Virus record (IMG/VR): IMGVR_UViG_3300035192_000069
Reading direction: 5' to 3' (one strand)
Origin: a virus
DNA length: 52,079 bases
Made by a program: the position numbers and the translations under genes. The notes beneath the pieces are model-generated. The model saw only the letters and a list, made by a program, of their open reading frames with translations. It was not told where the DNA came from and did not search any database. Below are positions 1-52,079 of this stretch, piece by piece; within the stretch, counting starts at the first letter, position 1, and the number at the start of each line of letters is the position of its first letter.

Positions 1-127
1 GGGTTGGGTTGCTTTTTGCTCATGGTTTGCCTTTCTCATCATCAGAGTGTAGAGCAACTCTCCATCCCTCTCAAGTGCTGGTGATACGGGCAATGCGGGC
101 ATCCCGGCCTGAGGGCGCCGTCCTCGA
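1..127. repeat. Terminal direct repeat, copy 1 (identical to 51953-52079)
   Basis: Base-by-base identity of gggttgggttgc...gccgtcctcga at both record ends. Confidence 0.95.
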
Positions 128-359
128 TAAGGAACCCAATCACAGCCCTATCGGCTGACGCTGAGTCCGTATACGACCCCTTGAGTCGCGCCGTTACCAC
201 GTCGATAACTCGGTAAATAGACTCGATTTCGACAATTATGTACCTTTTTGTCCTGTTGTGCATGTTTTCATTTTCTTTCTTTGCCTTTCTGGTTTGGAGT
301 GTAGAGTCATCATCTTCCCCTTTATTCAGCATCCACTCCAGGCCCGCAGCATCCTCCAT
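42..359 (-). CDS. Hypothetical protein
   Basis: 105-aa ORF whose 3' end lies in the terminal overlap. The start is uncertain (alternative Met codons at 332 and 263). No domain recognised. Confidence 0.35.
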   Translation of the reverse strand: MEDAAGLEWMLNKGEDDDSTLQTRKAKKENENMHNRTKRYIIVEIESIYRVIDVVTARLKGSYTDSASADRAVIGFLIEDGALRPGCPHCPYHQHLRGMESCSTL

Positions 360-939
360 ATCTTATGAATATGGTGCCTATACTTGACTCGCTCTCATAC
401 CCGCACAGATAGTCCCACCTGGTTGAGCCCCCCTTTGCTCGGCATTGATCTGCTATTTTAGACCCATCGTCGCCATCTATGCACTCAAAACGTGAATCAT
501 CTGTGGGACAAAGCGACGGCATTTGACAGCAACCGCTATGCTCACAGTCCGGCGATATGAAAGTCTCTCCGCCATAGTAAACGCAATCCTGATACCAGAA
601 TCCGCTCAGTGTTCCACTGCCATCATTACAATACCGCCCATCCGCCTCGTTGCACGAATCCCCATCCGCAGGAACGTCCGCATCCGTGTCGGTATCCGTA
701 TCTGTGTCCGTATCAGAATCGGTGTCACTATCGGTATCGGTATCGGTGTCTGAGTCAGTATCCGCGTCCGTGTCGCTGTCTGTATCGGCATCTGTATCCG
801 CATCTGATTCCGGCCCGGTATCAGACTCAGAATCGATGACCTCGATTGCCCCGTCGAGCTCTTCTTCTGACTTATTCGGTTCGGTGTCACATCCGATAAC
901 CACCCAAAAAATCACCAAAATCCATGTTTTTACTTTCAT
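322..939 (-). CDS. Lipoprotein with an acidic (Asp-Thr/Ser/Ala)n repeat and a Cys-rich C-terminal domain
   Basis: Starts MKVKTWILVIFWVVIG|C (signal peptide plus lipobox). It has a 43-residue D-X dipeptide run and 12 Cys in the C-terminal ~110 aa. The longer track ORF 322..1785 is an antisense extension. Confidence 0.7.
   Translation of the reverse strand: MKVKTWILVIFWVVIGCDTEPNKSEEELDGAIEVIDSESDTGPESDADTDADTDSDTDADTDSDTDTDTDSDTDSDTDTDTDTDTDADVPADGDSCNEADGRYCNDGSGTLSGFWYQDCVYYGGETFISPDCEHSGCCQMPSLCPTDDSRFECIDGDDGSKIADQCRAKGGSTRWDYLCGYESESSIGTIFIRYGGCCGPGVDAE
676..804. repeat. Hexanucleotide-type tandem repeat (GTATCN/GTGTCN units) encoding the D-X run
   Basis: gtccgcatccgtgtcggtatccgtatctgtgtccgtatcagaatcggtgtc...; every frame gives a low-complexity ORF. 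Confidence 0.85.
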
Positions 940-957
940 TTTCTTGCCTTTTTCTCG

Positions 958-1743
958 ATGCTTCCCCGTGTTAAGATCGACGTGGAGGTGAAGCTTTTGT
1001 TCAAAATTGTACTGGATATGCGGCCGATTGAACAGCTCGAAAATGACCTCGACCGATTCGGGAAGCACGCCCTCCCCTATGCCGTCCGGGACACGCTGAA
1101 CACCGCGGCCTACAAAACCTCCGATCTCGCAAAACGAAATATTTCCAGAAAGTTCACTGAAAGGAACACTTTCACAAGACGCTCCGTCCGATTCAAAAAT
1201 ACCTTTGCCCGTCGTATCGACCAGATGGAATCCGTCGTGGGCTCCACCCAGGAATACATGGCCAAACAGGAGGAAGGGTTCACCCAGAAAAAGACGGGCA
1301 AGCACGGTGTCGCCATCCCCACCAGCGCGGCAGCGGGACAAGGGCAAGCCCGGAAGCGCACCCGCAAGCTCCAGCGCCGAAACTGGCTGAACATGGTCAA
1401 GCCCCCCTCGGCCCGGGTGCGCGGGAGGGGACGAACAGTCGTTGCCGTCAGAGACGCCGTAGCAAGCGGCCAGCGGGTTGTATTCGTCACCAAGCGTAAC
1501 GACCCATGGGGACGACCCACTGGATTCTACCGCGTTCTCGGTGGACGTAAAAAGGGCTCCGGATGGCCGAAGGGAGCCAGGCTCCAGATGATTTACTCGG
1601 CCGAGCGCCCCACTGTGCTGACCTCGCCCCATCGCTGGCTTGAGCCAGCCACCGCGGTCATCGTCAAAAAGCTCGACACGATTTATCGCGATGCCGTGAT
1701 TCGACAGATCAAAATTAATCGCTCGTTCCGGGACAGGGGCTGA
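958..1743 (+). CDS. Basic hypothetical protein on the opposite strand to its neighbours (weak resemblance to gpZ/HK97-gp10-type virion completion proteins)
   Basis: 261-aa ORF with ordinary protein composition. The real start could be TTG 997 (GGAGG 8 nt upstream) or ATG 1018. The family assignment comes from pattern memory only. Confidence 0.45.
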   Translation: MLPRVKIDVEVKLLFKIVLDMRPIEQLENDLDRFGKHALPYAVRDTLNTAAYKTSDLAKRNISRKFTERNTFTRRSVRFKNTFARRIDQMESVVGSTQEYMAKQEEGFTQKKTGKHGVAIPTSAAAGQGQARKRTRKLQRRNWLNMVKPPSARVRGRGRTVVAVRDAVASGQRVVFVTKRNDPWGRPTGFYRVLGGRKKGSGWPKGARLQMIYSAERPTVLTSPHRWLEPATAVIVKKLDTIYRDAVIRQIKINRSFRDRG

Positions 1744-1802
1744 TGTCGCCCCGGTACCGAGATGACACTCCATGTTCATTGTCACCTCGAGTTATGAGCG
1801 AC

Positions 1803-2069
1803 TCAAAATGGCCGCATAATCCATGCCGAAAGTATGTCCATGTGTTTTCTAACCGCCTTTTTCACACTCTTCAAATCCGGATACAGATACCAATCAAATG
1901 TAATTCTATGAGCTGAGTATGATTCAGGATTTCTGTCCAGGAACTGTATCTTGTACCTCAAATTGTCATTACATTTTTCAGTATGCTTGCAAATTATCTT
2001 AACTTTTCTAGGCACAGAAATTCCGTCAAAATAATAGACCTCTTCATCTGGTTTAAATTTTTTCATCAC
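1803..2069 (-). CDS. Hypothetical protein
   Basis: 88-aa ORF; its start overlaps the stop of the upstream methyltransferase gene. Confidence 0.5.
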   Translation of the reverse strand: MMKKFKPDEEVYYFDGISVPRKVKIICKHTEKCNDNLRYKIQFLDRNPESYSAHRITFDWYLYPDLKSVKKAVRKHMDILSAWIMRPF

Positions 2070-2734
2070 GTTCTAACTGCCTTTCTATCCAGGTCCTCGA
2101 CGACACTGTCGCTCCGGTACCGGGACGACGCAAACTCCCTCCAAGCCGCCGACACAATCCCGGTGCCAGGAAACAAATCGTCAAACATGTCGCCCGGCGC
2201 TGCAGCAAGCGCTTCGAACAAGAACGCACAGAATGCAATCGGCTTTCGACCCATGAGCGTCCCACCGAACCTGGCCGGCTGAGCTGAGATCCAGTCACGG
2301 ACGCCGGCGTGAACGACACGGGCCTGTTTCACAATCAGTGGCTCCCATGTCGAGTGTAGACCTCGAGTCCTCGGCGACGCTCCGATAGGCTTCACCCATG
2401 CGCATACCCTGACTTCCGGTGGGCAAAGGGGGAGGATGTCGCGCAAGGCCTTCGACGACGTTGACAGCGCCCGCCCATCGTATGTCGCCAGCTGCTCGAG
2501 CAGACGCTCATGATCTACCTCTCTCTGGTAGGTGTCTTCATGCTGGTGGTACTTTTTCGCCATCCCGGGGTAGGGTGGGTCGGCGTAGGCCAGTCGCTTC
2601 GGTTCCCTGGTCGTCGCCTCGAGGTGCGACAGACGCCGAAACCGATAGGCGGCTTGCCTGCACCGTTTGGAACAATAGGTTTGGTGCTTCTCGACGGGCA
2701 CCACCCCACACCATTTGCAGAGCTGTTGAGTCAT
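2066..2734 (-). CDS. DNA methyltransferase (beta-class amino-MTase) with an N-terminal Cys4 zinc ribbon
   Basis: CKWCG...CSKRC, then AYADPPYPG (motif IV) ahead of DLFPGTGIV (motif I-like). ATG 2734 overlaps the upstream stop (TGATG). Confidence 0.7.
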   Translation of the reverse strand: MTQQLCKWCGVVPVEKHQTYCSKRCRQAAYRFRRLSHLEATTREPKRLAYADPPYPGMAKKYHQHEDTYQREVDHERLLEQLATYDGRALSTSSKALRDILPLCPPEVRVCAWVKPIGASPRTRGLHSTWEPLIVKQARVVHAGVRDWISAQPARFGGTLMGRKPIAFCAFLFEALAAAPGDMFDDLFPGTGIVSAAWREFASSRYRSDSVVEDLDRKAVRT

Positions 2735-2982
2735 CAATTGGTGCCTCGACCGGTCGTTTTGAAATCGGTGACTTCCCACAATTCATCGAATTGCTTCAGG
2801 GTAACAGGGAGAAGATAGTCAATAACATTGACAATCGGGATGCCGCGATCAAAGCCGGTGACTATCCCCTCCATGCCAAATTGGATGTCTGCTATCCTTT
2901 TCCCTCTCCCGTCGATAATCAATATGACCGGAAAGCTACTTTTCGCCCGAACGTGCATGCCGAGCTCAATCTTCGTCGTCAT
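2734..2982 (-). CDS. Hypothetical protein
   Basis: Start MTTKIELG is preceded by GGAGGA. The track ORF extends upstream without an SD. Confidence 0.5.
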   Translation of the reverse strand: MTTKIELGMHVRAKSSFPVILIIDGRGKRIADIQFGMEGIVTGFDRGIPIVNVIDYLLPVTLKQFDELWEVTDFKTTGRGTN

Positions 2983-3151
2983 CGTAGAAATCCTCCATAT
3001 TGCCGTGTATCGGTGAAAAGCCATCACAATACCGATCTTGATGAATACGTTCTGCGTAGTGCTCACTCTCTTGGTTCTCGCAATCTCCCTCATTGCCTGA
3101 TCCGCCATAGAAGAAGTAGAAGCATTCCCAGCAAGACTTTTTTCTCTTCAT
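2966..3151 (-). CDS. Small Cys-containing acidic protein
   Basis: Start MKRKKSCWEC is preceded by GGGAGA; 61 aa. Confidence 0.4.
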   Translation of the reverse strand: MKRKKSCWECFYFFYGGSGNEGDCENQESEHYAERIHQDRYCDGFSPIHGNMEDFYDDDED

Positions 3152-3164
3152 GATGTCTCCCTTG

Positions 3165-3192
3165 AAAAACACCAGGAGGGGCCATCCCCTCC
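3165..3192 (-). terminator. Rho-independent terminator after the lipoprotein gene
   Basis: On the minus strand: GGAGGGG-ATGG-CCCCTCC followed by TGGTGTTTTTC. Confidence 0.6.
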
Positions 3193-3206
3193 CAGCGCAG
3201 TCAAAC

Positions 3207-3560
3207 CTACAGAGTCGAAGCCCTCTCCGCACGGTCCAACTGTCCGACCCAGTCCCGAACACATTTCAGAATCCCCGGGACATCCACAGCCTTCATGACG
3301 CAGTCGACCGGCAGTAATCCGGACATCAGCGCGATGTCGCAGTAGGGCTCAAACTCCACTCCTTCCGGCATGCGGCTCGTGATATGCTCCTTCACGATCT
3401 CTTTCACGAACCCTGCGCACTTCTCGTCGTTGAAGCACCCGACCTCCACCAGATGGGCCTCCACCGCGTCACACTTCGGCGCAGCAAGATCGGGGGTGAT
3501 CCTCGCGCCGCTGCATCCCAGAAATACAAACATCAGTCCAATTATAAATAGCACTTTCAT
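3207..3560 (-). CDS. Lipoprotein
   Basis: MKVLFIIGLMFVFLG|CSG signal peptide and lipobox. It is followed by its own terminator. Confidence 0.65.
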   Translation of the reverse strand: MKVLFIIGLMFVFLGCSGARITPDLAAPKCDAVEAHLVEVGCFNDEKCAGFVKEIVKEHITSRMPEGVEFEPYCDIALMSGLLPVDCVMKAVDVPGILKCVRDWVGQLDRAERASTL

Positions 3561-3606
3561 GCTTCCTCCTTGCCCCGTTGGGGCGGTTGATTAATTGTTG
3601 AGTATT

Positions 3607-4251
3607 TCACACCGCAAGCACTCCTTGCGCAAGACGCTGAATAGCTGACCGACAATACGTCTCTTCTATTTCAACACCAACAGCTCGATACCCAAGCGCC
3701 TTTGCCGCAACCAGTGTTGTCCCAGATCCAGCAAACGGATCCAGGATTACACCGCGATGGCAACAGGATATTAAGTCCATCATTAGAGACACGGGCTTTT
3801 CCATTGGATGCCATCTTGATTTTCTTCGTCCTACGCAGCCCGCTACAGCCAAATGTCGCAACACGGATCCTCTTCGCCTTCCAAAGAAACCTCTTCCGAT
3901 TACATATATCTCCTCATGGTTTGGCTTCCATGGCAACGAAAGATCCCCCATGCCAACATGTTCACCTTTCTCCCATATAAGTAAGTGTCGAGTATTTATC
4001 GGGCGAGCAATTTTCCATGTTCCAAACACAAGAGCAGGGCGTTCACCCCATGCGTCAAGCAGTGTGTCACGGGCAACGGTATCCAGATCGCCTTTTATTG
4101 AGCAGTCGCCTAACCGTCCTTTCATTCCACTGCTAAACCCTATCCCATATGGCGGGTCGGTAACCAGTACGTCAGCGCATATCGAGTCAAACACATCCCG
4201 GAAATCGCAATTAAAAATTGTAATCCCTGATTCCTCGTAATAGGGTTTCAC
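3607..4251 (-). CDS. DNA methyltransferase (N6-adenine/N4-cytosine, beta class)
   Basis: LVTDPPYG (motif IV) lies upstream of ILDPFAGSGTT (motif I). GTG 4251 overlaps the upstream TGA (GTGA). Confidence 0.85.
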   Translation of the reverse strand: MKPYYEESGITIFNCDFRDVFDSICADVLVTDPPYGIGFSSGMKGRLGDCSIKGDLDTVARDTLLDAWGERPALVFGTWKIARPINTRHLLIWEKGEHVGMGDLSLPWKPNHEEIYVIGRGFFGRRRGSVLRHLAVAGCVGRRKSRWHPMEKPVSLMMDLISCCHRGVILDPFAGSGTTLVAAKALGYRAVGVEIEETYCRSAIQRLAQGVLAV

Positions 4252-4433
4252 TCCTCTATCTCCTCTCCGTGCGCATTCCAGCACGCTTTAACATTGCCGA
4301 CATACCAATGACAGCATGATGCATCCGTATTGAACGGTCTGGTTTCGCATCCTGCAAAATCGTTGAGAGTGCAAAGGCAACTGTGCCAACTGTACCAAGC
4401 GCATTGTCCACAGTATATTGAGAGGCGACTCAT
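4248..4433 (-). CDS. Small Cys-rich protein (8 Cys in 61 aa)
   Basis: ORF preceded by a GAGGA SD; coupled at both ends. Confidence 0.5.
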   Translation of the reverse strand: MSRLSIYCGQCAWYSWHSCLCTLNDFAGCETRPFNTDASCCHWYVGNVKACWNAHGEEIEE

Positions 4434-4470
4434 GTTGGTCCTCGCTGTATGATTGTTTCAATCGCCAGAA

Positions 4471-4797
4471 TCAGCCGGGCCACCGCGTGAGCCCAGTGGG
4501 GCTCTCCGGTCTCCTCATCGTCTCCCTCTTGCGCAAGATGGGCCAACGCATGTTCGACATTTTCTTGCGCGCTGGCATCGGCATCGGTGTCGAACCTAGA
4601 TCGGCAAGTCTTCCCACGGCGATTACGTTGTCTCTGTGGTTTGTCTTCGGGGAGTACCCGCTGTTGTGCAGGTAAACGTTCACCGTGCTCTTGGCGATGC
4701 CGAGTATCTCCATGATCTCTTCGCGACTCTTGCCCTCTCGGAACAGTCTGATGGTTTCCTTCATACGATAATGCTTCATCTCTTTTGAACCACTCAT
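4471..4797 (-). CDS. Helix-turn-helix DNA-binding protein (3' end and reading frame uncertain)
   Basis: The HTH is GKSREEIMEILGIAKSTVNVYL. The ATG overlaps the upstream stop (ATGA). See the finding on the alternative -1 frame ending at 4430. Confidence 0.55.
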   Translation of the reverse strand: MSGSKEMKHYRMKETIRLFREGKSREEIMEILGIAKSTVNVYLHNSGYSPKTNHRDNVIAVGRLADLGSTPMPMPARKKMSNMRWPILRKRETMRRPESPTGLTRWPG

Positions 4798-5000
4798 TCC
4801 TCAGCCCTTTCAAAGTCATACCCATCAATTTTTTTGACTATATTCCACACCTCTCGCTTGCTCACATTTGGCCACCGCAGCTTGCATTCCTCATGAATCC
4901 ATTGGAGTAAAAATCTCAGCTCGTGGCGATTGCGCGGTTTCCCAGTGCGGGATTCTTGGAGCTCAACGAGACGTTGTATATGTTTATCAACCGACATCAT
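4794..5000 (-). CDS. Hypothetical protein
   Basis: 68-aa ORF in the operon. Confidence 0.5.
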   Translation of the reverse strand: MMSVDKHIQRLVELQESRTGKPRNRHELRFLLQWIHEECKLRWPNVSKREVWNIVKKIDGYDFERAEE

Positions 5001-5400
5001 TCAGGCTGAACACGATCCCACGACAGAAAATTTCGCCGTCTTCAATCACGTCAAACGTCGCATGGGGAATGTCGGTTTCGAACGTCCAAGCGATGTCTCC
5101 ATCACACCATTTCACGTGTATCTTTGTTGCCTGTTCTTTCTTTTTCGCATAGTACGGACATCTATCGTCATCGCATTCGTTGGTGACAATCCCGTCCTTG
5201 TTTAGTGGAACGGTAGCTCCTTCCCATGCGCCAAACTCGTCATTGATTGCGCCCCGGAATTCGCAGAGGTCATCGGACGCGCCAAAGACGATCACGAGAC
5301 CGTTCTCTGCGGCAATCCTCCCCATGTCATCTGGGACTTCATGTCGATACTCTCGATTGTTCAATAGTTTGGCCAACTCTTCTTTTGTAAAATCTTTCAT
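4987..5400 (-). CDS. Hypothetical protein
   Basis: 137-aa ORF with ordinary globular composition. Confidence 0.55.
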   Translation of the reverse strand: MKDFTKEELAKLLNNREYRHEVPDDMGRIAAENGLVIVFGASDDLCEFRGAINDEFGAWEGATVPLNKDGIVTNECDDDRCPYYAKKKEQATKIHVKWCDGDIAWTFETDIPHATFDVIEDGEIFCRGIVFSLNDVG

Positions 5401-5427
5401 TTGTTTGCCTTTCTTGTTAAAGATTTT

Positions 5428-5793
5428 TCATATGCTCCCGCTACCCATCGTAAAATCCGGAAGCGGATCGCTATCCAAACAACAGAACAGATGCAGACAC
5501 CTCGGATGGATGTTGACGTGTTCCTTCGCTTCTGGGAGCACCATCACCGCTTTCCTGTCGTCGCCTATCCAGTGGCGCTTAAGGTAGGTCAACTCGTCGT
5601 ATGTCGGCCTTCTGCGCCTGTGAGATATCGACAGGTGCAGCCAAAATTTCCCGTCACCGTATTGCGCGAATGAGGCGATCACCGCAAGGTTCTTTTTATT
5701 GTTGCGCCATACTCCATGATAGTTGCGCGATGGAATCTCAACCCAACCGGGTGGTAGGTTCCTTCCAGTCAATGGTAATCCTTGATCCATCAC
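5428..5793 (-). CDS. Hypothetical protein (conserved prophage-type)
   Basis: 121-aa ORF containing the motif WLHLSISHRRRRPTYDELTYLKRHW. Confidence 0.5.
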   Translation of the reverse strand: MMDQGLPLTGRNLPPGWVEIPSRNYHGVWRNNKKNLAVIASFAQYGDGKFWLHLSISHRRRRPTYDELTYLKRHWIGDDRKAVMVLPEAKEHVNIHPRCLHLFCCLDSDPLPDFTMGSGSI

Positions 5794-5797
5794 TGCC

Positions 5798-5998
5798 TCA
5801 CTGTTCCTCTTGAAGGGCGAACATGTGCATCGCGACCATGCCAGCTACTGTTGTCGCAGCCTTGAACGCTTCAAATTTCAATTGAGCAATGGCGTTTATC
5901 TTCTCGAGAAAATCCATTTCTTCGTTCAGAACCTGCTCGATTTCCGGATTTATCTTCTCCAGAATTGCGCTGTAGTAGTAATCAATCCCCTTTTCCAT
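5798..5998 (-). CDS. Small protein with a hydrophobic C-terminus
   Basis: 66 aa; its start overlaps the end of the endolysin gene. Confidence 0.45.
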   Translation of the reverse strand: MEKGIDYYYSAILEKINPEIEQVLNEEMDFLEKINAIAQLKFEAFKAATTVAGMVAMHMFALQEEQ

Positions 5999-6461
5999 TT
6001 GCTTTCCCTTTCTGGACTCTTCCTCTGAGCCTTTCCAGCCGCCGCAGTCTAAACGCCGTTATCCTCCGCGCCCTCGGTGTCCCCCTGCATCGGCCAGACG
6101 CATATCGCCACAGGCCGCGCTCCAGGCTCCCACAGAAGCGCCTATCCATATCGATGAGCATTGCCCCACACATCACCTGCCCCCGTGCCGTGGATAGGTC
6201 GTGCTCGCCCTCGCAGGCCTTCCGGTGCTTGCCGTGAACCTGAAAGAGACCGACCTCTCCTAGTGCCCCCTCGGCATCCGCCCGAAATGATGACTCGTAG
6301 AACGACCAGGTGACGAGCAGGGACGGTTCGATGTTGTATCGTTCGCCCGCGTCGACAAAGTGACGTGACATCGTATCCCGCGCATTGGCGTCACGGTACA
6401 GGAGACGATTGGGAGTAGTGGATAACAGGATGAATATTATTGCCGATACCGAGGTCATCAT
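5982..6461 (-). CDS. Lytic transglycosylase (SLT-domain endolysin) with an N-terminal membrane anchor
   Basis: The N-terminus is MMTSVSAIIFILLSTT. The SLT catalytic motif is YESSFRADAEGALGEVGLFQV. Confidence 0.75.
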   Translation of the reverse strand: MMTSVSAIIFILLSTTPNRLLYRDANARDTMSRHFVDAGERYNIEPSLLVTWSFYESSFRADAEGALGEVGLFQVHGKHRKACEGEHDLSTARGQVMCGAMLIDMDRRFCGSLERGLWRYASGRCRGTPRARRITAFRLRRLERLRGRVQKGKANGKGD

Positions 6462-6471
6462 GCAGCACCTC

Positions 6472-6774
6472 CTAAAACTTCGGATCCTTCATTGGACCAC
6501 CGGGTGACTTGGATTCCGCTTTCTTATTTGCTTTAGGCGGGGGTGCTACGGCCTCCACCTGCTGCTCGTCAAACCACTCTGGATCCAACGGCTTCCCGTC
6601 CTTGAGTGTTTTGGATTGGACACTGACTCGAATACAACCGTTAAGCCAAAAGGTGAGGCCGGTCACCACCCCTTCATATCCGGTGATCGTATCTCGAACT
6701 TCCTGTCTTAGTGCGAATCTGCTTTTCAAAGTTGCCATCTTATATCCTTTCTTTTTGGTGTCTGGAATAATCAT
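6472..6774 (-). CDS. Hypothetical protein
   Basis: 100-aa ORF. An alternative start at 6738 (MATLKSRF) has an AAAGGA SD. Confidence 0.5.
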   Translation of the reverse strand: MIIPDTKKKGYKMATLKSRFALRQEVRDTITGYEGVVTGLTFWLNGCIRVSVQSKTLKDGKPLDPEWFDEQQVEAVAPPPKANKKAESKSPGGPMKDPKF

Positions 6775-6896
6775 AGCGCCATCCAGATCTGTTCGATTAG
6801 AGCTGTTATCGATGCCAGAGCCCCGAAGCCAAACAGGAACACCAGCATCCAGAACATGATTTCAATTTTCGACTTTTTGGTTTTTATCAGTCGCAT
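6771..6896 (-). CDS. 41-aa single-pass membrane protein (holin-like candidate; absent from the ORF track)
   Basis: MRLIKTKKSKIEIMFWMLVFLFGFGALASITALIEQIWMAL, with an AAGGA SD. Its stop overlaps the next ATG (ATGA). Confidence 0.5.
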   Translation of the reverse strand: MRLIKTKKSKIEIMFWMLVFLFGFGALASITALIEQIWMAL

Positions 6897-6972
6897 TGGT
6901 TTTCCTTTTTTTGGGCTGCTCATCAGGCCATGGGTGCCACACCATGACTACGGGCCAAAGCCCGTTTCGCAT

Positions 6973-7185
6973 CTAATCCTCCATCTCAAATGCCGGAAGA
7001 GAAGGTGAGCCCTTCTTCAGGCGCTCCGTTGCCCTTGCATGTTCCAGGGTGATACCCATAGCTTTGATAATCCCATGATACAAACGAGCCTCTCCTTGTG
7101 CCTGGTCAACGGTGATTTCACCCTTGGCGAGTTTTTCACGGGTCTCCCTCATCTGGTTGATAATGTCCATTGAATTCAATTTCAT
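6973..7185 (-). CDS. Hypothetical protein
   Basis: 70-aa helical ORF. Confidence 0.5.
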   Translation of the reverse strand: MKLNSMDIINQMRETREKLAKGEITVDQAQGEARLYHGIIKAMGITLEHARATERLKKGSPSLPAFEMED

Positions 7186-7517
7186 TTTGATGCCTTTCTG
7201 TCGCGAATTGCGACGTTTAAATTTCGGAGTTCTTTCCGCATATTGAATTCCTCAGTAGATTTTGAGCTTCGCCGTATATCACCATATGAAACACTACATT
7301 TCCAACACAATGGAATTTCTGACTTCATAGGAATAATTCTACGGCCGCACAATGAACATGACGGAGACTTTCTTTTTATGCCGCGTCTTATTCTAGCATT
7401 TACTACTGAGCTTGAATCGATATTTAGTTTTCGAGCCAATTCTTTGTCATATACCTCACCAAGTGGTTGTTCATCCCAATTTATTCCTTTTTTAGCCGCC
7501 ATTGTTTTGCCATGCAT
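7182..7517 (-). CDS. Putative DNA-binding protein (HTH-like N-terminus plus CxxC..CxxC zinc ribbon)
   Basis: CSLCGRR...CWKC; start coupled as TAATG. Confidence 0.5.
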   Translation of the reverse strand: MHGKTMAAKKGINWDEQPLGEVYDKELARKLNIDSSSVVNARIRRGIKRKSPSCSLCGRRIIPMKSEIPLCWKCSVSYGDIRRSSKSTEEFNMRKELRNLNVAIRDRKASK

Positions 7518-7723
7518 TAGTCCATCCCTCCTTGTTTCCGAATGTAGTCTCTAGATATCCATCCGAGGCGCTCCATTGCCTTCCGGGCAGTATCGGCTTT
7601 ATCCGGGTCGATTCTTGGCTGTTCTGATGATGCCTTAGAGAATCGTCTCTCAAGCATCCTTATTTTCGCTTCCAATAGGATAATATATTCCCTGTCGGTC
7701 AGGAGTCCCTGTTCAATAGTCAT
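7517..7723 (-). CDS. Hypothetical protein
   Basis: Start MTIEQGLL overlaps the dnaB stop (TGATG). Confidence 0.45.
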   Translation of the reverse strand: MTIEQGLLTDREYIILLEAKIRMLERRFSKASSEQPRIDPDKADTARKAMERLGWISRDYIRKQGGMD

Positions 7724-9024
7724 CAGTATTCCGCCTCCCCAGCCCGCTGGTAATCGCCAACGTGCATATGCTGTAGGTCGCAATGCAGACACAGTTTGCC
7801 AGTCCGCCCATGCGAATTCTTCGCGATGATAAAAGTCAGCTCGTTCTCATCCTTCGATTCGTCGTAATACCTCGGACGATGAAGCAACCAGACCACGCGC
7901 GCGAGCTGTTCGAGCTCTCCGGTCTGTCGGAGATCGCCCAGCTCGGGAATTTTTGAAGACCGCTTTTCCGTCTCTCGGCTGAGTTGGTGTAGGCAAAGCA
8001 CTGGGATGTTCAACTGTTTCGGAATCTCGACAATCGTTCGAGCGGCCGCCGTTGTGGATTCATAGAGATCCTTGCCCTTGTCACGGAGATGCCCGAGGTG
8101 GTCGAGTACCAGTAGGTCAAGACCGTGCTCCTCAGCGTGCTTAAATGCGACATTTCGGACATCGGCCGATGTTATTGACGTGGTGTCGTCAATCCAGATT
8201 GGAAGACATCCCACGACATCACGAACATTGTGAAGTAGTGTTCGCTCTTCAAAAAACAACCGTTTGGCGACGATACGGTCGAGTGCGACATTCGCAAAAC
8301 GCGCAAATAACCGGTACAGAACGAAGCGTCGTGAATCCTCAGGACTGACAATCAGTACACGCTTGCCCGCCAACGCCGCGTTGGCAGCAATATTGAGGGC
8401 GAGGGTGCTTTTCCCCATTGACGGCCGTGAAGCCAATACGCTGAGCAACCCGGGCCACAACCCGCCAAATTCGGCGTCGATAGTGCCAATGCCGGTTTTA
8501 ATCAATCCGGCCGGTTCACCCTGCTCTTCGAGTTCCTGAAGTGTGCTGTCTATCAGGCTTGCGACTGAAATGGCGTTAGCGTTTTTGGTTTGCTGGTCGG
8601 CAACACCGGTCACCGCGGCCCGGGCCCGAGCGAGGAAATCAGGAGTGTCGATGGACTGCTTGCTCCCCTCCTCAACGATATTCATCGCAGCCTGCATCAT
8701 CACACGGCGGCGTCCTATCTCCCGAAGCTCGTTGAGATAGTGATCGAAGTTTGCGGTCGTGGGCAATTCATCAGCAAGATGGTTTAGCCCCTCCATACCA
8801 CCGACAAGGCGCTTCTCGTCGTCCCCAAGAGCCGAAAACAGTGTGACCGGGTCAACTGGCTTACCTTCCACCAAGAGAGACTGTGTCGTTCTGTAGATGG
8901 TCTGATGCGGTATGTGATAGAAATCATCGGCCTCCAGTTCTGCAAAGAACCGTCCGAGTCGGTTATCCACGATGACGGCACCGAGCACGGCCCTTTCGGT
9001 CTCTATGCTGCGTGGAAGCTGCAT
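7723..9024 (-). CDS. dnaB: Replicative DNA helicase, DnaB family
   Basis: The N-terminus LPRSIETERAVLGAVIVDN is typical of DnaB. The Walker A motif is SRPSMGKSTLALNIA. The start overlaps the upstream stop (TAATG). Confidence 0.9.
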   Translation of the reverse strand: MQLPRSIETERAVLGAVIVDNRLGRFFAELEADDFYHIPHQTIYRTTQSLLVEGKPVDPVTLFSALGDDEKRLVGGMEGLNHLADELPTTANFDHYLNELREIGRRRVMMQAAMNIVEEGSKQSIDTPDFLARARAAVTGVADQQTKNANAISVASLIDSTLQELEEQGEPAGLIKTGIGTIDAEFGGLWPGLLSVLASRPSMGKSTLALNIAANAALAGKRVLIVSPEDSRRFVLYRLFARFANVALDRIVAKRLFFEERTLLHNVRDVVGCLPIWIDDTTSITSADVRNVAFKHAEEHGLDLLVLDHLGHLRDKGKDLYESTTAAARTIVEIPKQLNIPVLCLHQLSRETEKRSSKIPELGDLRQTGELEQLARVVWLLHRPRYYDESKDENELTFIIAKNSHGRTGKLCLHCDLQHMHVGDYQRAGEAEY

Positions 9025-9773
9025 TAGGTGTCCATCCCGTATTTGACTGGAGCCAGTTTCAGTTTTGACTGTTCGGCCTGTTTCCGGATCGTGTTCTTCA
9101 GACAGTTCATCAACCACTGGTGCAGCTTGTTCCGGCCGTTGATGTCATACACTGGATCGTTGGGTGATTTGCTCGTTGAGATGTCTTCGAGCCATCGCAT
9201 CTGATCACCATCGAGCTGCACAAGGTAGATTTTCGCTTGCTGCACCCATGCGATGGCGTCCTGGGTTGAGCAATCGGGCCACGCGGTCAAAATGAATCTT
9301 GCGATATTTTGGTCTTCCAAGCTCGGAAGAAACTCCAATGCTTCATCGATTGGCTGTAGATCGACTTTCGATGTCTCCTCAACTTGATCCTTCGATGTAT
9401 TATTGTTTTTATATATATATTCTGTCTCTCCCTCTCCCTCTATCTCTGTCTCTGGATCAGCACATTGCTCCACTTTTGCTAGCAAGCTGTTATCATCATA
9501 AATAATCCAATGTTTTAGCTTCCGTATATGTCCTGCTAGCACTGTGCTATCAATTCGCAAGCGCCATGCTATCTCATCGAGTGACGGCAAATTTCCGACC
9601 TTCGCCTTATCCTCTGCTGCAAGCATCCAGAGAAGAACGAGTGTCTTCACGACGTCACCCTCAAGATCGTTGAACTCTTTGTCGTCCAGGAGCTTGCGAT
9701 GAAGTTTTATCCATGGCGGACATCTGTCCTTGTAATGTTGAAATTCGTGCCAGTTTTTAATTCTTAAAGTCAT
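9024..9773 (-). CDS. Replication initiator / replisome organiser (lambda-O / DnaD-like)
   Basis: The N-terminus is MTLRIKNWHEFQHYKDRCPPWIKLHRKLLDDKEF. It sits directly upstream of dnaB. Its acidic linker is encoded by an AT/polypyrimidine tract. Confidence 0.6.
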   Translation of the reverse strand: MTLRIKNWHEFQHYKDRCPPWIKLHRKLLDDKEFNDLEGDVVKTLVLLWMLAAEDKAKVGNLPSLDEIAWRLRIDSTVLAGHIRKLKHWIIYDDNSLLAKVEQCADPETEIEGEGETEYIYKNNNTSKDQVEETSKVDLQPIDEALEFLPSLEDQNIARFILTAWPDCSTQDAIAWVQQAKIYLVQLDGDQMRWLEDISTSKSPNDPVYDINGRNKLHQWLMNCLKNTIRKQAEQSKLKLAPVKYGMDT

Positions 9774-9825
9774 GGCGTACCTGCGAACAGCTTGGAGTAT
9801 CCACCCATAATCGAGCCCCCTCTGC

Positions 9826-10044
9826 TTACGCCATCGAGGTATCACTCGGCTGTTCGGTTGCAGTTGGAAACGCACTCGAATCAATCCACTCTTCAATATC
9901 CGATTCTCGATATCGAACAGAACATCGAATGCCATCTCCGAACTTGAAGGCCTTCAGTTTTCCCTCTCTGGTCCATCTACGAATTGTATCGACATGAATT
10001 GATAATCTATCGGCCACTTCTTGTGCGGTGAGCAGTTTTGACAT
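9826..10044 (-). CDS. Excisionase / AlpA-MerR-type HTH protein
   Basis: LLTAQEVADRLSIHVDTIRRWTREGKLKAFKFG...YRESDIEEWI, with an AGGAGG SD, adjacent to attP. Confidence 0.65.
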   Translation of the reverse strand: MSKLLTAQEVADRLSIHVDTIRRWTREGKLKAFKFGDGIRCSVRYRESDIEEWIDSSAFPTATEQPSDTSMA

Positions 10045-10222
10045 ATCGGCATACCTCCTGCGCAATAGCGCAAATTAACTGCTCAAAATGTATGACTGGC
10101 GGGTTGGAAAATATCCTTTTGATTTCTGGGGCGAATTCAAAAGCAAAAAATTGGTGGCAGTATTGCTCCAAATACGTAAAACAAATGGCGGCAAAAAAGT
10201 GCACATACTGCGCATAAAATGT

Positions 10223-10251
10223 TTGACAGGCAAATTTTCGGTGAGTAGGGT
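10223..10251 (+). promoter_or_regulatory. Candidate sigma70-type promoter reading through attP toward int
   Basis: TTGACA, a 17-nt spacer, then TAGGGT. Confidence 0.3.
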
Positions 10252-10302
10252 TAAGATATGTTCAGAAACGGCGCAAATCAGGAATTTTTAGCGACCCTAG
10301 TT

Positions 10303-10347
10303 TTCCTAAACCGAGGGTCGCAGGTTCGAGTCCTGCTGGGCGCGCCA
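10303..10347 (+). other. attP core: 3' portion of a tRNA-Arg(CCU), from the anticodon loop to CCA
   Basis: The loop is TTCCTAA and the T-arm is GCAGG-TTCGAGT-CCTGC. The acceptor 3' strand is TGGGCGC-G-CCA. No matching 5' acceptor or D-arm exists upstream. Confidence 0.75.
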
Positions 10348-10386
10348 AACAAAACATCAAAAAAACCAAATAAATACGAGGATATA

Positions 10387-10402
10387 CTGAAAATATTTTC
10401 AG
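10387..10402. promoter_or_regulatory. Perfect 16-bp palindrome between the attP core and int
   Basis: CTGAAAATATTTTCAG. Confidence 0.5.
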
Positions 10403-10607
10403 GGATGGTCCATGGCCTCAGAACGTCAATCTCGCTCCAAAACTACATATTTTCTGTCAGTCTTGATCGTTTTCTGAATATCTGGCAATTCCTGGAAATT
10501 TGCATTCTTTTCGAAACGATACATGCTTATCATCTGCGAAACAAATCGAAGACTTGGCGGGGAATACAGGTGGCACTGGTGCGCCAAATCAACAGGAAAG
10601 GTGCGAG

Positions 10608-11717
10608 ATGAGTAAGCATGTAAGACAGTCAAAACCCGCCAGGCATGGCAATCAATGGCAAATCAGATGGACCGATGAAACGGGACATAGGCGAAGCGAG
10701 ACGTGGAGCAACTACGAGGACGCCGAGCACGCCTTAGTGACTCACAAACTCCACGTGATGGAGATACGCCGTGGTCTCCGAGTAAGACCACCCAAGAGCC
10801 GTGGCTTTGAGGAACTGTGCCGGCAGTGGCTCGAGATACGCACAGTCAAAAAGCGCACTCCAAAGGACGACACATCAATTATCAGGGTGCATCTGCGGCC
10901 GACCTTCGGCCATTTGGATATCGACCAAATCACTGCTGAACGCATCGATATTTTTTCGGCGGCGCTTTCAGCGAAGCGTGCACCACAGACGGTGAGAAAC
11001 ATTCTAATTCTTCTGGGGGCCATGTTGAGACAGGCGGTAGAGTGGGGGTGGCTCTTGGGCGTTCCTAAGATTCATCTTCCACGAGTTCGACTATTTCCTG
11101 CTGACTGCAAATGGCTACGCACTATCGATGAGCGAGATCAATTCCTGCGCGCGGCGCAAAATCACGCATTGCAGGTTGTCTACCCTATGTACGCCACCGC
11201 TGTGCACACCGGAATGCGCGCCGGCGAGCTCGCGGGTTTACAGTGGCAAGATATAGACTTCGAGCGTCGCCTTATTACCGTTCAAAGGTCATATGGTGGC
11301 CCTACAAAAAGTGGTGATATCCGACGCATACCAATTGGTGACGGCCTACTTCCCATTCTGCGGGAGTGGCGGCTGGCCTGCGGCAACCGGCTGGCGTTTC
11401 CGAATACTGCCGGTCAGATGTGGGATCCGCGCGGGCGTATTTTCAAGACAGTATTCCAAAAAGTGCTTCAGCTCGGCGGATTCCCGCCGAAACATATCAC
11501 CTTCCATTCGTTGAGGCACACGTTCGCGAGCTATTTCTTGATGAATGGTGGCGACTTAGAAGGCCTACGACGGATTCTTGGTCACAAAGACTCGAAGACA
11601 ACCCAGCGGTATGCCCATTGGCGGCCCGATGCCTTTGACAAGTACTGGGGAATCATGGGGCCAACGAAGTGCCACGACGGCGAGGTGATCGAGATGCGCA
11701 AGAAGGAGGAGGCATGA
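10608..11717 (+). CDS. int: Tyrosine recombinase (phage integrase)
   Basis: The C-terminal motifs are HSLRHTFASYFL...LGHKDSKTTQRYAH. The start MSKHVRQ follows AGGAAAGG. The gene lies next to the tRNA-fragment attP. Confidence 0.92.
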   Translation: MSKHVRQSKPARHGNQWQIRWTDETGHRRSETWSNYEDAEHALVTHKLHVMEIRRGLRVRPPKSRGFEELCRQWLEIRTVKKRTPKDDTSIIRVHLRPTFGHLDIDQITAERIDIFSAALSAKRAPQTVRNILILLGAMLRQAVEWGWLLGVPKIHLPRVRLFPADCKWLRTIDERDQFLRAAQNHALQVVYPMYATAVHTGMRAGELAGLQWQDIDFERRLITVQRSYGGPTKSGDIRRIPIGDGLLPILREWRLACGNRLAFPNTAGQMWDPRGRIFKTVFQKVLQLGGFPPKHITFHSLRHTFASYFLMNGGDLEGLRRILGHKDSKTTQRYAHWRPDAFDKYWGIMGPTKCHDGEVIEMRKKEEA

Positions 11718-11947
11718 ACACCGAAGAGACAATCAGGGCTGAACGAGAAGCTATAGTCAAGCACCTCGGCAAAAAAGCCACAGAGCACCGTTTGAAGGCC
11801 GTTGTAATTCGGGCACGTACCGAGAAGGGAACCCTTAGTGTCGAGTTTGACACTTGGATCGCTCACACGCATAAGATGCAAGCCAGCGAGCTCGACCGCA
11901 TGTCCCTTCATATCCTAACCGGTCGCCACGTGGAGAGCGCAGAATGA
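11714..11947 (+). CDS. Hypothetical protein
   Basis: ATGA overlap with the int stop; 77 aa. Confidence 0.5.
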   Translation: MNTEETIRAEREAIVKHLGKKATEHRLKAVVIRARTEKGTLSVEFDTWIAHTHKMQASELDRMSLHILTGRHVESAE

Positions 11948-12636
11948 ACACCGCCCCCGCCATGCGCCCCGACGACGAGCTGCTCGACGACTTCGCCCTG
12001 GCCGCGATGGACTTCGAAAACGTCGATGAAGGCCCGGCAGCCAAGGCGCTGCGCAAAGCTTTCGATGCGATGCGGGAAGCCGTCGAGATTGCTCGCCAGG
12101 AAGAGCAGGCGGCAGCGTGGTGGACAAAGAAGGTAAATGACTGGGTAGCCTGGTCGCGAATAAAAAAGCCAGAGACGCGGCGACGTGCTGCGTCTCTGAT
12201 ATGTCGAGACTTCGACGATATTCCCACCGCTATTGATTTCCTCACGTGCCCCCCATTGGACAGTCTTTCTATCCTTTCCCTGTCCGATGGGGGGCGCATC
12301 CCCACCAACGCCTACGAAGCTTTCGCGGCGCGTCGACGTGGGGCACTGGCTGATGAGCTTGAGCTCGCCGAGAGGCGAGGCCCGGTGGAGCGATACACCT
12401 ACCGGTTGCGCATGTTGCGCGGACTGGGGGAGTCGAGAACGAAGATATACCGATGGCGAAGCCTTGTAGGTCGATGCGGGTTTCGTCTTCTCAATAAGTC
12501 CGCTGATACACCCCAGGAGGCGCCCCTGGGGATTCAGATTAAACCACTCGTCCGCGTTCGTCGGGCGACAACACCGGGGGTGAACAATGACGCACTATCT
12601 AGTGACGGTATGGCGCGGGCCAGAGATGGTCCGTGA
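11944..12636 (+). CDS. Hypothetical protein
   Basis: 230-aa ORF with an ATGA overlap. Confidence 0.5.
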   Translation: MNTAPAMRPDDELLDDFALAAMDFENVDEGPAAKALRKAFDAMREAVEIARQEEQAAAWWTKKVNDWVAWSRIKKPETRRRAASLICRDFDDIPTAIDFLTCPPLDSLSILSLSDGGRIPTNAYEAFAARRRGALADELELAERRGPVERYTYRLRMLRGLGESRTKIYRWRSLVGRCGFRLLNKSADTPQEAPLGIQIKPLVRVRRATTPGVNNDALSSDGMARARDGP

Positions 12637-12781
12637 GCTTTGGAACGAAATCGAAAAACATGGCCAGTGTGAGACTTCTGCAAAGGTTTACGCACTGCAA
12701 CTTGAGCGAGATTTCGATGATTTCGAATACACGGTCCGACCAGTAACGGATCAGGAGCTACGGGAGGCAATAACTGCATGA
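12587..12781 (+). CDS. Hypothetical protein
   Basis: 64 aa with a GGGGGTG SD. Confidence 0.45.
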   Translation: MTHYLVTVWRGPEMVRELWNEIEKHGQCETSAKVYALQLERDFDDFEYTVRPVTDQELREAITA

Positions 12782-12960
12782 GGGATGGATATTACGTAAT
12801 CATAGGAAGCGATGAATTTTGGTGCCCGACAAGGGCGTGCGCCAAGGAGACACAGCGAGTATTTGGCGGCGAGATCATCACTGCCGCAGAAAGGGATAGG
12901 AGATGGGCACAACAAGCAAGGAAGTTAAGGACAGCATTGCCATGCATCTCACAACGATAG
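12778..12960 (+). CDS. Hypothetical protein
   Basis: 60 aa with an ATGA overlap. Confidence 0.4.
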   Translation: MRDGYYVIIGSDEFWCPTRACAKETQRVFGGEIITAAERDRRWAQQARKLRTALPCISQR

Positions 12961-13166
12961 TTTCGGAGGCAATCGATTACTTCGAGGCCAGCGGCGAAAG
13001 GATCGAAGAGGCGGTAGGGAAATTCAATCGCGCCAGGACAGGTGTCCTGATGGCGATGAAAGAATCGAACGAGATGAGACCCGGGGATTCCGTCTCGATG
13101 AAGTTGTATGAGGCTTGCGGTTTCATTGAGAGCGGCATCGAGCTGCTGACGGGGGTTAAGGCATGA
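12903..13166 (+). CDS. Hypothetical protein
   Basis: 87 aa with an AGGAG SD. Confidence 0.5.
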   Translation: MGTTSKEVKDSIAMHLTTIVSEAIDYFEASGERIEEAVGKFNRARTGVLMAMKESNEMRPGDSVSMKLYEACGFIESGIELLTGVKA

Positions 13167-14575
13167 AGGTCATTCATTTTCGGATGCAAAACGTACTTGG
13201 CCTTAAACTCCTCGAGGTCGAGCCGGGGAAGATCACGGTTTTCGAGGGCGAGAACGGAACAGGCAAGACTTCGGTCGTGGAGGGGCTCCAAACTTTTTTC
13301 TCGAAACGATCGCTTAAGAGCCTGAAGAACATCGACGCCGGCGACGAGGAGGCCGAGATCGTTCTCACATTTGAAGGAGAGGACGGCCGCGTCATCGCCA
13401 AGCGTGGTGAGAACGCCATCACGGTGAAACGTCAAGTTGGTGATACAGCGGCGTTTGAGAAAGTCCCCTGCCCAGCACAGTATCTTCTGGACATTGCTCC
13501 AAGGGGAGCCGTGTTGAATCCAGTCAAGTTTCTTAGCACCGACGATAAAGAGCGGATCGACATGATTCTGAATGCTCTACCGGTGGAGTTCAACGAGAAT
13601 GATTTCTGGGCAAGTATCGGCCTGAACCCGGTGGACTACGACCCAGCACCGGCCACCGCGCACCCCCTCGTCAAGGTGGGGCTGTATCGCAAAAGCATCT
13701 TCGACCGTCGCACCTCGATAAACAGGGATGCAACACAGAAGCGCGGCGCGTGCGATCAGACGCGGCGCAAGGTCCCCATGGAGATCCCCACGGTGGAGGG
13801 GGTGGAGGACAAACGCGAAGAGCTCATACAGCTCAAGACCCGGCATGCACAAAGTGTTGCAAACATCAGCAATACCGCTCGCAGTGATGAAGCGCAAATC
13901 AAAGCGGAAATAATTCATGCCGAGCAATTGGCCCGTTCAGAGATCAGCGCATTCCAGCAAATGGTCTACCGCGAGGCAGAGGAAAGAATTGCCGCAAAAC
14001 AGCGAGAGTTGGATGAAACTCTCCAGGAGAAGAGGAAAGCCGCAGAGCAGCGCATCGTGGTAATCCATGCGGCACGGGACGCCTCGATGGAAAACATCAA
14101 CAAGCTACTACCCAAAATCGAATCGCTCGCCGAAGAGATCGGCACCATGAACGAGCGTGTGAAAGATGCCGAGCGCATCAGACAAACTCACGAAATTGCC
14201 GATGGATTCGAATCGGAAGCGATTGCCCTCGAGGAGGATGCCAAGGCGCTCACTGCGGCCCTTTCGAGACTGGAAGCCTATAAGGCCCAGATGGTCGAGA
14301 ACCTACCAATCCCGGGGCTCGACATCACGGATGGAAAGGTCACCGTGGACGGTGTCCCATGGCCCCAAGTCAACACGGCCCGGAGAATATCGATTGCCGT
14401 GCAGGTGATCTGTCTCCGCTTCGGTGATGCGAAGTTCAAGCCCGTATTCATGGACGGTGCGGAAGCACTAGACTCCAGGTCCATGGAGATTCTAGAGGCC
14501 GAGCTCGAACGGTATGGCGCCCAAGGGTTCATCGCCCGGGTGGCAGACGAGAACCGGATCAGGAAGGTGGGGTGA
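13163..14575 (+). CDS. SMC/RecF/Rad50-like AAA ATPase with a coiled-coil middle
   Basis: The Walker A motif is FEGENGTGKTSVVEGL. The centre is long and helical. The C-terminal region DGAEALD looks like a Walker B/D-loop. Confidence 0.7.
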   Translation: MKVIHFRMQNVLGLKLLEVEPGKITVFEGENGTGKTSVVEGLQTFFSKRSLKSLKNIDAGDEEAEIVLTFEGEDGRVIAKRGENAITVKRQVGDTAAFEKVPCPAQYLLDIAPRGAVLNPVKFLSTDDKERIDMILNALPVEFNENDFWASIGLNPVDYDPAPATAHPLVKVGLYRKSIFDRRTSINRDATQKRGACDQTRRKVPMEIPTVEGVEDKREELIQLKTRHAQSVANISNTARSDEAQIKAEIIHAEQLARSEISAFQQMVYREAEERIAAKQRELDETLQEKRKAAEQRIVVIHAARDASMENINKLLPKIESLAEEIGTMNERVKDAERIRQTHEIADGFESEAIALEEDAKALTAALSRLEAYKAQMVENLPIPGLDITDGKVTVDGVPWPQVNTARRISIAVQVICLRFGDAKFKPVFMDGAEALDSRSMEILEAELERYGAQGFIARVADENRIRKVG

Positions 14576-14745
14576 TGAAAAAGAACAAGACATTGGTCTC
14601 AAACAGGAGAAAACGGAGAAGCACAGCCAAGTACCTGGAGGGTGGTGGTGAATCTCAATACGCCAGGAAAAAAGCATATTGCCACAAAAACGGCGTGTGG
14701 GGTTTTGAGGTACCCGATCCCAAGCCGTGGAGGTCAAACAAATGA
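14575..14745 (+). CDS. 56-aa basic protein (absent from the ORF track)
   Basis: MKKNKTLVSNRRKRRSTAKY...; TGATG overlap upstream and ATGA overlap downstream. Confidence 0.45.
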   Translation: MKKNKTLVSNRRKRRSTAKYLEGGGESQYARKKAYCHKNGVWGFEVPDPKPWRSNK

Positions 14746-15872
14746 ACCAAGAGATACAACAATACCAACCGCCCGCCATCGAGATGGGCGGCGATACAAG
14801 CATGGTGCAGGCGGCCGAAACCATATCGAGCGTCTTGGCCGCGCAGGCCGAAGCGGAGGTAAAGGCCCGCTACATCGTGGCGATGCAGCGACCGCGCAAT
14901 ATCGAGCGGGTTCGGCAAGCACTCAAGCAAGAATGCGAGAGACCGGGTTTCTCGGATGTCGCTTTCTATCGCCTGCCCCCTCGCAGCAAAAAACGAGATG
15001 CGAAACCAATCCAGGGACTATCCGTCCGGTTTGCCGAAGCGGCATTCAGGGCGATGGGCAATCTCGACATGAAGGCTATCGTCACCTACGAGGACGACGA
15101 GATGAGGATTCTCCGGGCCACTGTCATCGACATCGAAAGTAACGCCGCAGTCTCCACCGATATCCCTGTCAAGAAGACTATCGAAAGGCGATACCTGAAG
15201 GATGGAGAAACAGCCATCTCGCAAAGGCTTAACTCAGATGGGAAGGTCGTTTATCTGCGACGGGCAACCGATGATGAAATCACCCCAAAGCAGAACTCGG
15301 CGATCTCCAAGGCATTCAGGAACGGAATACTTCGGTTGTTGCCCGGAGACATCCAGGACGAGTGCGAAAGGCGGATTCTACAGATCCGTCAAGGCGCCGT
15401 GCCAACTGACCCCAAAGAGCAGGTTCGAAGGGTCATTGACTCCTTCGGTTCCATCGGGGTCGATGCAGACGACTTGGTGAAATACCTCGGGCACAAGGTG
15501 GAGACCTGCTCTCCCGCCGAGCTCCAGGGGCTACGCGATCTCTACAGCGCGATACGAGCGGGTGAGACGACCTTTCATGAGGAGCTATCGGCCCGGGAGG
15601 AGCCCGAAGAACCCAAGAAGACAAAGACCGAGCAGCTCAAGGACAGCTTGAGAAGCGAGGTAGACAGAAAGCTAAACCGATTGCGCGATGATGCCGTCGA
15701 CATGGCCAAGGAGATCTGGGGTGATGATGCCATCCTCAAGCTCGGACAGCATGTCCGCAAGCACGGTGTTTCCTCCATTGGCAGCGCCGATGAACCGACC
15801 TTGCAGAAAATAATCGATGAATTCAACAGCATGCTCAGCGGAGCATTGAGTGAGGAGACAGACAAGAAATGA
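14742..15872 (+). CDS. Putative single-strand annealing protein (RecT/Red-beta-like)
   Basis: The start follows GGAGG. The motif is AEVKARYIVAMQRPRN...GLSVRFAEAAFRAMGN. It sits between the ATPase and exonuclease genes. Confidence 0.5.
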   Translation: MNQEIQQYQPPAIEMGGDTSMVQAAETISSVLAAQAEAEVKARYIVAMQRPRNIERVRQALKQECERPGFSDVAFYRLPPRSKKRDAKPIQGLSVRFAEAAFRAMGNLDMKAIVTYEDDEMRILRATVIDIESNAAVSTDIPVKKTIERRYLKDGETAISQRLNSDGKVVYLRRATDDEITPKQNSAISKAFRNGILRLLPGDIQDECERRILQIRQGAVPTDPKEQVRRVIDSFGSIGVDADDLVKYLGHKVETCSPAELQGLRDLYSAIRAGETTFHEELSAREEPEEPKKTKTEQLKDSLRSEVDRKLNRLRDDAVDMAKEIWGDDAILKLGQHVRKHGVSSIGSADEPTLQKIIDEFNSMLSGALSEETDKK

Positions 15873-16225
15873 GTTGGGAAGCAATGGATCTATGCCTGAT
15901 CAATGGCGGTAAAGCCGTGCATGATGTCAATCATCATCTTGGAGAGGCTATCAAAGATATTCTCGATATGAACAAGCCGGCCGTAAATATGAGAAGGGTA
16001 ACGCTCACGATAAAGCTTGTTCCGACTGAGGATAGGCAGCAAGCCGCTATTGAATACACCGTCGAAACCAAATTTCCGTCCGAAACCCCGGGCGTAGATA
16101 TGATCGGAATACAACGCGAAACAAAGCGTGGATTCCTAAACAAGTCAGAGCAACTGCCAATTGATTTTGACCCCATCACAGGAGAGGTATCTCCCATGAT
16201 AAGAACGGAGAAAACCAATGATTAA
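15869..16225 (+). CDS. Hypothetical protein
   Basis: 118 aa with an ATGA overlap. Confidence 0.5.
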   Translation: MSWEAMDLCLINGGKAVHDVNHHLGEAIKDILDMNKPAVNMRRVTLTIKLVPTEDRQQAAIEYTVETKFPSETPGVDMIGIQRETKRGFLNKSEQLPIDFDPITGEVSPMIRTEKTND

Positions 16226-16910
16226 AGAGGCAATAGATAGAATTTTGGAGCTACAGCGACCACCTACGTTTGAAGACTGTGAGGGCGTAGAGCGTCGAAC
16301 TTCAATAAACGAAGTGCTGCGTCCAACACAAATCGCACCCACGGAAGGCTTTACGCTCGATGGAGTAATTGAATTAGCCCTCAAAGGCTGCCATATTCAG
16401 TGCTCTATAAATCATGTCGTGGTATTCACTCATGAAACGTACAACAATAGGCTGTTCCGGCATGACATTCATTTCGCAAAGCCGATCTTGCCCGATAATT
16501 TCCGGTTCGGGTCTCCAATGGATGTCGAAAGCTTTATAATCCACACCGCAGATTTTTTCATTCGTAACGACAACTACAAGCAAATGATCGCCGCAGTCTC
16601 TTGCATTACCGACGTGCAAGAGCAGGTCATCGATGACGACGGCATGTCCCAAACCGTCACATATAAGTCCAGGGTAGGCCGCAAGGGCGAGGGGAAGATA
16701 GAGCCATTCGTGACGCTAAGAGCTTACCGGACATTCCGGGAAGTGGAGCAGCCCGAGGCGACCTATCTTCTCCGTATCGGCAAAGGCCGAGAAGGACCGA
16801 CAATAACGCTCCACGAGGCCTCCGGGTACGACTGGAAGATCAAGTGCACCGATGCGGTTTACAAATACATCAGGGAGCGCGTGGGCGACGACGTGACGGT
16901 TATCAGGTGA
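16218..16910 (+). CDS. Hypothetical protein (YfdQ/DUF2303-like pattern)
   Basis: 230 aa; the C-terminal pattern PFVTLRAYRTF...YLLRIGKG...ITLHEASGYDW recalls DUF2303. Confidence 0.45.
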   Translation: MIKEAIDRILELQRPPTFEDCEGVERRTSINEVLRPTQIAPTEGFTLDGVIELALKGCHIQCSINHVVVFTHETYNNRLFRHDIHFAKPILPDNFRFGSPMDVESFIIHTADFFIRNDNYKQMIAAVSCITDVQEQVIDDDGMSQTVTYKSRVGRKGEGKIEPFVTLRAYRTFREVEQPEATYLLRIGKGREGPTITLHEASGYDWKIKCTDAVYKYIRERVGDDVTVIR

Positions 16911-16914
16911 TGCC

Positions 16915-17139
16915 ATGCAGCAAGTCGAGGGATACATAGCTGAGATAAGGAGCGAGGTTAGGGAATGCCTCGGATGCGGAAACCTCGTCGTTGGCGGATC
17001 GAGCTGGTGCATGAATTGTGTCAGGGCGGTTGAAGGACCACGAAAGATATTCGGCATAACGGCTGTAGGCTGGGCGGTCATCTTTGTTGCGGATTTGATC
17101 TGCGCTGCTGCTGCCGCAGCAATCGCCCTGCTTGCATAG
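16915..17139 (+). CDS. Small zinc-ribbon protein with a C-terminal TM helix
   Basis: CLGCG...CMNC followed by ITAVGWAVIFVADLICAAAAAAIALLA. Confidence 0.5.
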   Translation: MQQVEGYIAEIRSEVRECLGCGNLVVGGSSWCMNCVRAVEGPRKIFGITAVGWAVIFVADLICAAAAAAIALLA

Positions 17140-17160
17140 AACTATAAGGAGTCTTGAAAA

Positions 17161-17409
17161 ATGGATTGGAGAACAGCGTTCCGAGAAGAAGATGGACGAA
17201 ATGAAGTCCGAGAAATTTCAGAGCACAAATATCAAAGATGTTCAGAAACAACAGATCATCCAGTTTATGGAAAAATTCGATGTGAATTACCAGATGGCCA
17301 TGTCGGCCCTCATGCAATATCGAAGCGAATGTTTTTAATTGATACGGAAAAGCCTTTAGAAAAATTCGGACCCAATTATTGCCTAGCAAAATGGGGACAG
17401 CGCCGATAA
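17161..17409 (+). CDS. Hypothetical Cys/His-containing protein
   Basis: AAGGAG SD 9 nt upstream. It overlaps the alternative ORF 17132..17338. Confidence 0.45.
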   Translation: MDWRTAFREEDGRNEVREISEHKYQRCSETTDHPVYGKIRCELPDGHVGPHAISKRMFLIDTEKPLEKFGPNYCLAKWGQRR

Positions 17410-17439
17410 CTTCTGAACATTATCGGTGGAGGAGGAATC

Positions 17440-17625
17440 GTGAAAGACAGAAGCTTGATCATGGGTGAACGATGGGCGATACAGCAACATTTAAAAGACA
17501 AAGCAAAGCGGTATCGAGAGAAAACTTCACAAGGAACATCCTCTGATAGAGAATTCTATTTAGAGATTGCAACATTGCTTGAGACCATTTGTACAGAAAT
17601 CGGAAACGCCGAACATTGGCGATAA
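17440..17625 (+). CDS. Hypothetical protein
   Basis: GTG start after GGAGGAGG. Confidence 0.45.
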   Translation: MKDRSLIMGERWAIQQHLKDKAKRYREKTSQGTSSDREFYLEIATLLETICTEIGNAEHWR

Positions 17626-17628
17626 TCG

Positions 17629-17850
17629 ATGATCGATAGACACAAATTCTACGAACGGATCGCAATCTGCCTCGAGAGTCACATGTCACAACGGGACTCC
17701 GAGGCGATTGCGGCCCGTGAGTTTTTCGCATCGTGCAATCTGCCGACCATAGAGGACAAGGCCGATGCTGACCGTCTTGGGTGGTCGAAGTTGAAGATAT
17801 TTCGCACGATGAATCAGGAAGGACTAAAAGAATGGAATCCAAGTATATGA
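17629..17850 (+). CDS. Hypothetical protein
   Basis: 73-aa ORF. Confidence 0.45.
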   Translation: MIDRHKFYERIAICLESHMSQRDSEAIAAREFFASCNLPTIEDKADADRLGWSKLKIFRTMNQEGLKEWNPSI

Positions 17851-18041
17851 TATGGCGCAGAGGAACCAAACAGATTTCGTATGAGCACCCAACGATAGAT
17901 TCAGCGAAATCTGAGGCCGAAAAGATTGCCAGGCTCTCTTCAGGACAAGAGGTTTATGTTCTCAAACAAGTTGCCGTTGTCAAGCTCAACGACGTCCAAT
18001 GGGAAAAGCTCGACACGGAAGACCCGGATATTCCGTTTTGA
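17832..18041 (+). CDS. Hypothetical protein
   Basis: Start MESKYMIW follows GGAAGGA. Confidence 0.45.
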   Translation: MESKYMIWRRGTKQISYEHPTIDSAKSEAEKIARLSSGQEVYVLKQVAVVKLNDVQWEKLDTEDPDIPF

Positions 18042-18054
18042 ACTAGGAAGGACT

Positions 18055-18402
18055 ATGGCAATGACTATAGATCACGAATACACAGACGAAATAGTATGCC
18101 CGTATTGCGGCGCTGAGTTCTCTGACTCATGGGAGTTTGGAGACCATGACTTCCCTGAATGCGATTGCGGCAAAAAGTTCATATCCAGAAGGGATATCGA
18201 TGCAACCTACCTCACGGAAAAATGCCCATGTCTGAACGGAGAAGCACCGCACGTCTGGCATAGTCTGGCATTCGAAATGCCTGGGAAAACCGTTTTTGAG
18301 CACCGTTATATGTGTCGAGAATGCACCACCGAAAGAGAATTCCCAGGTGAAACCAGAATTGAATTTGAGGCGTTCGATGAACGCACGGCAGGTGACCAAT
18401 GA
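18055..18402 (+). CDS. Zinc-finger protein
   Basis: Start MAMTIDHEY follows AGGAAGGA. Several CxxC-type pairs are present (CPYCG, CDCG, CPC, CRECT). Confidence 0.5.
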   Translation: MAMTIDHEYTDEIVCPYCGAEFSDSWEFGDHDFPECDCGKKFISRRDIDATYLTEKCPCLNGEAPHVWHSLAFEMPGKTVFEHRYMCRECTTEREFPGETRIEFEAFDERTAGDQ

Positions 18403-18518
18403 TGACCTTCCTATGGACACTGCTTGGACTCTTCATTGTGCTGTTGGTTATCGCGGACCGACGACGAAAGAAAGCCTACCGTGATTACAAGGAGATACAT
18501 CCCGATGAAAACCCGTAA
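18399..18518 (+). CDS. 39-aa single-pass membrane protein (absent from the ORF track)
   Basis: MMTFLWTLLGLFIVLLVIADRRRKKAYRDYKEIHPDENP, with an ATGA overlap. Confidence 0.4.
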   Translation: MMTFLWTLLGLFIVLLVIADRRRKKAYRDYKEIHPDENP

Positions 18519-19392
18519 ACAATGGCTGAAAGAACGGAAACGCTTTATCACTGCATCAGATGTCGCCGCAGTACTCGGTGTACTGACCGCATTCAAAAAC
18601 ATCCTAGACGTCTACATGGACAAAACAACCGAGGACGTCAAGGAGAGCGACAGCCCGATTCTGAGATACGGTCACTACATGGAGCCCTTCACGGCCGAGC
18701 TCTACGCCGAGCAGACAGGCCGTGAGGTGCGCGACCCGGGGGCAACGGAGATCGCCGTCCACCCAGACATCCCTTGGCTTGGGGCCACACTGGACCGAGA
18801 GACACTTGTGGATGGTCGCTGGATACCGCTGGAGATAAAGCAGGTTAATGACCCACGCTACATCTTCAAGGCCGCAGAGTGGGCAGAGGAGCCACCCGAG
18901 CAATACTGGATACAGTGTCAGACACAAGCGGCCTGTAAACAAATGGACTTGTGCGCCATTACCGGTCAGTTCCCTGGGTGCGTGCTCGCCAATGCTGACA
19001 TGGGGTTCGACGAGGAGTTTTTTGAGCTGGCGTATCCAGTGCTCGATGAGTTCTGGAATCACAACGTCAAGAAGAGGATCCCGCCCGAGGTGCCCGACCA
19101 TCCGAAAGCGCTGGATTCCCTGAAGCGTCTCTATCCAAAAGAGAACGGGTGGACTGTCACTCTCAATAATGATGCGCTCCAGTTGGCCAACGATATGCGC
19201 GCCCTCAGAGCGGAAGCGCGCGAGAACGACAAAGAGGCAAAGCGGATCGAGGCGATACTAAGAGGGCAGATGGGAGCGGCTTCTTATGGCTCTTTGAAAG
19301 ACGGAACAGTCCTTCAGATTACCACAGTCAATCGGAAGGGTTACACCGTTGAGCCCAAAAGTTTCCGTCAGATGACACGAAAGAGAATCTGA
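18505..19392 (+). CDS. YqaJ-type viral recombinase exonuclease
   Basis: Starts MKTRKQWLKERKRFITASDVAAVLG, with a GGAG SD. Confidence 0.8.
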   Translation: MKTRKQWLKERKRFITASDVAAVLGVLTAFKNILDVYMDKTTEDVKESDSPILRYGHYMEPFTAELYAEQTGREVRDPGATEIAVHPDIPWLGATLDRETLVDGRWIPLEIKQVNDPRYIFKAAEWAEEPPEQYWIQCQTQAACKQMDLCAITGQFPGCVLANADMGFDEEFFELAYPVLDEFWNHNVKKRIPPEVPDHPKALDSLKRLYPKENGWTVTLNNDALQLANDMRALRAEARENDKEAKRIEAILRGQMGAASYGSLKDGTVLQITTVNRKGYTVEPKSFRQMTRKRI

Positions 19393-19393
19393 G

Positions 19394-19636
19394 ATGAAAT
19401 TCAAGATAGATGATGAAGGTTATTTGAAGATTCAAAGAGGCAAGTTTATGTGTCGAGTTGAGTGCCCAATTGATGGATCTAAAACACAATGCGGTTCATG
19501 GTGTGCGCTTTTTGGTGAGCCAGAAGTCAAACCAGAAATGGGCACACTGGGAGGAAAAGCTAGGTTCTCCGTTGAGCTCAAATTATGCCAAAAAACGCTG
19601 GTCACAAACGTCGATTACTTCGAGGACGAACGATGA
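19394..19636 (+). CDS. Small Cys-rich protein
   Basis: 80 aa; CRVECP...CGSWC. Confidence 0.45.
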   Translation: MKFKIDDEGYLKIQRGKFMCRVECPIDGSKTQCGSWCALFGEPEVKPEMGTLGGKARFSVELKLCQKTLVTNVDYFEDER

Positions 19637-20316
19637 AAACAACATACATCACATTCAAACGGGAGATGGCGCGCGCCTATGCCAAGGGTAGGAAGCGGAT
19701 GACACGAAGAGTCCTAAAGGTTCGGAAGCAAGGTGGAAAGATGGGACATCCTGAGCCTCCATGGCAAGTCGAAGAGGATGGAAAGCTATACTATCAGGAC
19801 GAATACGGTGATTATCATCCAGCCGATGATTTCTGTCCCTACGGTCAACCCGGTGACCAACTCATACTCGGGACGACCTGGGCTGTTCCAAGGGAATTTG
19901 ATCACTTAAAGCCAAGTGAGTTGCCATTTTCAGTCAATGGTCTTCTAAATGGTGTTATGCCCATCCCTATATGGTCGTACTTCGAGTCGTACTTCGATTC
20001 GGACGAGAAGCCGGATTGGTTCGGAAAGCTGAGACCAGGTCGATTTCTTCCAAGCAAATTCCGAAATCGGATGCCGCGCGAGACGTTGAAGATCGTACGC
20101 GCTGAACGGGTGCAGGACATCACGAATGAAGAGGCGATTCTGGAGGGGATCTTTGAAACACCAAGGGATCCCGGGTTTAATTGCTGGTCAACTCACGGCA
20201 TGCTAGACTTATACCCAACGCCACGAGATGCATTCAAGGCGCTTTGGGAGTCGATTAATGCAGGCAGAGGTTACTCATGGGATTCGAATCCGTGGGTTTG
20301 GGTTTTGGGGTGGTGA
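19633..20316 (+). CDS. ASCH/PUA-like domain protein (conserved phage family)
   Basis: The N-terminus is ITFKREMARAYAKGRKRMTRRV. Further motifs are CPYGQPGDQL, LKIVRAERVQDITNEEAILEG and NPWVWVLGW. Confidence 0.6.
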   Translation: MKTTYITFKREMARAYAKGRKRMTRRVLKVRKQGGKMGHPEPPWQVEEDGKLYYQDEYGDYHPADDFCPYGQPGDQLILGTTWAVPREFDHLKPSELPFSVNGLLNGVMPIPIWSYFESYFDSDEKPDWFGKLRPGRFLPSKFRNRMPRETLKIVRAERVQDITNEEAILEGIFETPRDPGFNCWSTHGMLDLYPTPRDAFKALWESINAGRGYSWDSNPWVWVLGW

Positions 20317-20317
20317 G

Positions 20318-20698
20318 ATGAGCAACAAAATAAAACTACGTTATGGCAGTAGCCAAGAAAATGGATACGATGAATTCGAGTTTGAGTCTCATCTATTTGA
20401 TGACGCTGATTCGGCTGCTGAGGCATTGATGCAGTATCTGTGGGACAACTGTGATGGTTGGGAGTGGATGCCAGATACGAACGAAACAATATGGTTTGAG
20501 TACGGCGGAGAGGAATATCTTTTTACGCCATTGGTTGAATATGATCCGGTGTTTTCGTGCAGGTATGGACTGCATAAAGCAAAGGATGGACTGCATAAAG
20601 CGAGAAGAGATGATGCCGAGAAAGTAGCGGAATTTAAAAAGCTCCTTGATAAGACTACACATGTGACAGCCGAAGATCTGCACACACCGTTAAAGTGA
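20318..20698 (+). CDS. Hypothetical protein
   Basis: 126 aa; contains a 21-bp tandem duplication (GLHKAKDGLHKAR). Confidence 0.45.
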   Translation: MSNKIKLRYGSSQENGYDEFEFESHLFDDADSAAEALMQYLWDNCDGWEWMPDTNETIWFEYGGEEYLFTPLVEYDPVFSCRYGLHKAKDGLHKARRDDAEKVAEFKKLLDKTTHVTAEDLHTPLK

Positions 20699-20703
20699 GG
20701 AAA

Positions 20704-20907
20704 ATGAAAACCGTGAAAATAACGATTGAGGTAGAGGTGCCGGATGATGCAACACAGGCAGCTGTAGACGACATTGGTCAACCGTGGTCATTTAGTGGTA
20801 ATGCAGAAATTTTTGATTGCGACAGTTTCGGTCAAATTTGGACCGGAAAAAACTGCACCCAATGTCGTGTAATCAACTGGCGCGAAACACTCACGAAGGT
20901 GAAGTGA
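20704..20907 (+). CDS. Hypothetical protein
   Basis: 67 aa with a GAGGA SD. Confidence 0.45.
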   Translation: MKTVKITIEVEVPDDATQAAVDDIGQPWSFSGNAEIFDCDSFGQIWTGKNCTQCRVINWRETLTKVK

Positions 20908-21419
20908 TGAGCATACCGGATCCAATTGAGATAATGAAACAAAGACAAGAAGAATCTATAGATAGAATTGTGATCATAGATGGAATTGAATACTACCCAT
21001 GCGATGATTGCGGGAAAGCGACGCCACTCGATGACATCGTATGCATGGACCCATTAGGTGTATCAGGCGGCATCTGTGGAGATTGCTTGGATAGATGGGT
21101 AGCAGAAAGGGAAAAAAAAATGAGACCGGATAGGCCAGGGCATTGGTGGTACAAAACATCATATGGGCCGGAAAAGATAGCTTATATTGCGAGCGGGTTT
21201 TCTTTCGAACTGTGTGTCATTGATAACCAGCATCCCGTTTGTATTTCTGTATTCGAATGTTCGTCAGAGTTCGGAGAATGGCTCGCCCAGGCACATCCAC
21301 CGAAGAAGATTGGGAACAGAGTCAATGAGGCCAGAGTGCTAAATACGGATGATGGACTGGTCATTCCCTATGAAGACGTAAAAGAGTTCCTGCTAAATGG
21401 AGATTATAATGAAGAATAG
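20907..21419 (+). CDS. Hypothetical protein; its C-terminal half is paralogous to the next gene
   Basis: RPDRPGHWWY...AHPPKK...YEDVKEFLLNGD. Confidence 0.5.
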   Translation: MSIPDPIEIMKQRQEESIDRIVIIDGIEYYPCDDCGKATPLDDIVCMDPLGVSGGICGDCLDRWVAEREKKMRPDRPGHWWYKTSYGPEKIAYIASGFSFELCVIDNQHPVCISVFECSSEFGEWLAQAHPPKKIGNRVNEARVLNTDDGLVIPYEDVKEFLLNGDYNEE

Positions 21420-21738
21420 ACCAGATAAACCAGGATGCTACTGGTGGGAAGATGACTGCGGACGCTATCACGTTGCAGAGTTTGACGAGGAAATGGAGAC
21501 CCTTGATTCTTGCGATACTGGTTTTGTTAGTCCAGAAAAGTTTGAAAACTCGGCCTGTTTTATTCGATGGGTAGGCCCGGCGCACCCTCCAAAGAAGGTT
21601 GATCGTTACAACTCTGAAACCGAGTATGGTTGTTTCGGAGCGACCCAGAATAACGAGATGGTGATACGTCAAAATGGAACATGGATACGTTATAAAGACG
21701 TCAAAGAGTACCTGCTGAAGGGTGATGAAAATGGCTGA
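21409..21738 (+). CDS. Hypothetical protein, paralog of the C-terminal half of 20907..21419
   Basis: RPDKPGCYWW...AHPPKK...YKDVKEYLLKGD, with GGAG 6 nt upstream. Confidence 0.5.
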   Translation: MKNRPDKPGCYWWEDDCGRYHVAEFDEEMETLDSCDTGFVSPEKFENSACFIRWVGPAHPPKKVDRYNSETEYGCFGATQNNEMVIRQNGTWIRYKDVKEYLLKGDENG

Positions 21739-22711
21739 CAAATCGAAGATAGAATGGTGTGATGCGACCTGGAACGTAGCGTATGGATGCTCAAAGGTAT
21801 CTGCGGGCTGTAAGAACTGTTACGCCCATAGGATGATTTCGACGCGGTTCCCGCATTTGACTGGTTGTAAAACCAAGCTCGACATATACGGTGAAGAATT
21901 AGAAATAGAAAGCACAGTCGGATGGGACAACCGCGCCCACTTCAAACCGGAGCGATTGGAGATCCCGTTTCATTGGAGAAAACCGCGGCGGATCTTCGTA
22001 TGCTCAATGTCCGACCTGTTTCACGAATCGCTCACAGACGAGCAGATAGCCGCTGTGTTCGGGGTGATGGCCGCTACTCCGCAGCATCAGTACGTGATTT
22101 TGACGAAGCGGCTTGACCGGGCTGTGGAGTGGTTTGGGTGGGCATCAGCGGAGTCAAAAAAACACCGCATGCCAGAAAACATATGGACACAGCAATTGAC
22201 TAAGCTTGACGTAGGCCCTCGTATAAAAAGAACGCTCGCCACAGAGAGCGAGGGGAGCGGTGGATATCTAGAAAAATTATACCCTTGGCCCCTCTCAAAT
22301 GTCATCATGTGCGCCAGCGCGGAGAACCAGCCAACAGTCGATGCGCGGGTACCACTGCTATTTCGGATTCCCGCGAAATGGCGCGGGGTGAGCGTTGAGC
22401 CGATGCTGGAGAGGGTTGATTTTAGACATATTGACGCCGAAATCAAGAGCCCGCTTTCTGGCCTATTCTGGATCAATGCTCTCACTGGCAAGCACACCGA
22501 TATGGGCCGTCCGTGCGAGACTATTCGCCCGCTAGATCTTGTCATCTGCGGCGCCGAGACCGGGCCTGGCAAACGGCCGTTCAAAGACGAGTGGGCACTG
22601 GACTTGAGAGACCAGTGTCGAGATGCAGGCACTCCCTTCTTCTTTAAAAAAGACGGTGCAGGAAAACCTACCCTTTGCGGCGTCGAGTACCACGAGTGGC
22701 CGGAGGATTGA
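21731..22711 (+). CDS. Phage Gp37/Gp68 family (DUF5131-like) protein
   Basis: The N-terminus is KIEWCDATWNVAYGCSKVSAGCKNCYA. The C-terminus is ICGAETGPGKRP...FFFK. Confidence 0.7.
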   Translation: MADKSKIEWCDATWNVAYGCSKVSAGCKNCYAHRMISTRFPHLTGCKTKLDIYGEELEIESTVGWDNRAHFKPERLEIPFHWRKPRRIFVCSMSDLFHESLTDEQIAAVFGVMAATPQHQYVILTKRLDRAVEWFGWASAESKKHRMPENIWTQQLTKLDVGPRIKRTLATESEGSGGYLEKLYPWPLSNVIMCASAENQPTVDARVPLLFRIPAKWRGVSVEPMLERVDFRHIDAEIKSPLSGLFWINALTGKHTDMGRPCETIRPLDLVICGAETGPGKRPFKDEWALDLRDQCRDAGTPFFFKKDGAGKPTLCGVEYHEWPED

Positions 22712-22712
22712 G

Positions 22713-22916
22713 ATGAAAATAGGAGACATGGTCTGCGTCACAGTGCCGTGGCCATCCGGGCCGAAGAGCGACATTGCAAAGATAACGCGCATTGACGATG
22801 ACAGCGTGCAGATGTCGGTGAACCTCGGGGATGGATGGAAGATCGCGATAACGGCGCCGCGGCACCAGGTCGTGACGTCACTGTGGACCGACATGCTCCA
22901 CCTAGAGCAGGAGTGA
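22713..22916 (+). CDS. Hypothetical protein
   Basis: 67 aa with a GGAGGA SD. Confidence 0.5.
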   Translation: MKIGDMVCVTVPWPSGPKSDIAKITRIDDDSVQMSVNLGDGWKIAITAPRHQVVTSLWTDMLHLEQE

Positions 22917-23094
22917 TAGGTGACAATAACAAATAGGCCGAACCCCTATTTGCCCAATGGTGGGTTGCTCTTTATGCCGCGCCGCGAAACAACATGCAGC
23001 AAACCATGAGTTTGATGCCAGCAAAAAGCGACGATATCGTTTGTTCGATTTTAATCAGCGGCGCGGCATTTTTTTAAACGAAAGGAAAATCATC

Positions 23095-23349
23095 ATGAAC
23101 AATCCTGTATCAAAAAATCATAGACACTTGCTTGAGCACACCCTTGGTGGACCAGACCCCGCAAAATGGTACCGAAATTATTTCGTGGCCGGCGACGGAC
23201 ACACTGATTTGCCAGCACTGAGAGAGATGGAAGACCTCGGGTTTATGAAAGAGGTTCCCGCTCCTACTTTTTGTCCGGACAGTATCGTCTTTATGGTTAC
23301 CGATAAGGGTAAAGAAGAGTTGAGAAAGGAACCATCGAGTAAGCCCTAA
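23095..23349 (+). CDS. Hypothetical protein
   Basis: 84 aa with an AAAGGAAAA SD. It lies downstream of a structured region ending in a U-tract. Confidence 0.45.
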   Translation: MNNPVSKNHRHLLEHTLGGPDPAKWYRNYFVAGDGHTDLPALREMEDLGFMKEVPAPTFCPDSIVFMVTDKGKEELRKEPSSKP

Positions 23350-23356
23350 ACCACAC

Positions 23357-24820
23357 CTATCTCATCCCGGGATTGGTGATACGGCAGAGAAAACCGCTCC
23401 GTGAAACAAACCACATATCCATGCCGTCAAAGAGCAATCGGCCTGGTTCGTCTCCTGTGACGATGCCTGTCGGTATATTGGTCAACACCATGCTGGCCGT
23501 ATAATCCTGTTGCGATGTCGACGTGTTTGATTTCATAAATTGTGTCAACGGAATTTTTGCAAACGCAAGTCTTGCCTCATCATACACCTCACTCTGTTGG
23601 TGCAGTTGCAACCACAAATTGTATCCATCACATCCAGATACGATATTGTAGTCTTGGACATCAGAATACCATTCATGATTATCGATTGTTATACAATACT
23701 TTATATCATCCTCAGATTTTACTAGAAGATGAAAAGATCCAGTTGGACCAGCACACACCACGGTTCCATATGACCCGCCGAAATTGCAAATCGCCTTGGG
23801 AAGATAGTTATAAAAAGCAGAAAGAGCGGAATATATAACGCCGCCAGTGTAATCACTTACCGTTGGATCTACTATTTTTGCCGAACAAAGATGAACATCA
23901 TGATTTGTTCCATTGATGACTCGTGACAACCAATAGACATGGCTTCCATCGGAAACGATCCTACCATTAGATGAAGAAACAGGCGATGAAGCACCATTTC
24001 CGCTCCCTTTTGCCGCGGATCCGGTACCTGCACGGGGTACAATAGCGACGCCGCATTTGCCTGAGATATTGTCGCTCGATACAGCCAGATGCAAAGAGCT
24101 TGCAATGATAATCTTGGAGTATTCCTCGTCCGTCGAGTAATCCATGTTAAGATTATAATTCCACTGGGGCACATATCCACTGGAGCTCTGGGTGTAGAAA
24201 CTTGTCACCCAATAGGTATTGCTTGTCGCCCTCCAGAGGACATAAAGACTCTCTCCGTCACAACAGATACTCCTTACGCTCTCCATTGTTCCGGCAGAGA
24301 ATTCTAAATCTAACGCTGATCCTACACCTGGGAAATTATCGTACCTAAATGGACCTATAATTGGCAATATACTATCTGAATCCGTAAGCACATACAGGAT
24401 GGGTAGCTGTGTTGTGCGACTGACACCGACACATGAATCTCGAATTACCACTCCAGGTATAACCGCAGTCAGATCCAGGAAATTGGGATACACATCTGGC
24501 CTGGAAATGGATGTATAGGACTTAAATAATCCTTCACAGACATCTTGCATCGACCACATGGGGGGCTTGGTATTTCTGTTGAGTTGATATTGGAGCGCCT
24601 GCAGGTATTGGCTCGAAAGTGCTGTATCATCGCTACCCAACCAGCTCATGCCGGCATCCGCCATGAGCTTCTGGAAAAAACCGTCTTTGTCTCTGGCCCA
24701 ATCGTGCTGGAGTGGAGTGCCAGGTTGACCACCGCTCTTATCTTTGAATGTTCCACCCGGGTAATCGGCGCTTGGCGTTGTCGCCTGCGAACCGTAAGCC
24801 TGCGTTAATGACTTTGCCAT
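23357..24820 (-). CDS. Distal tail fibre / receptor-binding protein candidate
   Basis: The N-terminal motif YPGGTFKDKSGGQPGTPLQHDWARDKDGFFQKLMADAG...SQYLQAL is typical of fibre proteins. It is the last gene of the late operon and is visibly AT-richer. Confidence 0.5.
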   Translation of the reverse strand: MAKSLTQAYGSQATTPSADYPGGTFKDKSGGQPGTPLQHDWARDKDGFFQKLMADAGMSWLGSDDTALSSQYLQALQYQLNRNTKPPMWSMQDVCEGLFKSYTSISRPDVYPNFLDLTAVIPGVVIRDSCVGVSRTTQLPILYVLTDSDSILPIIGPFRYDNFPGVGSALDLEFSAGTMESVRSICCDGESLYVLWRATSNTYWVTSFYTQSSSGYVPQWNYNLNMDYSTDEEYSKIIIASSLHLAVSSDNISGKCGVAIVPRAGTGSAAKGSGNGASSPVSSSNGRIVSDGSHVYWLSRVINGTNHDVHLCSAKIVDPTVSDYTGGVIYSALSAFYNYLPKAICNFGGSYGTVVCAGPTGSFHLLVKSEDDIKYCITIDNHEWYSDVQDYNIVSGCDGYNLWLQLHQQSEVYDEARLAFAKIPLTQFMKSNTSTSQQDYTASMVLTNIPTGIVTGDEPGRLLFDGMDMWFVSRSGFLCRITNPGMR

Positions 24821-24824
24821 ATCT

Positions 24825-25067
24825 CTACCTCATATGAGCAGCAATCGCCGAAGCAGCTGCTACGATAGGACCAATGATGGAGATCCATGTCCCGATGTTC
24901 CAACGTCGACGCTGTTCGTGCCGGAGCTGGCACGCCTCGAGCTTTTCATCGACCCTTGTGTTGACGCTGTGCTCGAGGCTGTGTATGGCCTCGGTGAACT
25001 TGAGATCCAGCGTCGTCATGGCGAGCTCGACGATCAGTTCAATCTCTCTGCGTCGTTCGTCGGTCAT
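24825..25067 (-). CDS. Small tail-anchored membrane protein
   Basis: Helical N-terminus; C-terminal TM segment WISIIGPIVAAASAIAAH. Confidence 0.45.
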   Translation of the reverse strand: MTDERRREIELIVELAMTTLDLKFTEAIHSLEHSVNTRVDEKLEACQLRHEQRRRWNIGTWISIIGPIVAAASAIAAHMR

Positions 25068-25071
25068 TGGT

Positions 25072-25344
25072 TTATCCAGTTTTCTCGTCGTCGACGGCCG
25101 CGTCAGACTCCGCGATCAGCTCTTCCAGGATCTTGATGGCGCCACTGATATACAGGATCTGCTGGTCGGCGCTTCGGAGTTGCTGATCTAGGGTAGCCCG
25201 CTGTTGCCGGCCCTTATCGAGCTCGCCCTGAAGCTTTTTCAGTTCGCCTTTCAACAACGACACCTTGATGACTCGCCTGTTATCGACCACACCCTTCTTC
25301 AGCTCATTGATAGCCGCTGCTCTTTGTTCTGTTGCCTTTGCCAT
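25072..25344 (-). CDS. Coiled-coil protein
   Basis: 90 aa with a heptad-like charged sequence. Confidence 0.45.
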   Translation of the reverse strand: MAKATEQRAAAINELKKGVVDNRRVIKVSLLKGELKKLQGELDKGRQQRATLDQQLRSADQQILYISGAIKILEELIAESDAAVDDEKTG

Positions 25345-25356
25345 ATCGTCTTTCTC

Positions 25357-26070
25357 CTAACAAAGCATCGACGCTGGAATCCAAGGTTTACGCCCGTCGA
25401 TGGTAAACGTCGACACGGATGCATATTCACTGTGCCGGATGATTGATTCTTGCTGTCCGTATGTCTTGATCCGATAGGGCAACTCCGGCCAGTCTGGAAT
25501 GACCCAGTTGCCTCGCAATGTGGATTCAAAACATCTCAATGGAATTTGATGGTCCGTCTGAAAATATTGAATCGGCTGCATTGCCAGAATGGCGAGCTCG
25601 GCAGCGCGCCGAGAAAGCGCGTAGGCGCCCAATGTCCTCGGTGCCCTTACCTGCCCGTCCGGATACAATGAGAGGCGACAGCCGGGATGTGAAGAGCCGA
25701 TGAGGTAGTACCAGTCGCAGTCGTCGGGCACCTCGATTTCGGACAGGTCTCCAACGGGTTCGGTGTCGTCCTCGATGATGATGGTCCACTGTTCGTCGGT
25801 GGCGAGGAAGTGCTCCATCGCCCGCAGATGAGAGCAATTGCATCCGTACGTCGTCGGGAACATTTTGAAGTGCCTGGATGACATGTCCATATCCTCGGGG
25901 ATATCTCCCCAGCACGGTCGTCCCTCCTCGTCAAACGTCCCGTCAGACCACTGCATGCCGTCTACTGCAGGGATCCGTATCAGGTCATGAAATGCCGATG
26001 ACACGTGTTCCCATCGGTCCGTAGACCGGTCGAGGTTTATGCATCGAATTTTCATGTCTTGTAAGATCAT
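25357..26070 (-). CDS. Glycosyltransferase family 25-like (LPS-type glycosyltransferase)
   Basis: The N-terminus is MKIRCINLDRSTDRWEHV...IPAVDG and an EDD acidic motif is present. It abuts the fibre gene stop. Confidence 0.6.
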   Translation of the reverse strand: MILQDMKIRCINLDRSTDRWEHVSSAFHDLIRIPAVDGMQWSDGTFDEEGRPCWGDIPEDMDMSSRHFKMFPTTYGCNCSHLRAMEHFLATDEQWTIIIEDDTEPVGDLSEIEVPDDCDWYYLIGSSHPGCRLSLYPDGQVRAPRTLGAYALSRRAAELAILAMQPIQYFQTDHQIPLRCFESTLRGNWVIPDWPELPYRIKTYGQQESIIRHSEYASVSTFTIDGRKPWIPASMLC

Positions 26071-27819
26071 CTAGCTGCTCTTAATCATAGACGTTTGCGA
26101 CGTGAATCCTCTCAGGCGCGCCACATGCGTCAAGACCTCTGAACCGGACAAGTCAGTCACGATCACTCGAACGTTAAATCCAGTATTCCCATTATTGGTC
26201 ATAGTAATCGTGGATGTCCATGTTGCACTGTCTGATTTAATCTCAATCTGATTTGCCGTTTCATAGTCCCATGCCATATATCCAGCATTGTTCCAGCAAA
26301 TTATTCTACGAGAACAAATACTATATCCATTATCGACGTGGTCAGCAGCAAATATAGACGATATCAGTTCTATCTCAAAGATCGCCATAACTCCATCTGG
26401 AAGAAGTATCGATATCCCGCTCCCTCCAAATGTGTCGTGTAAATTAATAGACTCATTTCCTGTGGTTACACCAACCTGAATCAGACCATCAATCCCTTGT
26501 GCAGTTCCATCTACACTATTGTGTCGATCCATTCCCCAGTGTCTAGCACCGGCGGCCATAGTCGTCACATAGCGACCTATCGCCATCGCGTAGTCATGAG
26601 TCACCGTCAAATCTGCTCCAACCGCGCTGGAGTACTGACTCTCTGCATCGATTGTGCTCCCTATGAAGAGGCCACCCGAAGCATCGAGAACAAGATCTTC
26701 ACCAATCGCAACCAATTTATCGCCTAATGAAGAGCCATGACCAGAACCTTGTCCTATAGTTAGGCTATCGCCAACCACAAGACTGTTGTCTGCGTCTACA
26801 GTCGACCCGCTCCCCATGATGAGCGAATCGCTCATGTCGCCATTCAGCGCCAAGCTGGCCCCCATGGCGATTACTCTTTGAGTTGTCGGAACAGCGGTGA
26901 CCGTGTTTCCTCCTACGATACGATCCCAGGATAAGAGCAAGCCTTTGGTGTTGACCTGATCGGCGGCCATAATAGCAATAGTTGGGTCATCTCGAGCTGG
27001 TATAGCAAAATTGTGTGGAGTAGGAGAAACAGCGCCTATGTCAGCAATTATTAGTGTCCTAGATGTCGTATCAGTCCCAATCACAAGAGCGCCTTGCGTC
27101 TGAGTAGAATCATACTCGATTCTGGCATCGCTTGAATTGCCTAAACAAATCTGTAGGTCATCTTTAATAAATATTCCTGCATTAATATTTACCCATCCAT
27201 CAAATTCAGCATTTTCATCTACCTCCAGCTTGCCACCCACGAAAAGACTATTCGCGGTCGCGCCGATCTTGTCTGGACCAGTGCCAATGAGTAGCTGACT
27301 ATTGCTGTTAAAAGTCAAAGCGCTGCTTTGCTCAACCTCGCCGGTGCTGCTTCGATTGCCAAAGAGCACCTGCTCGGCAGCCAGTCCGGCCAGTGCGCTA
27401 TTGTCATAGAGCCAGCTAATAGCCGCCATCAGAGAGACGTTGCCAAAGTCACTCAGAAAATCCAATGCCTCAGAAGCGTCATCGGCGAACCTGGCTTTGA
27501 TGCCGCCGGCGCTCAATAGATCATCGCTGAACTCAAGCTTGCCATCGCTCGTGACGCTGTTTGAAACCGACAGGGTCGCGACATCGAACATTTCATCGAA
27601 ATGCCATGAGAATTGACCATCGAGGATGCGAAATGCCTTTACGCGTGCCGGTTCATCCTTGGCGAGCAGTTTTGTGATATATCCGTTTTGATCCCTGGCG
27701 CACACCATAATGTGCCCAAGATCGGCATCAGCACTGCCATCAAAGCCAATTTGCTTGTTCTGGTACGTCGTTGGCGCGTCCGCGATATGAAAAATCCTTC
27801 GTTCAACTAAGTCGCCCAT
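26071..27819 (-). CDS. Tail fibre protein with YadA-head/hemagglutinin-like repeats
   Basis: It follows the baseplate genes. The centre carries repeats such as SLIMGSGSTVDADNSLVVGDSLTIG...SSAVGADLTV. Confidence 0.6.
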   Translation of the reverse strand: MGDLVERRIFHIADAPTTYQNKQIGFDGSADADLGHIMVCARDQNGYITKLLAKDEPARVKAFRILDGQFSWHFDEMFDVATLSVSNSVTSDGKLEFSDDLLSAGGIKARFADDASEALDFLSDFGNVSLMAAISWLYDNSALAGLAAEQVLFGNRSSTGEVEQSSALTFNSNSQLLIGTGPDKIGATANSLFVGGKLEVDENAEFDGWVNINAGIFIKDDLQICLGNSSDARIEYDSTQTQGALVIGTDTTSRTLIIADIGAVSPTPHNFAIPARDDPTIAIMAADQVNTKGLLLSWDRIVGGNTVTAVPTTQRVIAMGASLALNGDMSDSLIMGSGSTVDADNSLVVGDSLTIGQGSGHGSSLGDKLVAIGEDLVLDASGGLFIGSTIDAESQYSSAVGADLTVTHDYAMAIGRYVTTMAAGARHWGMDRHNSVDGTAQGIDGLIQVGVTTGNESINLHDTFGGSGISILLPDGVMAIFEIELISSIFAADHVDNGYSICSRRIICWNNAGYMAWDYETANQIEIKSDSATWTSTITMTNNGNTGFNVRVIVTDLSGSEVLTHVARLRGFTSQTSMIKSS

Positions 27820-27827
27820 GCATCACC

Positions 27828-28631
27828 TCATGAATAGTCCTGAATCTCCTCGTCCGTGGGCGTGACCACGTCCTGGAATTCAAACTCTGTCGGATACGTC
27901 ACGTCTTGAATGTCGTAGTCCTCGCCGTCCGGATACGAAATCACCCTAAGAATACACCGGGTGTGGACCGGCTTGAGCTTGAAGATAATCCGCATCAGGG
28001 GCCGAAGCTTCGACTCCGGAATGTAGGCATACTCCGGCCAAGTCTCCCCACACACGTACCAGTAGACCGAGTACTCCTCCTCGACATTCGGACACGGATA
28101 GCGCTTGAGCCGGCGCACGTATCCGTCGTAGTCACCGAACTGAACGGAGTTATCGCCCACGAACTCAGTCCCGTCTCCGAACTGGTACAGGTAGTTCTTC
28201 ACAATCTCGTACAAGTCATTGACCAGCACATAGGATGTGTCGATCAGATTGTCCGGAGAGAACGGATTTCGCGCCTCAACCGGGTCGCTCCCGGGCACCC
28301 ACCATTCGTGGACATAGCAGTTGTCACAAATGGACTGGATAGCATCCTGGATGTAGGCGGGGTCTTGCCCGCCGAAAGCCCGCCACTCGAGCTCTAGATT
28401 AGGAGGGGACAAATCGTTTGGACTCCCGAATTGCTCCGACCAGTCGTGGAGATAGCTGGTCTGGAGCGGGAGCATCTCCAGGAAGACACTGGCGATGTGG
28501 TTGCGAGCGTTCAGGGGAAGGATGGACAGGCCGTGGAAGAACTTCTTCAACGTCTTATCCGGAATCAGGTTCCACGCCCTCGACCGAGGGAGAAGCCTGT
28601 CAAACACCCTTACCCAGTCGTTCAGTTCCAT
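27828..28631 (-). CDS. Baseplate/tail protein, Mu gp48-like (DUF2313)
   Basis: The N-terminus is LLPRSRAWNLIPDKTLKKFFHGLS. It sits after the J-like gene. Confidence 0.65.
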   Translation of the reverse strand: MELNDWVRVFDRLLPRSRAWNLIPDKTLKKFFHGLSILPLNARNHIASVFLEMLPLQTSYLHDWSEQFGSPNDLSPPNLELEWRAFGGQDPAYIQDAIQSICDNCYVHEWWVPGSDPVEARNPFSPDNLIDTSYVLVNDLYEIVKNYLYQFGDGTEFVGDNSVQFGDYDGYVRRLKRYPCPNVEEEYSVYWYVCGETWPEYAYIPESKLRPLMRIIFKLKPVHTRCILRVISYPDGEDYDIQDVTYPTEFEFQDVVTPTDEEIQDYS

Positions 28632-29821
28632 GTCAGTGTCCCAAGCTTCGCCTTCTCGCCTTCCTGAAGTGGATAGACTTCCACGTCGACTCCGCCCGTA
28701 CTGATTGAGATACTGCCGATGGATCCATTGTATCCTGCGGCTATCCGGCTCACGATGCCGCCGACTTCCATCTGTGACACAACATCCTTCTTCGGTGGGA
28801 GTACTGTGTAGCCTACTTGTCCGCTCGGCTCGCGGTCGTAGAAAAACTCAGTGAGACCGTTTTGGATGGCGGTTTTGGCGGCCTCGGTTATCTCGGGGCT
28901 ACCGGTGGTGATTTGGGAGATCGTCACATCAAATGCGGTTCGGGTGATCCCAAAGACGCGCACCTCTGCATTGATGTTACGACGGTTTGAAAGGCCGCCT
29001 CCGTCTCCTTCGATATGATCCTTTACATCGTTAGCGAGTTCAGCAGGCAAAGGTTCCCCGTCCGGTGTATCGTCGCTTTCGATAAAAACGAAAACTTGAC
29101 CGGCTCGGCTGTTTGGTATACCTGGGTGTTCCCAGGCCGCATAAGGGTATGCATTTCTGACCCCTGTGACTTCTTCAGCCCAGTTCTTGTAATCCGCCAT
29201 GGCCCCACCCTGTGGTCGAGCCAACCAACGCTCGAGAACGCGCTCACGGTAAGCCTCGGTTGTCTCCGGGTCTACACCTGCTATTCCATCAGTAGAAACC
29301 GTCACTTCCTTTTCCACGGCATCCGGAGGGCTCACGAAGTAAAGCTCGGTGCCCAGGTCAACATTCCCGAGCACCCCAGGCCGTGTCGCCCGTATCGTCG
29401 CGTAAACCGTCGGTGCGTTGAGGGTCACGTTCCCAACGACCACATAAATCATCTGGGTATCCGGGTTGGCGATACGCTCCCCGCTCACGATGGTCCCACC
29501 CTGGGTTAGCACGGTGATCTCCACCGTCCGCTCGGCCCGCTGCCCGGTCTTCTGGTAGATCCCAACCAGCTCCCCGTGGGCCTGGAGGGGGTTGATGGTC
29601 TTCCCGTTGAAGTTCACTGGCTTGTTGCTCGCCGTCTTCACGAACATCTGGAGCAGGTTCCATCCGGCGAACTCGTACAGGAGGACAAATACACCACCCA
29701 AGGCTTTCGCGAGCACACGACAAAAGCTCTTGGGGAGCAGTGGGATAGTGGTGTTCAAACTCGTTGCCATCTGGGCGATGATTTCATCAGCGATTTCGTT
29801 TGCCTTTTTTTGGGAAATCAT
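28622..29821 (-). CDS. Baseplate J-like protein (Mu gp47-like)
   Basis: 399 aa with the typical J-family layout, positioned between the gp46-like and gp48-like genes. Confidence 0.7.
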   Translation of the reverse strand: MISQKKANEIADEIIAQMATSLNTTIPLLPKSFCRVLAKALGGVFVLLYEFAGWNLLQMFVKTASNKPVNFNGKTINPLQAHGELVGIYQKTGQRAERTVEITVLTQGGTIVSGERIANPDTQMIYVVVGNVTLNAPTVYATIRATRPGVLGNVDLGTELYFVSPPDAVEKEVTVSTDGIAGVDPETTEAYRERVLERWLARPQGGAMADYKNWAEEVTGVRNAYPYAAWEHPGIPNSRAGQVFVFIESDDTPDGEPLPAELANDVKDHIEGDGGGLSNRRNINAEVRVFGITRTAFDVTISQITTGSPEITEAAKTAIQNGLTEFFYDREPSGQVGYTVLPPKKDVVSQMEVGGIVSRIAAGYNGSIGSISISTGGVDVEVYPLQEGEKAKLGTLTWN

Positions 29822-30309
29822 AGTTCAACTCCTACGTTGATGGTGTACGGGGTGCCCCACTTCGCCATGACATCGGCTCGCAGGTTTACCCTCTTGGGGG
29901 ACGGCGCCGTTGCCGATACGGATACGGATGCGAGCACCTCTTTCGGCATACCATCCTTGATGTCATCGGTCGCGGCCTTCTCTATCTGGGGCAGTAGAGC
30001 ACTCGTGACGGGCCTGCCATCCAAGAGCGATTGGAGTTTCCCACGATACTGACGCTCCTTGGGCTCCCCCTCGTTCCCCCACCACTGCTTGTGCGCCGTG
30101 GCCTGGCTGCCGTCGTCGTCCTCGTTGCCACCGAACCAGCAATGATAGACAGCCGTCTCGATGAACTTGGTCATCACGATAAAGCTGCTGACTATGGGTT
30201 CACTGCCAGACAAATAGGAGCGCCTCTCCTCCTTGATATCCCCGCCGCTTGGCCCGTCGAAGTGATAGACATCGCCTTGTTGAATTGCATTGGTGCCGTA
30301 GTCTACCAT
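29818..30309 (-). CDS. Baseplate protein, Mu gp46 / gpW-like
   Basis: 163 aa with WWGNE and SLLDGRPVT motifs; ATGA coupling. Confidence 0.6.
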   Translation of the reverse strand: MVDYGTNAIQQGDVYHFDGPSGGDIKEERRSYLSGSEPIVSSFIVMTKFIETAVYHCWFGGNEDDDGSQATAHKQWWGNEGEPKERQYRGKLQSLLDGRPVTSALLPQIEKAATDDIKDGMPKEVLASVSVSATAPSPKRVNLRADVMAKWGTPYTINVGVEL

Positions 30310-30686
30310 TACACTGCCTTCACCTTCGTTTGACCTGAATCAATCACCTCGACTGGTCCTGATACAGATCCCGTGCCACCGCCAGAGAGTGTTCCTGATG
30401 CGCTCATGGTGCCTGAATCGCCAAGTCTGATAACGAGTGCTCCGCCGGCTTTCACTTTTTTGGCAGTCGCATTGATAACGCCACCGCCAGCTATTGTCCC
30501 ATCGACAAATCCCGGAGAGCTGCCGCCACTGAAGGTGTACCCCAGTGGGGTGACAAAGATCCCTTCCCCTTGGGCCTTGGCCTTAGCGTCTGGCGTACTG
30601 GTGATGATGAATTCTCCATTGGATATTGGTGAACTACTGCCATGTCCAATGGTGCCGTTCGCATTCATGATCAGTTCCAAGCTCAT
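30309..30686 (-). CDS. Gly-rich small baseplate protein (possible PAAR-like spike tip)
   Basis: It lies between the spike and gp46-like genes. The beta-rich repeats are KAKAQGEGIFV and KKVKAGGALVIRLGD. Confidence 0.35.
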   Translation of the reverse strand: MSLELIMNANGTIGHGSSSPISNGEFIITSTPDAKAKAQGEGIFVTPLGYTFSGGSSPGFVDGTIAGGGVINATAKKVKAGGALVIRLGDSGTMSASGTLSGGGTGSVSGPVEVIDSGQTKVKAV

Positions 30687-31060
30687 GGGTCCACCGTGAA
30701 ATGGCCGTTTACATCAAACTGCCCATTTGCTTTGAGTCCGAATACGCCATTGTCGTTTTCGGCTACGATGTCACCATCCGGATACAACCAAATCTTTGCC
30801 ACGATCTCTCCCAATTCGTTGCGGGCGAAGATGACCCCCTCCCCGCGCTCCGTGGACGCATCTCCATGGAGAACCGCCGAAACGACCACCTCTTGGCCGG
30901 CCCTATGGCAAAGGACAGAATCCCCGGGCATCGGGTAGAACTCCGCTCCGGAGGCGGCCATCACCCGGGCCGTCACCGCCTGCCCGGTCCCCGTCTCAAC
31001 GACAGCCGTGATCTGCCCATCTTCGATGGAGACCTCTTTGATGTGCCCGATCATTGCCAT
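30683..31060 (-). CDS. Baseplate spike / assembly protein V (Mu gp45-like)
   Basis: MAMIGHIKEVSIEDGQITAVVETGTGQ...PMPGDSVLC, an OB-fold pattern. Confidence 0.65.
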   Translation of the reverse strand: MAMIGHIKEVSIEDGQITAVVETGTGQAVTARVMAASGAEFYPMPGDSVLCHRAGQEVVVSAVLHGDASTERGEGVIFARNELGEIVAKIWLYPDGDIVAENDNGVFGLKANGQFDVNGHFTVDP

Positions 31061-32259
31061 GGCAACCGCTCCGGTATCTGCCCGCTGTACACGCCGGGAA
31101 GGACAAGGTTGAGGGATGCCGAGTGGACGCCGGCGCTACGCTTAAGGGTGACCATCGCGACCAAGAACTCAAACGGCTCTAGGATGAAATCCTCTTCGCT
31201 CTTGAGCGAAACGAGCTGCCCCGGTTGGTACGTTTGCCCGAGGTCATTCTGCCACGTCGCGACCTCGGCGTTACAGGACACCAACTCGGCAAACATGCGT
31301 CCGGCAACGGAGTTTGTCGCTTTCTCCAGCTCCCCTTTGTCGATGTCTTCGGCGTCGAAGGAGTATGCCCTAACAACGTCGGTGGCATGGGGGTTTTTGA
31401 CGGTGAACTTAGCACCTAGCGCCCACTTTCGGCTCTTCGCGGGCACGATACCGGTCACCGAGGAGTAGTACTTTGACTCGTCGAAAGAGACCGTCATCGC
31501 ATAGGTTGGGGGTCTCCATTTTTCCAGAAACGATACCACCTCGCCGCTACCTTCCCCCCTGTGGAGGAGGAGCTCGCCGAAAGCGCTGTCCGAGATGACA
31601 AGCCCCCTCTGGCTGGCAAGCCCGGAGAGGAATGGGAGAATGCCTTGTCCCGGCTCAATATCGACCCGTTTGAACCGTGCCGATGTCGGCGTGTCGAAGC
31701 GAACTGAAATGCCGTGCTCTCCGCAGAGGTCTTCTGTGATCTGCTCGAGCAAAGCATCCTTCCACTCGAGGGGGAACTTCTCAATAGAGGGCGTGCAGAG
31801 CTCGAGAACCCCCGGGTTCGAATAGCACGATATGTCCAGAATCTTGGTCGATGGATCGTTGTTCAGCCGCGGTGACTCACACCGACCGGTGAAGAGTCGC
31901 TCTCCGAGGTGGTCAACGGTGATCCGTTGGCTGCCGAGGGGCATGAAAATCTCCCGGGTCTCCGGTTCGTTCGGGACGGAGAATGCGCATTTTGATATCG
32001 CGTCAATCGCAAGGGCGAGCTCGAAGTTGTCGAAGGTTCCAATCCTAGTCCCCTCTACACGGATATCGAGCGCTTCGTCACTTACAACCTCGGAAGGTCC
32101 CCGCGCCATAGGGACTTGAATCACCGTGCCGGCGGCAATCGGCTCCTGGACGGATGGGTTGGCGCGCTTGATGGCGGCTGCATCGGTGTCATTGCCGGTG
32201 GTTTGCCTGGCAACCAGGTCCCATGACTCCCCGCCTCGGGCTTTATACGTGCCAGACAA
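31051..32259 (-). CDS. Baseplate hub protein (gpD / Mu gp44-like) with an N-terminal LysM domain
   Basis: The LysM-like N-terminus is YKARGGESWDLVARQTTGNDTDAAAIKRANP...GTVIQVP. It is followed by a ~350-aa D-like body. Confidence 0.65.
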   Translation of the reverse strand: MSGTYKARGGESWDLVARQTTGNDTDAAAIKRANPSVQEPIAAGTVIQVPMARGPSEVVSDEALDIRVEGTRIGTFDNFELALAIDAISKCAFSVPNEPETREIFMPLGSQRITVDHLGERLFTGRCESPRLNNDPSTKILDISCYSNPGVLELCTPSIEKFPLEWKDALLEQITEDLCGEHGISVRFDTPTSARFKRVDIEPGQGILPFLSGLASQRGLVISDSAFGELLLHRGEGSGEVVSFLEKWRPPTYAMTVSFDESKYYSSVTGIVPAKSRKWALGAKFTVKNPHATDVVRAYSFDAEDIDKGELEKATNSVAGRMFAELVSCNAEVATWQNDLGQTYQPGQLVSLKSEEDFILEPFEFLVAMVTLKRSAGVHSASLNLVLPGVYSGQIPERLPWQ

Positions 32260-33493
32260 TCTCGCGTCCTTTTGGTATTAGAAAAAACTCGTCTCCGACC
32301 AACTCGTTCATGCTGGTAAAATGATCGAGCACGTCGAACGCAGTGGTCCCGTAGAGCTCGTAGCAAAGGTCCAGTGGTGTCCGGTCCGATGCGATCGGTT
32401 CCCGCATCTCCGTCTTTGCCTCGAATGACCGTGAGATGAGACTGGATGCAACCGAGGAGAGAAGCCGGTTCAACTCGGCAAGCCCGCCCCCAGTGTCGGT
32501 GTTCGCCTCGGATATGGTGGAGACCTCCAGGCTCTCGAAGTTGTTATCATGCCAGGCTTGATAATCCTCGCGCAACGCCAGGAGCTTCTCTGCGGCGTTG
32601 ATGTAGTCAGCCTTTGTCAGATACTCGGTTGACTCATCGAGCAGCATCGCCGTGTTGCCGAGGTAGCTCTGAGCCATCATCTTGTCCAGATGGAAGAGAT
32701 TTATCGCCTCTTTCGCGTACTTGCTCGGCTCGGCGAGGGTGCCTGTGAAGATGTCTTGGGCGAGATTCTGATAGGCCAACGCTTTGGAATTGGTCAAGCT
32801 GGCCTGTCGACGGGGTTCACCAATGAGGAGTTGGGTCTGCCTCGCCAGCGCGAGGGGCTCCCCGAGGAGGGTGTCCATGCCTCGGTTGATGGAGTCACCG
32901 GTATCCTCGATGGCCTCGTTGACCCTGGCCACGGCACCGCTGGCCTTCTTGATTGCGTCAGACATCTTCTTGAGGGCGCTTTTCAGCTTGTTCCGGAAGG
33001 ATGCCTTGTCAACTGGGTCGGTTAGCTGGACGTTATTGGAGAAATCCATCGCTGACACTTCCATGAGTGAATCGAATACCTGAGTGTTGCCCCCGGTCTC
33101 CCCGATCTGCAGCCCCACGGTCTCGTAGAACTCCACATCGTAGACGACCTGCCCGGCCCCGCTCTTCAATGGGTCGAGTCGCGTTATCTGACCAGCAGGA
33201 ACAACCATGATGTCCCCGAAGACCGGGTGTGTCAGTACGCCCTCTCCGTCCTCAAGAATGGCCGACAGGAAGGTTTCTGCCAATGCCTCGTAGCTGAATC
33301 CAGAGAAGTAGCATCTCATTGGGAATCGGCCCGAGGTGTGGCCGTTGCTCTGGACGTAGGTTCCATTTCCAACTGCGGATTCGAAGACGGCGGTCTTCTT
33401 GTCCACCAAGGATTCGATGTCCTCGTAGTCAAACGTGACTACCTGGCCGCTGGGGCTCTTGTAGGAACCCTGCTGGAGGTCATCAAGACTCAC
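32243..33493 (-). CDS. DNA circulation protein-like tail/baseplate protein (Mu gp43-like)
   Basis: The N-terminus is LQQGSYKSPSGQVVTFDYEDIES...GRFPMRCYFSG. It sits after the tape measure gene. Confidence 0.65.
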   Translation of the reverse strand: MSLDDLQQGSYKSPSGQVVTFDYEDIESLVDKKTAVFESAVGNGTYVQSNGHTSGRFPMRCYFSGFSYEALAETFLSAILEDGEGVLTHPVFGDIMVVPAGQITRLDPLKSGAGQVVYDVEFYETVGLQIGETGGNTQVFDSLMEVSAMDFSNNVQLTDPVDKASFRNKLKSALKKMSDAIKKASGAVARVNEAIEDTGDSINRGMDTLLGEPLALARQTQLLIGEPRRQASLTNSKALAYQNLAQDIFTGTLAEPSKYAKEAINLFHLDKMMAQSYLGNTAMLLDESTEYLTKADYINAAEKLLALREDYQAWHDNNFESLEVSTISEANTDTGGGLAELNRLLSSVASSLISRSFEAKTEMREPIASDRTPLDLCYELYGTTAFDVLDHFTSMNELVGDEFFLIPKGREIVWHV

Positions 33494-35115
33494 GGCATGC
33501 CCCCGGTGTGAACGAGCTTCAGACGGCCGCTGGAACCCTTGGTGACGGTGGCGCGTTTCCCGGTTGTTTCATCCTTAATTGTGATTTCGACCTCTTCTTT
33601 GGTTGTAGATGTTCCCTGGTGAGTCACGATATTCCATTCATCAGATACCGGATCTCCTCCAGAGTAATGTGCAATATTGCGCGCCTGTAGTAATCTTGCC
33701 CTGTCCGACCTGAGGTTTCTTAAGGTGGCTTCAGCGGGATCCAATATGTCAGTCGATCCCCCGTACATGGATGCCATGCCGGATATGTAGCTTCTGTTTC
33801 TTCGTCGACCCTGGAGAGCTTTCTCCTCTTCTGCGATGAGTTTGTTCACCCTAGTCAGATCACCCTCGAGCACCGCTTCGTTGCGCTTCGCCAGATCACC
33901 ACTCATGGTATGCTCATGCTCGGCACGGAGCATTCTAGCCTGATGGCGGGCCTTCATGAATGGCTCTACAAGCTTTTCGTGCAGGATGGTTCCTATAGCC
34001 CATCCAGCAACAAACGCGCCAAGCCCAATTAATGCAGTCTGAAAAATGCCGACGGCTGCTGTTGATGCACCGATTTTCATCGGCAGGGTCTTACCCATGA
34101 ATGCGCCAACCGCCTTGAGCGGACCAAGGTTGATATTGGCAAGCGTATTGAATAGTGTCATCGCCGTATTGGCAACTTTAACGGCCATGGATATCCCATA
34201 AAATATTCCAATAGCGATACCTATCTTTTTTGCATAATCGACGATTTTAGAAAAATTATTTACTATCCACTCCAGGTAATGCTTGAATTTTGAGGCGATG
34301 ATTTTTCTGTTCTCAACCATCCATGCCCTCGTGTGATCCGCGACATCTGTAATGATAGGCATGAGAGGTGTAAGTCCATCAACCATAAAGCCGACAACAG
34401 TCTTCTTAACGCGGTTCATCATGTCGTTGTAGGCTTCTGCTTTCTCAGCCTGCTCGGCTGTCACAATCCCGTTTTCACGCATCTGCTTTCGTAGCTTTTC
34501 GATCTCATCGGCACCCAGATTGGCCATATTGATCATGTCAACGCCGGCACGCCCAAATGTGGCCGCAGCCAAGGACGCTTTTTTTGTTGGATCCTCCACC
34601 TTTCTGATGGAGTCAACCATGATCTCGAAAGCCTCGGATGTATCCTTGGTCCCTCGTATTTGCCTCAAAAGCCCACGGTCGTTCTTGCGGAGAATAGTGT
34701 AGAGACTTCCGGTGCCGTTCTTGGCATCGCCAATAACCCTAGCGAACTTCTGCATTGACTTTTCAAATACCTCTGTCTGGACTCCAGATTGCTCCGCGAC
34801 GAACCTGTATTCCTGGAACTTCTCTATTGGAAAATCAATAGTCCTTGCTCTTTTTGCAAGGGCGTCCATTGATTCGGCAGTTCTGTTTATTGCCAGGAAC
34901 AACCCTGTCGTCACTGTGGCCGCAGAAGCAAACCCATACTTTAGGCCACGTGTAACAGTCTGGGTGAGCCTTGATGTGACCCTATTAAGACGACGCATAG
35001 CCCTTGAGCCAATAGCCGTAAACTTGATGAGCCTACTTTGGATCTTTCCGATGGCACGAGTCGATCTATCAACCGCTCGAAACGTAGTCTTGATGTTAAA
35101 ATTCTGTGGCATCAC
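33490..35115 (-). CDS. Tail tape measure protein
   Basis: 541 aa, helical, with a central hydrophobic block; lies downstream of the chaperone pair. Confidence 0.8.
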   Translation of the reverse strand: MMPQNFNIKTTFRAVDRSTRAIGKIQSRLIKFTAIGSRAMRRLNRVTSRLTQTVTRGLKYGFASAATVTTGLFLAINRTAESMDALAKRARTIDFPIEKFQEYRFVAEQSGVQTEVFEKSMQKFARVIGDAKNGTGSLYTILRKNDRGLLRQIRGTKDTSEAFEIMVDSIRKVEDPTKKASLAAATFGRAGVDMINMANLGADEIEKLRKQMRENGIVTAEQAEKAEAYNDMMNRVKKTVVGFMVDGLTPLMPIITDVADHTRAWMVENRKIIASKFKHYLEWIVNNFSKIVDYAKKIGIAIGIFYGISMAVKVANTAMTLFNTLANINLGPLKAVGAFMGKTLPMKIGASTAAVGIFQTALIGLGAFVAGWAIGTILHEKLVEPFMKARHQARMLRAEHEHTMSGDLAKRNEAVLEGDLTRVNKLIAEEEKALQGRRRNRSYISGMASMYGGSTDILDPAEATLRNLRSDRARLLQARNIAHYSGGDPVSDEWNIVTHQGTSTTKEEVEITIKDETTGKRATVTKGSSGRLKLVHTGGMP

Positions 35116-35303
35116 TTCCTCGGCTTCGTATCCTCGATCAGCTGAGCGCGGATCCCATCATAGAAGAATTCAATTTCATCCAGGTCCAATGTTCTTGGGT
35201 CCGGAAGACCAGGATAGCTCATGCAGATTTGGAGGAACATCTCGGTTACGACGTTCGCTCGCGTGTGCCTTGGAGTCCCATCTCTGCCTGGCGCCAATAT
35301 CAC
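35112..35303 (-). CDS. Tail assembly chaperone extension (gpE'-like); made by frameshift or by independent GTG initiation
   Basis: AGGAGAGGA lies 6 nt before GTG 35303. The frame stays open upstream to 35372, overlapping the end of ORF1 in the +1 frame. Confidence 0.5.
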   Translation of the reverse strand: MILAPGRDGTPRHTRANVVTEMFLQICMSYPGLPDPRTLDLDEIEFFYDGIRAQLIEDTKPRK

Positions 35304-35343
35304 TTCTTGTCCTCTCCTGACCAATGTCGGTCCGGTTATCTGT

Positions 35344-35748
35344 TCAAACCAGAAACAAACTGAAAACCAAACTCACAGTCTCGTAATCGGCATAGTCCAG
35401 GCTGTTCAGTCTGACGGGAGCGATTCCGAGAGTGTCCCCCATCATGGCCAGCGTTTTTGCGCTTGCATCGCCCTGCTTGTACTTGTCCATTGCTCGCAGG
35501 GCCGTTACCTTCGGACGTTTTGTGAATCGGACCTCTGGCAAGTCTTCATTCTGTGTTCTTACCGTCGGCCAGCCCTCTTCGTTCACAACGATATTTTCAC
35601 GCATTACGTGGTAGATAAACTGTTCTCTGCACGTGAAAATATCCGTCCGTTCGGATTCGTCCCTTGGTTTCTCCATGTCCAACCGTGCAACGGTTGCAAA
35701 TCGATTGAAATCTTCCTCTGCGATTTCTTTGCAAATTTTTTCAGTCAT
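35344..35748 (-). CDS. Tail assembly chaperone (Mu gp41 / P2 gpE position)
   Basis: 134 aa, acidic, located between the tube and tape measure genes. Confidence 0.6.
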   Translation of the reverse strand: MTEKICKEIAEEDFNRFATVARLDMEKPRDESERTDIFTCREQFIYHVMRENIVVNEEGWPTVRTQNEDLPEVRFTKRPKVTALRAMDKYKQGDASAKTLAMMGDTLGIAPVRLNSLDYADYETVSLVFSLFLV

Positions 35749-35760
35749 CTCAATGCCTTT

Positions 35761-35815
35761 CTAAAAGGTGCCCCGGCATACGGCGAGAAAGGCAAGTAAA
35801 ACGCCACCGGGACAC
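35761..35815 (-). terminator. Stem-loop attenuator or terminator after the tube gene
   Basis: On the minus strand: GTGTCCCGG...CCGGGGCAC (8 of 9 bp, ~30-nt loop) followed by CTTTTAG. Confidence 0.35.
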
Positions 35816-35825
35816 ATGATGCCTT

Positions 35826-36206
35826 TCACAGTTTCTTGATCATGCCACTTCCACCGGCGCTCAGCGTGACTGAGGCCGTCGCTGGGTTTGCCTCGATTGT
35901 TCCCGTAATGTTCCCGTTGCCAATGTAGTTGATACCGCCCGCATAGGTGATCACAACCTCGCCGCCTCCCTTCTTTTGGAAGTCAACTAGGTACTCATGA
36001 TCTCCATTCTCGATGTCGAACGTAAGCTTTACCGAAGAGATTGACCACGGGACAGGTGTCCGAAGTTCTCGGTGAGTAAAATTGCCGTTCATCTCGTGGG
36101 CAATCTCGATCCCGCCCATGACCACGGTAGGGTCCGAATCGACAGTTACCGGCAGCTCACGGCCGCCAAAGGAAACACTTTCAAGGGGTCCACCTGTTGC
36201 CGTCAT
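35826..36206 (-). CDS. Tail tube protein
   Basis: 126 aa directly after the sheath gene (ATGA overlap). Confidence 0.7.
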   Translation of the reverse strand: MTATGGPLESVSFGGRELPVTVDSDPTVVMGGIEIAHEMNGNFTHRELRTPVPWSISSVKLTFDIENGDHEYLVDFQKKGGGEVVITYAGGINYIGNGNITGTIEANPATASVTLSAGGSGMIKKL

Positions 36207-37693
36207 GATTGACCTCCGTAATTAAATCCAGACGCGAAATCGATTGAAATCACGTTGGCGTTGCCGGCCAGTTTGGCCACCATCTTGACATCGAGCCGTT
36301 TTGGATTTGTAAGGCCGATATCGGCGCTGCTGTTTTCTTTTGCGAAATCCGGATCGGCTATGATGGCGTCCAACGCCAGTACGTCGATGATTCGATAGAG
36401 AGCTGCCACCGCGTGCTTCGGTTTTCTTGCCTCGGGATTGGTTGATACCTGGTTGTTCGGAATCAACGGTTTCCCATCCCACTTGGAACCGTTGAACTCC
36501 AGGTCCAGCTCGTTGATGACCGTGCTCCGCTTCGCGAAGTCGACCACGTAGCGGAATCCCGGGGGCTCCTCCCCGGTCGGATGGTAGCAGGTCACGACAT
36601 CGCCGATCTGCACCACCCCGTCTTTCACCTGGACCGTGGAGCAGCCCATCTTGACCGCGGCATCGCGCTGTGCACTCGTCCACTGGTCGCCATCGGCCGC
36701 TGGGGTAAGCCAGGTGCACGGCAATGATCCATAGTCGTGAGCCGGGTTCTGGTTGTCCATCTTGGCGATCTCTCGCACCTGATCCGCAGCGATGACAAAC
36801 GGCAGGTCATGAGATCCTGAGTTTGTCAAAATAGCGTTGGTACGGTCCGTTTTTCTGGCGTCGGTGACGGCCGTGACCGCGCTCCATGATGCGTTGCAGC
36901 CGGTGAACACGCACAGTGGCTTGTGCACCTCGGGGTCGCGGCGGCCCTCGCCGAATAGCGCGAACTCGTCCAACTCGTCGCTGTCGGTGTAGTCGAGGGA
37001 GTTGATGGCGTGCGTCTCCCACGTATTGCCGACTTGCGCGAGCGCTGCCGAGATGTCCGGAGTTCCAGCGCCATTCGCTGGCTGAACAATGGTGAAAGAG
37101 GTCTCGGTGTCAATTGGAGACACCACCTCGACATAAACATTGTTCCCGCTGGCGCCCTCCCATTTGACCTCCAGGTTGCAAACTCCGGTTCCATCTGTTG
37201 CGGCAGCCGGCATACCAAGGATGGCGTTGATTGCAGCCACGATCTTTGTAGCTATCGTGGCATCGGTATCCGTGGACACGACAGAGAACTTGTCAGACAG
37301 AATGTTCCCAATCTTTACTTGATGCTCCTGTGTTTTCGTGAGCGTACCAGGAACAGGCGTGATTGACCCTGTGGCCTGAACCCCGCCCGTGGCAGGCTGA
37401 GCTAGAGGATATAGGGTTACCTCTATAGAACCAACTCCACCGCCATACTTAGGGAATAGCGATTGTACCATCAGATGGGCGGGCGACCCCCATCCCTCGA
37501 CCTCGCCGACTTCTTCGGCGGAGAATACCCTCCGCTTTGTCGTCGAATAAGTATTGGCCTCGTTCCCCTGGGCAAAAACGGGTATTCTTGTGGGTCGGTA
37601 TCGCGTGCCGGCCGCGCCGAGTACCTGATGGTACGATCTGATCGCGACCCCTCGGGCGACTCGGTCTGGAGGAAATGCATAGGTCATTGGCAT
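36203..37693 (-). CDS. Contractile tail sheath protein
   Basis: 496 aa, upstream of the tube gene, with a sheath-family pattern. Confidence 0.8.
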   Translation of the reverse strand: MPMTYAFPPDRVARGVAIRSYHQVLGAAGTRYRPTRIPVFAQGNEANTYSTTKRRVFSAEEVGEVEGWGSPAHLMVQSLFPKYGGGVGSIEVTLYPLAQPATGGVQATGSITPVPGTLTKTQEHQVKIGNILSDKFSVVSTDTDATIATKIVAAINAILGMPAAATDGTGVCNLEVKWEGASGNNVYVEVVSPIDTETSFTIVQPANGAGTPDISAALAQVGNTWETHAINSLDYTDSDELDEFALFGEGRRDPEVHKPLCVFTGCNASWSAVTAVTDARKTDRTNAILTNSGSHDLPFVIAADQVREIAKMDNQNPAHDYGSLPCTWLTPAADGDQWTSAQRDAAVKMGCSTVQVKDGVVQIGDVVTCYHPTGEEPPGFRYVVDFAKRSTVINELDLEFNGSKWDGKPLIPNNQVSTNPEARKPKHAVAALYRIIDVLALDAIIADPDFAKENSSADIGLTNPKRLDVKMVAKLAGNANVISIDFASGFNYGGQS

Positions 37694-37695
37694 TC

Positions 37696-39765
37696 TTACA
37701 CCTCGTATCTGAGCTCTGCGCGGACAAGGCCGTCAGGCTCGTGGTAGAGTTTGATATTGATGAGCTCCAGGGTCTCGGGCTCCTCGAGCTCCACAGTCTC
37801 ATTGTGGCGCACTTCCAATACAACCCGAAGCCCCATGACGTTCTGTGCCGCTGGATTACCCGACTGGGGTTGGAAAGCGGTTCGATTTGAAACCCAACGG
37901 TCCCATACTGGGTCACCGGCATTTGTGAATCCGAGTCGCCTGTACTTGGGGTGCATCAGGAACTTGCGTACAAATCGCCCGATCTTGTGGGCGAGCATTG
38001 CCGCGGATTCATCCCCGGGGGCGTGGCCATCGACTGTCTGTCTTGATGGCGCCCAAGCGTAGCAGTCAATATTGAATTGACTGGTAGTCGTCTGCCTCGT
38101 CGTGTTATTGGATGTCGATTTGTCGAATACATCCGAGTCGTACCAGACGTTGACGATTGGCGTCTTGTCCGCGCCGTCTCGGTAGAGCTCCCACGGATCG
38201 ATGCGCTCGGCGTAGACCAGGAATTTCCAGTCATTCGGATCGTATCCAGCAGCGGCCGCAAGGGCTTGCTGGGACGCCGTTTCGAGCGCCAAGATCTCGG
38301 CAATCCTGTCTCTGACAATCTCGAATCCATCCATGTCTGTCACCAATGGGATTATCCACTCTCGCGTAAATGGATACTCGGAAGCGCTCATTACCGATGC
38401 AGGCGACCATATCGCGGCACTCGCTTTGTTCTCTTGGGTCGCGGTGGCGTTCATCATCGACGCCGGCGAGTAAATGACTGCGGAAGCGTAGTTGAGGATT
38501 GCGTTGATGGCCACCGCGTGCGCGACGGACGCAGGGGAGCTGAAATCGGCCGTGGCGATGTTTTGCTGGGTCGCCGATGCGGATGCTTGCGAGGCTGGCG
38601 ACGAGATGTTCGCCGATGCAATGTTGACTGCGGCATTGGTCGCCGTAGCGCTGGCCTCGGATGCCGGCGAGAAAAAAGATGCTGACGCATCGTTTGCCTG
38701 AGTAGCGTTGGCGCTATATTCTGGTGCTGGCGAATAGACATCGCCTGATGCGATGTTAGCGCTCGACGCCGTTGCCGCTACCTTAGATGCCGGCGACAGG
38801 AAATCTGCTGACGCCTCATTTGCTTGGGTGGCGCCTGCACTGTGCTCCGATGCTGGTGAATAGGCTTCACCAGATGCGCTATTGACGCTCGTCGTCGAAG
38901 CCTCCGCCTCCGAGGCCGGAGAGAACACCGACACCGATGCTTGATTCGACTGTGTGCCGGTAGACGCCGATATCGACGCGGGGGATTGGATATTGCCCGT
39001 GCATGCATTTGTGGACGCGGACAGCGTGACCGCAAATCCGACAGAGTTTCTCTGGCCGCTATCTGTCGTTACAAAAGCATAGACGGTTCCTGCCGATAGA
39101 CCGCCCTGGACGACGGTGCCGGTGATGGTGTCGTCTACCCATGTGGATACCGTCTGCTCTACTTTGGTCGTGGCGGAATCGTAGTTGATGTTGTCGCAGA
39201 GCTCGAACTTCCCGCCACCTTGTGCCGTTTCGAAGTCCGATCCGGTACCTGATAGCGATCCTCCAGGTGTGATGGGGTTGCCCGAGTTGACACCGCTGAT
39301 CGATGGGGGAATATACCCCCATGCCTGCATTCCAACAGTATGCCCATAGGTGCTCGGAAGATTAATCGAAGGATCAGACGCCGCCCACGTAGAGTATGTC
39401 GCAGCGACATACCTCAGAGTGCCGCCAGCGCTGGAAGACAATGTACCGTTGGTATCGCAGTTGCCACCAAGCCAAACCTCGTCGTTCTGCGTGACGGCGA
39501 AATCGTCTATTGGAACTTCATTCCATGATGAACCTGCACATGCATACCCATCGTCATTGGATGCCAGAAGGTCACCGGGGTGATCGGATCCGTTGTCGAG
39601 ATGGGCGGCGACTTTGAGATTTCCGGATGAGATTGAATAATTTCGAATGTACTTTACAACGCCTGTGTACAGAACCGTGTACTTGTTCGCCCCATAGTAA
39701 TTGGGTAGCCTCGATGCGGTCGGCACCGAAGACCACTCGTTTCCTATGAGGCGTTGAATCGGCAT
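37696..39765 (-). CDS. Neck / tail-completion protein fused to jelly-roll, Ig-like (IPT/TIG-type) and SPAS-repeat fibre modules
   Basis: Start MPIQRL overlaps the upstream stop (TAATG). Residues 261-462 form about 9.5 repeats of 21 aa. The C-terminal 227 aa is a globular domain sitting just before the sheath gene. Confidence 0.6.
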   Translation of the reverse strand: MPIQRLIGNEWSSVPTASRLPNYYGANKYTVLYTGVVKYIRNYSISSGNLKVAAHLDNGSDHPGDLLASNDDGYACAGSSWNEVPIDDFAVTQNDEVWLGGNCDTNGTLSSSAGGTLRYVAATYSTWAASDPSINLPSTYGHTVGMQAWGYIPPSISGVNSGNPITPGGSLSGTGSDFETAQGGGKFELCDNINYDSATTKVEQTVSTWVDDTITGTVVQGGLSAGTVYAFVTTDSGQRNSVGFAVTLSASTNACTGNIQSPASISASTGTQSNQASVSVFSPASEAEASTTSVNSASGEAYSPASEHSAGATQANEASADFLSPASKVAATASSANIASGDVYSPAPEYSANATQANDASASFFSPASEASATATNAAVNIASANISSPASQASASATQQNIATADFSSPASVAHAVAINAILNYASAVIYSPASMMNATATQENKASAAIWSPASVMSASEYPFTREWIIPLVTDMDGFEIVRDRIAEILALETASQQALAAAAGYDPNDWKFLVYAERIDPWELYRDGADKTPIVNVWYDSDVFDKSTSNNTTRQTTTSQFNIDCYAWAPSRQTVDGHAPGDESAAMLAHKIGRFVRKFLMHPKYRRLGFTNAGDPVWDRWVSNRTAFQPQSGNPAAQNVMGLRVVLEVRHNETVELEEPETLELINIKLYHEPDGLVRAELRYEV
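38380..38985. repeat. Tandem coding repeat with a 63-bp unit and a 126-bp super-unit, about 9.5 copies
   Basis: SPAS starts fall at residues 261, 282, 303, 324, 345, 366, 389, 410, 433 and 454. The DNA blocks gatgccggcgagaaaaaagatgctgacgc and gatgccggcgacaggaaatctgctgacgc lie 126 bp apart. Confidence 0.85.
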
Positions 39766-40100
39766 TACGCAAGCATCGCTTTCAGTTGATTGATTTGGGT
39801 GACATTGTTCTGGCACCCAGAGCAGAGCTCTTCGTATGTCGTGTATCCAGCAGCCGCGCACGTCTCGCACCGATTGAAGTTGCGATTGGACAAATCCAGA
39901 ATGCGAGCAATCTCCTCAGCGAAGCGGGAGTCACTTGGATTTACCCAGATACCGCCCGTCTCTTCGCGCGAGCTCTCGTTGTTCTCGCTACAGAGCTGGA
40001 TACAGATCTTCCCGCGCCACTTCTCCCGGACAAACCATGGGACACTGGCCAGCTCGAATGTGTGTCCGACATCGAGCTTCTGATAGATGGACTTCATCAC
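39765..40100 (-). CDS. Hypothetical virion-module protein (Cys4 near the C-terminus)
   Basis: 111 aa; CETC...CSGC. Confidence 0.45.
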   Translation of the reverse strand: MMKSIYQKLDVGHTFELASVPWFVREKWRGKICIQLCSENNESSREETGGIWVNPSDSRFAEEIARILDLSNRNFNRCETCAAAGYTTYEELCSGCQNNVTQINQLKAMLA

Positions 40101-40106
40101 ACCTCC

Positions 40107-40532
40107 TTACGGTGTCGGATCGTAGGTTTCGCGCTGGGTGACCGTTGGGGCGGCGCTGAACGTAACCGGAATGTCCGTGGCGAGGGTCAATGAGGTCAAT
40201 TCGAATTCCTCACCAGAGCCCGTTGCTCCAACGGATCCTGTCTCTCGCACGTTGCCGTCCTTGTCGCATATGGCGACCTTCGCGACAGTGCCTGCGGCCG
40301 ATGGCAACTGCTGATAGCCAACCCATGACGCCTCGCCATCCGGTGGATTGAACGTGCTCACGGCATCAACAGCATCGGCGACGGCCTTGGTCGTATCGAG
40401 ATTGATGACCAATAGATCTGCGTCACCTGATGTCCGGTATCTCAGGGTTGGGTAGGTGCCCGATCCTGCATCAAAAAGCGCATTGCCGGCATTTCTCATG
40501 GCGTTGCGCATTGGCATGCTTAATGTGCTCAT
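40107..40532 (-). CDS. Conserved phage structural-module protein of unknown function
   Basis: 141 aa with the pattern TLRYRTSGDADLLVINL...SVGATGSGEEFELTS. Confidence 0.5.
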   Translation of the reverse strand: MSTLSMPMRNAMRNAGNALFDAGSGTYPTLRYRTSGDADLLVINLDTTKAVADAVDAVSTFNPPDGEASWVGYQQLPSAAGTVAKVAICDKDGNVRETGSVGATGSGEEFELTSLTLATDIPVTFSAAPTVTQRETYDPTP

Positions 40533-40535
40533 GCT

Positions 40536-40919
40536 TTATTCACTTTCGTACAGCTCCAAAAAGAGTGTATTCAGCCCGGCCCCGTTGTCCGGGTTGGATT
40601 TCGAGACCTTGAATTTCCCTGGAATGCCGTTGACATCGACGGTGTCCACCACCCATGGCCTGGAATCCTTGTCGGCAATACCTCGTATCACCTCGAAGCC
40701 AACGGCCAGCAGCTCGGAGATGAGCACGGAGATGGAGGATTGCCTCCCGGTCACGTACTGACCGGTCCCCGGGTCGATGGCGAGGTGGATGTCGTTTCCG
40801 AAAACTCGAAACGCATGGAAGGCGCCAGCGGGGCTCGTGATGGTACACAGATCCCCGCCGGTTTCTTCATCGTTCATGATCTCGATCAGGTCGAGATGCG
40901 CTTCATCTCGAAGGGACAT
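40536..40919 (-). CDS. Head-tail joining / head closure protein (FII/Gifsy-2-like pattern)
   Basis: 127 aa, two genes after the capsid gene. Confidence 0.5.
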   Translation of the reverse strand: MSLRDEAHLDLIEIMNDEETGGDLCTITSPAGAFHAFRVFGNDIHLAIDPGTGQYVTGRQSSISVLISELLAVGFEVIRGIADKDSRPWVVDTVDVNGIPGKFKVSKSNPDNGAGLNTLFLELYESE

Positions 40920-41228
40920 CTACTTCTTGGCCGCCTCCTTGAGCTTCAATTCGTAGTCGGCCTTGGTGACGACATCGCCTCGTTCAACAAGATCTCGAAA
41001 AATCGCATTGGAATTGCCACGGAAGCATTTTGGAGTAACTGCGCAACCAGCGTCTATGATACCTTTGAGGGTTCCACAAATCGAACGCCCCGGCGCGACC
41101 ACGTACTCGCTTTGTTTCGCGTCCGTCTTGTCATCTGGGTTTCGCATTACGTCGTCCTTCGACGCATCAATACCCGTGGCGGTATCGGTGACAGATTCAG
41201 GCGATGGCATATGTTTTGATTTACCCAT
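40920..41228 (-). CDS. Hypothetical head-module protein (lambda FI position)
   Basis: 102 aa directly downstream of the major capsid gene. Confidence 0.4.
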   Translation of the reverse strand: MGKSKHMPSPESVTDTATGIDASKDDVMRNPDDKTDAKQSEYVVAPGRSICGTLKGIIDAGCAVTPKCFRGNSNAIFRDLVERGDVVTKADYELKLKEAAKK

Positions 41229-41230
41229 GG

Positions 41231-42334
41231 CTAGAATCCTTTCGTGGTTAGGGTCCCGAATCGGTCAATCGTGATCGGTGCCAAAGCAATGCGGGTTCCT
41301 ACACCGAAATTGAACACCTCATAATCCTCAGAGAACCACATGTTGTAAGAAAGATCGGCAAGCTTATTTGGATCTGCCATTCGTCCGCCCTGTACCAGTC
41401 GAGCCGCCTCCTGGTTGATACCGAACTTGTTCAGTTTCCCGAACGTCGCATCAAGCCTCGGCTCGGCTTCACTGATCACCTTGTTGTCGGGCACGTATTT
41501 GGTAGCGGCTCCTGTCGACGGATCGTCATAGTACCCATCGTATGTGTACAGATCCACCTCGTGTCCACGCACCTTGAGTACACCCTTGAAGATGAAATCC
41601 GCGGGCAATCTCGGATGGATTGGATCTCGACTATCGTCCAGACGGTAGATTTCACCCGTGTACGAGCTGGACGCGCCGGCTTTGAATTGGTCCGTGTTTT
41701 TCATATCGTCAAAACACTTTGAATTCATAACGGAGCGCATGACCCTCTTTTTGCCATTGGTGGAAATCACATCATAGTGGTCCGCCATGTCAGTGAACGG
41801 AACCGCGGATCCAGTAGTCGTCCATGCCACCGATGCATTCGGAAAGTGTGTCGTTCTTGGCCCGAAGTCCTCAGTGAAAACCACCCCGTTCTCATCTGAT
41901 AAGGACACCGTGGCAGATAGAAGCACCTGAGAGCCGTAGAGCTCGATTGCCAGCTTGATCATTTGCTGGAGCTCCATCACTGTAGGGGCAACCTTTGTTC
42001 GGATTTGCTCCATGATCGCTGGATTTTCATAGATTGTTTTACCGATAGTGCGCCCCTGTATCACTTCATCAGCTCCGATTGTGAGCGCCTCCTTGTAGAC
42101 TGTCGGGACAATCTCCTTGATAGTGAAGCTCTTCAGCGAATTCTTTCGATATCCCACGCTGGGATCTCGAACGGGAAGCGCGATCTTGCGGGATGTCCGC
42201 ATCACATGGAACTCCACCTTCGTTTTGTTGTGGATTCCACCAACTGGAACCTTGAACAAGCTGGAAAGACCAGCCGGTCCCTCATCTGCCTCGATGAACG
42301 GTTCCAGCAATTGAATCGTATCAGAAACGGCCAT
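41231..42334 (-). CDS. Major capsid protein, lambda gpE-like
   Basis: 367 aa following the D-like decoration gene, in lambda head gene order. Confidence 0.8.
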   Translation of the reverse strand: MAVSDTIQLLEPFIEADEGPAGLSSLFKVPVGGIHNKTKVEFHVMRTSRKIALPVRDPSVGYRKNSLKSFTIKEIVPTVYKEALTIGADEVIQGRTIGKTIYENPAIMEQIRTKVAPTVMELQQMIKLAIELYGSQVLLSATVSLSDENGVVFTEDFGPRTTHFPNASVAWTTTGSAVPFTDMADHYDVISTNGKKRVMRSVMNSKCFDDMKNTDQFKAGASSSYTGEIYRLDDSRDPIHPRLPADFIFKGVLKVRGHEVDLYTYDGYYDDPSTGAATKYVPDNKVISEAEPRLDATFGKLNKFGINQEAARLVQGGRMADPNKLADLSYNMWFSEDYEVFNFGVGTRIALAPITIDRFGTLTTKGF

Positions 42335-42343
42335 TTTGCCCTC

Positions 42344-43030
42344 CTACCAGCTCTCTGTCCCGCCGAGGTCTCTTACTGCCTCGAACGTGATACCGCTGTT
42401 TTTGATGAGTTTGTCGAAGACGAGCGTATCAATTGCCGTGCTGTCATCGAGTTTCGAAAGTTTTGTCTTGTTCAAGTGACCACCTTTGATCACCCGGACA
42501 CTGAGATCGCCGCTTGCCGCGAACGTCAGCGAATGCGGCAGAACCGCTGTTGGCTCGTTCAGTCCGTTTGAGCCCGAGTCACTGTATGGTCCCATCTTCT
42601 TGGTGCTCGTGTTCCTGGCCAAAAGAGTTCCCTTTGGCCAAGTGGCGCTTTGGCCCGTTCCAGCAACGGCCGCATCCCATGTGAGCGTTGCGGTACTGGA
42701 GGCATCGATTGCGATGGAACTGCCAAGTCCCGTGGAGTCGGAGGTGATCTTCACATGTCCGGTGTCGACCTCTACAGAGCATCCGTCGAGCTGCGCATTG
42801 GCCTGTGCGGCAATAAGCGCGGCCGTGTTTGTCGTTCCAGCGAACGTGACCGTCTGGTTGGCGCCACCATCCACCGAGACAACAAGGGTCTTGGTGTCCT
42901 GATCCACTGTCTCGTTCGTTGCGGACGTGATACTCCCCGCTGTTCCTGTTAGGTCTGCTGTAACGAGCTCTGCTTCGTACTCGCATTTCCCCAGGATGAG
43001 ATCGTCTCTTGTTTCGTGAGTCGTAATCAT
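42344..43030 (-). CDS. Head decoration protein (gpD-like C-terminal part with an extra N-terminal/inserted domain)
   Basis: ATG overlaps the protease stop (ATGA). The C-terminus is WPKGTLLARNTSTKKMGPY...VIKGGHLNKTKL. Confidence 0.55.
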   Translation of the reverse strand: MITTHETRDDLILGKCEYEAELVTADLTGTAGSITSATNETVDQDTKTLVVSVDGGANQTVTFAGTTNTAALIAAQANAQLDGCSVEVDTGHVKITSDSTGLGSSIAIDASSTATLTWDAAVAGTGQSATWPKGTLLARNTSTKKMGPYSDSGSNGLNEPTAVLPHSLTFAASGDLSVRVIKGGHLNKTKLSKLDDSTAIDTLVFDKLIKNSGITFEAVRDLGGTESW

Positions 43031-44139
43031 TCCACCACCCATCCCTTGTGTTTGGCCAAAAAGGCTTGTCGGTCCTTCTCGTCCTGGCTGGCTGTCAATG
43101 CAGCGGCATCGCCAGCGGTGTTGATCTCGGGCGGGTTGTCGTCCTGGCGAGCCTGGATCATGTTGCGCTTCATAGCGGCTGACATGTGCTGCGCCTTCAC
43201 CATTTCGGTGATGCCATCTCCGTCCTTGATCGCCTTGTGAGCCGCCTCGACATCGCCGCTTCCTTCTGCGAGGATGAGGTGAGCACAGGCACGCTCGTGC
43301 TCCTCTTTGGAGCCCGCCTCTTTGCCCGCGTTGAAAACAGCGTCATACGTGGCCCGGTGCTCTTCCTTCAGTGTTTTCGGGTCCATCTTGTCTCCTATCT
43401 TTGCCGCCTTGGATTCGGCGGGCTGGTTGTTCATGATTCCGTCAATCATCTTCTTCTGGAGGGCGGTCCTGGCGGTCATTACGGCCCCTTGGCCGTAGTC
43501 TCGCTTGACTTTGTCGACAGTGGTCTTGCGGCCAGCTGCAATCATCTCTGCATACACCTCATAAAAGTCGTCGAGCTCCTCCTCGACAACCTTCTTCCCC
43601 TCTTCGGTGGTCACGTCCGGCCGCTTGTTCCTACTGTCCGAGTTGGTAATGTCGATGATTCTGTCGGACACGTACATCGCTGTTGCAATGCCGACACTTC
43701 CAACTGCCGAGACTTCGCTCTCGGCGATGATTTCATTGGTTTGTGACGCCAGCATGTAGGCCGCGGATGCGAGCGTGTCGCCGGCAATCGTCCTCGTCGG
43801 GACGCTTGCCGAAGCAATCGCCTTCATCGCGTCATACAGACCATCGACATACCCTCCAGGACTGTCGATTTCAAAATTAATTTGCTTGGCGCCCTTGTAT
43901 TGGGCCTCGGCTACGTCGGAAATGATCTCCGAGTAGACCGCGTAATCTTCTTCCCAATAGTCGAGCCAAGAGTTGCGCTTCGGATAGAGCGGCCCTTTTA
44001 TCTTAATGGTCGCAACCCCGTTCTTGACCTGCACAGGATCGCGATCTTTCGATTTTGCCTCCGGGAGGGGCTGCCCGACGACACTGGCGAACAGGTATGC
44101 AAGTCTCTCGACTTCGTCTTGGAGCATCAGTAGCTTCAT
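43027..44139 (-). CDS. S49 (SppA/ClpP-fold) prohead protease with a scaffold-like C-terminal half (lambda C/Nu3 type)
   Basis: The peptidase motifs are FEIDSPGGYVDG and TLASAAYMLASQ. The C-terminal ~150 aa are helical and charged. Confidence 0.8.
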   Translation of the reverse strand: MKLLMLQDEVERLAYLFASVVGQPLPEAKSKDRDPVQVKNGVATIKIKGPLYPKRNSWLDYWEEDYAVYSEIISDVAEAQYKGAKQINFEIDSPGGYVDGLYDAMKAIASASVPTRTIAGDTLASAAYMLASQTNEIIAESEVSAVGSVGIATAMYVSDRIIDITNSDSRNKRPDVTTEEGKKVVEEELDDFYEVYAEMIAAGRKTTVDKVKRDYGQGAVMTARTALQKKMIDGIMNNQPAESKAAKIGDKMDPKTLKEEHRATYDAVFNAGKEAGSKEEHERACAHLILAEGSGDVEAAHKAIKDGDGITEMVKAQHMSAAMKRNMIQARQDDNPPEINTAGDAAALTASQDEKDRQAFLAKHKGWVVE

Positions 44140-45794
44140 GCCGCGGCCTCCTCCTCGACCATATCCGTTGGATCAAAGACTCCCATACCGAGCGCTTTCA
44201 TCGCATCGGTGACGTTCTTCTCGCCAAACTCGCGCTGTGCCTCGAGGATGGGACGCATCGCCTTTACCTTCATGCGGTTTTCCTTCTCCAGTTTACGGAT
44301 CGTCTTGTCGAACTTGGAACCAGTGAGCGCCCTTGAGGCGTGGCTGTTTGTCTCCCATCCCTCAGAGACCATTGCCTTGTGAGCATTGACCTCTTTGAGA
44401 ATGTCGACTGATGGCTTGATGGAGCCAATCCAATCGATTGATAGCCAAGCCTGTTTGACGTCATATTGCATCGGGTCGGACAGCGCCTCGAGGAACCCGG
44501 GGGCCTCGATTTTTCCAAGCAGTAGCTCGGATATAAACCACTCCTCGATGAGATTCTGGCAGTGCTGAGAAGCAAACCGTGCCCGTTTCTCGTCGAGCAC
44601 CATAATGAATTCGCGCAGAGCCGCTTGAGATGCCGAGTAGTTGCTGTTGAAACTCAGTAGGAGAATCTCCGGTGGAATCTCCATTGCCCATGAGAGGCCA
44701 GCTACAATGGCCGACTCGAACGACGCGAAATTCACGTCCGTACCATGGACAGAATACGGGACTGGTTCTTCGCCCGGCTGCAACGAACCAAACCATACCC
44801 CTGGCAGGATCCTGCTGACCTCCACGGGCCTCGTTTCGCCCGTCGTGTCATCTGTGACGCTGTCCTTGCGCACGGCTCCGTTACCGATGTGAGGAATCAT
44901 CTTGGCTTCTTGTGCCCGCTTGATGAATCCAATGATCATAGCATTGATCGATGATTTGAGTTGAGCGCTGTCCCTATTTTTCTGGATCTCATTGAGCGGC
45001 TGGATCGCCATGCCAAGCCCGGGCATCCCACGCACGTCGTCCTCGCGCTTGTTCGGACCGTAGACAAGCCAAGCGGTGTGGCGACCCGACCTCGGCCCGT
45101 GCGCAGGCACGTAGACGTAACTGTCGTTGAGAATGTGATCGGTTCCCTGATAGACCCAGAACCCGAGGTGCTTGCCGTTCTTGTCGAGCTTTACACCGTC
45201 GACAATATTTTCGTCCATCGCATGCTCGGGTGGGGTCTGCACACGGTTGCCGGAGACAATCTGAATCTGAGGGAGTCCCGTTGGTTTGTGCTGTCGATTG
45301 ATGACCAGGCAGTCCCCATCGATAAATGCCTCTTGGTAGATTTGGGCTTGTTGCTCTCCATCGATTCGGTATCCCTTGCAATCGATAATGTCTTTCGCCT
45401 TGCCGTAGAGCCGGTAGCGATTCTCCATTTTGTTGGCCCAGTCGACGAGGGAATCCTTTGGCGCGCCGATGACAGATTCTTCTGGCGTAAACTCCGGCTC
45501 CAATCCTTTGTGGATCACATTGGTAACGAGGCGATTTACAATTCCGATAGCATAGGTGTTCGTCCGGAATAGGGCTCCACTTCGGGCTCGAAGTGTCCAG
45601 TAGTCGAGTGACGCGATCTCATCGATTTGGCCGGAAACACCTCCCCAGAAATTCGCCCCATCGTACGTGCCTGTCGGTGGAGAAATGAATTGAGATTGGG
45701 CTTGAATCGGAACCGGTTCGGGTTCTTCAGCTGCTGGCGAATCGGGCCAGATCCAGGGGAGCTCCTCTTCCTCGATGCGGCGGCCCCAGCTCAT
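44136..45794 (-). CDS. Portal protein, lambda family
   Basis: 552 aa. The start MSWGRRIEEE overlaps the gpW stop (ATGA). It sits between the gpW and protease genes. Confidence 0.85.
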   Translation of the reverse strand: MSWGRRIEEEELPWIWPDSPAAEEPEPVPIQAQSQFISPPTGTYDGANFWGGVSGQIDEIASLDYWTLRARSGALFRTNTYAIGIVNRLVTNVIHKGLEPEFTPEESVIGAPKDSLVDWANKMENRYRLYGKAKDIIDCKGYRIDGEQQAQIYQEAFIDGDCLVINRQHKPTGLPQIQIVSGNRVQTPPEHAMDENIVDGVKLDKNGKHLGFWVYQGTDHILNDSYVYVPAHGPRSGRHTAWLVYGPNKREDDVRGMPGLGMAIQPLNEIQKNRDSAQLKSSINAMIIGFIKRAQEAKMIPHIGNGAVRKDSVTDDTTGETRPVEVSRILPGVWFGSLQPGEEPVPYSVHGTDVNFASFESAIVAGLSWAMEIPPEILLLSFNSNYSASQAALREFIMVLDEKRARFASQHCQNLIEEWFISELLLGKIEAPGFLEALSDPMQYDVKQAWLSIDWIGSIKPSVDILKEVNAHKAMVSEGWETNSHASRALTGSKFDKTIRKLEKENRMKVKAMRPILEAQREFGEKNVTDAMKALGMGVFDPTDMVEEEAAA

Positions 45795-46054
45795 GCGGAC
45801 CTCACCAGGCTTGTCCCGCTGCCGTTGAGTCTGGTATCGAGCCAATCCAAGCGGAGATAGAGCTTGTCGAGCTCGACGTTTAGCCGCGATATATCCTTCT
45901 TCGTCACCGTCTGCCGGGTCTGGCCTGTATCAATCGTGTAGCTCTGGAGATTTCCAGTAGACAGCGCAAGAATAGCGTCCTCGATGGCCTCGATGGCCGT
46001 TTTGGTCTTATCGATCCGAGATTGGAGCCATGTTGCGGTTATTGCTGATGCCAT
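45791..46054 (-). CDS. Head-tail joining protein gpW-like
   Basis: 87 aa with the pattern AILALSTGNLQSYTIDTGQTRQTVTKKDISRLNVELDKL, as in lambda W. Confidence 0.65.
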   Translation of the reverse strand: MASAITATWLQSRIDKTKTAIEAIEDAILALSTGNLQSYTIDTGQTRQTVTKKDISRLNVELDKLYLRLDWLDTRLNGSGTSLVRSA

Positions 46055-46194
46055 GTCTCATAGCCCAAAATTGAGACAAAAATGTCTCTCTGAGACAAGT
46101 ATGTCTCATTAGTGTCTCACTGGTCAAGCGAGAATGTATAAAAATGTCTCACTTGTATAATTATATAATAAATACAGCTATTTAGATTGTCTCA
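46054..46194. promoter_or_regulatory. Iteron-like array: 8 copies of TGTCTC(A)/TGAGACA plus an AT-rich block with divergent TATAAT boxes
   Basis: Direct copies lie at 46054, 46083, 46102, 46113, 46145 and 46188. Inverted copies lie at 46072 and 46091. TATAAT lies at 46156-61 (+) and ATTATA at 46160-65 (TATAAT on the minus strand). Confidence 0.7.
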
Positions 46195-46226
46195 AAAAAA
46201 GATTTTGCCTGATTCACTTTTTTGCT

Positions 46227-46246
46227 GGACACATCCGGATGTGTCC
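46227..46246. promoter_or_regulatory. Perfect 20-bp palindrome (operator candidate) upstream of the island
   Basis: GGACACATCCGGATGTGTCC, followed by TATAGT at 46249-54. Confidence 0.6.
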
Positions 46247-46301
46247 GCTATAGTAGGTACAGATGGTCGCAATGAAGCGACCATGAGCAAAGGAGAGACA
46301 G

Positions 46302-46469
46302 ATGACAAACTTAACAGGACACGAAGCCATCGAATTCAAGCGAGCAAACCCAGAAGCCAAGCTCAGCAAATACGCCGATCCTACTGAGGACGCGCGAGAG
46401 GACATCTCGGTAGAGGATGCTGAGGAAATCGCCAGCGAAGACCCCAGTCTTATCTACGTTGCAGACTGA
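46302..46469 (+). CDS. Island gene 1: 55-aa acidic protein (absent from the ORF track)
   Basis: MTNLTGHEAIEFKRANPEAKLSKYADPTEDAREDISVEDAEEIASEDPSLIYVAD, with an AAAGGAGAG SD. Confidence 0.55.
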   Translation: MTNLTGHEAIEFKRANPEAKLSKYADPTEDAREDISVEDAEEIASEDPSLIYVAD

Positions 46470-46512
46470 ACCGACCCCCACCCTGTCCCAGACATCTCGG
46501 GGGTGGGAGTGG
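46467..46512 (+). repeat. Intergenic hairpin element, copy A
   Basis: TGAACCGACCCCCACCCTG, 16 variable nt, then GGTGGGAGTGG. Confidence 0.8.
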
Positions 46513-46542
46513 CGACTGATTCGACCAAAAAAGGAGAGCAAA

Positions 46543-46788
46543 GTGAAAATGCATTACAAAGAAGTATGTGGTATCGATCCGAAATACCCCGAATGGGGAT
46601 ACAACATAGAAGGAAGACTCTTTCTCTTTGAGAAAGAGTCGAGAACATGGAAATTGTTCTCCTATACGGGAGGGTGGCGGGAGTGTTCGGAGCCAGACTG
46701 TACGCTGCTTCCTATTGCTCCACAAGAAGCAATCGATTTTCAGAGGCGCCGACCGGCGCCTAGATTCAGATTTAAATGTGATCGCTGA
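46543..46788 (+). CDS. Island gene 2: hypothetical protein
   Basis: GTG start 6 nt after AAGGAGAG; 81 aa. Confidence 0.5.
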   Translation: MKMHYKEVCGIDPKYPEWGYNIEGRLFLFEKESRTWKLFSYTGGWRECSEPDCTLLPIAPQEAIDFQRRRPAPRFRFKCDR

Positions 46789-46831
46789 ACCGACCCCCAC
46801 CCTGCCCGCCACTATGTGACGGTGGGAGTGG
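46786..46831 (+). repeat. Intergenic hairpin element, copy B
   Basis: Same 19-nt and 11-nt arms as copy A, with a different 16-nt centre. Confidence 0.8.
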
Positions 46832-46862
46832 AGGCCGATTCGGCCAAGACAAGGAGTATAAG

Positions 46863-47258
46863 ATGAATACGAAAAAAACATGGACAAAGAGCGAACTATG
46901 GGCAGCAATGTGTCAATACGAAGGAGAGTTCACGCTCGCACATGCAGAAAGCGTCCTGAAGTATTTTGACTGTGGCGAGTGCCCCGGAAGAGTCGGGGAT
47001 GAGTGTGACACTTGTCCCATAAAGAAGGCGGAGACTGTTAGGGGTAATTATTTGTGGAAAATGGCTGCCGATACTCACCAATATTGCTACAAAACAGACG
47101 GAGAAAGCGGGATAATTCAGGCATCCTCGATTGAGGATGCTCGTGACAAAATGATTATCGAGGCCGGCCTTACGCCGGCAGCAATCAAGAATGGAGCATG
47201 GGGCTGGGTGGAGGATTGCGATGGCGTCCGAATCTACGTCGCCGAAGAAAACATATAG
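46863..47258 (+). CDS. Island gene 3: hypothetical protein with a CxxC..CxxC motif
   Basis: AAGGAG SD; CGECPGRVGDECDTCP. Confidence 0.55.
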   Translation: MNTKKTWTKSELWAAMCQYEGEFTLAHAESVLKYFDCGECPGRVGDECDTCPIKKAETVRGNYLWKMAADTHQYCYKTDGESGIIQASSIEDARDKMIIEAGLTPAAIKNGAWGWVEDCDGVRIYVAEENI

Positions 47259-47292
47259 TGGTCGATTATCGGCCAAGCAAAGGAGTGTAAAG

Positions 47293-47781
47293 ATGGGAGA
47301 ATTATTAGATCAAGTAATGGCCGGAGGGCCGACAGAGTTGGAATTAGATTCTAAGCAACAGCGTGTCGTGGATTGTCTGAAGGAGGACCCATCGGGTTGG
47401 GCTTGGCAATTGTCCAGAGAGCAAATATTAAATCCATTACGAGAGGCGGTGAAAGAAGAACTTCTTTCAGATTCCTCCTGTAAATTAAGCTGTGCATTCT
47501 TAACCTACGATATGTTGATTGAGTCGTGCGCCAGCGAAGACGACTCGGAGTCCTGGGCCCGTAAGTTGATTGCGTGGATGAGTCCGCATTTGACTCAGTT
47601 CCATTTCGGGCCAAAAGGTTGGCACGATGCATTTCGGAGTGCTATTGTCAAGGAGGCCAAGTGGTTGCGAGACCACGAAAAATACCAAAAAGCTGCTCGA
47701 GTTGACAGTCCAGATCTTCCTGTGTGGGAAAACAAGGCGTGCCTTGTACTGGCGGAGCTGTTGGAGGCGGAGACAGTATGA
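47293..47781 (+). CDS. Island gene 4: hypothetical protein
   Basis: AAGGAG SD; 162 aa. Confidence 0.55.
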   Translation: MGELLDQVMAGGPTELELDSKQQRVVDCLKEDPSGWAWQLSREQILNPLREAVKEELLSDSSCKLSCAFLTYDMLIESCASEDDSESWARKLIAWMSPHLTQFHFGPKGWHDAFRSAIVKEAKWLRDHEKYQKAARVDSPDLPVWENKACLVLAELLEAETV

Positions 47782-47851
47782 CAGACTACGTCCGAATGGA
47801 GAAGCGTCACAGAAATCACAGGTTGCCGTGGTCGCGGCCAAGGGGTGAGAG

Positions 47852-48130
47852 ATGAGCACCGACGCGGCCGTGACGGCCGCTCGCCTACTACTCGAAGCGA
47901 ACGTCCCGAGCGGCATCACCCAAGAGCGGATCGACCGGCTCGCCGAGGTGATAAAGGGACTCACCGAAGATGAGCTTTCACGGCTCAGAATCGAGACATG
48001 TGCCCACGGGGGAGGGGACCCGGAGCGATACGGGAAACGGAAGAAGCGCGCCGGGCGGGCTGTCAAGATAGGGACCGCTGGCGTACATCCTGGTGAGAAA
48101 GGCGTCCAGATTTGGGCGGTATGGGCTTAG
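47852..48130 (+). CDS. Island gene 5: hypothetical protein
   Basis: AAGGGGTGAGAG SD; 92 aa; its 3' end overlaps the terL 3' end by 4 bp (convergent). Confidence 0.5.
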   Translation: MSTDAAVTAARLLLEANVPSGITQERIDRLAEVIKGLTEDELSRLRIETCAHGGGDPERYGKRKKRAGRAVKIGTAGVHPGEKGVQIWAVWA

Positions 48131-50118
48131 GCTGCCTCCTTCCAGAACACCCCGCTCTTGCAGTACTGCCAGAACTGGTACCAGTCGATCCCTTCCATCT
48201 GGTGTTCTCTCACACAAATCCACCAGGCAAGAATCTCCACCGAGCAGTGCCCGTAAACCATGAGATCCCAAAGTTCGTTTTGAGCGCCATGGGGACGGTG
48301 CCAATAGTAGGTCACGTAGCCATTGGGCCATTCCTTCTTTCTTCTATATTCCTTGGTCAACTCTTTGAGTTCGTCGTCATCGGTATCAAGTGGCGCGTTG
48401 AAGGTATAGGATGGCTGGGATCCTTCGGACGGGTGCCAATCCCTGCGTAGCACGGGGGCAAGCCGGTCCTTGTAGTGGTCGACCAGGATTCTGTACCCTA
48501 TTGTCCCCGCCTGGGTTGTGAATTCGGCAAATTCCTTGATCGTCTGAGCTTTGGCAGGCCTCTCTCGCCCCATGATTGGGAACACCCAGAATTCCCACTG
48601 CTGACAAAATTCGACGACGATAGAGGTGTTCCAGCTCGAATCGATGAGTGTCATCGACAGGCGGTATTGTTTTCCATTATCCGCCGTCCATACCCCGTTG
48701 TCGATCATATCCTGAAGCCTGCCCCAAGCCGGTGATTTGATTTCCTCGCAGCCATTTTCCGAATCATCCTTGAATCGCTGGTAATCGATCAGCCAACATG
48801 TGAAACTGGCCGTCCATCCCCACACGGCAACGGCCAGATTGTCTTTGTGAACATCCACCGTGCAGGTTAAAAACAGAATCCCGGAGTCGCAGCACTTCTC
48901 GATTTCGCGGTTCGGTATCTGTCCTTTGAAGTAGAAACGGCGCCGGTGAGCCGAAACCGCTTCGAACCGGACTCTTCCGCCAAGGAGCTTAAACGGTACA
49001 CCGAAATGATTGTTGTAAACCGACTGCATCAGGTCGATGTCACGAACCTTGCCAGTCTTCGGGTCGATGGCAGAGACCCAGTCGTTTACAATCTCGTACC
49101 ACGGCCCGAGGCCGGCCGGTGACAGGAAGGACGGAACGTGATAGCTTCGGATATTCGGCTCTACCGGAGTGGCTGTTGGCTCCCAGGAGCAGTTGCCTTT
49201 GTTTATGAATTTCGGCTTGTCGTGTTCGAAGTGTTCGTGATCGCAGTTTTTGCAGTGGTACCGAACCGTATCGGCATCAACTTGACCCTCGGCGTTGTAT
49301 TCCCATTTGAAACCGTACTCCTTGCCGGTCTCCTTGTTGACGCCGTTCCATCTGAGGTGCTGGGGATAGCCACATTTGAGGCAGCGGCACTTGTAGACCC
49401 GCTGGTCGCCGCGTTTGAACTCCCTCTCAATCCGGCTTGTTCCCTCGATCAACGGGGTCGACCCCATCATGATTTTGCGGACTTCCCAAAAGGCTCGCGC
49501 TCGCTTTTTGAACAGCGCGATCTTATCGCCCCCTCCGGTGACCTTGCCGCCCCATGTCTCCGCGTCTATCTCGTCCATGAATATGTACTGCATGGAAAAC
49601 GAGCGGATCTTGCTGATATTATTCGCCCCGTAGGGAATCAGATAGCCGCCGCCCTTCCACTGTAGGTGGTTCTTGGTCTTTCCAGTCTTCCGTAAGTTGC
49701 CGATGTCTGCGGACTGGAAGATGTCCATGTCGGAGTACTGGAACATCGGGATGATGTTCTCCTCCATCCGCTCCCCCATCATTTCCTTGTCCATAGTGGC
49801 GAATAGGACCGGAAGTGTCCGCAGATGTCCGGCGACATAGAAGATCGGCGCCTCAATCCCGAGGGTGGTGTACGCCACTTGAACACCCTTCATAACCGAC
49901 ACCTCCCGGACGGGGGAGCGGATGTCCATGCATTCGAGTATCTCTATCCAATAGGGCGTGAGCGACATGTCGAGGGGGCCACCGAAGCGGGATATGGACG
50001 GGGGGATGTATCGGAATTGCTCGTTGAACTCCACCGGGGAGAGCTCGAGGAGCTCCTCGGTGAACGTTCCGACGTATTCGGATGCCCAGCCTGCTCCAAT
50101 CTGGTCAATCGCGAGCAT
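48127..50118 (-). CDS. terL: Terminase large subunit, lambda GpA family
   Basis: 663 aa. Motifs include VMKGVQVAYTT, FMDEIDA and the zinc-ribbon CRCLKCGYPQHLRW...YHCKNCDHEH, as in lambda A. ATG 50118 overlaps the terS stop. Confidence 0.9.
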   Translation of the reverse strand: MLAIDQIGAGWASEYVGTFTEELLELSPVEFNEQFRYIPPSISRFGGPLDMSLTPYWIEILECMDIRSPVREVSVMKGVQVAYTTLGIEAPIFYVAGHLRTLPVLFATMDKEMMGERMEENIIPMFQYSDMDIFQSADIGNLRKTGKTKNHLQWKGGGYLIPYGANNISKIRSFSMQYIFMDEIDAETWGGKVTGGGDKIALFKKRARAFWEVRKIMMGSTPLIEGTSRIEREFKRGDQRVYKCRCLKCGYPQHLRWNGVNKETGKEYGFKWEYNAEGQVDADTVRYHCKNCDHEHFEHDKPKFINKGNCSWEPTATPVEPNIRSYHVPSFLSPAGLGPWYEIVNDWVSAIDPKTGKVRDIDLMQSVYNNHFGVPFKLLGGRVRFEAVSAHRRRFYFKGQIPNREIEKCCDSGILFLTCTVDVHKDNLAVAVWGWTASFTCWLIDYQRFKDDSENGCEEIKSPAWGRLQDMIDNGVWTADNGKQYRLSMTLIDSSWNTSIVVEFCQQWEFWVFPIMGRERPAKAQTIKEFAEFTTQAGTIGYRILVDHYKDRLAPVLRRDWHPSEGSQPSYTFNAPLDTDDDELKELTKEYRRKKEWPNGYVTYYWHRPHGAQNELWDLMVYGHCSVEILAWWICVREHQMEGIDWYQFWQYCKSGVFWKEAA

Positions 50119-50711
50119 CACGCCTTGGGCACCTGCAGTGCCTTTTTCATCGCGGCCTTGGCCGGGCGGATAAATGCCGTGAGGCGCTTCCGGACCTCCT
50201 CTTCAATCTCTTCGACCGGGGCGCCGCCCTTTATCATGGGATGCACCTTGGCGGCGATGGTCTTGGATCCCTCGGAGAGCAGGCGGACGAACATCGTTTC
50301 AATGGGTACAAAGATACCATTCTTGACGACCTCCCGAGCGACGAGGCGGCGTTCAATTTGGCCGTTCTTGAGCTCGAGGTGGCGAGCTTGGGCGGCGAGC
50401 TTTTGGATCTCGAGAGCGGTCTTGCTCTTCATTCCGGCAGTGATCTCGTCATCGTCCTGGGCCTCGGGAAGGGGTTCCGGTTTCTTCTTTGGGGTGGACT
50501 TCCTGTTTTTCGGCTTCGATTGAGGCGAGGTGGAGGGGGTCGCCGGTTCTGACTTCCGATTTCGGAATTCCAGGTATGACTTGACTTCGGGGGTGCTCAC
50601 GTCGATCCCGCCGTCGGTCTCGGGAATCCTGCCGCGAGCGATGAGCTTCGACACAGTCGATTTGGAAATGCCCGCGAGCTTGGAGAAGTCGCCCTTTGAG
50701 ATAATGCTCAT
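50118..50711 (-). CDS. terS: Terminase small subunit, Nu1-like (N-terminal winged HTH)
   Basis: MSIISKGDFSKLAGISKSTVSKLIARGRIPE; directly upstream of terL. Confidence 0.7.
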   Translation of the reverse strand: MSIISKGDFSKLAGISKSTVSKLIARGRIPETDGGIDVSTPEVKSYLEFRNRKSEPATPSTSPQSKPKNRKSTPKKKPEPLPEAQDDDEITAGMKSKTALEIQKLAAQARHLELKNGQIERRLVAREVVKNGIFVPIETMFVRLLSEGSKTIAAKVHPMIKGGAPVEEIEEEVRKRLTAFIRPAKAAMKKALQVPKA

Positions 50712-50732
50712 ACGTTCAGGATAAGCAAGGAA

Positions 50733-50877
50733 GTTGACAGTGTCAATTTGTCAACTGCACATATGTCAATTTGTCAACCCTGTGTGTCAACTACACTTTT
50801 TGTCTTATTTACTAGACAAGAGAACGGCTCGGTTGACAGCTTTTTTTCAACAGTTGACACCCCTTAAAAATGTCAAC
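50733..50877. promoter_or_regulatory. Array of 9 TGTCAA(C/T)/GTTGACA sites upstream of terS (cosB-like candidate or late promoter region)
   Basis: The 15-bp unit TGTCAATTTGTCAAC occurs at 50741-55 and 50764-78. Single sites lie at 50733, 50785, 50832, 50853 and 50871. Confidence 0.6.
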
Positions 50878-50948
50878 TCGTTTTTTTTACTGGGATTGTG
50901 CGAGAGGCGGCATTCGCATATAAACACGGCACCCCCTCCCCCCATGTG

Positions 50949-51146
50949 TCACAGGACCCGCGAGACAAGGCGCGGTAGCTGCTTGCGCTCCACGGTCTGC
51001 TGAATATCCTCCATCGTGACTTTGCCCGCCACAATGGCAGTTACGACGCGCTGTATCGCCTCTTTGAGATCCTCACTGGCGCGATACTCTTGGAGTTCTC
51101 GAAACTGCTCAAACATGGTGTACTCAGCTGGCCTAGTCATTATCAT
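50949..51146 (-). CDS. Hypothetical protein
   Basis: Start MIMTRPAEY lies 8 nt after AGGAAGG; 65 aa. Confidence 0.45.
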   Translation of the reverse strand: MIMTRPAEYTMFEQFRELQEYRASEDLKEAIQRVVTAIVAGKVTMEDIQQTVERKQLPRLVSRVL

Positions 51147-51360
51147 CTGTCGAACCTTCCTGCTTCGCAGGTCGCCCACCCTCAGCGCCCCACAGTGTAT
51201 ATGAGGTTCTCGGGTTCGACAAGAATTCCCAGGTCGGTATCGGTGTCGGTGCGTTTCAGATGGGAATGCCAGGTAGTCGTCAAACAGTCTACCGATGGGT
51301 GGACGACATCAACGATGACCTCCTGTTTGATATGGAGTGATAGTTGGACTAGACGCATAC

Positions 51361-51397
51361 AAAAAAACCCCTGGTAGCTGACACTTCTAGGGGTTTT
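51361..51397. terminator. Bidirectional Rho-independent terminator
   Basis: AAAAAAA-CCCCTGG-(12 nt)-CTAGGGG-TTTT. Confidence 0.6.
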
Positions 51398-51684
51398 AAA
51401 ATACAGGCAACGTAGCCTAGAAACAATCTTTTTTAAGCTACCACAGACTTTGCCTTTTCGCAACATCAACGCACGTTTCAGGGTCTGGAAACAGCACGTA
51501 GATAGCTCGTTCAGGCTATCAGAAAGGAATGGTGCACCATGCACAAAGGCAGATTCCGGTTTCGACTGCGGATTACACAATCTTACACAGCGCCCTGGAG
51601 AACCGATCAAAACCAGGGTCTCCCGTGGGCAGACTCTCCAGAAACATCTTCCGCTTCTTCTTTCTCAGTCGCTTACGCATTCGC

Positions 51685-51975
51685 CTACCAAATCTCCCAG
51701 CTATCCGGATCCGCAATCCTCTGCAGGGCTGCGGTGGCCTCCTCGCTCAATGGCTCGTCAATCCACGGGTCATAGTCACCATCTTCATCAATGAGCCAAT
51801 CAGCATACTCGATGGACAGCAGTAATGGACACTGACGAGTCAGCAGCAGCGTAGAAAAGCCAACCGAACAGCCCTTTAGGATTGGTGGCGTCAGTCGTTT
51901 CATCGGTGGGGCCGGTGGGGGCGAAGGTCGTTTCGATATGCTTGGGGGTGGAGGGTTGGGTTGCTTTTTGCTCAT
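51685..51975 (-). CDS. Hypothetical protein with a Pro-rich N-terminus and acidic C-terminus; its start lies in the terminal overlap
   Basis: GAGAAAGG SD; MSKKQPNPPPP...IEYADWLIDEDGDYDPWIDEP. Confidence 0.45.
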   Translation of the reverse strand: MSKKQPNPPPPSISKRPSPPPAPPMKRLTPPILKGCSVGFSTLLLTRQCPLLLSIEYADWLIDEDGDYDPWIDEPLSEEATAALQRIADPDSWEIW

Positions 51976-52079
51976 GGTTTGCCTTTCTCATCATCAGAGT
52001 GTAGAGCAACTCTCCATCCCTCTCAAGTGCTGGTGATACGGGCAATGCGGGCATCCCGGCCTGAGGGCGCCGTCCTCGA
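51953..52079. repeat. Terminal direct repeat, copy 2 (circular closure overlap)
   Basis: Identical to 1-127. Confidence 0.95.

Follow-up and report, generated by a model that had tools for sequence, protein, structure and literature searches.

A predicted phage tail terminator fused to an N-terminal knob, an Ig-like domain and a 21-residue repeat stalk

We analysed a window of 52,079 nucleotides, the whole stretch of IMG/VR virus record IMGVR_UViG_3300035192_000069, in which a 689-amino-acid (aa) open reading frame (ORF) lies on the minus strand next to the tail sheath gene. Along the minus strand, an Hc1 head-closure gene is followed by a 141-aa gene, a 110-aa ORF, the 689-aa gene and the sheath and tube genes, and the same order was found in relatives. 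The features are listed below by position.

36203..37693, minus strand: tail sheath gene, directly downstream of the fusion gene (phrog_165 tail sheath, E = 2.3e-75)
37696..39765, minus strand: whole gene of the 689-aa fibre–terminator fusion, a single ORF from ATG, stop codon within the coordinates
37696..38379, minus strand: predicted tail terminator domain, aa 463–689, plus the stop codon (phrog_4671, AlphaFold2, Foldseek)
38380..38985, minus strand: repeat stalk, aa 261–462, 9.5 units of 21 or 23 aa (motif spacing, lag identity)
38641–38766 and 38767–38892, minus strand: 126-nt tandem pair of two-unit copies (repeat search, 71% identity)
39010..39315, minus strand: Ig-like domain of IPT/E-set type, aa 151–252 (AlphaFold2 pLDDT 95–98, Foldseek)
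39316..39765, minus strand: domain D1 or 'knob', aa 1–150, an all-beta sandwich (AlphaFold2 pLDDT 93–98, Foldseek)
39765..40097, minus strand: upstream ORF, 110 aa from ATG, containing two CxxC motifs and ending in a stop that overlaps the fusion gene ATG
40107..40532, minus strand: partner gene, 141 aa (phrog_3758 'virion structural protein', E = 1e-4)

The first-pass annotation had taken the C-terminal 227 aa for a tail-completion or neck protein and had proposed structure comparison as a check. A single sequence family matched this domain, with residues 472–683 aligning to the full length of phrog_4671 (E = 7.5e-45), which is annotated as 'unknown function'. Homologues of the domain, among the 120 clusters listed of 196, were nearly all free-standing proteins of 219–227 aa, and in phages of Aeromonas, Shewanella and Vibrio such approximately 220-aa proteins are encoded by the gene that directly precedes the sheath gene. 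The AlphaFold2 model (pLDDT 91.2), which ends with two strands (E215–222 and E228–235), was matched by Foldseek to the tail terminators of lambda (gpU), T5 (p142) and Mu with a probability of 1.0 and to T4 gp15 with a probability of 0.97–0.98, and it also resembled the E217/Pa193 neck protein. Nearly all of the 21 PDB matches at E ≤ 1e-3 were neck, terminator or tail-cap entries, with TM scores of up to 0.69 normalized to gpU; the terminator profile searched against PDB sequences returned nothing below E = 0.28. Neither the ORF list nor PHROG searches revealed a second terminator candidate between the head-closure and sheath genes. The structural matches and the position upstream of the sheath gene agree with the earlier proposal and support the prediction that the C-terminal 227 aa are a tail terminator.

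The domain thus shares its fold and its position directly upstream of the sheath and tube genes with lambda gpU, T5 p142, Mu gp37, T4 gp15 and E217/Pa193, but the known terminators among the matches are chains of 123–284 aa, whereas the fusion comprises 689 aa. Extra domains reported on terminators serve sheath termination (PMC11784142), and we found no described terminator with an N-terminal extension of approximately 460 aa made up of a knob, an Ig domain and a repeat stalk.

The two halves of the protein were modelled separately. For the N-terminal end (aa 1–250), AlphaFold2 predicted two all-beta domains with pLDDT values of 93–98. The first one, D1, had been described as a lectin-like or jelly-roll-like domain; it is a beta sandwich with generic resemblances only. 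Foldseek matched it to beta-sandwich domains of SGNH carbohydrate esterases, knobs of collagen-like phage fibres and minor tail proteins. The best PDB matches were SGNH carbohydrate or polymer esterases at TM < 0.3, presumably through the accessory beta-sandwich domains of these enzymes, and a chain in the asymmetric unit of the cyanophage A4 capsid was matched at TM 0.58. A Lactococcus phage neck passage structure protein appeared at rank 48 of the BFVD search (E = 2e-3), and weak profile matches were to DUF4082 (6 of 53 homologues) and PA-IIL (one homologue). The adjoining domain, proposed earlier to be IPT/TIG-like, was borne out at the level of fold: it matched an Ig domain of type II secretion (TM 0.80) as well as NF-kB/NFAT/TonEBP, plexin and CGTase entries, the Ig domains of which are known to be of IPT/E-set type. 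Searched at E ≤ 0.1, it matched neither Pfam TIG nor a related Ig family. At E ≤ 1e-3, 514 representative clusters matched D1 and the Ig-like domain together (aa 1–260); in homologues the Ig-like domain often occurs alone or as tandem copies, and the knob–Ig module is also found in GDSL esterase, LRR, He_PIG and collagen-like fibre contexts.

Between these domains and the terminator domain lies the stalk, built of units that read approximately SPAS-x7-Q-x-N-x6. SPAS or SPAP motifs start at residues 261, 282, 303, 324, 345, 366, 389, 410, 433 and 454, with a spacing of 21 aa five times and then of 23, 21, 23 and 21 aa, exactly the pattern of about 9.5 repeats of period 21, twice 23, given in the first-pass annotation. 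Residue identity at a lag of 21 was 0.394, compared with 0.132 ± 0.022 in 2,000 shuffles (z = 11.7). AlphaFold2 placed two beta strands in each unit at a pLDDT of only 26–53, and the unit is probably a beta hairpin; the conserved Q-x-N and the alternating hydrophobic positions also point to a folded unit. The dN/dS ratio of the stalk (0.11–0.30) indicates purifying selection.

Copy number, which had been suggested as something to check in related phages, does vary, with 9.5, 8.5, 7.5 or 5.5 units among close relatives. A 126-bp super-repeat was also claimed at first, and the claim holds in part only. In its favour are the one 126-nt tandem pair, to which the 42-aa deletions of two relatives (P0002 and P0003) map, and a small excess of unit identity at lag 2 over lag 1 (protein, 0.57 and 0.50; DNA, 0.65 and 0.60); against it, Tandem Repeats Finder reported no tandem repeat in the region, and the length differences between relatives include single units besides unit pairs. 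An obligatory two-unit (42-aa) repeat is ruled out by variants of 668 aa, which are shorter by exactly one unit. In line with the first-pass remark that the repeat family was not a recognized one, the repeats matched no Pfam family, and phmmer searches of the PDB with two repeat regions gave chance-level matches only. The repeats of one relative (P0012) aligned with a designed 'Pizza' beta-propeller at E = 0.13, which is not significant, and copy numbers from 5.5 to approximately 20, with insertion or deletion of single units, would be difficult to accommodate in a closed propeller. The SPAS repeat was found in at least 13 proteins; a repeat-unit profile run against a set of 5.8 billion proteins returned nothing and missed even its source proteins, probably because low-complexity sequences swamped the candidates.

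The ATG at which the gene starts shares the sequence TAATG with the stop codon of the 110-aa ORF, and the two genes are translationally coupled. Scoring of candidate starts found none with Shine–Dalgarno support inside the 689-aa ORF, as the first-pass annotation had stated. The region upstream of Met459 scored −2.7 kcal/mol, compared with approximately −10 kcal/mol or stronger at gene starts with a clear site in this DNA, and the methionine is not conserved, being valine in P0003 and P0004 and absent from P0006 and P0009. The next candidate starts (aa 474–478) would remove conserved N-terminal residues. The ORF is uninterrupted in eight close relatives, which come from separate assemblies, and it recurs in more distant phages; one protein of the same length has 98% identity (P0001). 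Long ORFs also occupy the equivalent position in L004–L006, in L009–L014 and in L083, where the ORF stops at the contig end. The uninterrupted ORF is recovered independently in assemblies from JGI, ENA, Logan and IMG/VR, the length differences among them are whole units that preserve the reading frame, and purifying selection (dN/dS 0.03–0.30 across all four modules) extends through the junction regions. These comparisons support the earlier expectation that the 689-aa product is one chain and not two genes, as far as can be judged from sequence.

Comparison of the relatives further revealed exchange of modules. Identity between close relatives differs from module to module, and in more distant phages the repeats and terminator are retained behind a different N-terminal head (P0006–P0009). 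Together with the purifying selection on all four modules, these patterns argue for a functional appendage. In L095, the knob, the Ig-like domain and 21-aa repeats are joined to a lambda gpFII-like Phage_attach domain (P0181), encoded directly after the capsid genes and two genes upstream of the sheath gene; the 207-aa gene that follows P0181 has no detectable relation to the terminator family. A very similar knob–Ig–repeat protein in L003 (P0005) ends without a terminator, which shows that the fibre also occurs as a protein of its own.

The two genes upstream are part of this neighbourhood. The 110-aa ORF is preceded by a strong Shine–Dalgarno sequence (AAGGAGG, −15.3 kcal/mol) and is 93–99% identical in L003, L009 and L010, with no match in Pfam or PHROG. 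The 141-aa gene lies directly upstream of every fibre gene of this type that we examined: homologues with 39–99% identity are found one or two genes upstream in L003, L004, L007–L011 and L095, and the linkage persists where the neighbouring genes differ. The knob, the stalk and the 141-aa partner appear to belong to a mobile cassette that would be joined by recombination to different C-terminal anchors. Pfam searches with the whole 689-aa protein gave no family at E ≤ 0.1, megablast of 15 kb around the gene gave no match to GenBank phages, and the parts of the cassette were found in none of 50,697 deposited phage genomes, apart from one marginal tblastn match for the knob–Ig module; tblastn with the 141-aa protein gave no match to GenBank phages. 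Judging by these searches, the cassette is currently visible in metagenomes only.

Agrobacterium phage 7-7-1 has a structural protein of equal length to the partner, 141 aa (PDB 9RKV), and the partner, for its part, is encoded beside a fibre gene. The garland protein of 7-7-1 binds tail fibres (PMC12796354); the 141-aa chain is probably this garland protein, as judged from its size and the chain count and not from a statement in the paper. The match to the partner is weak (hmmsearch, E = 0.087; hhalign, probability 14.6% and pairwise E = 0.0018) and would serve as a lead and not as a family assignment.

We propose, at a probability of roughly 0.6, that the fusion is the sole tail terminator of this phage and that its N-terminal appendage gives every subunit of a hexameric neck ring an adhesive arm. 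Here, where we infer hexameric display, outward orientation, adhesive function and the stalk fold, the terminator domains would assemble as a hexamer on the tail tube and sheath, closing them off and joining the tail to the head. Every chain would then project outward its 9.5-repeat stalk, followed by the Ig-like domain and, most distally, the beta-sandwich knob, and six arms, single or associated with each other, would radiate at the head–tail junction. Most likely, in the manner of T4 Hoc, phage whiskers or neck passage structures, they would bind polymers on host or environmental surfaces weakly and reversibly, raising the chance of adsorption. The appendage is at the N-terminus; in myophages the C-terminal arm of the terminator must be left unobstructed for its pairing with the last sheath ring, as shown for Mu (gp37; PMC11915804) and for phage 7-7-1 (PMC12796354). 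In T5, the N-terminus of the terminator lies in subunit contacts and an N-terminal tag left the protein monomeric (PMC11784142), so an N-terminal fusion is not obviously harmless.

Several known systems resemble parts of this arrangement. T4 fibritin whiskers, the lactococcal neck passage structure and the collars of 7-7-1, Milano and E217 sit at the same head–tail junction and have a presumed accessory role, but they are separate products that dock on the neck, whereas arm and ring subunit here are one polypeptide; nor is the stalk a coiled coil or a match to any recognized shaft repeat. The triple beta-spiral of adenovirus and reovirus fibres resembles the predicted stalk in its short strand–turn–strand units, a conserved Pro or Gly in the turn and a length set by copy number, but its units are of 15–16 aa and not of 21–23 aa with SPAS ... 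Q-x-N, which were modelled here as a monomer at low confidence. Ig-like phage decorations, T4 Hoc among them, were reportedly described by Fraser and colleagues in 2006 and are said to fit an 'adherence to mucus' model. Hoc and the fusion would share Ig-like and beta-sandwich domains directed outward at the N-terminal end, a virion-binding C-terminus and, probably, weak adhesion to polymers. Hoc, however, is a separate and dispensable capsid protein, whereas the display here would be fused through a stalk to an essential neck ring protein.

Other explanations account for parts of the same evidence. Instead of adhering, the appendage might act with the 141-aa partner as a collar or brace, or as a capsid contact, that stabilizes the head–tail junction as in 7-7-1, Milano and E217. 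The invariable linkage to a gene for a 'virion structural protein', the separate collar proteins around the neck of several myophages and the resemblance of D1 to the A4 capsid-unit chain speak for such a role. We nevertheless regard it as unlikely: head swaps and stalk-length changes among near-identical phages typify host-interaction rather than load-bearing parts, the knob–Ig module recurs with GDSL esterases, LRR, He_PIG and collagen-like fibres, and approximately 200 related phages function with a bare 220-aa terminator. Phages are known to use nested in-frame products in morphogenesis (lambda C/Nu3 is an example), and the ORF could by this precedent yield two products, with the full-length chain in the minority and a terminator of approximately 227 aa, started at or near Met459, building most of the ring, so that arms stood at some positions only. 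The ATG at aa 459 lies approximately ten residues ahead of the start of the free-standing homologues, and ring formation can, to judge from T5, be hindered by additions at the N-terminus. Given that Met459 lacks a Shine–Dalgarno sequence and is replaced or absent in relatives, and that the starts at aa 474–478 cost conserved residues, we consider two products quite improbable.

The repeats might instead serve mainly as a substrate for O-glycosylation by a transferase encoded at 25357–26070, in which case a glycan-coated neck would shield the virion or alter its surface. Phage-encoded transferases do glycosylate virion proteins in mycobacteriophages, the repeats contain 26% Ala, 21% Ser and 7% Thr, and the glycosyltransferase-like gene, which matches a PHROG glucosyltransferase family (E = 1.4e-12), lies in the tail-fibre region. 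Its GT25 Pfam match, however, is marginal (24.2 bits against a cut-off of 24) and covers only half the profile; repeat variants in P0005, L083, P0169 and P0181 are acidic or hydrophobic and Ser/Thr-poor; and Q-x-N with alternating hydrophobic positions suggests a folded unit. A co-occurrence search found the transferase in the closest relatives only, the only genomes recovered, and says nothing about linkage. Modification of the repeats by this enzyme is speculation, and glycosylation as their main purpose is very improbable. That the long ORF is a sequencing or assembly artefact, in which two distinct genes for a fibre and for a terminator were merged, could draw on the free-standing fibre in L003, yet the probability of this is close to nil: the independent assemblies with their frame-keeping unit differences, and the selection through the junctions, effectively refute it.

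Returning to the proposed terminator with adhesive arms, we tentatively extend it, at slightly less than even odds, to an undescribed class of neck-anchored arms in uncultured aquatic myophages. Here a 141-aa partner, a knob–Ig head and a new 21-aa beta-hairpin shaft (P ... Q-x-N) would have been joined by in-frame recombination to the N-terminal end of any available hexameric neck ring protein, the terminator in this phage and the gpFII-like protein in L095; the ring subunit would also anchor the fibre, whose length would be tuned as units are gained or lost. Built-in adhesion arms at the neck, probably six, have probably not been described before for a terminator protein. Terminators are regarded as small, invariant plumbing, and a swappable arm of tunable length would, if true, make neck rings platforms for host interaction, extend the parts list of phage fibres by a shaft repeat and a partner protein, both new, and offer a ready scaffold on which foreign domains could be presented at one defined place, in six copies per virion. 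The polarity of the arm, with the head N-terminal and the anchor C-terminal, would be opposite to that of classical tail fibres.

The gene at 37696-39765 (minus strand) encodes a 689-aa protein whose C-terminal domain (aa 463-689) is predicted to be a tail terminator, preceded by an N-terminal head, made of a knob (D1, aa 1-150) and an Ig-like domain (aa 151-252), and by a repeat stalk (aa 261-462). This fibre gene lies among the following genes:

36203-37693, minus strand: tail sheath gene (phrog_165, E 2.3e-75), downstream of the fibre gene; the tube and then the tail assembly chaperone genes lie on the same side
37696-39765, minus strand: fibre gene
39765-40097, minus strand: 110-aa ORF
40107-40532, minus strand: 141-aa partner gene (phrog_3758, 'virion structural protein')
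farther upstream: Hc1 head-closure protein and major capsid protein

No second terminator candidate was found between the head-closure gene and the sheath gene. Residues 472-683 span the entire phrog_4671 family ('unknown function', E 7.5e-45). In a tblastn search of 50,697 phage records, matches were confined to aa ~471-688 and corresponded to ~220-aa genes, one annotated 'tail terminator protein', that immediately precede the sheath gene in phages of Aeromonas, Shewanella, Vibrio, Pseudoalteromonas, Acinetobacter and Oceanospirillum. In a set of 5.8 billion proteins, 196 clusters matched the domain; among the 120 listed, nearly all were 219-227 aa long. The domain had no sequence-level match in PDB or Pfam. 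Its AlphaFold2 model, built from 79 sequences (pLDDT 91.2), was matched by Foldseek to PDB entries at probabilities of 0.97-1.0, including the Pa193 and E217 neck proteins, T5 p142, lambda gpU (TM 0.6-0.69, normalised to gpU), the Mu terminator and T4 gp15, as well as the pyocin R2 and diffocin collars and the terminators of Chi, Milano, 7-7-1 and others. This fold and the syntenic homologues uphold the first-pass assignment of the C-terminal 227 aa to a neck-class protein.

A single minus-strand ORF spans 37696..39870 from a GTG, and the 689-aa version begins at ATG 39765, which overlaps the stop of the 110-aa ORF as TAATG. The 110-aa ORF has a Shine-Dalgarno sequence (AAGGAGG, -15.3 kcal/mol), and the 689-aa gene has no site of its own (-1.6); the overlap and the strong upstream site, that is, translational coupling, support 39765 as the start. 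The 110-aa ORF, whose Shine-Dalgarno sequence is the strongest of the module, carries two CxxC motifs (zinc-ribbon-like) and gave no family match; it is 93-99% identical in the related loci L003, L009 and L010 and is replaced by an unrelated 117-aa ORF in L004.

The 689-aa ORF is no artefact and probably yields one chain, as initially proposed. Close relatives assembled independently (JGI, ENA, Logan and IMG/VR) have it uninterrupted at the matching position, and their length differences amount to whole repeat units in every case, so that the variation in copy number that the first-pass annotation had thought worth checking is indeed present:

Lengths and repeat numbers of the fibre protein in close relatives (P, proteins; L, loci)
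689 aa, 9.5 units: P0001, L014
668 aa, 8.5 units: L012, L013
647 and 645 aa, 7.5 units: P0002 and P0003, respectively
603 aa, 5.5 units: P0004

Against five relatives, dN/dS was 0.11-0.30 in the repeats and 0.03-0.19 in the globular modules, indicating purifying selection on the whole frame. Consistent with the earlier view that the gene lacks a Shine-Dalgarno-supported internal start, no such sequence precedes the junction Met459, which P0003 and P0004 replace by Val and the distant homologues P0006 and P0009 lack. Distant phages with terminator domains 40-49% identical keep the repeats and terminator and differ in their N-terminal heads (P0006-P0008, with full synteny from portal to baseplate, P0009 and L083). 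Few loci have a long form: of the top 80 in IMG/VR, the three close relatives and L083 are the sole extended ones. In L083 (2-1744), a terminator homologue at 40% identity follows at least 366 in-frame aa of acidic 23-aa repeats (DSIASEESVSNVDIEVGxVxI), which run off the end of the contig.

The stalk consists of nine complete units, each of 21 or 23 aa, and a half unit merging into the C-terminal domain, with SPAS/SPAP motifs starting at aa 261, 282, 303, 324, 345, 366, 389, 410, 433 and 454. Residue identity at lag 21 was 0.394 versus 0.132 ± 0.022 in shuffles (z = 11.7), in agreement with the ~9.5 units first described. The units are ~50% identical in protein and ~60% in DNA. Of the proposed odd/even 126-bp super-repeat, one 126-nt tandem pair was recovered (38641-38892, 71% identity), but the alternation is weak (unit identity 0.57 at lag 2 versus 0.50 at lag 1) and Tandem Repeats Finder reported no tandem repeat in the stalk region. 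AlphaFold2 placed two strands in each unit, but with low confidence (pLDDT 26-53). Comparison of the repeat with Pfam families and PDB sequences gave no match, so the family remains as unrecognised as at first reading. Variants of the 21-aa unit share a Pro-containing turn, a central Q-x-N and alternating hydrophobic residues; the other variants are poor in Ser/Thr.

The AlphaFold2 model of aa 1-250 (pLDDT 93-98) shows D1, an all-beta sandwich at aa ~1-150, and after it an Ig-like domain at aa ~151-250. The latter matched a type II secretion Ig domain (TM 0.80) and the IPT/E-set entries NF-kB/NFAT, plexin and CGTase in PDB, bearing out its IPT/TIG-like description. In PDB, D1 resembles esterases of the SGNH type that act on carbohydrates and polymers, where the likeness presumably lies in accessory beta-sandwich domains, and one cyanophage A4 capsid chain; its BFVD matches include minor tail proteins of actinophages, the ends of phage fibres with collagen repeats and a neck passage structure protein of a lactococcal phage. 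HMMER searches of 1.84 billion representatives revealed 514 clusters matching the head (143 at E <= 1e-10), with D1 and Ig found jointly or singly anywhere within proteins of 96-2866 aa, also as free-standing proteins of ~260-280 aa, and co-occurring with He_PIG, DUF4082, DUF285, LRR, SLH and GDSL esterase domains. In deposited phage genomes the knob-Ig head was absent apart from one marginal match. Given these structural matches, domain contexts and spread, the designation 'adhesin or fibre-knob module' is well supported; for D1, modelled as a beta sandwich, the first description as lectin-like is only tentative.

Judged by gene comparison, knob, Ig and stalk would form a mobile cassette with interchangeable anchors, as they are also joined to other C-termini (P0005, P0010, P0011, P0012, of 1015 aa with ~20 units, and P0013, which has a GDSL esterase). 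The most telling case is P0181 (L095 6001-7455, 484 aa), in which the knob, Ig and four or five 21-aa repeats (GxGPSxxAxIxLxQxNDxxxV) precede a lambda gpFII-like Phage_attach domain (PF05354, E 1.1e-7). Its gene directly follows the capsid genes and stands two genes before that of the sheath; the phage is a myophage whose lambda-like head genes are the same. P0169 has yet another 21-aa unit variant. At the P0005 locus, the 141-aa gene and 110-aa ORF are 77% and 93% identical to those of the window and divergence lies beyond the repeats; a recombination breakpoint appears to fall within the repeat array. P0005 itself (L003 1436-3175) has a head 82% identical over aa 1-258, 12 repeats and, in place of the terminator, a short 10-aa-periodic tail (SKIGTRIEAV / SKIETRIEEV ...); the genes that follow gave no PHROG matches.

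Every knob/21-aa-repeat fibre gene examined, including that of P0181, has a homologue of the 141-aa partner gene one or two genes upstream, and the linkage holds where neighbours differ (L003, L008 and L095, at 51-77% identity). No homologue was detected by tblastn in GenBank phages. The family bears a weak, non-significant likeness, a lead only, to the 141-aa structural protein of the phage 7-7-1 tail-fibre model (PDB 9RKV), probably, from its size and chain count, the fibre-binding 'garland' protein. In L008 (6498-9981, with phiJL001 gp84-like tail genes), the 141-aa gene is followed in turn by a GDSL esterase (354 aa, secreted-looking), the fibre (552 aa) and a 106-aa gene; the position of this cassette directly after the tail-tip genes suggests that the same fibre is used there at the tail end.

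In myophages, the C-terminal arm of the terminator pairs with the last sheath ring, as in Mu gp37 (PMC11915804) and phage 7-7-1 (PMC12796354), which would account for the N-terminal placement of the appendage. In T5, the terminator N-terminus contributes to ring contacts (PMC11784142); outward orientation of the arms is therefore an inference, which draws mainly on the fact that such fusions have survived repeatedly and independently. Six arms would then project from the neck ring, each comprising the stalk, the Ig-like domain and a distal knob, with a stalk that we estimate very roughly at 5-12 nm, depending on the beta architecture adopted. The arms may act as low-affinity adhesins, like Hoc, whiskers or the neck passage structure; a role in host interaction would agree with the head swaps and stalk-length changes seen between nearly identical phages. 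Separate neck fibres are well known, and so are structural proteins of phages with Ig-like decorations. In the literature searched, extra domains on some terminators are said only to serve sheath termination, and we found no description of a terminator or gpFII-like protein with a built-in fibre.

Two further genes are of note:

42344-43042, minus strand: head decoration protein, 232 aa
25357-26070, minus strand: glycosyltransferase-like gene

The decoration protein has only a weak lambda gpD-like (HDPD) match, at aa 132-196; a plain 128-aa HDPD protein occupies this position in L010, so the protein here seems to bear ~100 extra N-terminal residues. O-glycosylation of the stalk units by the glycosyltransferase, as suggested at first reading, is speculative: the gene just passes the Pfam GT25 cut-off (24.2 bits, threshold 24), with a match limited to its N-terminal half, and has a PHROG glucosyltransferase match at 1.4e-12, so that its identification is marginal, and the other repeat variants are poor in Ser/Thr. 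This candidate gene is flanked by a 582-aa gene without family match and a 487-aa gene with an N-terminal match to a tail fibre family, and it is kept in the two closest IMG/VR relatives.

Follow-up and report, generated by a model that had tools for sequence, protein, structure and literature searches.

Phage P22 carries a secondary regulatory region, immI, in its late operon, with Arc and Mnt operators around the promoters Pant and Pmnt. In acr-aca operons, an Aca-repressed promoter is found inside structural gene clusters. Arrays of short sites are also known from NarL promoters, in which heptamers accompany an IHF site, and from PhoB boxes, which are 7-bp repeats with 4-bp spacers. The window analysed here, the whole stretch of 52,079 nucleotides, belongs to a temperate phage whose head module is lambda-like. 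An accessory island has been inserted in this phage, in inverted orientation, between terL and the gpW gene. A dense array of TGTCTC(A) repeats lies between gpW and the island.

Like P22 immI, this locus is an accessory region within a morphogenetic/late block and has its own promoters and small operators apart from the main immunity region. It differs from immI in having eight heptamers over 141 bp instead of one or two dyads, in lacking a recognisable Arc/Mnt-like (RHH) or other regulator, and in the inverted orientation of the island relative to the late genes. The island also resembles acr-aca operons, being a short cassette operon of small open reading frames (ORFs) without family matches, with a strong, consensus-like predicted promoter that has an inverted repeat between -35 and -10, and with islE, a conserved gene in last place that is found with the operator in every variant. 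However, islE has no helix-turn-helix (HTH) and no structural match, and the likeness concerns the GACAC-N8-GTGTC operator of the island promoter only, whereas the heptamer array has no counterpart in acr promoters. The array itself is similar in layout to NarL and PhoB promoters, with many 7-bp sites in both orientations over 150-200 bp and an AT-rich bendable segment, and one pair of sites (46102/46113) is spaced as in a Pho box, at 7+4 (11 bp). We claim a likeness of layout and not membership; the heptamer here is TGTCTCA, as against TACYYMT for NarL and CTGTCAT for PhoB.

The TGTCTCA array and its conservation

The array occupies 141 bp (46054-46194) and contains eight copies of TGTCTC, six direct (46054, 46083, 46102, 46113, 46145 and 46188, plus strand) and two inverted (46073 and 46092, minus strand), as the preliminary description of this DNA had reported. 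Seven of the eight belong to the 7-mer TGTCTCA/TGAGACA, the exception being TGTCTCT at 46083. This 7-mer occurs eight times in the whole 52-kb window, seven times inside the array and once at 11027 on the minus strand, and no second cluster of it was found in the window with one mismatch allowed. The earlier statement that the clustering is far above chance was borne out by 300 first-order Markov simulations, in which no 141-bp stretch held more than 4 copies of TGTCTC; the maximum reached 4 in one simulation and 3 in 20, and was 2 or fewer in the rest, against 8 observed. When all 6-, 7- and 8-mers of the window were considered, one other comparable cluster emerged, TGTCAA, with nine copies at 50734-50880. 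Helical phasing of the array was not significant (five sites in register at ~10.7 bp, p ~0.09).

The array is made up of two adjacent 18-bp dyads plus four single heptamers. The dyads correspond to the two palindromes quoted previously and can be read as TGAGACA-N4-TGTCTC(A/T). Putative dyad operator A, TGAGACA-AAAA-TGTCTCT (46072-46089), joins the inverted site at 46072-46078 to the direct site at 46083-46089, and its left half reads CGAGACA in two relatives, L084 and L088. Putative dyad operator C, TGAGACA-AGTA-TGTCTCA (46091-46108), is a perfect match to the dyad form, a geometry typical of dimeric repressors. The single heptamers all read TGTCTCA on the plus strand. The first (46054-46060) has its first base within the gpW start codon (CAT, 46052-46054), the second (46113-46119) is a direct repeat 11 bp past the 46102 site, the third lies at 46145-46151, and the fourth (46188-46194) is followed by an A7 tract and overlaps, on the minus strand, the -35 of a predicted leftward promoter. 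Between the last two lies the AT-rich core (46152-46187), which carries -10-like hexamers on both strands, as first described: TATAAT at 46156 and 46164 rightward, and TATAAT (46165-46160) and TATTAT (46170-46165) leftward. The array had been said to cover both the gpW start codon and the island leader; it reaches the former by a single base, but it ends before the island promoter (46226-46254), on its upstream side, and does not extend to the leader.

Comparison with related phages, proposed earlier as a check, showed that the array is conserved. A non-coding block of 144 bp (46072-46215) that contains the array is 94.5-98% identical in five relatives carrying the island (L004, L003, L084, L088 and L100), and together with the 46054 site, at its left edge, it forms a unit kept between recombination junctions. 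The flanks of the block in L084 and L088 are far less conserved, being 58% identical on the gpW side and 70-72% on the promoter side. In the same two relatives the capsid and protease genes are ~89-90% identical to those of the window, and the portal N-terminal half with gpW ~66-68%. When the window was aligned with L004, L003, L084 and L088, the five central heptamer sites, including dyad C and the 46113 site, and the AT core (46157-46174) were invariant across the five sequences; by eye, the AT core is unchanged in L100 as well. The 46145 site is the least constrained of the array and has mutated independently to TGTATCA in L003 and TGTCTAA in L088. The 46054 heptamer is retained in L084 and L088, where it stands 3 nt from the start of a non-homologous gpW gene. 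The spacers are conserved to the same degree as the heptamers, and recent lateral exchange of the block could therefore account for part of the conservation.

The array block was found only alongside islands of the islE type. In most of ~80 related loci, terL is directly followed by gpW and there is no array. More diverged relatives carry other sequences near the same place. L008 has four to five copies of GTCTACA/TGTAGA at the same position, together with a homologous island leader, and in L006 and L090 a dyad, AGTAGA-N5-TCTACT, immediately precedes a different leftward gene. In island-bearing relatives without islE, four TTTTTGC repeats (L014/15) or AT-rich promoter-like DNA (L012 and L016) lie upstream of gpW, the TTTTTGC repeats immediately so. 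Public phage genomes in INPHARED contained no relative of the region, and bacterial genomes contained no array and three distant portal relatives only. A metagenome scan for the three-heptamer core returned one further relative (L100) and five unrelated contigs (L095-L099), which have TGTCTCA arrays and share no genes with our phage. These five have the heptamer in common but not the block, and we regard them as arrays of independent origin whose 7-mer is the same by coincidence. A literature search for the heptamer gave only primers and unrelated eukaryotic matches. The repeats are thus real and confined to this locus, they go with the island, and their conservation far exceeds that of the flanking DNA.

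The accessory island and its promoter

The island (46302-48130, plus strand) comprises five ORFs: islA (46302-46469), islB (46549-46788), islC (46863-47258), islD (47293-47781) and islE (47852-48130). None of their products had a match in PADLOC, PHROGs or Pfam. They are preceded by a predicted strong promoter, TGGACA-17-TATAGT (46226-46254, plus strand), in a consensus that may not be that of the host. Between its hexamers lies a perfect palindrome, GGACACATCCGGATGTGTCC (46227-46246), which is separate from the heptamer array. The motif GACAC-N8-GTGTC is kept in every islE-type island whose contig includes the promoter region. The leader (46263-46301, plus strand) forms a small hairpin, ATGGTCGC/GCGACCAT, followed by the ribosome-binding site AAAGGAGA, and homologous leaders are present in L008, L084, L088, L090 and L100.

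The islE gene, the last of the island, is the only gene common to all islands of this type and to all array-bearing genomes. It belongs to a family of uncharacterised proteins of ~90 residues that forms roughly 57 clusters at 50% identity, and it is probably the islE protein that acts on the GACAC-N8-GTGTC operator. The island's cassettes are shuffled among otherwise near-identical phages, with conserved hairpin linkers between them. Shuffled cassettes, a conserved dyad operator at the promoter and one constant uncharacterised gene make the island notable in itself.

A candidate operator bank and its possible binders

We consider it somewhat better than an even chance (probability about 0.55) that the TGTCTC(A) cluster is an operator bank on which a sequence-specific DNA-binding protein acts, at this locus alone. 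The site is non-coding and divergent, it contains two 18-bp dyads, and promoters are predicted on both strands. It is also conserved above its flanks, and other repeats stand at the same position in diverged relatives. From these features we infer that a protein, island-encoded or from the host, binds at the heptamers, and which promoter it controls.

The array would then form the core of a ~250-bp divergent control region of the accessory island. Its invariant AT-rich core may hold a leftward promoter that restarts transcription of gpW, portal and head genes past the island. The gpW-like head-tail adaptor gene (45791-46054, minus strand; phrog_118, E = 1.5e-5), situated between terL and a lambda-family portal gene, is the first head gene leftward of the array. 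Two leftward promoters that overlap the heptamer sites are predicted, GAGACA-17-TATTAT (46193-46165) and TTGACC-18-CATACT (46127-46098), both as matches to a consensus that may not be the host's. Heptamers would cover the -35 of the leftward promoter (46188) and its leader (46145 to 46054), and an oligomer bound there would therefore either gate this promoter or stop transcription from proceeding leftward. The island's rightward promoter, which has its own separate operator, GACAC-N8-GTGTC, lies 70 to 200 bp downstream of this complex and could be influenced by it too. The promoter-like DNA upstream of gpW in L012 and L016 fits a need for leftward transcription to restart. A lambda-type late transcript could also read through the island without a restart promoter.

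The preliminary description had offered, as its second option, operators through which the island is controlled together with a restart of transcription into the head genes. The dyads, the divergent non-coding position, the conservation and the linkage to the island are consistent with that proposal, but the binders it named fare poorly. One was the 9024-9773 product, from whose gene, that of the initiator, the presence of the array is uncoupled in relatives. The others were the HTH proteins of the phage, and neither the HTH_17 protein nor the HTH of TerS tracks the array in relatives. The HTH_17/Xis-like protein (9826-10065), which is the only recognised stand-alone HTH protein of the phage and has no similarity to TerS, was rejected, since a genome that lacks the array has it too and no TGTCTCA sites lie near attP. 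The N-terminal HTH of TerS is replaced in close relatives in which the array is unaltered. As for islE, its sequence does not vary with the type of repeat. The AlphaFold model of the protein (pLDDT 78) shows three helices with a small sheet, without a PDB match or a recognisable DNA-binding fold, and no Pfam domain was found in 30 family members.

If the cluster is an operator bank that restarts or gates the head genes, it shows how inverted islands are tolerated in an essential late operon. It would be a compact regulatory part, made up of eight heptamers with an AT core that is invariant, and retained while neighbouring genes are swapped. A wider proposal, which we regard as rather doubtful, is that the block is the hub of a self-contained, exchangeable platform for accessory genes in lambda-like phages, and that the protein bound to the block, islE or one from the host, is a DNA-binding protein of a new kind. 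The platform may consist of the array block, an autoregulated GACAC-N8-GTGTC promoter, cassettes delimited by hairpin linkers, and islE in last place. The block would then serve as an exit promoter or as an insulator, allowing a late operon to accommodate an inverted island without polar effects, and phage accessory genes (possibly anti-defence genes) would have an integron-like arrangement.

Competing explanations for the repeats

The repeats could also act in RNA. The five alternating heptamers nearest gpW (46108 to 46054) might form mutually exclusive hairpins in the leftward transcript and so make up a leader switch or a processing/stability element for gpW translation. In one arrangement (pairs 4:5 and 6:7) the gpW start would be free; in the other (pairs 5:6 and 7:8) it would be buried, and a weak terminator-like hairpin would precede a U-run. 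Folding of the leftward leader gave a minimum free energy of -41.2 kcal/mol (z = -3.5 against shuffled versions), although such stability follows automatically from inverted repeats. The terminator-like hairpin (46097-46083) is indeed followed by TTTTTGTCTC, but the U-run is absent in L084 and L088. In two non-homologous gpW contexts the last heptamer adjoins the start codon, which would suit control of gpW translation. On the other hand, the changes seen in relatives disrupt the predicted 9-bp stem without compensation, all copies have a single sequence, and for three or four copies in the same orientation (46113, 46145, 46188) there is nothing to pair with. There was no Rfam family match, and the replacement of the whole motif in L008 better suits recognition by a protein. 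We therefore regard an RNA element as improbable.

Slightly less probable still is a block without regulatory role, serving as a homology patch or site-specific site at a module boundary where islands, gpW types and terminase modules are exchanged. Such a hotspot would agree with the mosaic junctions on both sides of the block, with spacers no less conserved than repeats, and with the shuffling of island cassettes that conserved hairpin linkers separate. It leaves unexplained why such a patch should consist of one heptamer repeated eight times, with dyads, and why other repeats stand at the same place in more distant islands. Moreover, no recombinase gene is linked to the block, and the sole integrase has its own attP ~36 kb away.

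The first proposal of the preliminary description was an origin of replication, in which the phage initiator would bind the heptamers as iterons and the AT-rich block would be the unwinding element. In P4 and SPP1 a second repeat cluster can be far from the initiator gene, and the array could by analogy be a second origin like SPP1 oriR or P4 crr. Repeats in both orientations do adjoin a 35-bp AT-rich stretch, a superficial match to the iteron layout and the feature shared with lambda ori in O, the P4 ori/crr octamers and SPP1 oriL/oriR, and no convincing origin was found elsewhere in the window. Unlike in those origins, the presence and sequence of the array here are uncoupled from the initiator, and the supposed partner sites are codons. 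The core had been located three times in the O-like initiator gene. TGTCTC is present there at 9372, 9423 and 9447, but as TGTCTCC/T and not as the 7-mer, and on the coding strand the copies are in-frame GAG-ACA (Glu-Thr) codons of an acidic low-complexity linker, which expands as (ET)n in relatives. Relative L103 (3300037297_000175) keeps the array unchanged with a different initiator N-domain and with a loader in place of DnaB, whereas L013/L102 (3300035140_000027) has the same initiator (83%) but lacks both the island and the array. Promoter hexamers occur within the AT core. GC skew, of which a cumulative plot had been suggested as a check, simply mirrors the coding strand in the window, following gene orientation. 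An initiator-coupled origin thus appears largely refuted by the module-swap comparison and the codon explanation, and we give an origin of any kind here very little credence. Repeats beside an AT-rich stretch are insufficient for an origin call, and comparison of mosaic relatives here separates the array from the replication, packaging and integration modules.

One weak origin candidate does lie within the initiator gene itself (9395-9573), consisting of two 19-mers that contain TGCTAGCA, one degenerate copy and an AT run.

Least credible of all is a packaging (cosB/pac-like) or partition (centromere-like) site for a TerS-like or ParB/ParR-like protein. The array is similar in architecture to the TGTCAAC x9 array that the window carries upstream of terS, with seven to nine heptamers in both orientations over ~150 bp, and lambda cosB, with its Nu1 R sites, is likewise a cluster of short repeats in both orientations of similar copy number and span. 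The separate TGTCAAC array (50734-50880), next to the cos end, is the terminase's own site. The genome end is placed near 50927, the point at which the contigs of L084 and L088 stop, and numerous related ones break off 40-230 bp upstream of terS. Unlike these sites, the TGTCTCA array lies at a distance of 4.8 kb from the genome end, is not upstream of terS and does not vary with TerS: among L001-L005, TerS is 39% and TerL 49% identical and the terminase's own array has changed to GTTAAC, while the TGTCTCA array is ~98% identical. A cos/pac site is thereby rejected. So is a partition centromere: a scan of ~50 ORFs against Pfam or PHROGs gave no match to ParA or ParB, and the phage, which carries an integrase and attP, integrates.

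Arm-type sites of attP were excluded as well, the integrase gene (10500-11717) and the att core, a tRNA-like 3' fragment (10315-10347), being ~36 kb from the array and accompanied by different repeats (ATATTTTC). A MITE-like mobile repeat was rejected on the basis of the viral, genome and metagenome collections, the block having one copy in the window and occurring elsewhere only at the same locus in relatives. Terminal inverted repeats of 9 bp, TTGAGACAA/TTGTCTCAA, are present at 46071 and 46187.

Make-up and setting of the TGTCTCA array

The window represents a temperate phage whose head module, of lambda type, is encoded on the minus strand: Nu1-like TerS (50118-50711), gpA-type TerL (48127-50121), gpW-like adaptor (45791-46054), lambda-family portal (44136-45797) and S49 protease (43027-44139). 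Between terL and gpW lies an accessory island of five plus-strand ORFs, islA to islE (46302-48130), none of which gave a PHROGs, Pfam or PADLOC match, and the non-coding gap from the gpW start codon (46052-46054) to the island is filled by the array (46054-46194, TGTCTCAtagcccaaaatTGAGACAaaaaTGTCTCtcTGAGACAagtaTGTCTCAttagTGTCTCActggtcaagcgagaatgtataaaaaTGTCTCActtgtataattatataataaatacagctatttagatTGTCTCA). Of the eight copies of TGTCTC packed into this 141-bp stretch, six are direct; the two inverted ones build two adjoining 18-bp dyads, TGAGACA-N4-TGTCTC(A/T), at 46072-46089 (dyad A) and 46091-46108. Five sites fit one helical face at 10.7 bp/turn, to which we give no weight because 9% of random placements equal that. 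Far to the left, the minus strand carries a clear DNA methyltransferase gene (3607-4284; phrog_67, E = 5e-43) and a second ORF that matches methyltransferases weakly (2066-2779).

The clustering reported in the preliminary description is real. The whole window holds 38 copies of TGTCTC, compared with about 30 in shuffles, and in 300 first-order Markov runs the densest 141-bp stretch never exceeded four copies, a value reached once. Seven of the eight array copies extend to TGTCTCA, and the sole other TGTCTCA in the window is at 11027 on the minus strand; no second cluster appeared even when one mismatch was permitted. When every 6-, 7- and 8-mer of the window was scanned for clustering, only one comparable cluster emerged, TGTCAA(C) repeated nine times (50734-50880).

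At 46226-46254 the island has a promoter close to consensus, TGGACA-17-TATAGT, with a perfect 20-bp palindrome, GGACACATCCGGATGTGTCC, between its hexamers. The array had been described as covering the island leader; given this position, leader and promoter both lie to its right and not beneath it. On the minus strand, a consensus scan predicted GAGACA-17-TATTAT (46193-46165) and TTGACC-18-CATACT (46127-46098), both overlapping heptamers. Within islB there is a perfect inverted repeat with an 11-bp stem (46616-46640; GACTCTTTCTC ttt GAGAAAGAGTC), which has a terminator-like score on the minus strand and could stop late transcripts running antisense through the island.

Conservation of the block and its linkage to the island

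No relative of the window was found among deposited phage genomes, and the comparison was made with viral and metagenomic contigs. Across the whole collection, the core of the array matched only two close relatives, IMG/VR contigs with 97-98% identity in portal, 93-100% in gpW and 72-98% in the island genes. Further variants (L084, L088 and L100) were recovered through islE homologues and a DNA-pattern scan. In all five relatives the block at 46072-46215, which carries the repeats, matches the window at 94.5-97.9% identity, so the array did prove to be conserved. In L084 and L088, its flanks are only 58% (gpW side) and 70-72% (island-promoter side) identical; identity is about 89-90% for the capsid and protease genes and about 66-68% for the N-terminal half of portal with gpW. 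The N-terminus of gpW differs in these two, yet a TGTCTCA is retained 3 nt from its start codon. In L100 a window-type gpW goes together with an L084-type island promoter. The five central sites and positions 46157-46174 of the AT core are invariant in the aligned sequences, whereas site 46145 has mutated independently in two variants and the left half of dyad A reads CGAGACA in L084 and L088.

In most of about 80 family loci terL is followed directly by gpW, with neither island nor array. Several lineages (L006, L008, L012, L014/15, L016, L052 and L090) have an island at this junction. Wherever the contig includes the promoter region of an islE-type island, islE comes last, adjoining the terL 3' end, and there is a homologous leader and a GACAC-N8-GTGTC dyad between -35 and -10 with variable central bases (window 46226-46254; L008 1841-1858; L084 4407-4424; L006 4000-4017; L090 5760-5777). 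In the more distant islands, other repeats replace TGTCTCA upstream of this promoter: L008 has four to five copies of GTCTACA/TGTAGA, one 6-3-6 dyad among them, and in L006 and L090 a Big_5-domain gene placed before gpW is directly preceded by an AGTAGA-N5-TCTACT dyad. The leftward neighbour can be gpW type 1, gpW type 2 or another gene. Because different repeats occupy the same place while the leftward gene changes, the repeat block stays with the divergent control region of the island. The Big_5 insert (L006 4164-7030, L090 2746-5576) encodes 777-789 residues plus a 162-residue ORF, and is inserted in late-gene orientation, with the control region of the island on one side and gpW on the other.

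Conserved linkers of about 70 nt divide the island genes (46470-46548 and 46788-46862, with partial copies at 47259-47294 and 47823-47851) and are also present in L001, L002, L008, L085, L089 and L100. The linker is made up of the upstream stop codon, a long hairpin, ACCGACCCCCACCC...GGGTGGGAGTGG, a small hairpin, GGCCGATTCGGCC, and AAAAGGAG; two of the 18 consensus pairs of the long hairpin show compensatory changes. The cassettes between linkers differ between otherwise near-identical phages, and recombination or RNA processing may take place at the linkers.

Operator, leader RNA and origin readings

Judging from sequence, the array is most likely an operator bank within the divergent control region of an exchangeable accessory island, recognised by a DNA-binding protein specific to this locus. 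Its position, dyad symmetry, conservation and island linkage lead us to infer that it would control a promoter from which leftward transcription into gpW, portal and the head genes restarts, perhaps in a way coupled to the promoter of the island. Of the two functions first proposed, origin or operators, this one fits better. Although elements of this kind are known, this particular array is new and uncharacterised, as are the island platform and the islE family.

Since the motif is unique to the locus and its presence is tied to the island, the putative binder would come either from the island or from the host. Among the island genes, only islE (47852-48130) is shared by every variant that has the array. 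Its family, of proteins about 90 residues long that fall into about 57 clusters at 50% identity, is uncharacterised and has no Pfam domain. An AlphaFold model (pLDDT 78) combines a three-stranded sheet with three helices and a basic loop that is conserved, and has no match in the PDB. The islE sequence did not separate TGTCTCA-type from GTAGA-type islands. Because islE accompanies the universal GACAC-N8-GTGTC dyad, it is likely an autorepressor of the island promoter, and gene and palindrome are arranged much as in the anti-CRISPR aca genes.

Alternatively, the five alternately oriented heptamers beside gpW could form mutually exclusive hairpin pairs in the leftward leader RNA. The leader folds well (z = -3.5), but such stability follows automatically from inverted repeats, several heptamers have no pairing partner, substitutions in relatives disrupt a predicted stem uncompensated, and no Rfam family matched the leader.

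The array had also been read as a replication origin, and the same core had been noted at 9371, 9423 and 9447 in the initiator gene. This gene (9024-9773, minus) encodes the replication protein; a DnaB-like helicase gene is at 7723-9117. Those copies (9372, 9423 and 9447) are TGTCTCC/T, not the TGTCTCA 7-mer, and on the coding strand are in-frame GAG-ACA (Glu-Thr) codons of an acidic linker; relatives have additional tandem GAGACA coding ETETE. Contig 3300037297_000175 keeps the array with seven of eight sites intact, while its initiator differs in the N-terminal domain (match limited to residues 125-240) and a loader-like gene takes the place of DnaB. Conversely, 3300035140_000027 has the same initiator (83%) and HTH_17 protein without the island, and neither of the two parts of it that were examined contains a TGTCTCA cluster; nor was it among the matches to the array core in the collection, which were the two close relatives alone. 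GC skew gave no independent origin signal, flipping with gene orientation near 10 kb and 23 kb and, locally, across the island. Taken together, the codon copies, these two contigs, in which array and initiator are independent, and the skew leave an initiator-coupled origin at 46.1 kb unsupported. A weak alternative candidate is 9395-9573, which has an AT run and two 19-mers containing TGCTAGCA. Across L101-L104 the (Glu-Thr)n linker is variable, and in two relatives the initiator N-terminal domain is swapped, with the C-terminal domain still 97-98% identical and a loader-like gene replacing DnaB.

Probable terminase and integration sites, and other repeats

The TGTCTCA array is not a terminase site, being 4.8 kb from the probable cos end and unaltered when terS and terL are replaced. 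Directly upstream of terS is the TGTCAA(C)/GTTGACA array (nine copies, both orientations, 50733-50880). Related genomes carry analogous arrays there (GTTAAC, TTAACAA, GGTTAAC), the GTTAAC type changing along with divergent TerS; at least 18 related contigs terminate 40-230 bp upstream of terS, and L084 and L088 both end at the homologue of about 50927. From these arrays and contig ends, the TGTCAAC array is probably a cosB-type site with the cos end adjoining (~50927). The two close IMG/VR relatives have GTTAAC instead of TGTCAAC, and just 39% and 49% identity in terS and terL. In L001-L005, compared with 48127-50711, terS and terL are at 39% and 49% while portal/gpW are at 93-100% and islE at 98%; the junction is the terL/islE boundary, a clean exchange of the terminase and cos-specificity module.

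Between the HTH_17 (Xis-like) gene (9826-10065) and the tyrosine integrase gene (10500-11717) lies a tRNA-Arg-like 3' end, T-arm plus acceptor (GGGTCGCAGGTTCGAGTCCTGCTGGGCGCGCCA, 10315-10347), where ARAGORN found no complete tRNA gene; it is probably the attP core, and nearby ATATTTTC repeats may be arm-type sites. The TGTCTCA repeats are not attP arms, as attP at 10.3 kb carries different ones. A partition site (no Par match in about 50 ORFs scanned) and a mobile repeat (the block is single-copy in the window and was found in no other context) were also rejected.

Five metagenomic contigs (L095-L099, GC 21-56%), which have no genes in common with the window, contain dense TGTCTCA/TGAGACA arrays, some with 11-bp tandem units (TGTCTCATTTG). 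We read these as independent use of the same 7-mer, although they and the window array may share a common binding-protein family.

Follow-up and report, generated by a model that had tools for sequence, protein, structure and literature searches.

A probable hypervariable accessory-gene array, joined by a repeated junction element, between terL and W of a temperate lambda-like phage

Genes and leader at the terL–W junction

The window, the whole 52,079-nucleotide stretch that was analysed (IMG/VR record IMGVR_UViG_3300035192_000069), is a circular temperate phage genome of ∼51.95 kb with a head module of the lambda type. Its sole integrase, a tyrosine integrase, is encoded at 10500–11717, ∼35 kb from the region described here, and a prophage state is possible since the genome encodes this enzyme. 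Between terL and the gpW-like gene lie five plus-strand genes (g1–g5) at 46302–48130 (Table 1), the last of which overlaps terL by 4 bp (48127–48130). An earlier reading made from the letters alone (the sequence-only reading) had described these genes and the overlap, both of which are confirmed, and had proposed that the block splits an otherwise contiguous terL–W–portal order. Synteny bears this out: terL is followed by W after a gap of 61 bp in Oceanospirillum phage PD0307 and after a gene-free gap of 345 bp in Acinetobacter phage Scuro, and Shewanella phage SppYZU01 has one different gene at this junction. As terL adjoins W in the cultured relatives, the block is an insertion. The gpW-like product matches PHROGs weakly (phrog_118, head–tail adaptor, 1.5e-5), and ORFs of 87–88 residues occupy the equivalent position upstream of portal in cultured relatives. 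A search of IMG/VR with terL as a single protein gave no match.

Table 1
Features of the terL–W region, with positions in the window.
Feature	Position	Strand	Remarks
Portal gene	44136–45845	−	Phage_portal_2, 6e-45
gpW-like head–tail adaptor gene, 87 aa	45791–46054	−	Assigned by position and weak PHROG match; left boundary of insertion
AT-rich divergent control region	46054–46194		7 of the genome's 8 TGTCTCA heptamers, in both orientations
Sigma-70-type array promoter, TGGACA–17 nt–TATAGT	46226–46254	+	10/12; preceded by a T-rich tract
Perfect 20-bp palindrome, GGACACATCC then GGATGTGTCC	46227–46246		Overlaps −35 box and spacer; unique in genome
5′-UTR hairpin GGTCGC-AATGAA-GCGACC	46265–46282	+	Between −10 box and SD
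g1, 55 aa	46302–46469	+	Acidic; array hallmark gene
E copy A	46466–46545	+	79 bits; then A-rich tract and SD
E copy A hairpins	46478–46492 with 46497–46512; 46514–46518 with 46522–46526	+	Predicted pairing
g2, 81 aa	46543–46788	+	Basic; GTG start; cassette between two E copies
E copy B	46785–46865	+	83 bits
E copy B hairpins	46797–46811 with 46816–46831; GGCCG-ATT-CGGCC at 46833–46845	+	Predicted pairing
g3, 131 aa	46863–47258	+	In-frame fusion of two cassettes
Half-E junction	47259–47292	+	Hairpin-2-like GGTCGATTATCGGCC, then AAAGGAG; repeat family D8
g4, 162 aa	47293–47781	+	Acidic, all-alpha; starts with MGELLDQVMAGGP motif
g5, 92 aa	47852–48130	+	Basic; terminal gene, convergent on terL
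terL (lambda gpA type)	48127–50121	−	GpA_ATPase 1e-44, GpA_nuclease 6e-36 (Pfam); right boundary of insertion

The composition of the block is not uniform. The GC content is 38% in the leader, 50% in g1–g4 versus 55% in the flanks, and 63% in g5; the block had been called AT-richer than its flanks, which is true of the leader and of g1–g4 but not of g5. Third-position GC is 0.45–0.55 in g1–g4 versus 0.60–0.75 in backbone genes and is backbone-like (0.69) in g5, and codon usage is atypical (foreign) in g1–g4 and native in g5. No intrinsic terminator is predicted on the plus strand after g5, so that the block appears not to be a classical autonomous promoter–gene–terminator moron. Of the moron signature noted earlier, the insertion, the promoter-like leader and the atypical codon usage of g1–g4 are supported.

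None of the five products could be placed in a known family by eye, and none has a match in Pfam, PHROGs, PADLOC, NCBIfam or the PDB. Strong AAGGAG-type Shine–Dalgarno (SD) sites, which had been attributed to all five genes, precede g1–g4; g5 has AAGGGGTGAG. The description of g1 as an acidic peptide is correct (pI 4.2, with 15 Asp + Glu versus 5 Lys + Arg), as is that of a CxxC..CxxC motif in g3 (CGEC...CDTC). A coding signal is present in g1–g4, with pN/pS of 0.13–0.51 (0.2–0.5 for g1, 0.13–0.20 for g2) and differences biased to third codon positions, and these ratios indicate purifying selection on the cassettes. No transmembrane segments were found in g1–g5, no enzymatic domains (Pfam) and no HTH domain or Aca-like protein.

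The g1 family comprises at least 391 clusters, and a tblastn search with one member (P0074) against 50,697 cultured phage records and 72,556 plasmids gave no match. The AF2 model of g1 is predicted as beta-alpha-beta-beta-alpha-beta (pLDDT 87), and Foldseek found nothing below E = 0.6 for it in the PDB; a profile match to catalase, which spanned 40 residues (E = 0.0014), was dismissed as spurious. The g4 family is remote and contains phage proteins of 146–177 residues of the MGELLDQ type. For its AF2 model (pLDDT 81) Foldseek returned nothing below E = 0.6 in the PDB and BFVD, and its matches to giant NACHT/HEAT-repeat proteins were discounted as artefacts of helical repeats. No sequence or fold relative with a known function was found for either g1 or g4. 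Homologues of g2 have ATG at the codon aligned with the GTG start of the window, and g2 contains an internal 11-bp hairpin (46616–46640), the pairing of which is kept through compensatory changes. The two parts of g3, g3N (∼46863–47078, with CxxC-x8-CxxC) and g3C (∼47082–47258), are separate genes of 68 and 62 residues at different places in another array (locus L010); g3C stands alone in L015 and L024 and g3N alone in L027. These separate occurrences identify g3 as a fusion of two independent cassettes.

In its codon usage and its pairing with terL, g5 departs from the other four genes. It shows only four differences from close relatives and has an in-frame codon-usage score like that of backbone genes. 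In L015 and L024 it is 98% identical, with a terL that is only 49% identical, and in L163 a homologue with 57% identity lies at the equivalent position with the same 4-bp convergent overlap; g5 keeps this overlap with three different terL alleles. From these sequence comparisons we infer that g5, rather than being imported cargo, is resident and goes with the 3′ end of terL, and its inclusion in the cargo, with native codon usage and constant pairing with terL, is not upheld.

The leader can be divided into two parts. The TGTCTCA-bearing control region is 96–100% conserved in L015 and L024 and is absent upstream of arrays in other backbones, which suggests that it probably belongs to the W/head-operon side. 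Its repeats were considered as terS-binding cosB sites, and this was ruled out as they are 96–100% kept in L015 and L024 although terS is only 39% identical there. The second part carries the predicted array promoter, which is near-consensus by sequence, and arrays in other phages show an equivalent architecture; an operator-like and promoter-like leader had been proposed, and the 10/12 sigma-70-type site overlapped by a unique palindrome agrees with this. The palindrome is a candidate for an operator or for a PeSL-like stem-loop (see below). Similar GACAC..GTGTC palindromes lie at the equivalent place in L156 and L163; an array-encoded autorepressor acting on the palindrome was ruled out, since the three arrays with this palindrome type have no gene in common. 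The leaders of other arrays also carry an equivalent of the 5′-UTR hairpin, with a loop of the AAYRAA type.

The junction element E

The most distinctive feature of the block, which the sequence-only reading missed, is a junction element of ∼80 nt between cassettes, here termed E. It consists of a predicted 14-bp GC-rich hairpin, a 5-bp triloop hairpin and an A-rich Shine–Dalgarno tract, in that order. It was found in 28 sense copies in ten loci and in none of 21 control loci. Its orientation is always one and the same, upstream of each gene, where it supplies the SD of the next gene. The E-bearing arrays number only about ten and are all metagenomic, with several from related samples, so that the events are not fully independent.

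Support for the structure of E comes from covariation, as the folding energies of its hairpins are no better than those of shuffles of these GC-rich sequences (z of −1.9 to +0.2). In the alignment, which had been fitted to the model, 90% of cells are paired versus 23–49% with the partners slid, eight pairs show double-sided changes and the observed level of covariation was reached by none of 500 shuffles. In L156 hairpin 2 is rebuilt from different sequence. Rfam gave no match in 45700–48400 at E ≤ 1, and E appears by sequence to be a previously undescribed element. By inspection, no −35/−10 pair was seen inside the internal copies, and no attC-like core (GTTRRRY), terminal inverted repeats or target duplications in the consensus or alignment. 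An intrinsic terminator was ruled out as there is no T-run after E on either strand.

A loose E pattern gave 120+ single matches in GTDB genomes, all in GC-rich genomes and none confirmed by nhmmer or tblastn, and no prophage copy of the array was found in GTDB genomes by these searches. A strict pattern retrieved only three loci from JGI metagenomes. Members of the g1 family occur without E in contigs L154 and L157, which indicates that g1 and E are separable.

Variation and spread of the arrays

The array of the window reads g1-E-g2-E-g3(N+C)-g4-g5. Its counterparts are g1-E-g2-E-87aa-g3C-g4-g5 in L024, g1-E-122aa-E-g3C-g4-g5 in L015 and 57aa-g1-E-g3N-g2-E-87aa-64aa-E-g4-g3C-89aa in L010. 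W (the gpW-like gene, 93–100% identical in L015 and L024), portal and leader are 93–100% identical across phages whose array gene sets differ, and the blastn segments shared by the window with L010, L015 and L024 start or stop at E or half-E. The cassettes show independent gain, loss, permutation and fusion. g1 is present in nine of 11 arrays and is the first gene in six of the nine; in L010, L017 and L027 it comes after one or two small cassettes. g2 is restricted to the window, L024, L010 and L152. The five genes had been taken for one system, but they are not found together as a unit: gain, loss and movement affect them one by one, and g3 is a fusion.

In unrelated phages, too, g1-headed arrays with E junctions lie in early or replication regions. 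Arrays are present in a PolA phage (L027/L151), an SNF2-helicase phage (L153) and a second PolA phage (L156), and the L017 array adjoins recombination genes. The arrays have a GC content of 47–52% versus 35–36% in the backbones of L027 and L153, where they form GC-rich islands. Homologues of g1–g4 lie far from structural genes in other phages, and the sequence flanking the arrays contains no integrase or transposase beside them.

Possible role of the array

We interpret the block as a hypervariable accessory-gene array, a hotspot of the moron type that has entered a temperate lambda-like phage between terL and W, and assign this reading a probability of roughly 60%. The array looks like a gene-swapping platform and not like a five-gene defence system. 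One strong host-type promoter, followed by the 5′-UTR hairpin, would drive a polycistronic message. At the RNA level E may be an insulator that separates or stabilizes the cistrons and presents the next SD, by analogy with the early RNase III sites of T7 or with REP elements; at the DNA level it may provide portable homology by which co-infecting phages swap cassettes, in the manner of PeSLs in T4-like phages. The products would be small and soluble, acidic for the most part, and each would work on its own; the acidic g1 is encoded at or near the array head. Most probably they act early in infection on host takeover or counter-defence, where counter-defence is a guess based on their size and charge and on position and context. 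The presence of cassettes in early or replication regions of other phages favours early lytic expression of the array over lysogen-specific expression. The array and terL are convergent, and their transcription may cause early and late expression to antagonize each other.

The best reading by analogy is that the array is an accessory hotspot comparable to the regions in which promoter-early stem-loop (PeSL) elements are found. PeSLs are mobile regulatory cassettes in the hyperplastic regions of T4-like phages (Arbiol et al., 2010, PMC2839356; Comeau et al., 2014, PMC4122927). In both cases the ORFans of a hypervariable region have small repeated elements in the spaces between them. Each element contains a stem-loop and has an SD and start codon at its end, and where homology between close phages breaks off, it does so at an element (here at E or half-E); the leader of the window array also matches the published layout (PMC2839356). 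The present arrays differ in having one promoter each, with promoterless internal junctions, and E is longer, with two conserved hairpins. It is carried by temperate phages of the lambda-like kind and by unrelated PolA or SNF2 phages rather than by T4-like myoviruses, and it is common to backbones of 35–53% GC.

The morons of lambdoid phages (Juhala et al., 2000; Cumby et al., 2012; both as cited in bioRxiv 10.1101/2024.10.15.618418) are likewise extra genes of atypical composition between two genes that are adjacent in relatives, and they have a promoter of their own, to which the promoter-like site of the window corresponds. A moron of that kind is a single promoter–gene–terminator unit, whereas the window has an array of several cassettes that shuffle internally; it runs against the late operon, and no terminator was found. 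The early operon of T7 has host-RNAP promoters, RNase III sites between its early genes and, as its first gene, 0.3, which encodes the acidic DNA mimic Ocr. The strong host-type promoter, the structured elements between cistrons and a gene near or at the array head whose small product is very acidic recall this arrangement; g1, however, has no sequence or fold similarity to Ocr, and the stems of E are shorter than classical RNase III sites, with cleavage of E only putative. In Mu-like Pseudomonas phages anti-CRISPR operons include an Aca autorepressor. A variable set of small genes within the head-gene region and a strong promoter overlapped by an inverted repeat are shared with these operons, but the window array is oriented opposite to the late genes and encodes no HTH or Aca-like protein, and the arrays with GACAC..GTGTC palindromes have no common gene.

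The sequence-only reading pointed to a moron, probably prophage-expressed, whose own promoter would be active in the lysogen and whose genes would make up a novel system of defence or superinfection exclusion. The tyrosine integrase, the host-type promoter with its unique palindrome as a possible operator and the inserted block of atypical codon usage agree with such a system, and defence genes are known from hotspots in phages (PMC9122126; bioRxiv 10.1101/2024.10.15.618418). We nevertheless consider it unlikely, as the genes are not co-inherited and the cassettes recur in early or replication regions of other phages, integrase-free over 10–13 kb of sequence. Defence as the role of the cargo finds no support in the products either: they are soluble proteins of 55–162 residues without enzymatic domains or membrane segments, and none of the five matched a family in PADLOC-DB 2.0 at E ≤ 1.

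It is rather improbable that E and its cassettes constitute a selfish, self-propagating unit of little benefit to the phage, whether like a MITE or like an integron with a dedicated recombinase. That description would fit the structured repeat that is conserved wherever two cassettes meet, the compositional islands that the arrays form in AT-rich phages and the integron-like layout, in which one promoter at the head serves cassettes that lack their own and a structured repeat bounds each of them. Against it, the sequence flanking the arrays has neither integrase nor transposase beside them (no adjacent intI, and the integrase of the window 35 kb away), E shows by inspection no attC-like core or R/L boxes and neither terminal inverted repeats nor target duplications, purifying selection acts on the cassettes, and the single orientation of E, upstream of each gene with an SD for it, fits a role in expression. 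Cultured relatives with the same head module but without the block, a content that differs between phages with 95–100% identical head genes, the opposite strand and the remoteness of g1–g4 homologues from structural genes elsewhere make it highly improbable that the genes are ordinary packaging, head-assembly or late-regulation accessories of the morphogenesis module, despite the location between terL and W, the TGTCTCA cluster adjoining the W start and the overlap that g5 conserves with three terL alleles; for g5 alone a morphogenesis-accessory role could still hold.

A bolder proposal can be made, tentatively and with some doubt: that g1-headed, E-joined arrays are a hitherto unrecognized gene-exchange platform of phages, integron-like in function, in which E would both insulate cistrons on one early transcript and give portable homology, unrelated phages with backbones of 35–53% GC would trade small counter-defence genes through it, and the acidic g1, widespread but without a cultured representative, would be an early inhibitor of a common host barrier. 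If the block is merely a variable hotspot without phenotype, it is an ordinary case of phage mosaicism. Small, fast-evolving phage accessory genes are the main current source of new counter-defence and host-takeover proteins, and their movement between phages is poorly understood outside T4-like phages. The E junction would offer a testable mechanism of modular shuffling and, as a covariance model, a sequence handle for harvesting accessory genes from metagenomes, and the uncharacterized families of g1, with its many clusters, and of g4, of the MGELLDQ type, are two candidates for functional screening.

Placement of the block in the phage genome

The window is the genome of a temperate phage whose head module is of lambda type. 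Its first and last 127 nt are identical, so that it represents a circularly assembled genome of ~51.95 kb, and contigs nearly identical to it, 50.9 and 52.1 kb long, are present in several JGI and SRA metagenomes. Among its genes are those for a tyrosine integrase, a DnaB helicase and a YqaJ exonuclease; it contains no tRNA gene. Downstream of the integrase, a 470-aa protein carries an ABC/SMC-type ATPase head (Pfam AAA_23, AAA_15), and its first ~60 residues weakly match the PADLOC AriA, GajA and PtuA models (best 1.6e-7); a recombination ATPase and the product of a prophage-borne defence gene are both candidate readings.

The ORF listing and the raw sequence agree with the sequence-only reading in that five plus-strand ORFs (g1–g5) lie exactly where it had placed them, between the terminase large-subunit gene (terL) and a gpW-like head–tail adaptor gene (W). 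The same holds for the Shine–Dalgarno (SD) sequence of AAGGAG type before every ORF (weaker for g5), the 4 bp overlap of g5 with the terL stop codon, the acidic g1 peptide, the cysteine motif of g3 and the promoter-like leader. None of g1–g5 matches a family in Pfam, PHROGs, PADLOC, NCBIfam or PDB sequences; the sequence-only reading, too, could place none of them. The claim that the block is AT-richer than its flanks holds for the leader (38% GC) and g1–g4 (50%; GC3 0.45–0.55) compared with the flanking genes (55%; GC3 0.60–0.75) and fails for g5 (63%), the codon usage of which is backbone-like (native), unlike that of the rest of the block. That g1–g4 are real genes follows from comparison with homologues in related contigs, which gives pN/pS values of 0.13–0.51 with most differences at third codon positions; g5 shows too few differences for the pN/pS test, but has its backbone-like codon usage and a homologue at the same position in L163 in its favour.

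Coordinates of features in the window and in compared metagenomic contigs (L numbers)
Feature	Position (strand)	Remark
Identical ends	1–127; 51953–52079	
470-aa ATPase	13163–14575 (+)	
Listed together with the ATPase gene	14727–15872 (+)	
W, 87 aa	45791–46054 (−)	precedes lambda-family portal
TGTCTCA cluster	46054–46194	141 bp, W start codon to array promoter
Promoter	46226–46254	sigma-70-like TGGACA, 17 nt, TATAGT; 10/12 match
g1	46302–46469 (+)	55 aa, pI 4.2
Element E, full	46466–46545	
g2	46543–46788 (+)	
Inverted repeat in g2	46616–46640	GACTCTTTCTC-TTT-GAGAAAGAGTC, perfect, 11 bp
Element E, full	46785–46865	
g3	46863–47258 (+)	CGEC-x8-CDTC
Element E, half	upstream of g4	hairpin 2 and SD
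g4	47293–47781 (+)	
Element E, degenerate remnant	upstream of g5	by inspection
g5	47852–48130 (+)	
terL	48127–50121 (−)	
Terminase module	48130–50711	L015 6208–8815; L024 10395–13002
DNA identity drop in terL 3′ end	about 48150–48300	last ~175 nt
87-aa cassette C-terminus (..WPEKE*)	L010 1391–1420; L024 about 9310–9340	encoded by E 3′ half, GGCC.ATTGGCCAGAAAAGGAGTAG
g1 with C-terminal extension	L027 11126–11416 (−); L153 5998–6309 (−)	
283-aa cassette	L163 2968–3906	
249-aa cassette	L156 6263–7012	

The cultured phages nearest by portal (identity only 42–44%) infect Acinetobacter, Oceanospirillum, Shewanella and Vibrio. From terL to the W-like gene there are 61 bp in Oceanospirillum phage PD0307, 345 bp without a gene in Acinetobacter phage Scuro and a single unrelated gene on the same strand in Shewanella phage SppYZU01. 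These gaps indicate that the junction tolerates insertions and that the block lies outside the ancestral module; it is an insertion at a junction that is normally tight, and the earlier idea of accessory cargo is supported.

Cassette turnover and the junction element

The further proposal, that the five genes form an undescribed system with a probable role in defence, is not borne out, since gene sets differ among related contigs and no combination is co-inherited; the block appears instead to be an array of shuffling cassettes. The window has the order g1-E-g2-E-g3-g4-g5, where E is a structured element at cassette junctions. This becomes g1-E-g2-E-(87 aa)-g3C-g4-g5 in L024, g1-E-(122 aa, Cys/His-rich)-E-g3C-g4-g5 in L015 and (57 aa)-g1-E-g3N-g2-E-(87 aa)-(64 aa)-E-g4-g3C-(89 aa) in L010. 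Because the N- and C-terminal parts of g3 (g3N and g3C) are separate genes elsewhere, g3 of the window is an in-frame fusion of two cassettes. L015 and L024 are 93–100% identical to the window in W, portal and leader and 94–100% in the g5 block, with a mosaic array middle, and share only 49% (terL) and 39% (terS, terminase small subunit) amino-acid identity. Clustering of the array ORFs from 11 loci placed g1 in nine, the g3 parts and g4 in five each, and g2 and g5 in four each, together with ~20 other families that each occur in one to four arrays; no co-inherited gene combination was found among them.

Several side observations concern the same loci. The whole terminase module is swapped between the window and L015 and L024, with the junction inside the terL 3′ end. 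The 3′ half of an E copy encodes the C-terminus of the 87-aa cassette, so that junction sequence has been absorbed into coding sequence, and the additional acidic C-terminal domain (40–50 aa) of g1 in L027 and L153 is a further example of cassette fusion. In L163 a single large cassette lies upstream of the g5 homologue and shares an ~85-residue domain with a 112-aa cassette of L027 (44% identity, E = 9e-19); cassette domains have therefore also recombined. Tandem 8-residue repeats (..LSxVRGD..) make up nearly all of the 249-aa protein encoded by one cassette of L156.

Unrelated phages carry arrays of this kind, with g1 first or close to first and E joining the cassettes, in four further contexts: a 51.8-kb contig with DNA polymerase A (L027/L151), an AT-rich contig with an SNF2 helicase (L153), a position adjoining recombination genes (L017) and one flanked by a PAPS-reductase/ParB pair on one side and DNA polymerase A on the other (L156). 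The array GC differs from that of the rest of the contig in L153 (52% versus 35%) and L027 (47% versus 36%), which identifies these arrays as recent imports.

Element E is conserved over ~80 nt, from the stop codon of one cassette to the start codon of the next, and comprises a GC-rich 14 bp hairpin with bulges, a 5 bp hairpin with a triloop (GGCCG-AUU-CGGCC) and AAGGAG within an A-rich tract. In 16 copies picked by hand, pairing holds in 92% of cells, compared with 30–47% when partners are slid by 1–3 columns, and double-sided changes occur at four pairs. These copies served to build a covariance model, which matched 28 sense-strand copies in ten loci and none in 21 control loci. A larger alignment, itself fitted to the model, has 90% of its cells paired (23–49% for slid partners) and double-sided changes at eight pairs (23 cells), with a covariation reached by 0/500 shuffles. 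Hairpin 2 of the divergent L156 copies is rebuilt from unrelated sequence (CCAA-ATTAA-TTGG). The folding energies of single copies are no better than those of shuffles, so the case for structure rests on covariation. E matches no Rfam family. Homology segments between arrays start and stop at E, as would be expected from recombination through E.

The leader and comparison with known systems

The arrays share a leader of an A/T tract, strong −35 and −10 boxes, a 5′-UTR hairpin (AAYRAA-type loop) and an SD sequence. A perfect 20 bp palindrome found nowhere else in the genome overlaps the window promoter; it is of a GACAC..GTGTC type, starting in the −35 box, that L156 and L163 share. No gene is common to all three of these arrays, which makes an autorepressor encoded within them unlikely. 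The palindrome may be a structural element like the promoter-early stem-loops (PeSLs) of T4-like phages instead of an operator. Seven of the eight genome copies of TGTCTCA and one TGTCTCT cluster beside the array, in both orientations, with one copy abutting the W ATG. Conservation of this cluster in L015 and L024, despite terS proteins only 39% identical, makes cosB unlikely; the repeats may serve as sites for a regulator of the head operon.

The closest known system is PeSL-mediated shuffling, which operates in hyperplastic regions of T4-like phages (PMC2839356, PMC4122927). The leader of the window array follows the PeSL layout and its breakpoints show the same behaviour, but the internal E copies lack promoters, have a conserved two-hairpin structure of their own and occur in unrelated phage types. 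The block resembles morons in insertion and composition, but no terminator is predicted after g5. Integrons differ in that the array has no adjacent integrase and E no attC core, Acr–Aca operons in that the block has no HTH regulator, and known defence systems in that no g1–g5 protein matches any model. At the sequence level, the comparisons show that the array is an insertion and carries a promoter-like leader, that its cassettes turn over independently, that the junction element is conserved and structured, with breakpoints on E, and that such arrays have spread over different phage backbones. We assign this architecture and shuffling model as a whole a probability of about 0.6.

The proteins and a proposed mechanism

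A profile search places g1 in a family of at least 391 clusters (53–97 aa), every one unannotated, with members in small-gene clusters on phage-like contigs of 36–64% GC; a tblastn search of 50,697 cultured phage records and 72,556 plasmids with the family member P0074 returned no homologue. The AF2 model of g1 is a confident (pLDDT 87), small βαββαβ fold with no PDB neighbour. Remote g4 relatives (146–177 aa) all begin MGELLDQ(I/V)MxGGP and are encoded near an integrase in a phage with a P22-type portal and, elsewhere, among clustered small genes that include DUF3560; the g4 model is all-α (pLDDT 81) and has no PDB or BFVD neighbour. None of the five window proteins has a membrane-like segment. 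A g5 homologue (57% identical) occupies the same position in L163, and g5 converges on terL with the same 4 bp overlap across three terL alleles. The inverted repeat in g2 remains paired in L010 and L024 through compensatory changes; as it scores as terminator-like on the minus strand, late transcripts reading through from terL could end there.

Host RNA polymerase would transcribe the array as a single transcript from the leader promoter, with E separating or stabilizing the cistrons and presenting each SD sequence. E might double as a portable stretch of homology through which co-infecting phages exchange cassettes. As no terminator is predicted between g5 and terL, array and late transcription would run towards each other, with possible mutual interference. 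The products would act singly, probably early in infection, in host takeover or counter-defence, as suggested by their small size and mostly acidic character, the position of g1 at or near the array head, the location of arrays in early or replication regions elsewhere and the lack of defence-type domains; within the architecture and shuffling model, we put such a function at slightly under even odds. Two uncharacterized phage protein families are defined here. The main interest lies in E and the g1-headed arrays, which may mark a platform for gene exchange across phages.

Follow-up and report, generated by a model that had tools for sequence, protein, structure and literature searches.

A repeated stop-to-start hairpin element at the joints of accessory gene cassettes in uncultured phages

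The closest analogues of the element described here are the PeSLs of T4 and the SAS/ESAS motifs of mycobacteriophages. PeSLs are short conserved composite motifs repeated intergenically in hyperplastic, ORFan-rich regions, in which a GC-rich stem-loop is accompanied by a strong sigma-70 early promoter and a working terminator, each ORFan being its own transcription unit (Arbiol et al. 2010, PMC2839356; Comeau et al. 2014, PMC4122927). They serve as homology linkers for the insertion, deletion and swapping of genes between related phages, and ORFan shuffling in T4-type phages proceeds via such conserved intergenic regulatory cassettes (PMC2839356). In Cluster K mycobacteriophages, SAS is a repeated SD motif with a 13-bp consensus (GGGATAGGAGCCC) that precedes the start codons of some non-structural genes of different families by 3-7 bp, in one orientation, while ESAS contributes 17-bp imperfect inverted repeats with a variable spacer upstream of the SD (Pope et al. 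2011, PMC3203893). According to these authors, the departures seen among the ESAS repeats lend no support to an RNA hairpin (PMC3203893).

The window analysed here, i.e. the whole 52,079-nt stretch of IMG/VR record IMGVR_UViG_3300035192_000069, belongs to a lambda-like temperate phage. Between its large terminase (TerL) gene and a gpW-like head-tail adaptor gene lies an antisense operon of small accessory genes (the island), whose last stop codon, that of gene 5, overlaps the TerL stop codon on the opposite strand. A cultured relative has TerL, 60 nt and gpW at this place, and no island. The terminase is 49% identical to that of its closest relatives, a TerL-based search for the locus in IMG/VR found nothing, and the sole blastn match among GenBank phages was 106 nt in the portal/gpW region. 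A consensus scan detected a single promoter-like site, upstream of gene 1, and no intrinsic terminators. The promoter region and the genes are arranged as follows.

46226-46254, plus strand: candidate island promoter (TGGACA-17 nt-TATAGT; 10/12 consensus matches)
46227-46246: perfect palindrome (left half GGACACATCC, right half GGATGTGTCC) overlapping the candidate promoter
46302-46469, plus strand: gene 1, a 55-aa acidic ORFan of cassette family F1
46543-46788, plus strand: gene 2, an 81-aa ORFan of family F6, with homologues in contigs L002, L199 and L297
46863-47258, plus strand: gene 3, 131 aa, two fused cassettes that relatives carry as individual genes
47293-47781, plus strand: gene 4, a 162-aa ORFan of family F5
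47852-48130, plus strand: gene 5, a 92-aa ORFan of family F9, 98% identical to its counterparts in L002 and L067

None of the five island proteins had a match in sequence searches of Pfam, PHROGs, NCBIfam and the PDB, and tblastn with gene 4 gave no match. The N-terminal part of gene 3 resembles L005 (residues 1-73, 79%) and its C-terminal part L002, L067 and L001 (residues 64/74-131). The palindrome at the promoter is conserved in L002 and L067, and its version in L296 has the halves TGACACGCCA and TGGCGTGTCG. Gene 5 was considered as an Aca-like repressor acting on this palindromic operator, but its AlphaFold model (pLDDT 77) found no fold match in the PDB (best E 0.9), which leaves that reading unsupported.

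A first-pass annotation of this DNA had pointed out a duplicated stretch running from the stop codon of one island gene to the start codon of the next, and both copies were indeed found where it had placed them, each starting at a TGA.

46467-46545, plus strand: element copy A, from the TGA of gene 1 to the GTG start codon at 46543 (covariance model R1, 72.6 bits, E 7e-18)
46478-46512, plus strand: copy A hairpin 1, with one A·G mismatch (-15.5 kcal/mol alone)
46514-46526, plus strand: copy A hairpin 2, degenerate, with two mismatches
46531-46536, plus strand: copy A SD, AAGGAG
46786-46865, plus strand: element copy B, from the TGA of gene 2 to the ATG start codon at 46863 (R1, 81.9 bits, E 2e-20)
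46797-46831, plus strand: copy B hairpin 1, with one C·A mismatch
46833-46845, plus strand: copy B hairpin 2, GGCCG-ATT-CGGCC
46851-46856, plus strand: copy B SD, AAGGAG

In both copies, the stop TGA is followed by the block AACCGACC, and they have in common TGAACCGACCCCCACCCTG, a 16-nt centre that differs between them, and then GGTGGGAGTGG. The 18-mer GAACCGACCCCCACCCTG occurs only in copies A and B in the 52 kb (0.02 expected from shuffles), as does a gapped pattern for the hairpin (0.00 expected). Copies A and B are thus the only two full members of the repeat family in the window, and they are not due to chance.

The family is much larger outside this phage. There are 24 copies with E below 1e-10, plus about five weaker ones, in 10 uncultured phage contigs. 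All copies are sense-oriented, the stop codon of the upstream small ORF falls in alignment columns 4-6, and 22/24 copies end in an SD and an ATG. The order of parts is stop codon, AAYCGACC block, hairpin 1, hairpin 2, A-rich SD spacer and start codon. Hairpin 1 has the consensus CCAC-CCTGCCCGYCA-loop-TGGCGGGYGGG-A-GTGG, with 15-16 bp rich in G·U pairs, conserved in sequence in its lower stem and covarying in its upper stem. Hairpin 2 is 5 bp long (GGCCG-ATT-CGGCC), and the 3' end is an unpaired A-rich spacer with AAGGAG, the whole leader reading CGGCCA(A/G)-A-rich-AAGGAG-N6-8-ATG. The two halves are separable: hairpin 2 and the SD make up the leader of the cistron that follows and stand alone before gene 4, while two half-elements (in L005 and L199) have an AT-rich spacer after hairpin 1 and no SD.

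Searches beyond these contigs returned little. Rfam gave no match at the gathering score for the whole window, and at E up to 5 the island had two chance-level matches only. A scan of 185,579 species genomes with the canonical DNA pattern gave 64 matches, attributable to chance, of which none passes the covariance model. The 14-mer GGCCGATTCGGCCA was an unspecific query, its 119 loci being almost all chance with only L067 real, and only two of the 54 loci from a metagenome scan are real, L199 and L172, the latter on the contig of L005. Gene 1 homologues fall into 31 clusters in metagenomes; the element lies directly 3' of this gene family in nine contigs and is absent from the distant homologues (L290-L295, L299 and L300).

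A GC-rich hairpin placed right after each stop codon might be thought to end transcription, and the two copies in which hairpin 1 is followed by an AT-rich spacer read as the end of one unit and the restart of another. The element would then be a partial terminator or attenuator without a U-tract, factor-dependent or host-specific, creating a polarity gradient or insulating operons; PeSL stem-loops do work as terminators (PMC2839356). We regard this as very improbable here. The first-pass annotation had already seen no U-tract after copies A and B, and no copy of the family is followed by a T-run, so that the combination of GC-rich hairpin and U-tract that defines an intrinsic terminator is lacking; the scan likewise reports no terminator at the elements. 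Contigs L005 and L199 carry four or five elements in series, and even modest termination at each would leave the distal genes silent. To the eye, the AT-rich spacers after the half-elements of L005 and L199 look promoter-like, but the consensus scan detects no promoter in them.

How hairpin 1 is paired was the point on which the earlier structural model failed. It had proposed a stem of CCCACC with GGTGGG enclosing a free 16-nt loop, but this register is wrong: across 19 copies, the central A pairs in 10/18 and there is no signal above shuffles. What was taken for a loop is the upper half of a longer, covarying hairpin, which RNAalifold yields independently and in which 90% of the alignment cells are paired. 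Compensatory changes (GC/CG/AU/UA) occur at pairs 27-39, 28-38 and 29-37. There are 12 compensatory cells against 5.5±2.1 in shuffles (reached by 3/500), a count that exaggerates the number of compensatory events because the copies are related. For covariation, the score of 0.188 exceeds the 0.143 of shuffles (0/500 reach 0.188), and slid controls do not exceed 0.091. Five pairs have changed on both sides, which is not above shuffles (131/500 reach it), and independent compensatory events are few.

The strand on which the hairpin folds is informative as well. U·G or G·U is the majority state at pairs 22-44 (22/24), 23-43 (13/24) and 28-38 (12/24), and because of these pairs hairpin 1 folds better on the sense strand, with a mean energy of -21.7 kcal/mol against -17.0 kcal/mol for the antisense strand (sense more stable in 20/24, p = 3e-4). 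Better folding of the sense strand, together with the compensatory changes, argues for a structure at the RNA level. The post-transcriptional control suggested at the outset receives support from these comparative data, although not through the stem on which it had been built. Folding of whole leaders is less uniform: copies in relatives have z-scores of -3.2 to -4.3 and copy B one of -2.8, whereas copy A is no better than shuffles (-0.70). The window copies are the most decayed of the family, their hairpin 1 having -15.0 and -15.5 kcal/mol.

This decay, the narrow distribution (10 contigs, none in the genome collection with the canonical DNA pattern, and no Rfam match) and the small number of independent compensatory events are what one would expect of a functionless sequence, either a recently duplicated spacer maintained by gene conversion or a selfish repeat, whose palindromy would be historical. 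Gene conversion instead of function could indeed account for the conservation of the lower stem. However, among copies that follow homologous gene 1 sequences, the outer element is 90% identical, above the adjacent coding DNA (75%) and the hairpin tip (65%). The hairpin has survived substitutions in both arms and makes use of G·U pairs, which form on a single strand only, and all copies keep the same orientation and stop/start register, so that lack of function seems distinctly unlikely. A MITE or other transposon was rejected on the same strict orientation and register, and because terminal inverted repeats and target duplications are lacking.

An extension of hairpin 1, in which AAYCGACC pairs with GGCCGATT, is possible in nearly all copies and would bring the total to about 23 pairs. 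Sequence varies hardly at all in this extension and in most of hairpin 2, which makes covariation uninformative there; a single compensatory change speaks for hairpin 2 rather than the extension. Since the SD is unpaired in both alternative folds, a translation switch is not evident.

The leaders of the remaining genes resemble the 3' part of the element to varying degrees.

46263-46301, plus strand: gene 1 leader, with an 8-bp hairpin ATGGTCGC-AATGAA-GCGACCAT (46263-46284), then GAGCAAAGGAG; SD at 46290-46295
47256-47295, plus strand: gene 4 leader, TAG-TGGTCG-ATTAT-CGGCC-AAGCAAAGGAG; hairpin at 47260-47274, SD at 47280-47285, ATG at 47293
47825-47851, plus strand: gene 5 leader, GCCG-TGGTCG-CGGC-CAAGGGGTGAGAG, with a weak 4-bp hairpin

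The sequences quoted for these three leaders are present as the annotators wrote them, but their statement that all five island genes share one leader module is too strong: hairpin 2 of copy A is mismatched, the leaders of genes 1 and 4 are marginal and that of gene 5 is weak. Given the predicted transcript start, the gene 1 hairpin is 5'-terminal or nearly so, its leader folds at -13.7 kcal/mol (z -2.2), and the pairing is retained in L002 and L296 via a U-A to U·G change; with R1, this leader is the top non-element match on the plus strand, although a marginal one (13.1 bits, E 0.28). The gene 4 hairpin (-8.6 kcal/mol, z -1.2) is also marginal with R1 (12.1 bits, E 0.55), and a G-to-A change disrupts one of its pairs in L002 and L067; the gene 4 homologue in L297 has a full element upstream. 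Both leaders look like 3' half-elements, that of gene 4 being 5'-truncated and that of gene 1 diverged. It is doubtful that the gene 5 leader belongs to the module: it is not detected by R1, its z-score is +0.47, and it is invariant in L002 and L067, hence uninformative. The L296 homologue of gene 5 has no such leader, as its start (1788) coincides with the end of the preceding ORF in the ORF map.

The annotation had not noticed the module elsewhere in the genome. The 18-mer and the gapped hairpin pattern occur only in copies A and B; the looser motif CG[AG]CCA-N2-10-AGGAG, a pattern defined post hoc, occurs five times in the window (0.66 expected genome-wide), four of these being the leaders of genes 1-4. 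A crude genome-wide scan of folding upstream of SDs, in which only genes 2 and 3 were scored correctly, did not single out the island leaders; the SD-proximal folding energies of genes 2 and 3 rank an unremarkable 23 and 11 among 63 SD-preceded ORFs.

A structure next to so many start codons might be an operator for a sequence-specific RNA-binding protein, for instance a translational regulator of phage or host origin or an endoribonuclease dedicated to it, which would control all cassettes together by recognizing either the lower stem of hairpin 1 with its flanks or the SD-adjacent hairpin 2. The SAS/ESAS motifs have been proposed as such sites (PMC3203893). The pattern of conservation, high in the lower stem, 5' block and hairpin 2 (85-90%) and low at the tip (65-67%), is typical of protein-recognized hairpins, and the element has a fixed position relative to the stop codon and SD. 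Nevertheless, no candidate for the binding protein was found, the island proteins having no family matches and gene 5 no fold match. No single cassette accompanies the element in all contigs, gene 1 homologues also occur in element-free arrays, and no predicted fold sequesters the SD. On balance, a protein operator appears unlikely.

The suggestion of a cassette-like assembly history is also supported by comparison. Cassette order varies among the 10 contigs, and the element sits at many of the joints. The arrays of the window, L002 and L067 lie between TerL and gpW, that of L005 upstream of DNA polymerase genes and that of L001 beside an Erf-like gene. Such arrays recall those of integrons, where promoter-less cassettes in one orientation and of variable content stand behind a single promoter, each with an attC site that is an imperfect palindrome with a variable centre near a stop codon. 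Recombination at attC uses folds of the bottom strand. By analogy, the element could be a DNA recombination site (attC-like, or a hairpin for an HUH or tyrosine recombinase) cut and rejoined as folded single-stranded DNA to move cassettes. It begins at a stop codon, its inverted repeats are imperfect and carry a bulged base, the centre between them varies, and it joins cassettes shuffled across contigs and backbones. Yet the 24-copy alignment contains no R''/R' cores (RYYYAAC/GTTRRRY), the ends being T(G/A)A-AYCGACC and CGGCCA, and the favoured fold is that of the sense (top) strand, with many G·T(U) pairs. No IntI or other recombinase adjoins any array; the sole integrase-family gene of the window (10500-11714) is about 35 kb away. 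Finally, the break-points in similarity between copies show no single fixed position, crossovers being variable. We consider such a DNA site highly unlikely. A related proposal, which we view as quite improbable, makes the element a junction site in an integron-like system carried by phages. A putative dedicated factor would capture small accessory genes, perhaps anti-defence ones, and reshuffle them between unrelated backbones, and the module itself would standardize their expression at the RNA level. Recognition in a system of this kind may be of a folded nucleic acid or by targeted homologous exchange.

The reading we favour, with the balance of probability slightly on its side, is that the element is a promoter-less intercistronic RNA punctuation module of an operon with a single promoter and also a recombination linker. 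On the mRNA, hairpin 1 would serve as a 3' stabilizer, as a site of endonuclease processing, or as both. If lengthened by the AAYCGACC/GGCCGATT pairing, its roughly 23 pairs would reach the length of an RNase III substrate, which is 22 bp in the idealized case and about 20 bp or less for many cellular substrates (PMC3867540); after single-strand cleavage by this enzyme, the resulting hairpin 3' ends stabilize the mRNA (PMC3867540). Hairpin 2 and the A-rich spacer would keep the SD open whatever gene lies upstream, and any cassette could thus be expressed in a standard context. At the DNA level, the conserved 40-60 nt would offer homology to phage recombinases, allowing cassettes to be swapped, inserted or deleted at gene boundaries; among the genes of the window is one for a YqaJ-like recombination exonuclease, and L001 has one for an Erf-like annealing protein. 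Homology at the joints would explain both the shuffled gene orders and the presence of one element in unrelated phage backbones.

If this is correct, the element is a structured RNA motif that has no Rfam entry and has not been described before, and some temperate phages would build plug-and-play accessory operons around one standard spacer. This spacer would close the upstream gene, protect or process the message and offer a ribosome-binding site to the gene that follows. Its homology would permit exchange at exact gene boundaries, even across different backbones, and it might provide a compact natural insulator part for synthetic operons. The reach of these statements is limited to about ten uncultured contigs, and to a molecular role that we infer.

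Several known systems share some of these properties. The REP/BIME sequences of enterobacterial operons are also repeated, imperfect intercistronic palindromes able to stabilize upstream mRNA segments. They reside on chromosomes, however, with hundreds of copies in either orientation and a link to RAYT transposases, whereas the element is found in few phage contigs only, in one orientation and fused to an SD leader. The RNase III hairpins of T7 early and late mRNAs, which separate the cistrons of polycistronic phage messages, are imperfect and span roughly two helical turns. They can leave a stabilizing 3' hairpin upstream and a defined 5' leader downstream, as the element likewise could. In contrast to T7, the secure stem is 15-16 bp, its extension to about 23 pairs is without covariation support, there is no sequence relation, and the element is a candidate cleavage site only.

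With SAS/ESAS, the element shares a repeated SD motif in one orientation near start codons, an imperfect inverted repeat with a variable spacer upstream of the SD, and association with a subset of non-structural genes from different families, a likeness of architecture and not of homology. It has no SAS consensus, occurs in a different host group and also embeds the upstream stop codon; unlike in ESAS, compensatory and G·U changes support an RNA hairpin. The PeSLs of T4-like phages, to which the element has no sequence similarity, differ in being promoter and terminator units, while the element of these lambda-like temperate phages is promoter-less according to the scan, has no U-tract, lies inside a polycistronic operon, embeds a stop codon and ends in an SD. 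Nevertheless, like PeSLs, it has a GC-rich stem-loop, is intergenic and flanked by ORFans, and occupies the joints of shuffled cassettes, where it may be a homology linker of the same kind. The PeSL linker idea would thereby come to include lambda-like temperate phages beside the T4-like lytic ones, and intercistronic units that lack a promoter beside promoter-terminator units.

The element is a conserved, oriented stop-to-start unit with a covariation-supported hairpin on the sense strand, lying inside a one-promoter ORFan operon, at the points where the gene content of that operon is reshuffled. The finding of the first-pass annotation is real and is better supported by the family than by the window alone: the repeat and the leaders exist, but the stem structure needs correction and the scope was somewhat overstated. 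Every leader and element sequence quoted there was found where it had been placed. The two full elements, copies A (46467-46545) and B (46786-46865), indeed run from the TGA of genes 1 and 2 to where genes 2 and 3 begin. Common to both are 19 nt and, after a differing 16 nt, GGTGGGAGTGG; neither block recurs elsewhere in the window (about zero in shuffles). The 3'-half motif CG[AG]CCA-N2-10-AGGAG, drawn up post hoc with the leaders already seen, has five matches in 52 kb against 0.66 expected, four being the leaders of genes 1-4. A hairpin-CCAAG-Shine-Dalgarno (SD) module in front of all five island genes is only partly borne out: folding is conspicuous only for the gene-1 hairpin (z -2.2) and for copy B (z -2.8), and not for copy A (two mismatches in its short hairpin), gene 4 (z -1.2 versus shuffles) or gene 5 (4 bp, in a region folding no better than shuffles, z +0.47).

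The window represents the genome of a temperate, lambda-like phage, also encoding a tyrosine integrase, a DnaB helicase, a YqaJ-like exonuclease and a methylase away from the region set out here.

Features around the island
50711-50121, minus strand, small terminase (TerS)
50121-48127, minus strand, gpA-type large terminase (TerL)
47852-48130, plus strand, island ORF 5
47293-47781, plus strand, island ORF 4
46863-47258, plus strand, island ORF 3
46543-46788, plus strand, island ORF 2
46302-46469, plus strand, island ORF 1 (ORFs 1-5 lie between terminase and gpW)
46054-45791, minus strand, gpW-like head-tail adaptor, beyond the island
45845-44136, minus strand, portal
44139-43027, minus strand, protease

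Oceanospirillum phage PD0307, the closest relative in culture (portal about 44% identical), has its gpW-like gene 60 nt after the terminase gene, which marks the five genes as an inserted island. Their proteins had zero matches in Pfam, PHROG, NCBIfam or PDB-sequence searches, and their transcription opposes that of the late genes. A consensus scan revealed a single promoter-like site ahead of gene 1 (TGGACA-17-TATAGT, 46226-46254) and neither promoter nor intrinsic terminator at copies A and B, a result that counts against the rival reading of the element as a U-less attenuator.

The -35 of the island promoter is overlapped by a perfect 20-bp palindrome (46227-46246, halves GGACACATCC and GGATGTGTCC), at the equivalent position of which L296, another uncultured phage contig, has TGACACGCCA and TGGCGTGTCG (31-50); the half-sites GACAC/GTGTC are retained and the inner bases differ symmetrically. 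The palindrome resembles an operator bound by a dimeric repressor; no such repressor was identified, gene 5 being without a fold match. Seven of the eight TGTCTCA heptamers of the window cluster, in both orientations, in the stretch that separates the gpW start from the island promoter (46054-46194), adjoining two minus-strand promoter-like sites, in a region almost unchanged in contigs L002 and L067; they are candidate operator or activator boxes for late-transcription restart. Compared with the same two contigs, the window shows 93-100% identity in gene 5, gpW, portal and protease, but only 49% in TerL and 39% in TerS (48127-50711). The packaging module has evidently been swapped, the junction lying at the overlapping convergent stops of gene 5 and TerL (48127-48130).

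Nine more contigs carrying the element came from DNA pattern scans of IMG/VR and metagenomes, together with look-ups of contigs with gene-1 homologues (L001, L002, L005, L067, L146, L199, L296, L297 and L298; L172 is identical to L005). A covariance model, R1, built on 19 copies, recovers 24 at E below 1e-10 plus about five weaker ones. In the window, only B (81.9 bits) and A (72.6 bits) are full copies, the next-best plus-strand matches, the leaders of genes 1 (13.1 bits) and 4 (12.1 bits), being marginal. None of 64 pattern matches in 185,579 reference genomes was real, and no Rfam family matches the element. The stop codon of the upstream ORF falls at identical alignment columns in all copies, and an AAGGAG-like SD and start codon end 22 of the 24, an AT-rich spacer coming next in the other two.

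The proposed CCCACC/GGTGGG stem did not hold: its central A faces a C in eight of 18 copies and it gives no signal above shuffles. Nor is the 16-nt centre of A and B a free loop, since it forms the upper part of a longer stem (hairpin 1), on which RNAalifold and manual inspection agree: CCTGCCCGYCA(C) with (G)TGGCGGGYGGG, extended by CCAC/GTGG past a bulged A. Across 24 copies, 90% of cells pair, with G-C, C-G, A-U and U-A alternatives at pairs 27-39, 28-38 and 29-37. Compensatory cells number 12, versus 5.5±2.1 in shuffles (3/500 reach 12), and the covariation score is 0.188 versus 0.143 (reached by 0/500), falling to at most 0.091 when partners are slid by 1-3 columns; five pairs show any double change, which is not above shuffles, and in all these counts the copies are related and independent events few. 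Hairpin 1 contains many U·G pairs, which on the opposite strand would become A·C mismatches. In keeping with this, 20 of 24 copies fold better as the sense strand (mean -21.7 versus -17.0 kcal/mol, Wilcoxon p = 3e-4). Folding z-scores of relatives' copies reach -3.2 to -4.3, A and B being the weakest folders of the family. The strand bias points to RNA, or at least the sense strand, rather than a symmetric DNA site, and counts against one rival reading, a DNA-level recombination site.

The second hairpin, GGCCG-ATT-CGGCC, next to the SD, pairs in 87% of cells, with several G·U pairs and one compensatory change (G-C to A-U, in L005). A conserved 5' block, AAYCGACC, could pair with GGCCGATT, a fold in which hairpin 1 would grow to about 23 pairs and hairpin 2 would be given up; nearly every copy permits it, but it is invariant, hence uninformative by covariation, and the SD is unpaired in both folds. 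The two halves also occur separately. The gene-4 leader is a 3' half only (TAG-TGGTCG-ATTAT-CGGCC-AAGCAAAGGAG), the gene-4 homologue in L297 having the full element ahead; the gene-1 leader resembles the 3' half, begins about at the expected transcript start, and retains its 8-bp hairpin in L002 and L296 via a U-A to U·G change. L005 and L199 have the 5' half (hairpin 1), then an AT-rich spacer, then the next gene. Hairpin 1 thus goes with the upstream unit, as its 3' end, and hairpin 2 plus SD with the downstream one, as its leader. A 3' half-element relic (GGCCAATTCGGCCAAAAAAGGA) inside the 3' end of a cassette ORF (L296, 864-895) suggests that elements can come to form part of coding sequence.

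Clustering of ORFs across ten arrays revealed the same gene families in differing orders and combinations, with the element at many joints. What follows gene 1 varies: the gene-2 family in the window and L002, family F11 (not in the window) in both L067 and L001, and a third family in L296 and L298 (F19). Gene 3 (46863-47258) fuses two cassettes that other contigs carry as separate genes: its N-terminal Cys-rich part in L005, with a homologous separate gene in L296, and its C-terminal part (…YKTDGESGIIQASSIE…) in L002, L067 and L001. Hairpin tips or SD spacers can differ among copies with the same upstream gene and be common to copies with different neighbours. Three contigs have the array in the TerL-gpW gap; in L005 it precedes DNA polymerase genes, and in L001 its neighbour is an Erf-like gene. 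Against the rival that the element is a functionless repeat stands the conservation of its outer parts, 90% versus 75% in adjoining homologous coding DNA; the hairpin tip and SD spacer are less conserved (65% each). Two unrelated phage contigs that encode gene-1 homologues carry different repeated modules of their own between small genes: a ~57-nt intergenic unit ending GGGGAG..ATG in three to four copies (L293, 1758-2413 and 3611-3645), and a ~44-58-nt one with the hairpin TCACTTTTC-ACTT-GAAAAGTGA in five to six (L295, 1346-7715). This suggests that lineage-specific intergenic modules may be common in accessory-gene arrays.

We propose that hairpin 1 would serve the mRNA as a processing site, as a 3' stabiliser or in both ways; the length it could reach fits RNase III substrates (PMC3867540). 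Less likely readings of the element are a protein operator on the RNA, a DNA-level recombination site, a U-less attenuator and a functionless repeat. Hairpin 2 and the A-rich spacer would keep every SD accessible whatever the context, and the conserved 40-60 nt could provide homology for recombination by phage enzymes, candidates being the YqaJ-like protein of the window and the Erf-like one of L001. Self-cleavage is probably also used by this phage for transcript processing, at a type II hammerhead ribozyme (RF02276, 6910-6972, minus strand, 60.7 bits versus a gathering score of 37) between small minus-strand ORFs of the early region.

Among known systems, integron attC sites, REP/BIME and intrinsic terminators each miss at least one tested defining feature. 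The closest concept is the PeSL of T4-type phages, repeated intergenic cassettes of promoter and stem-loop on either side of ORFans, through which modular shuffling takes place (PMC2839356, PMC4122927); identity with PeSLs is ruled out, the element being without promoter and terminator features. Closest in layout are the ESAS/SAS of Cluster K mycobacteriophages, in which an inverted repeat and variable spacer precede an SD-containing repeat at gene starts, and whose function is still unknown (PMC3203893, PMC12699233); their sequences are unrelated to the element, and an RNA hairpin was not supported for ESAS according to its authors (PMC3203893). The element belongs with the regulatory or linker repeats of phage hyperplastic regions, and is a candidate new RNA motif.
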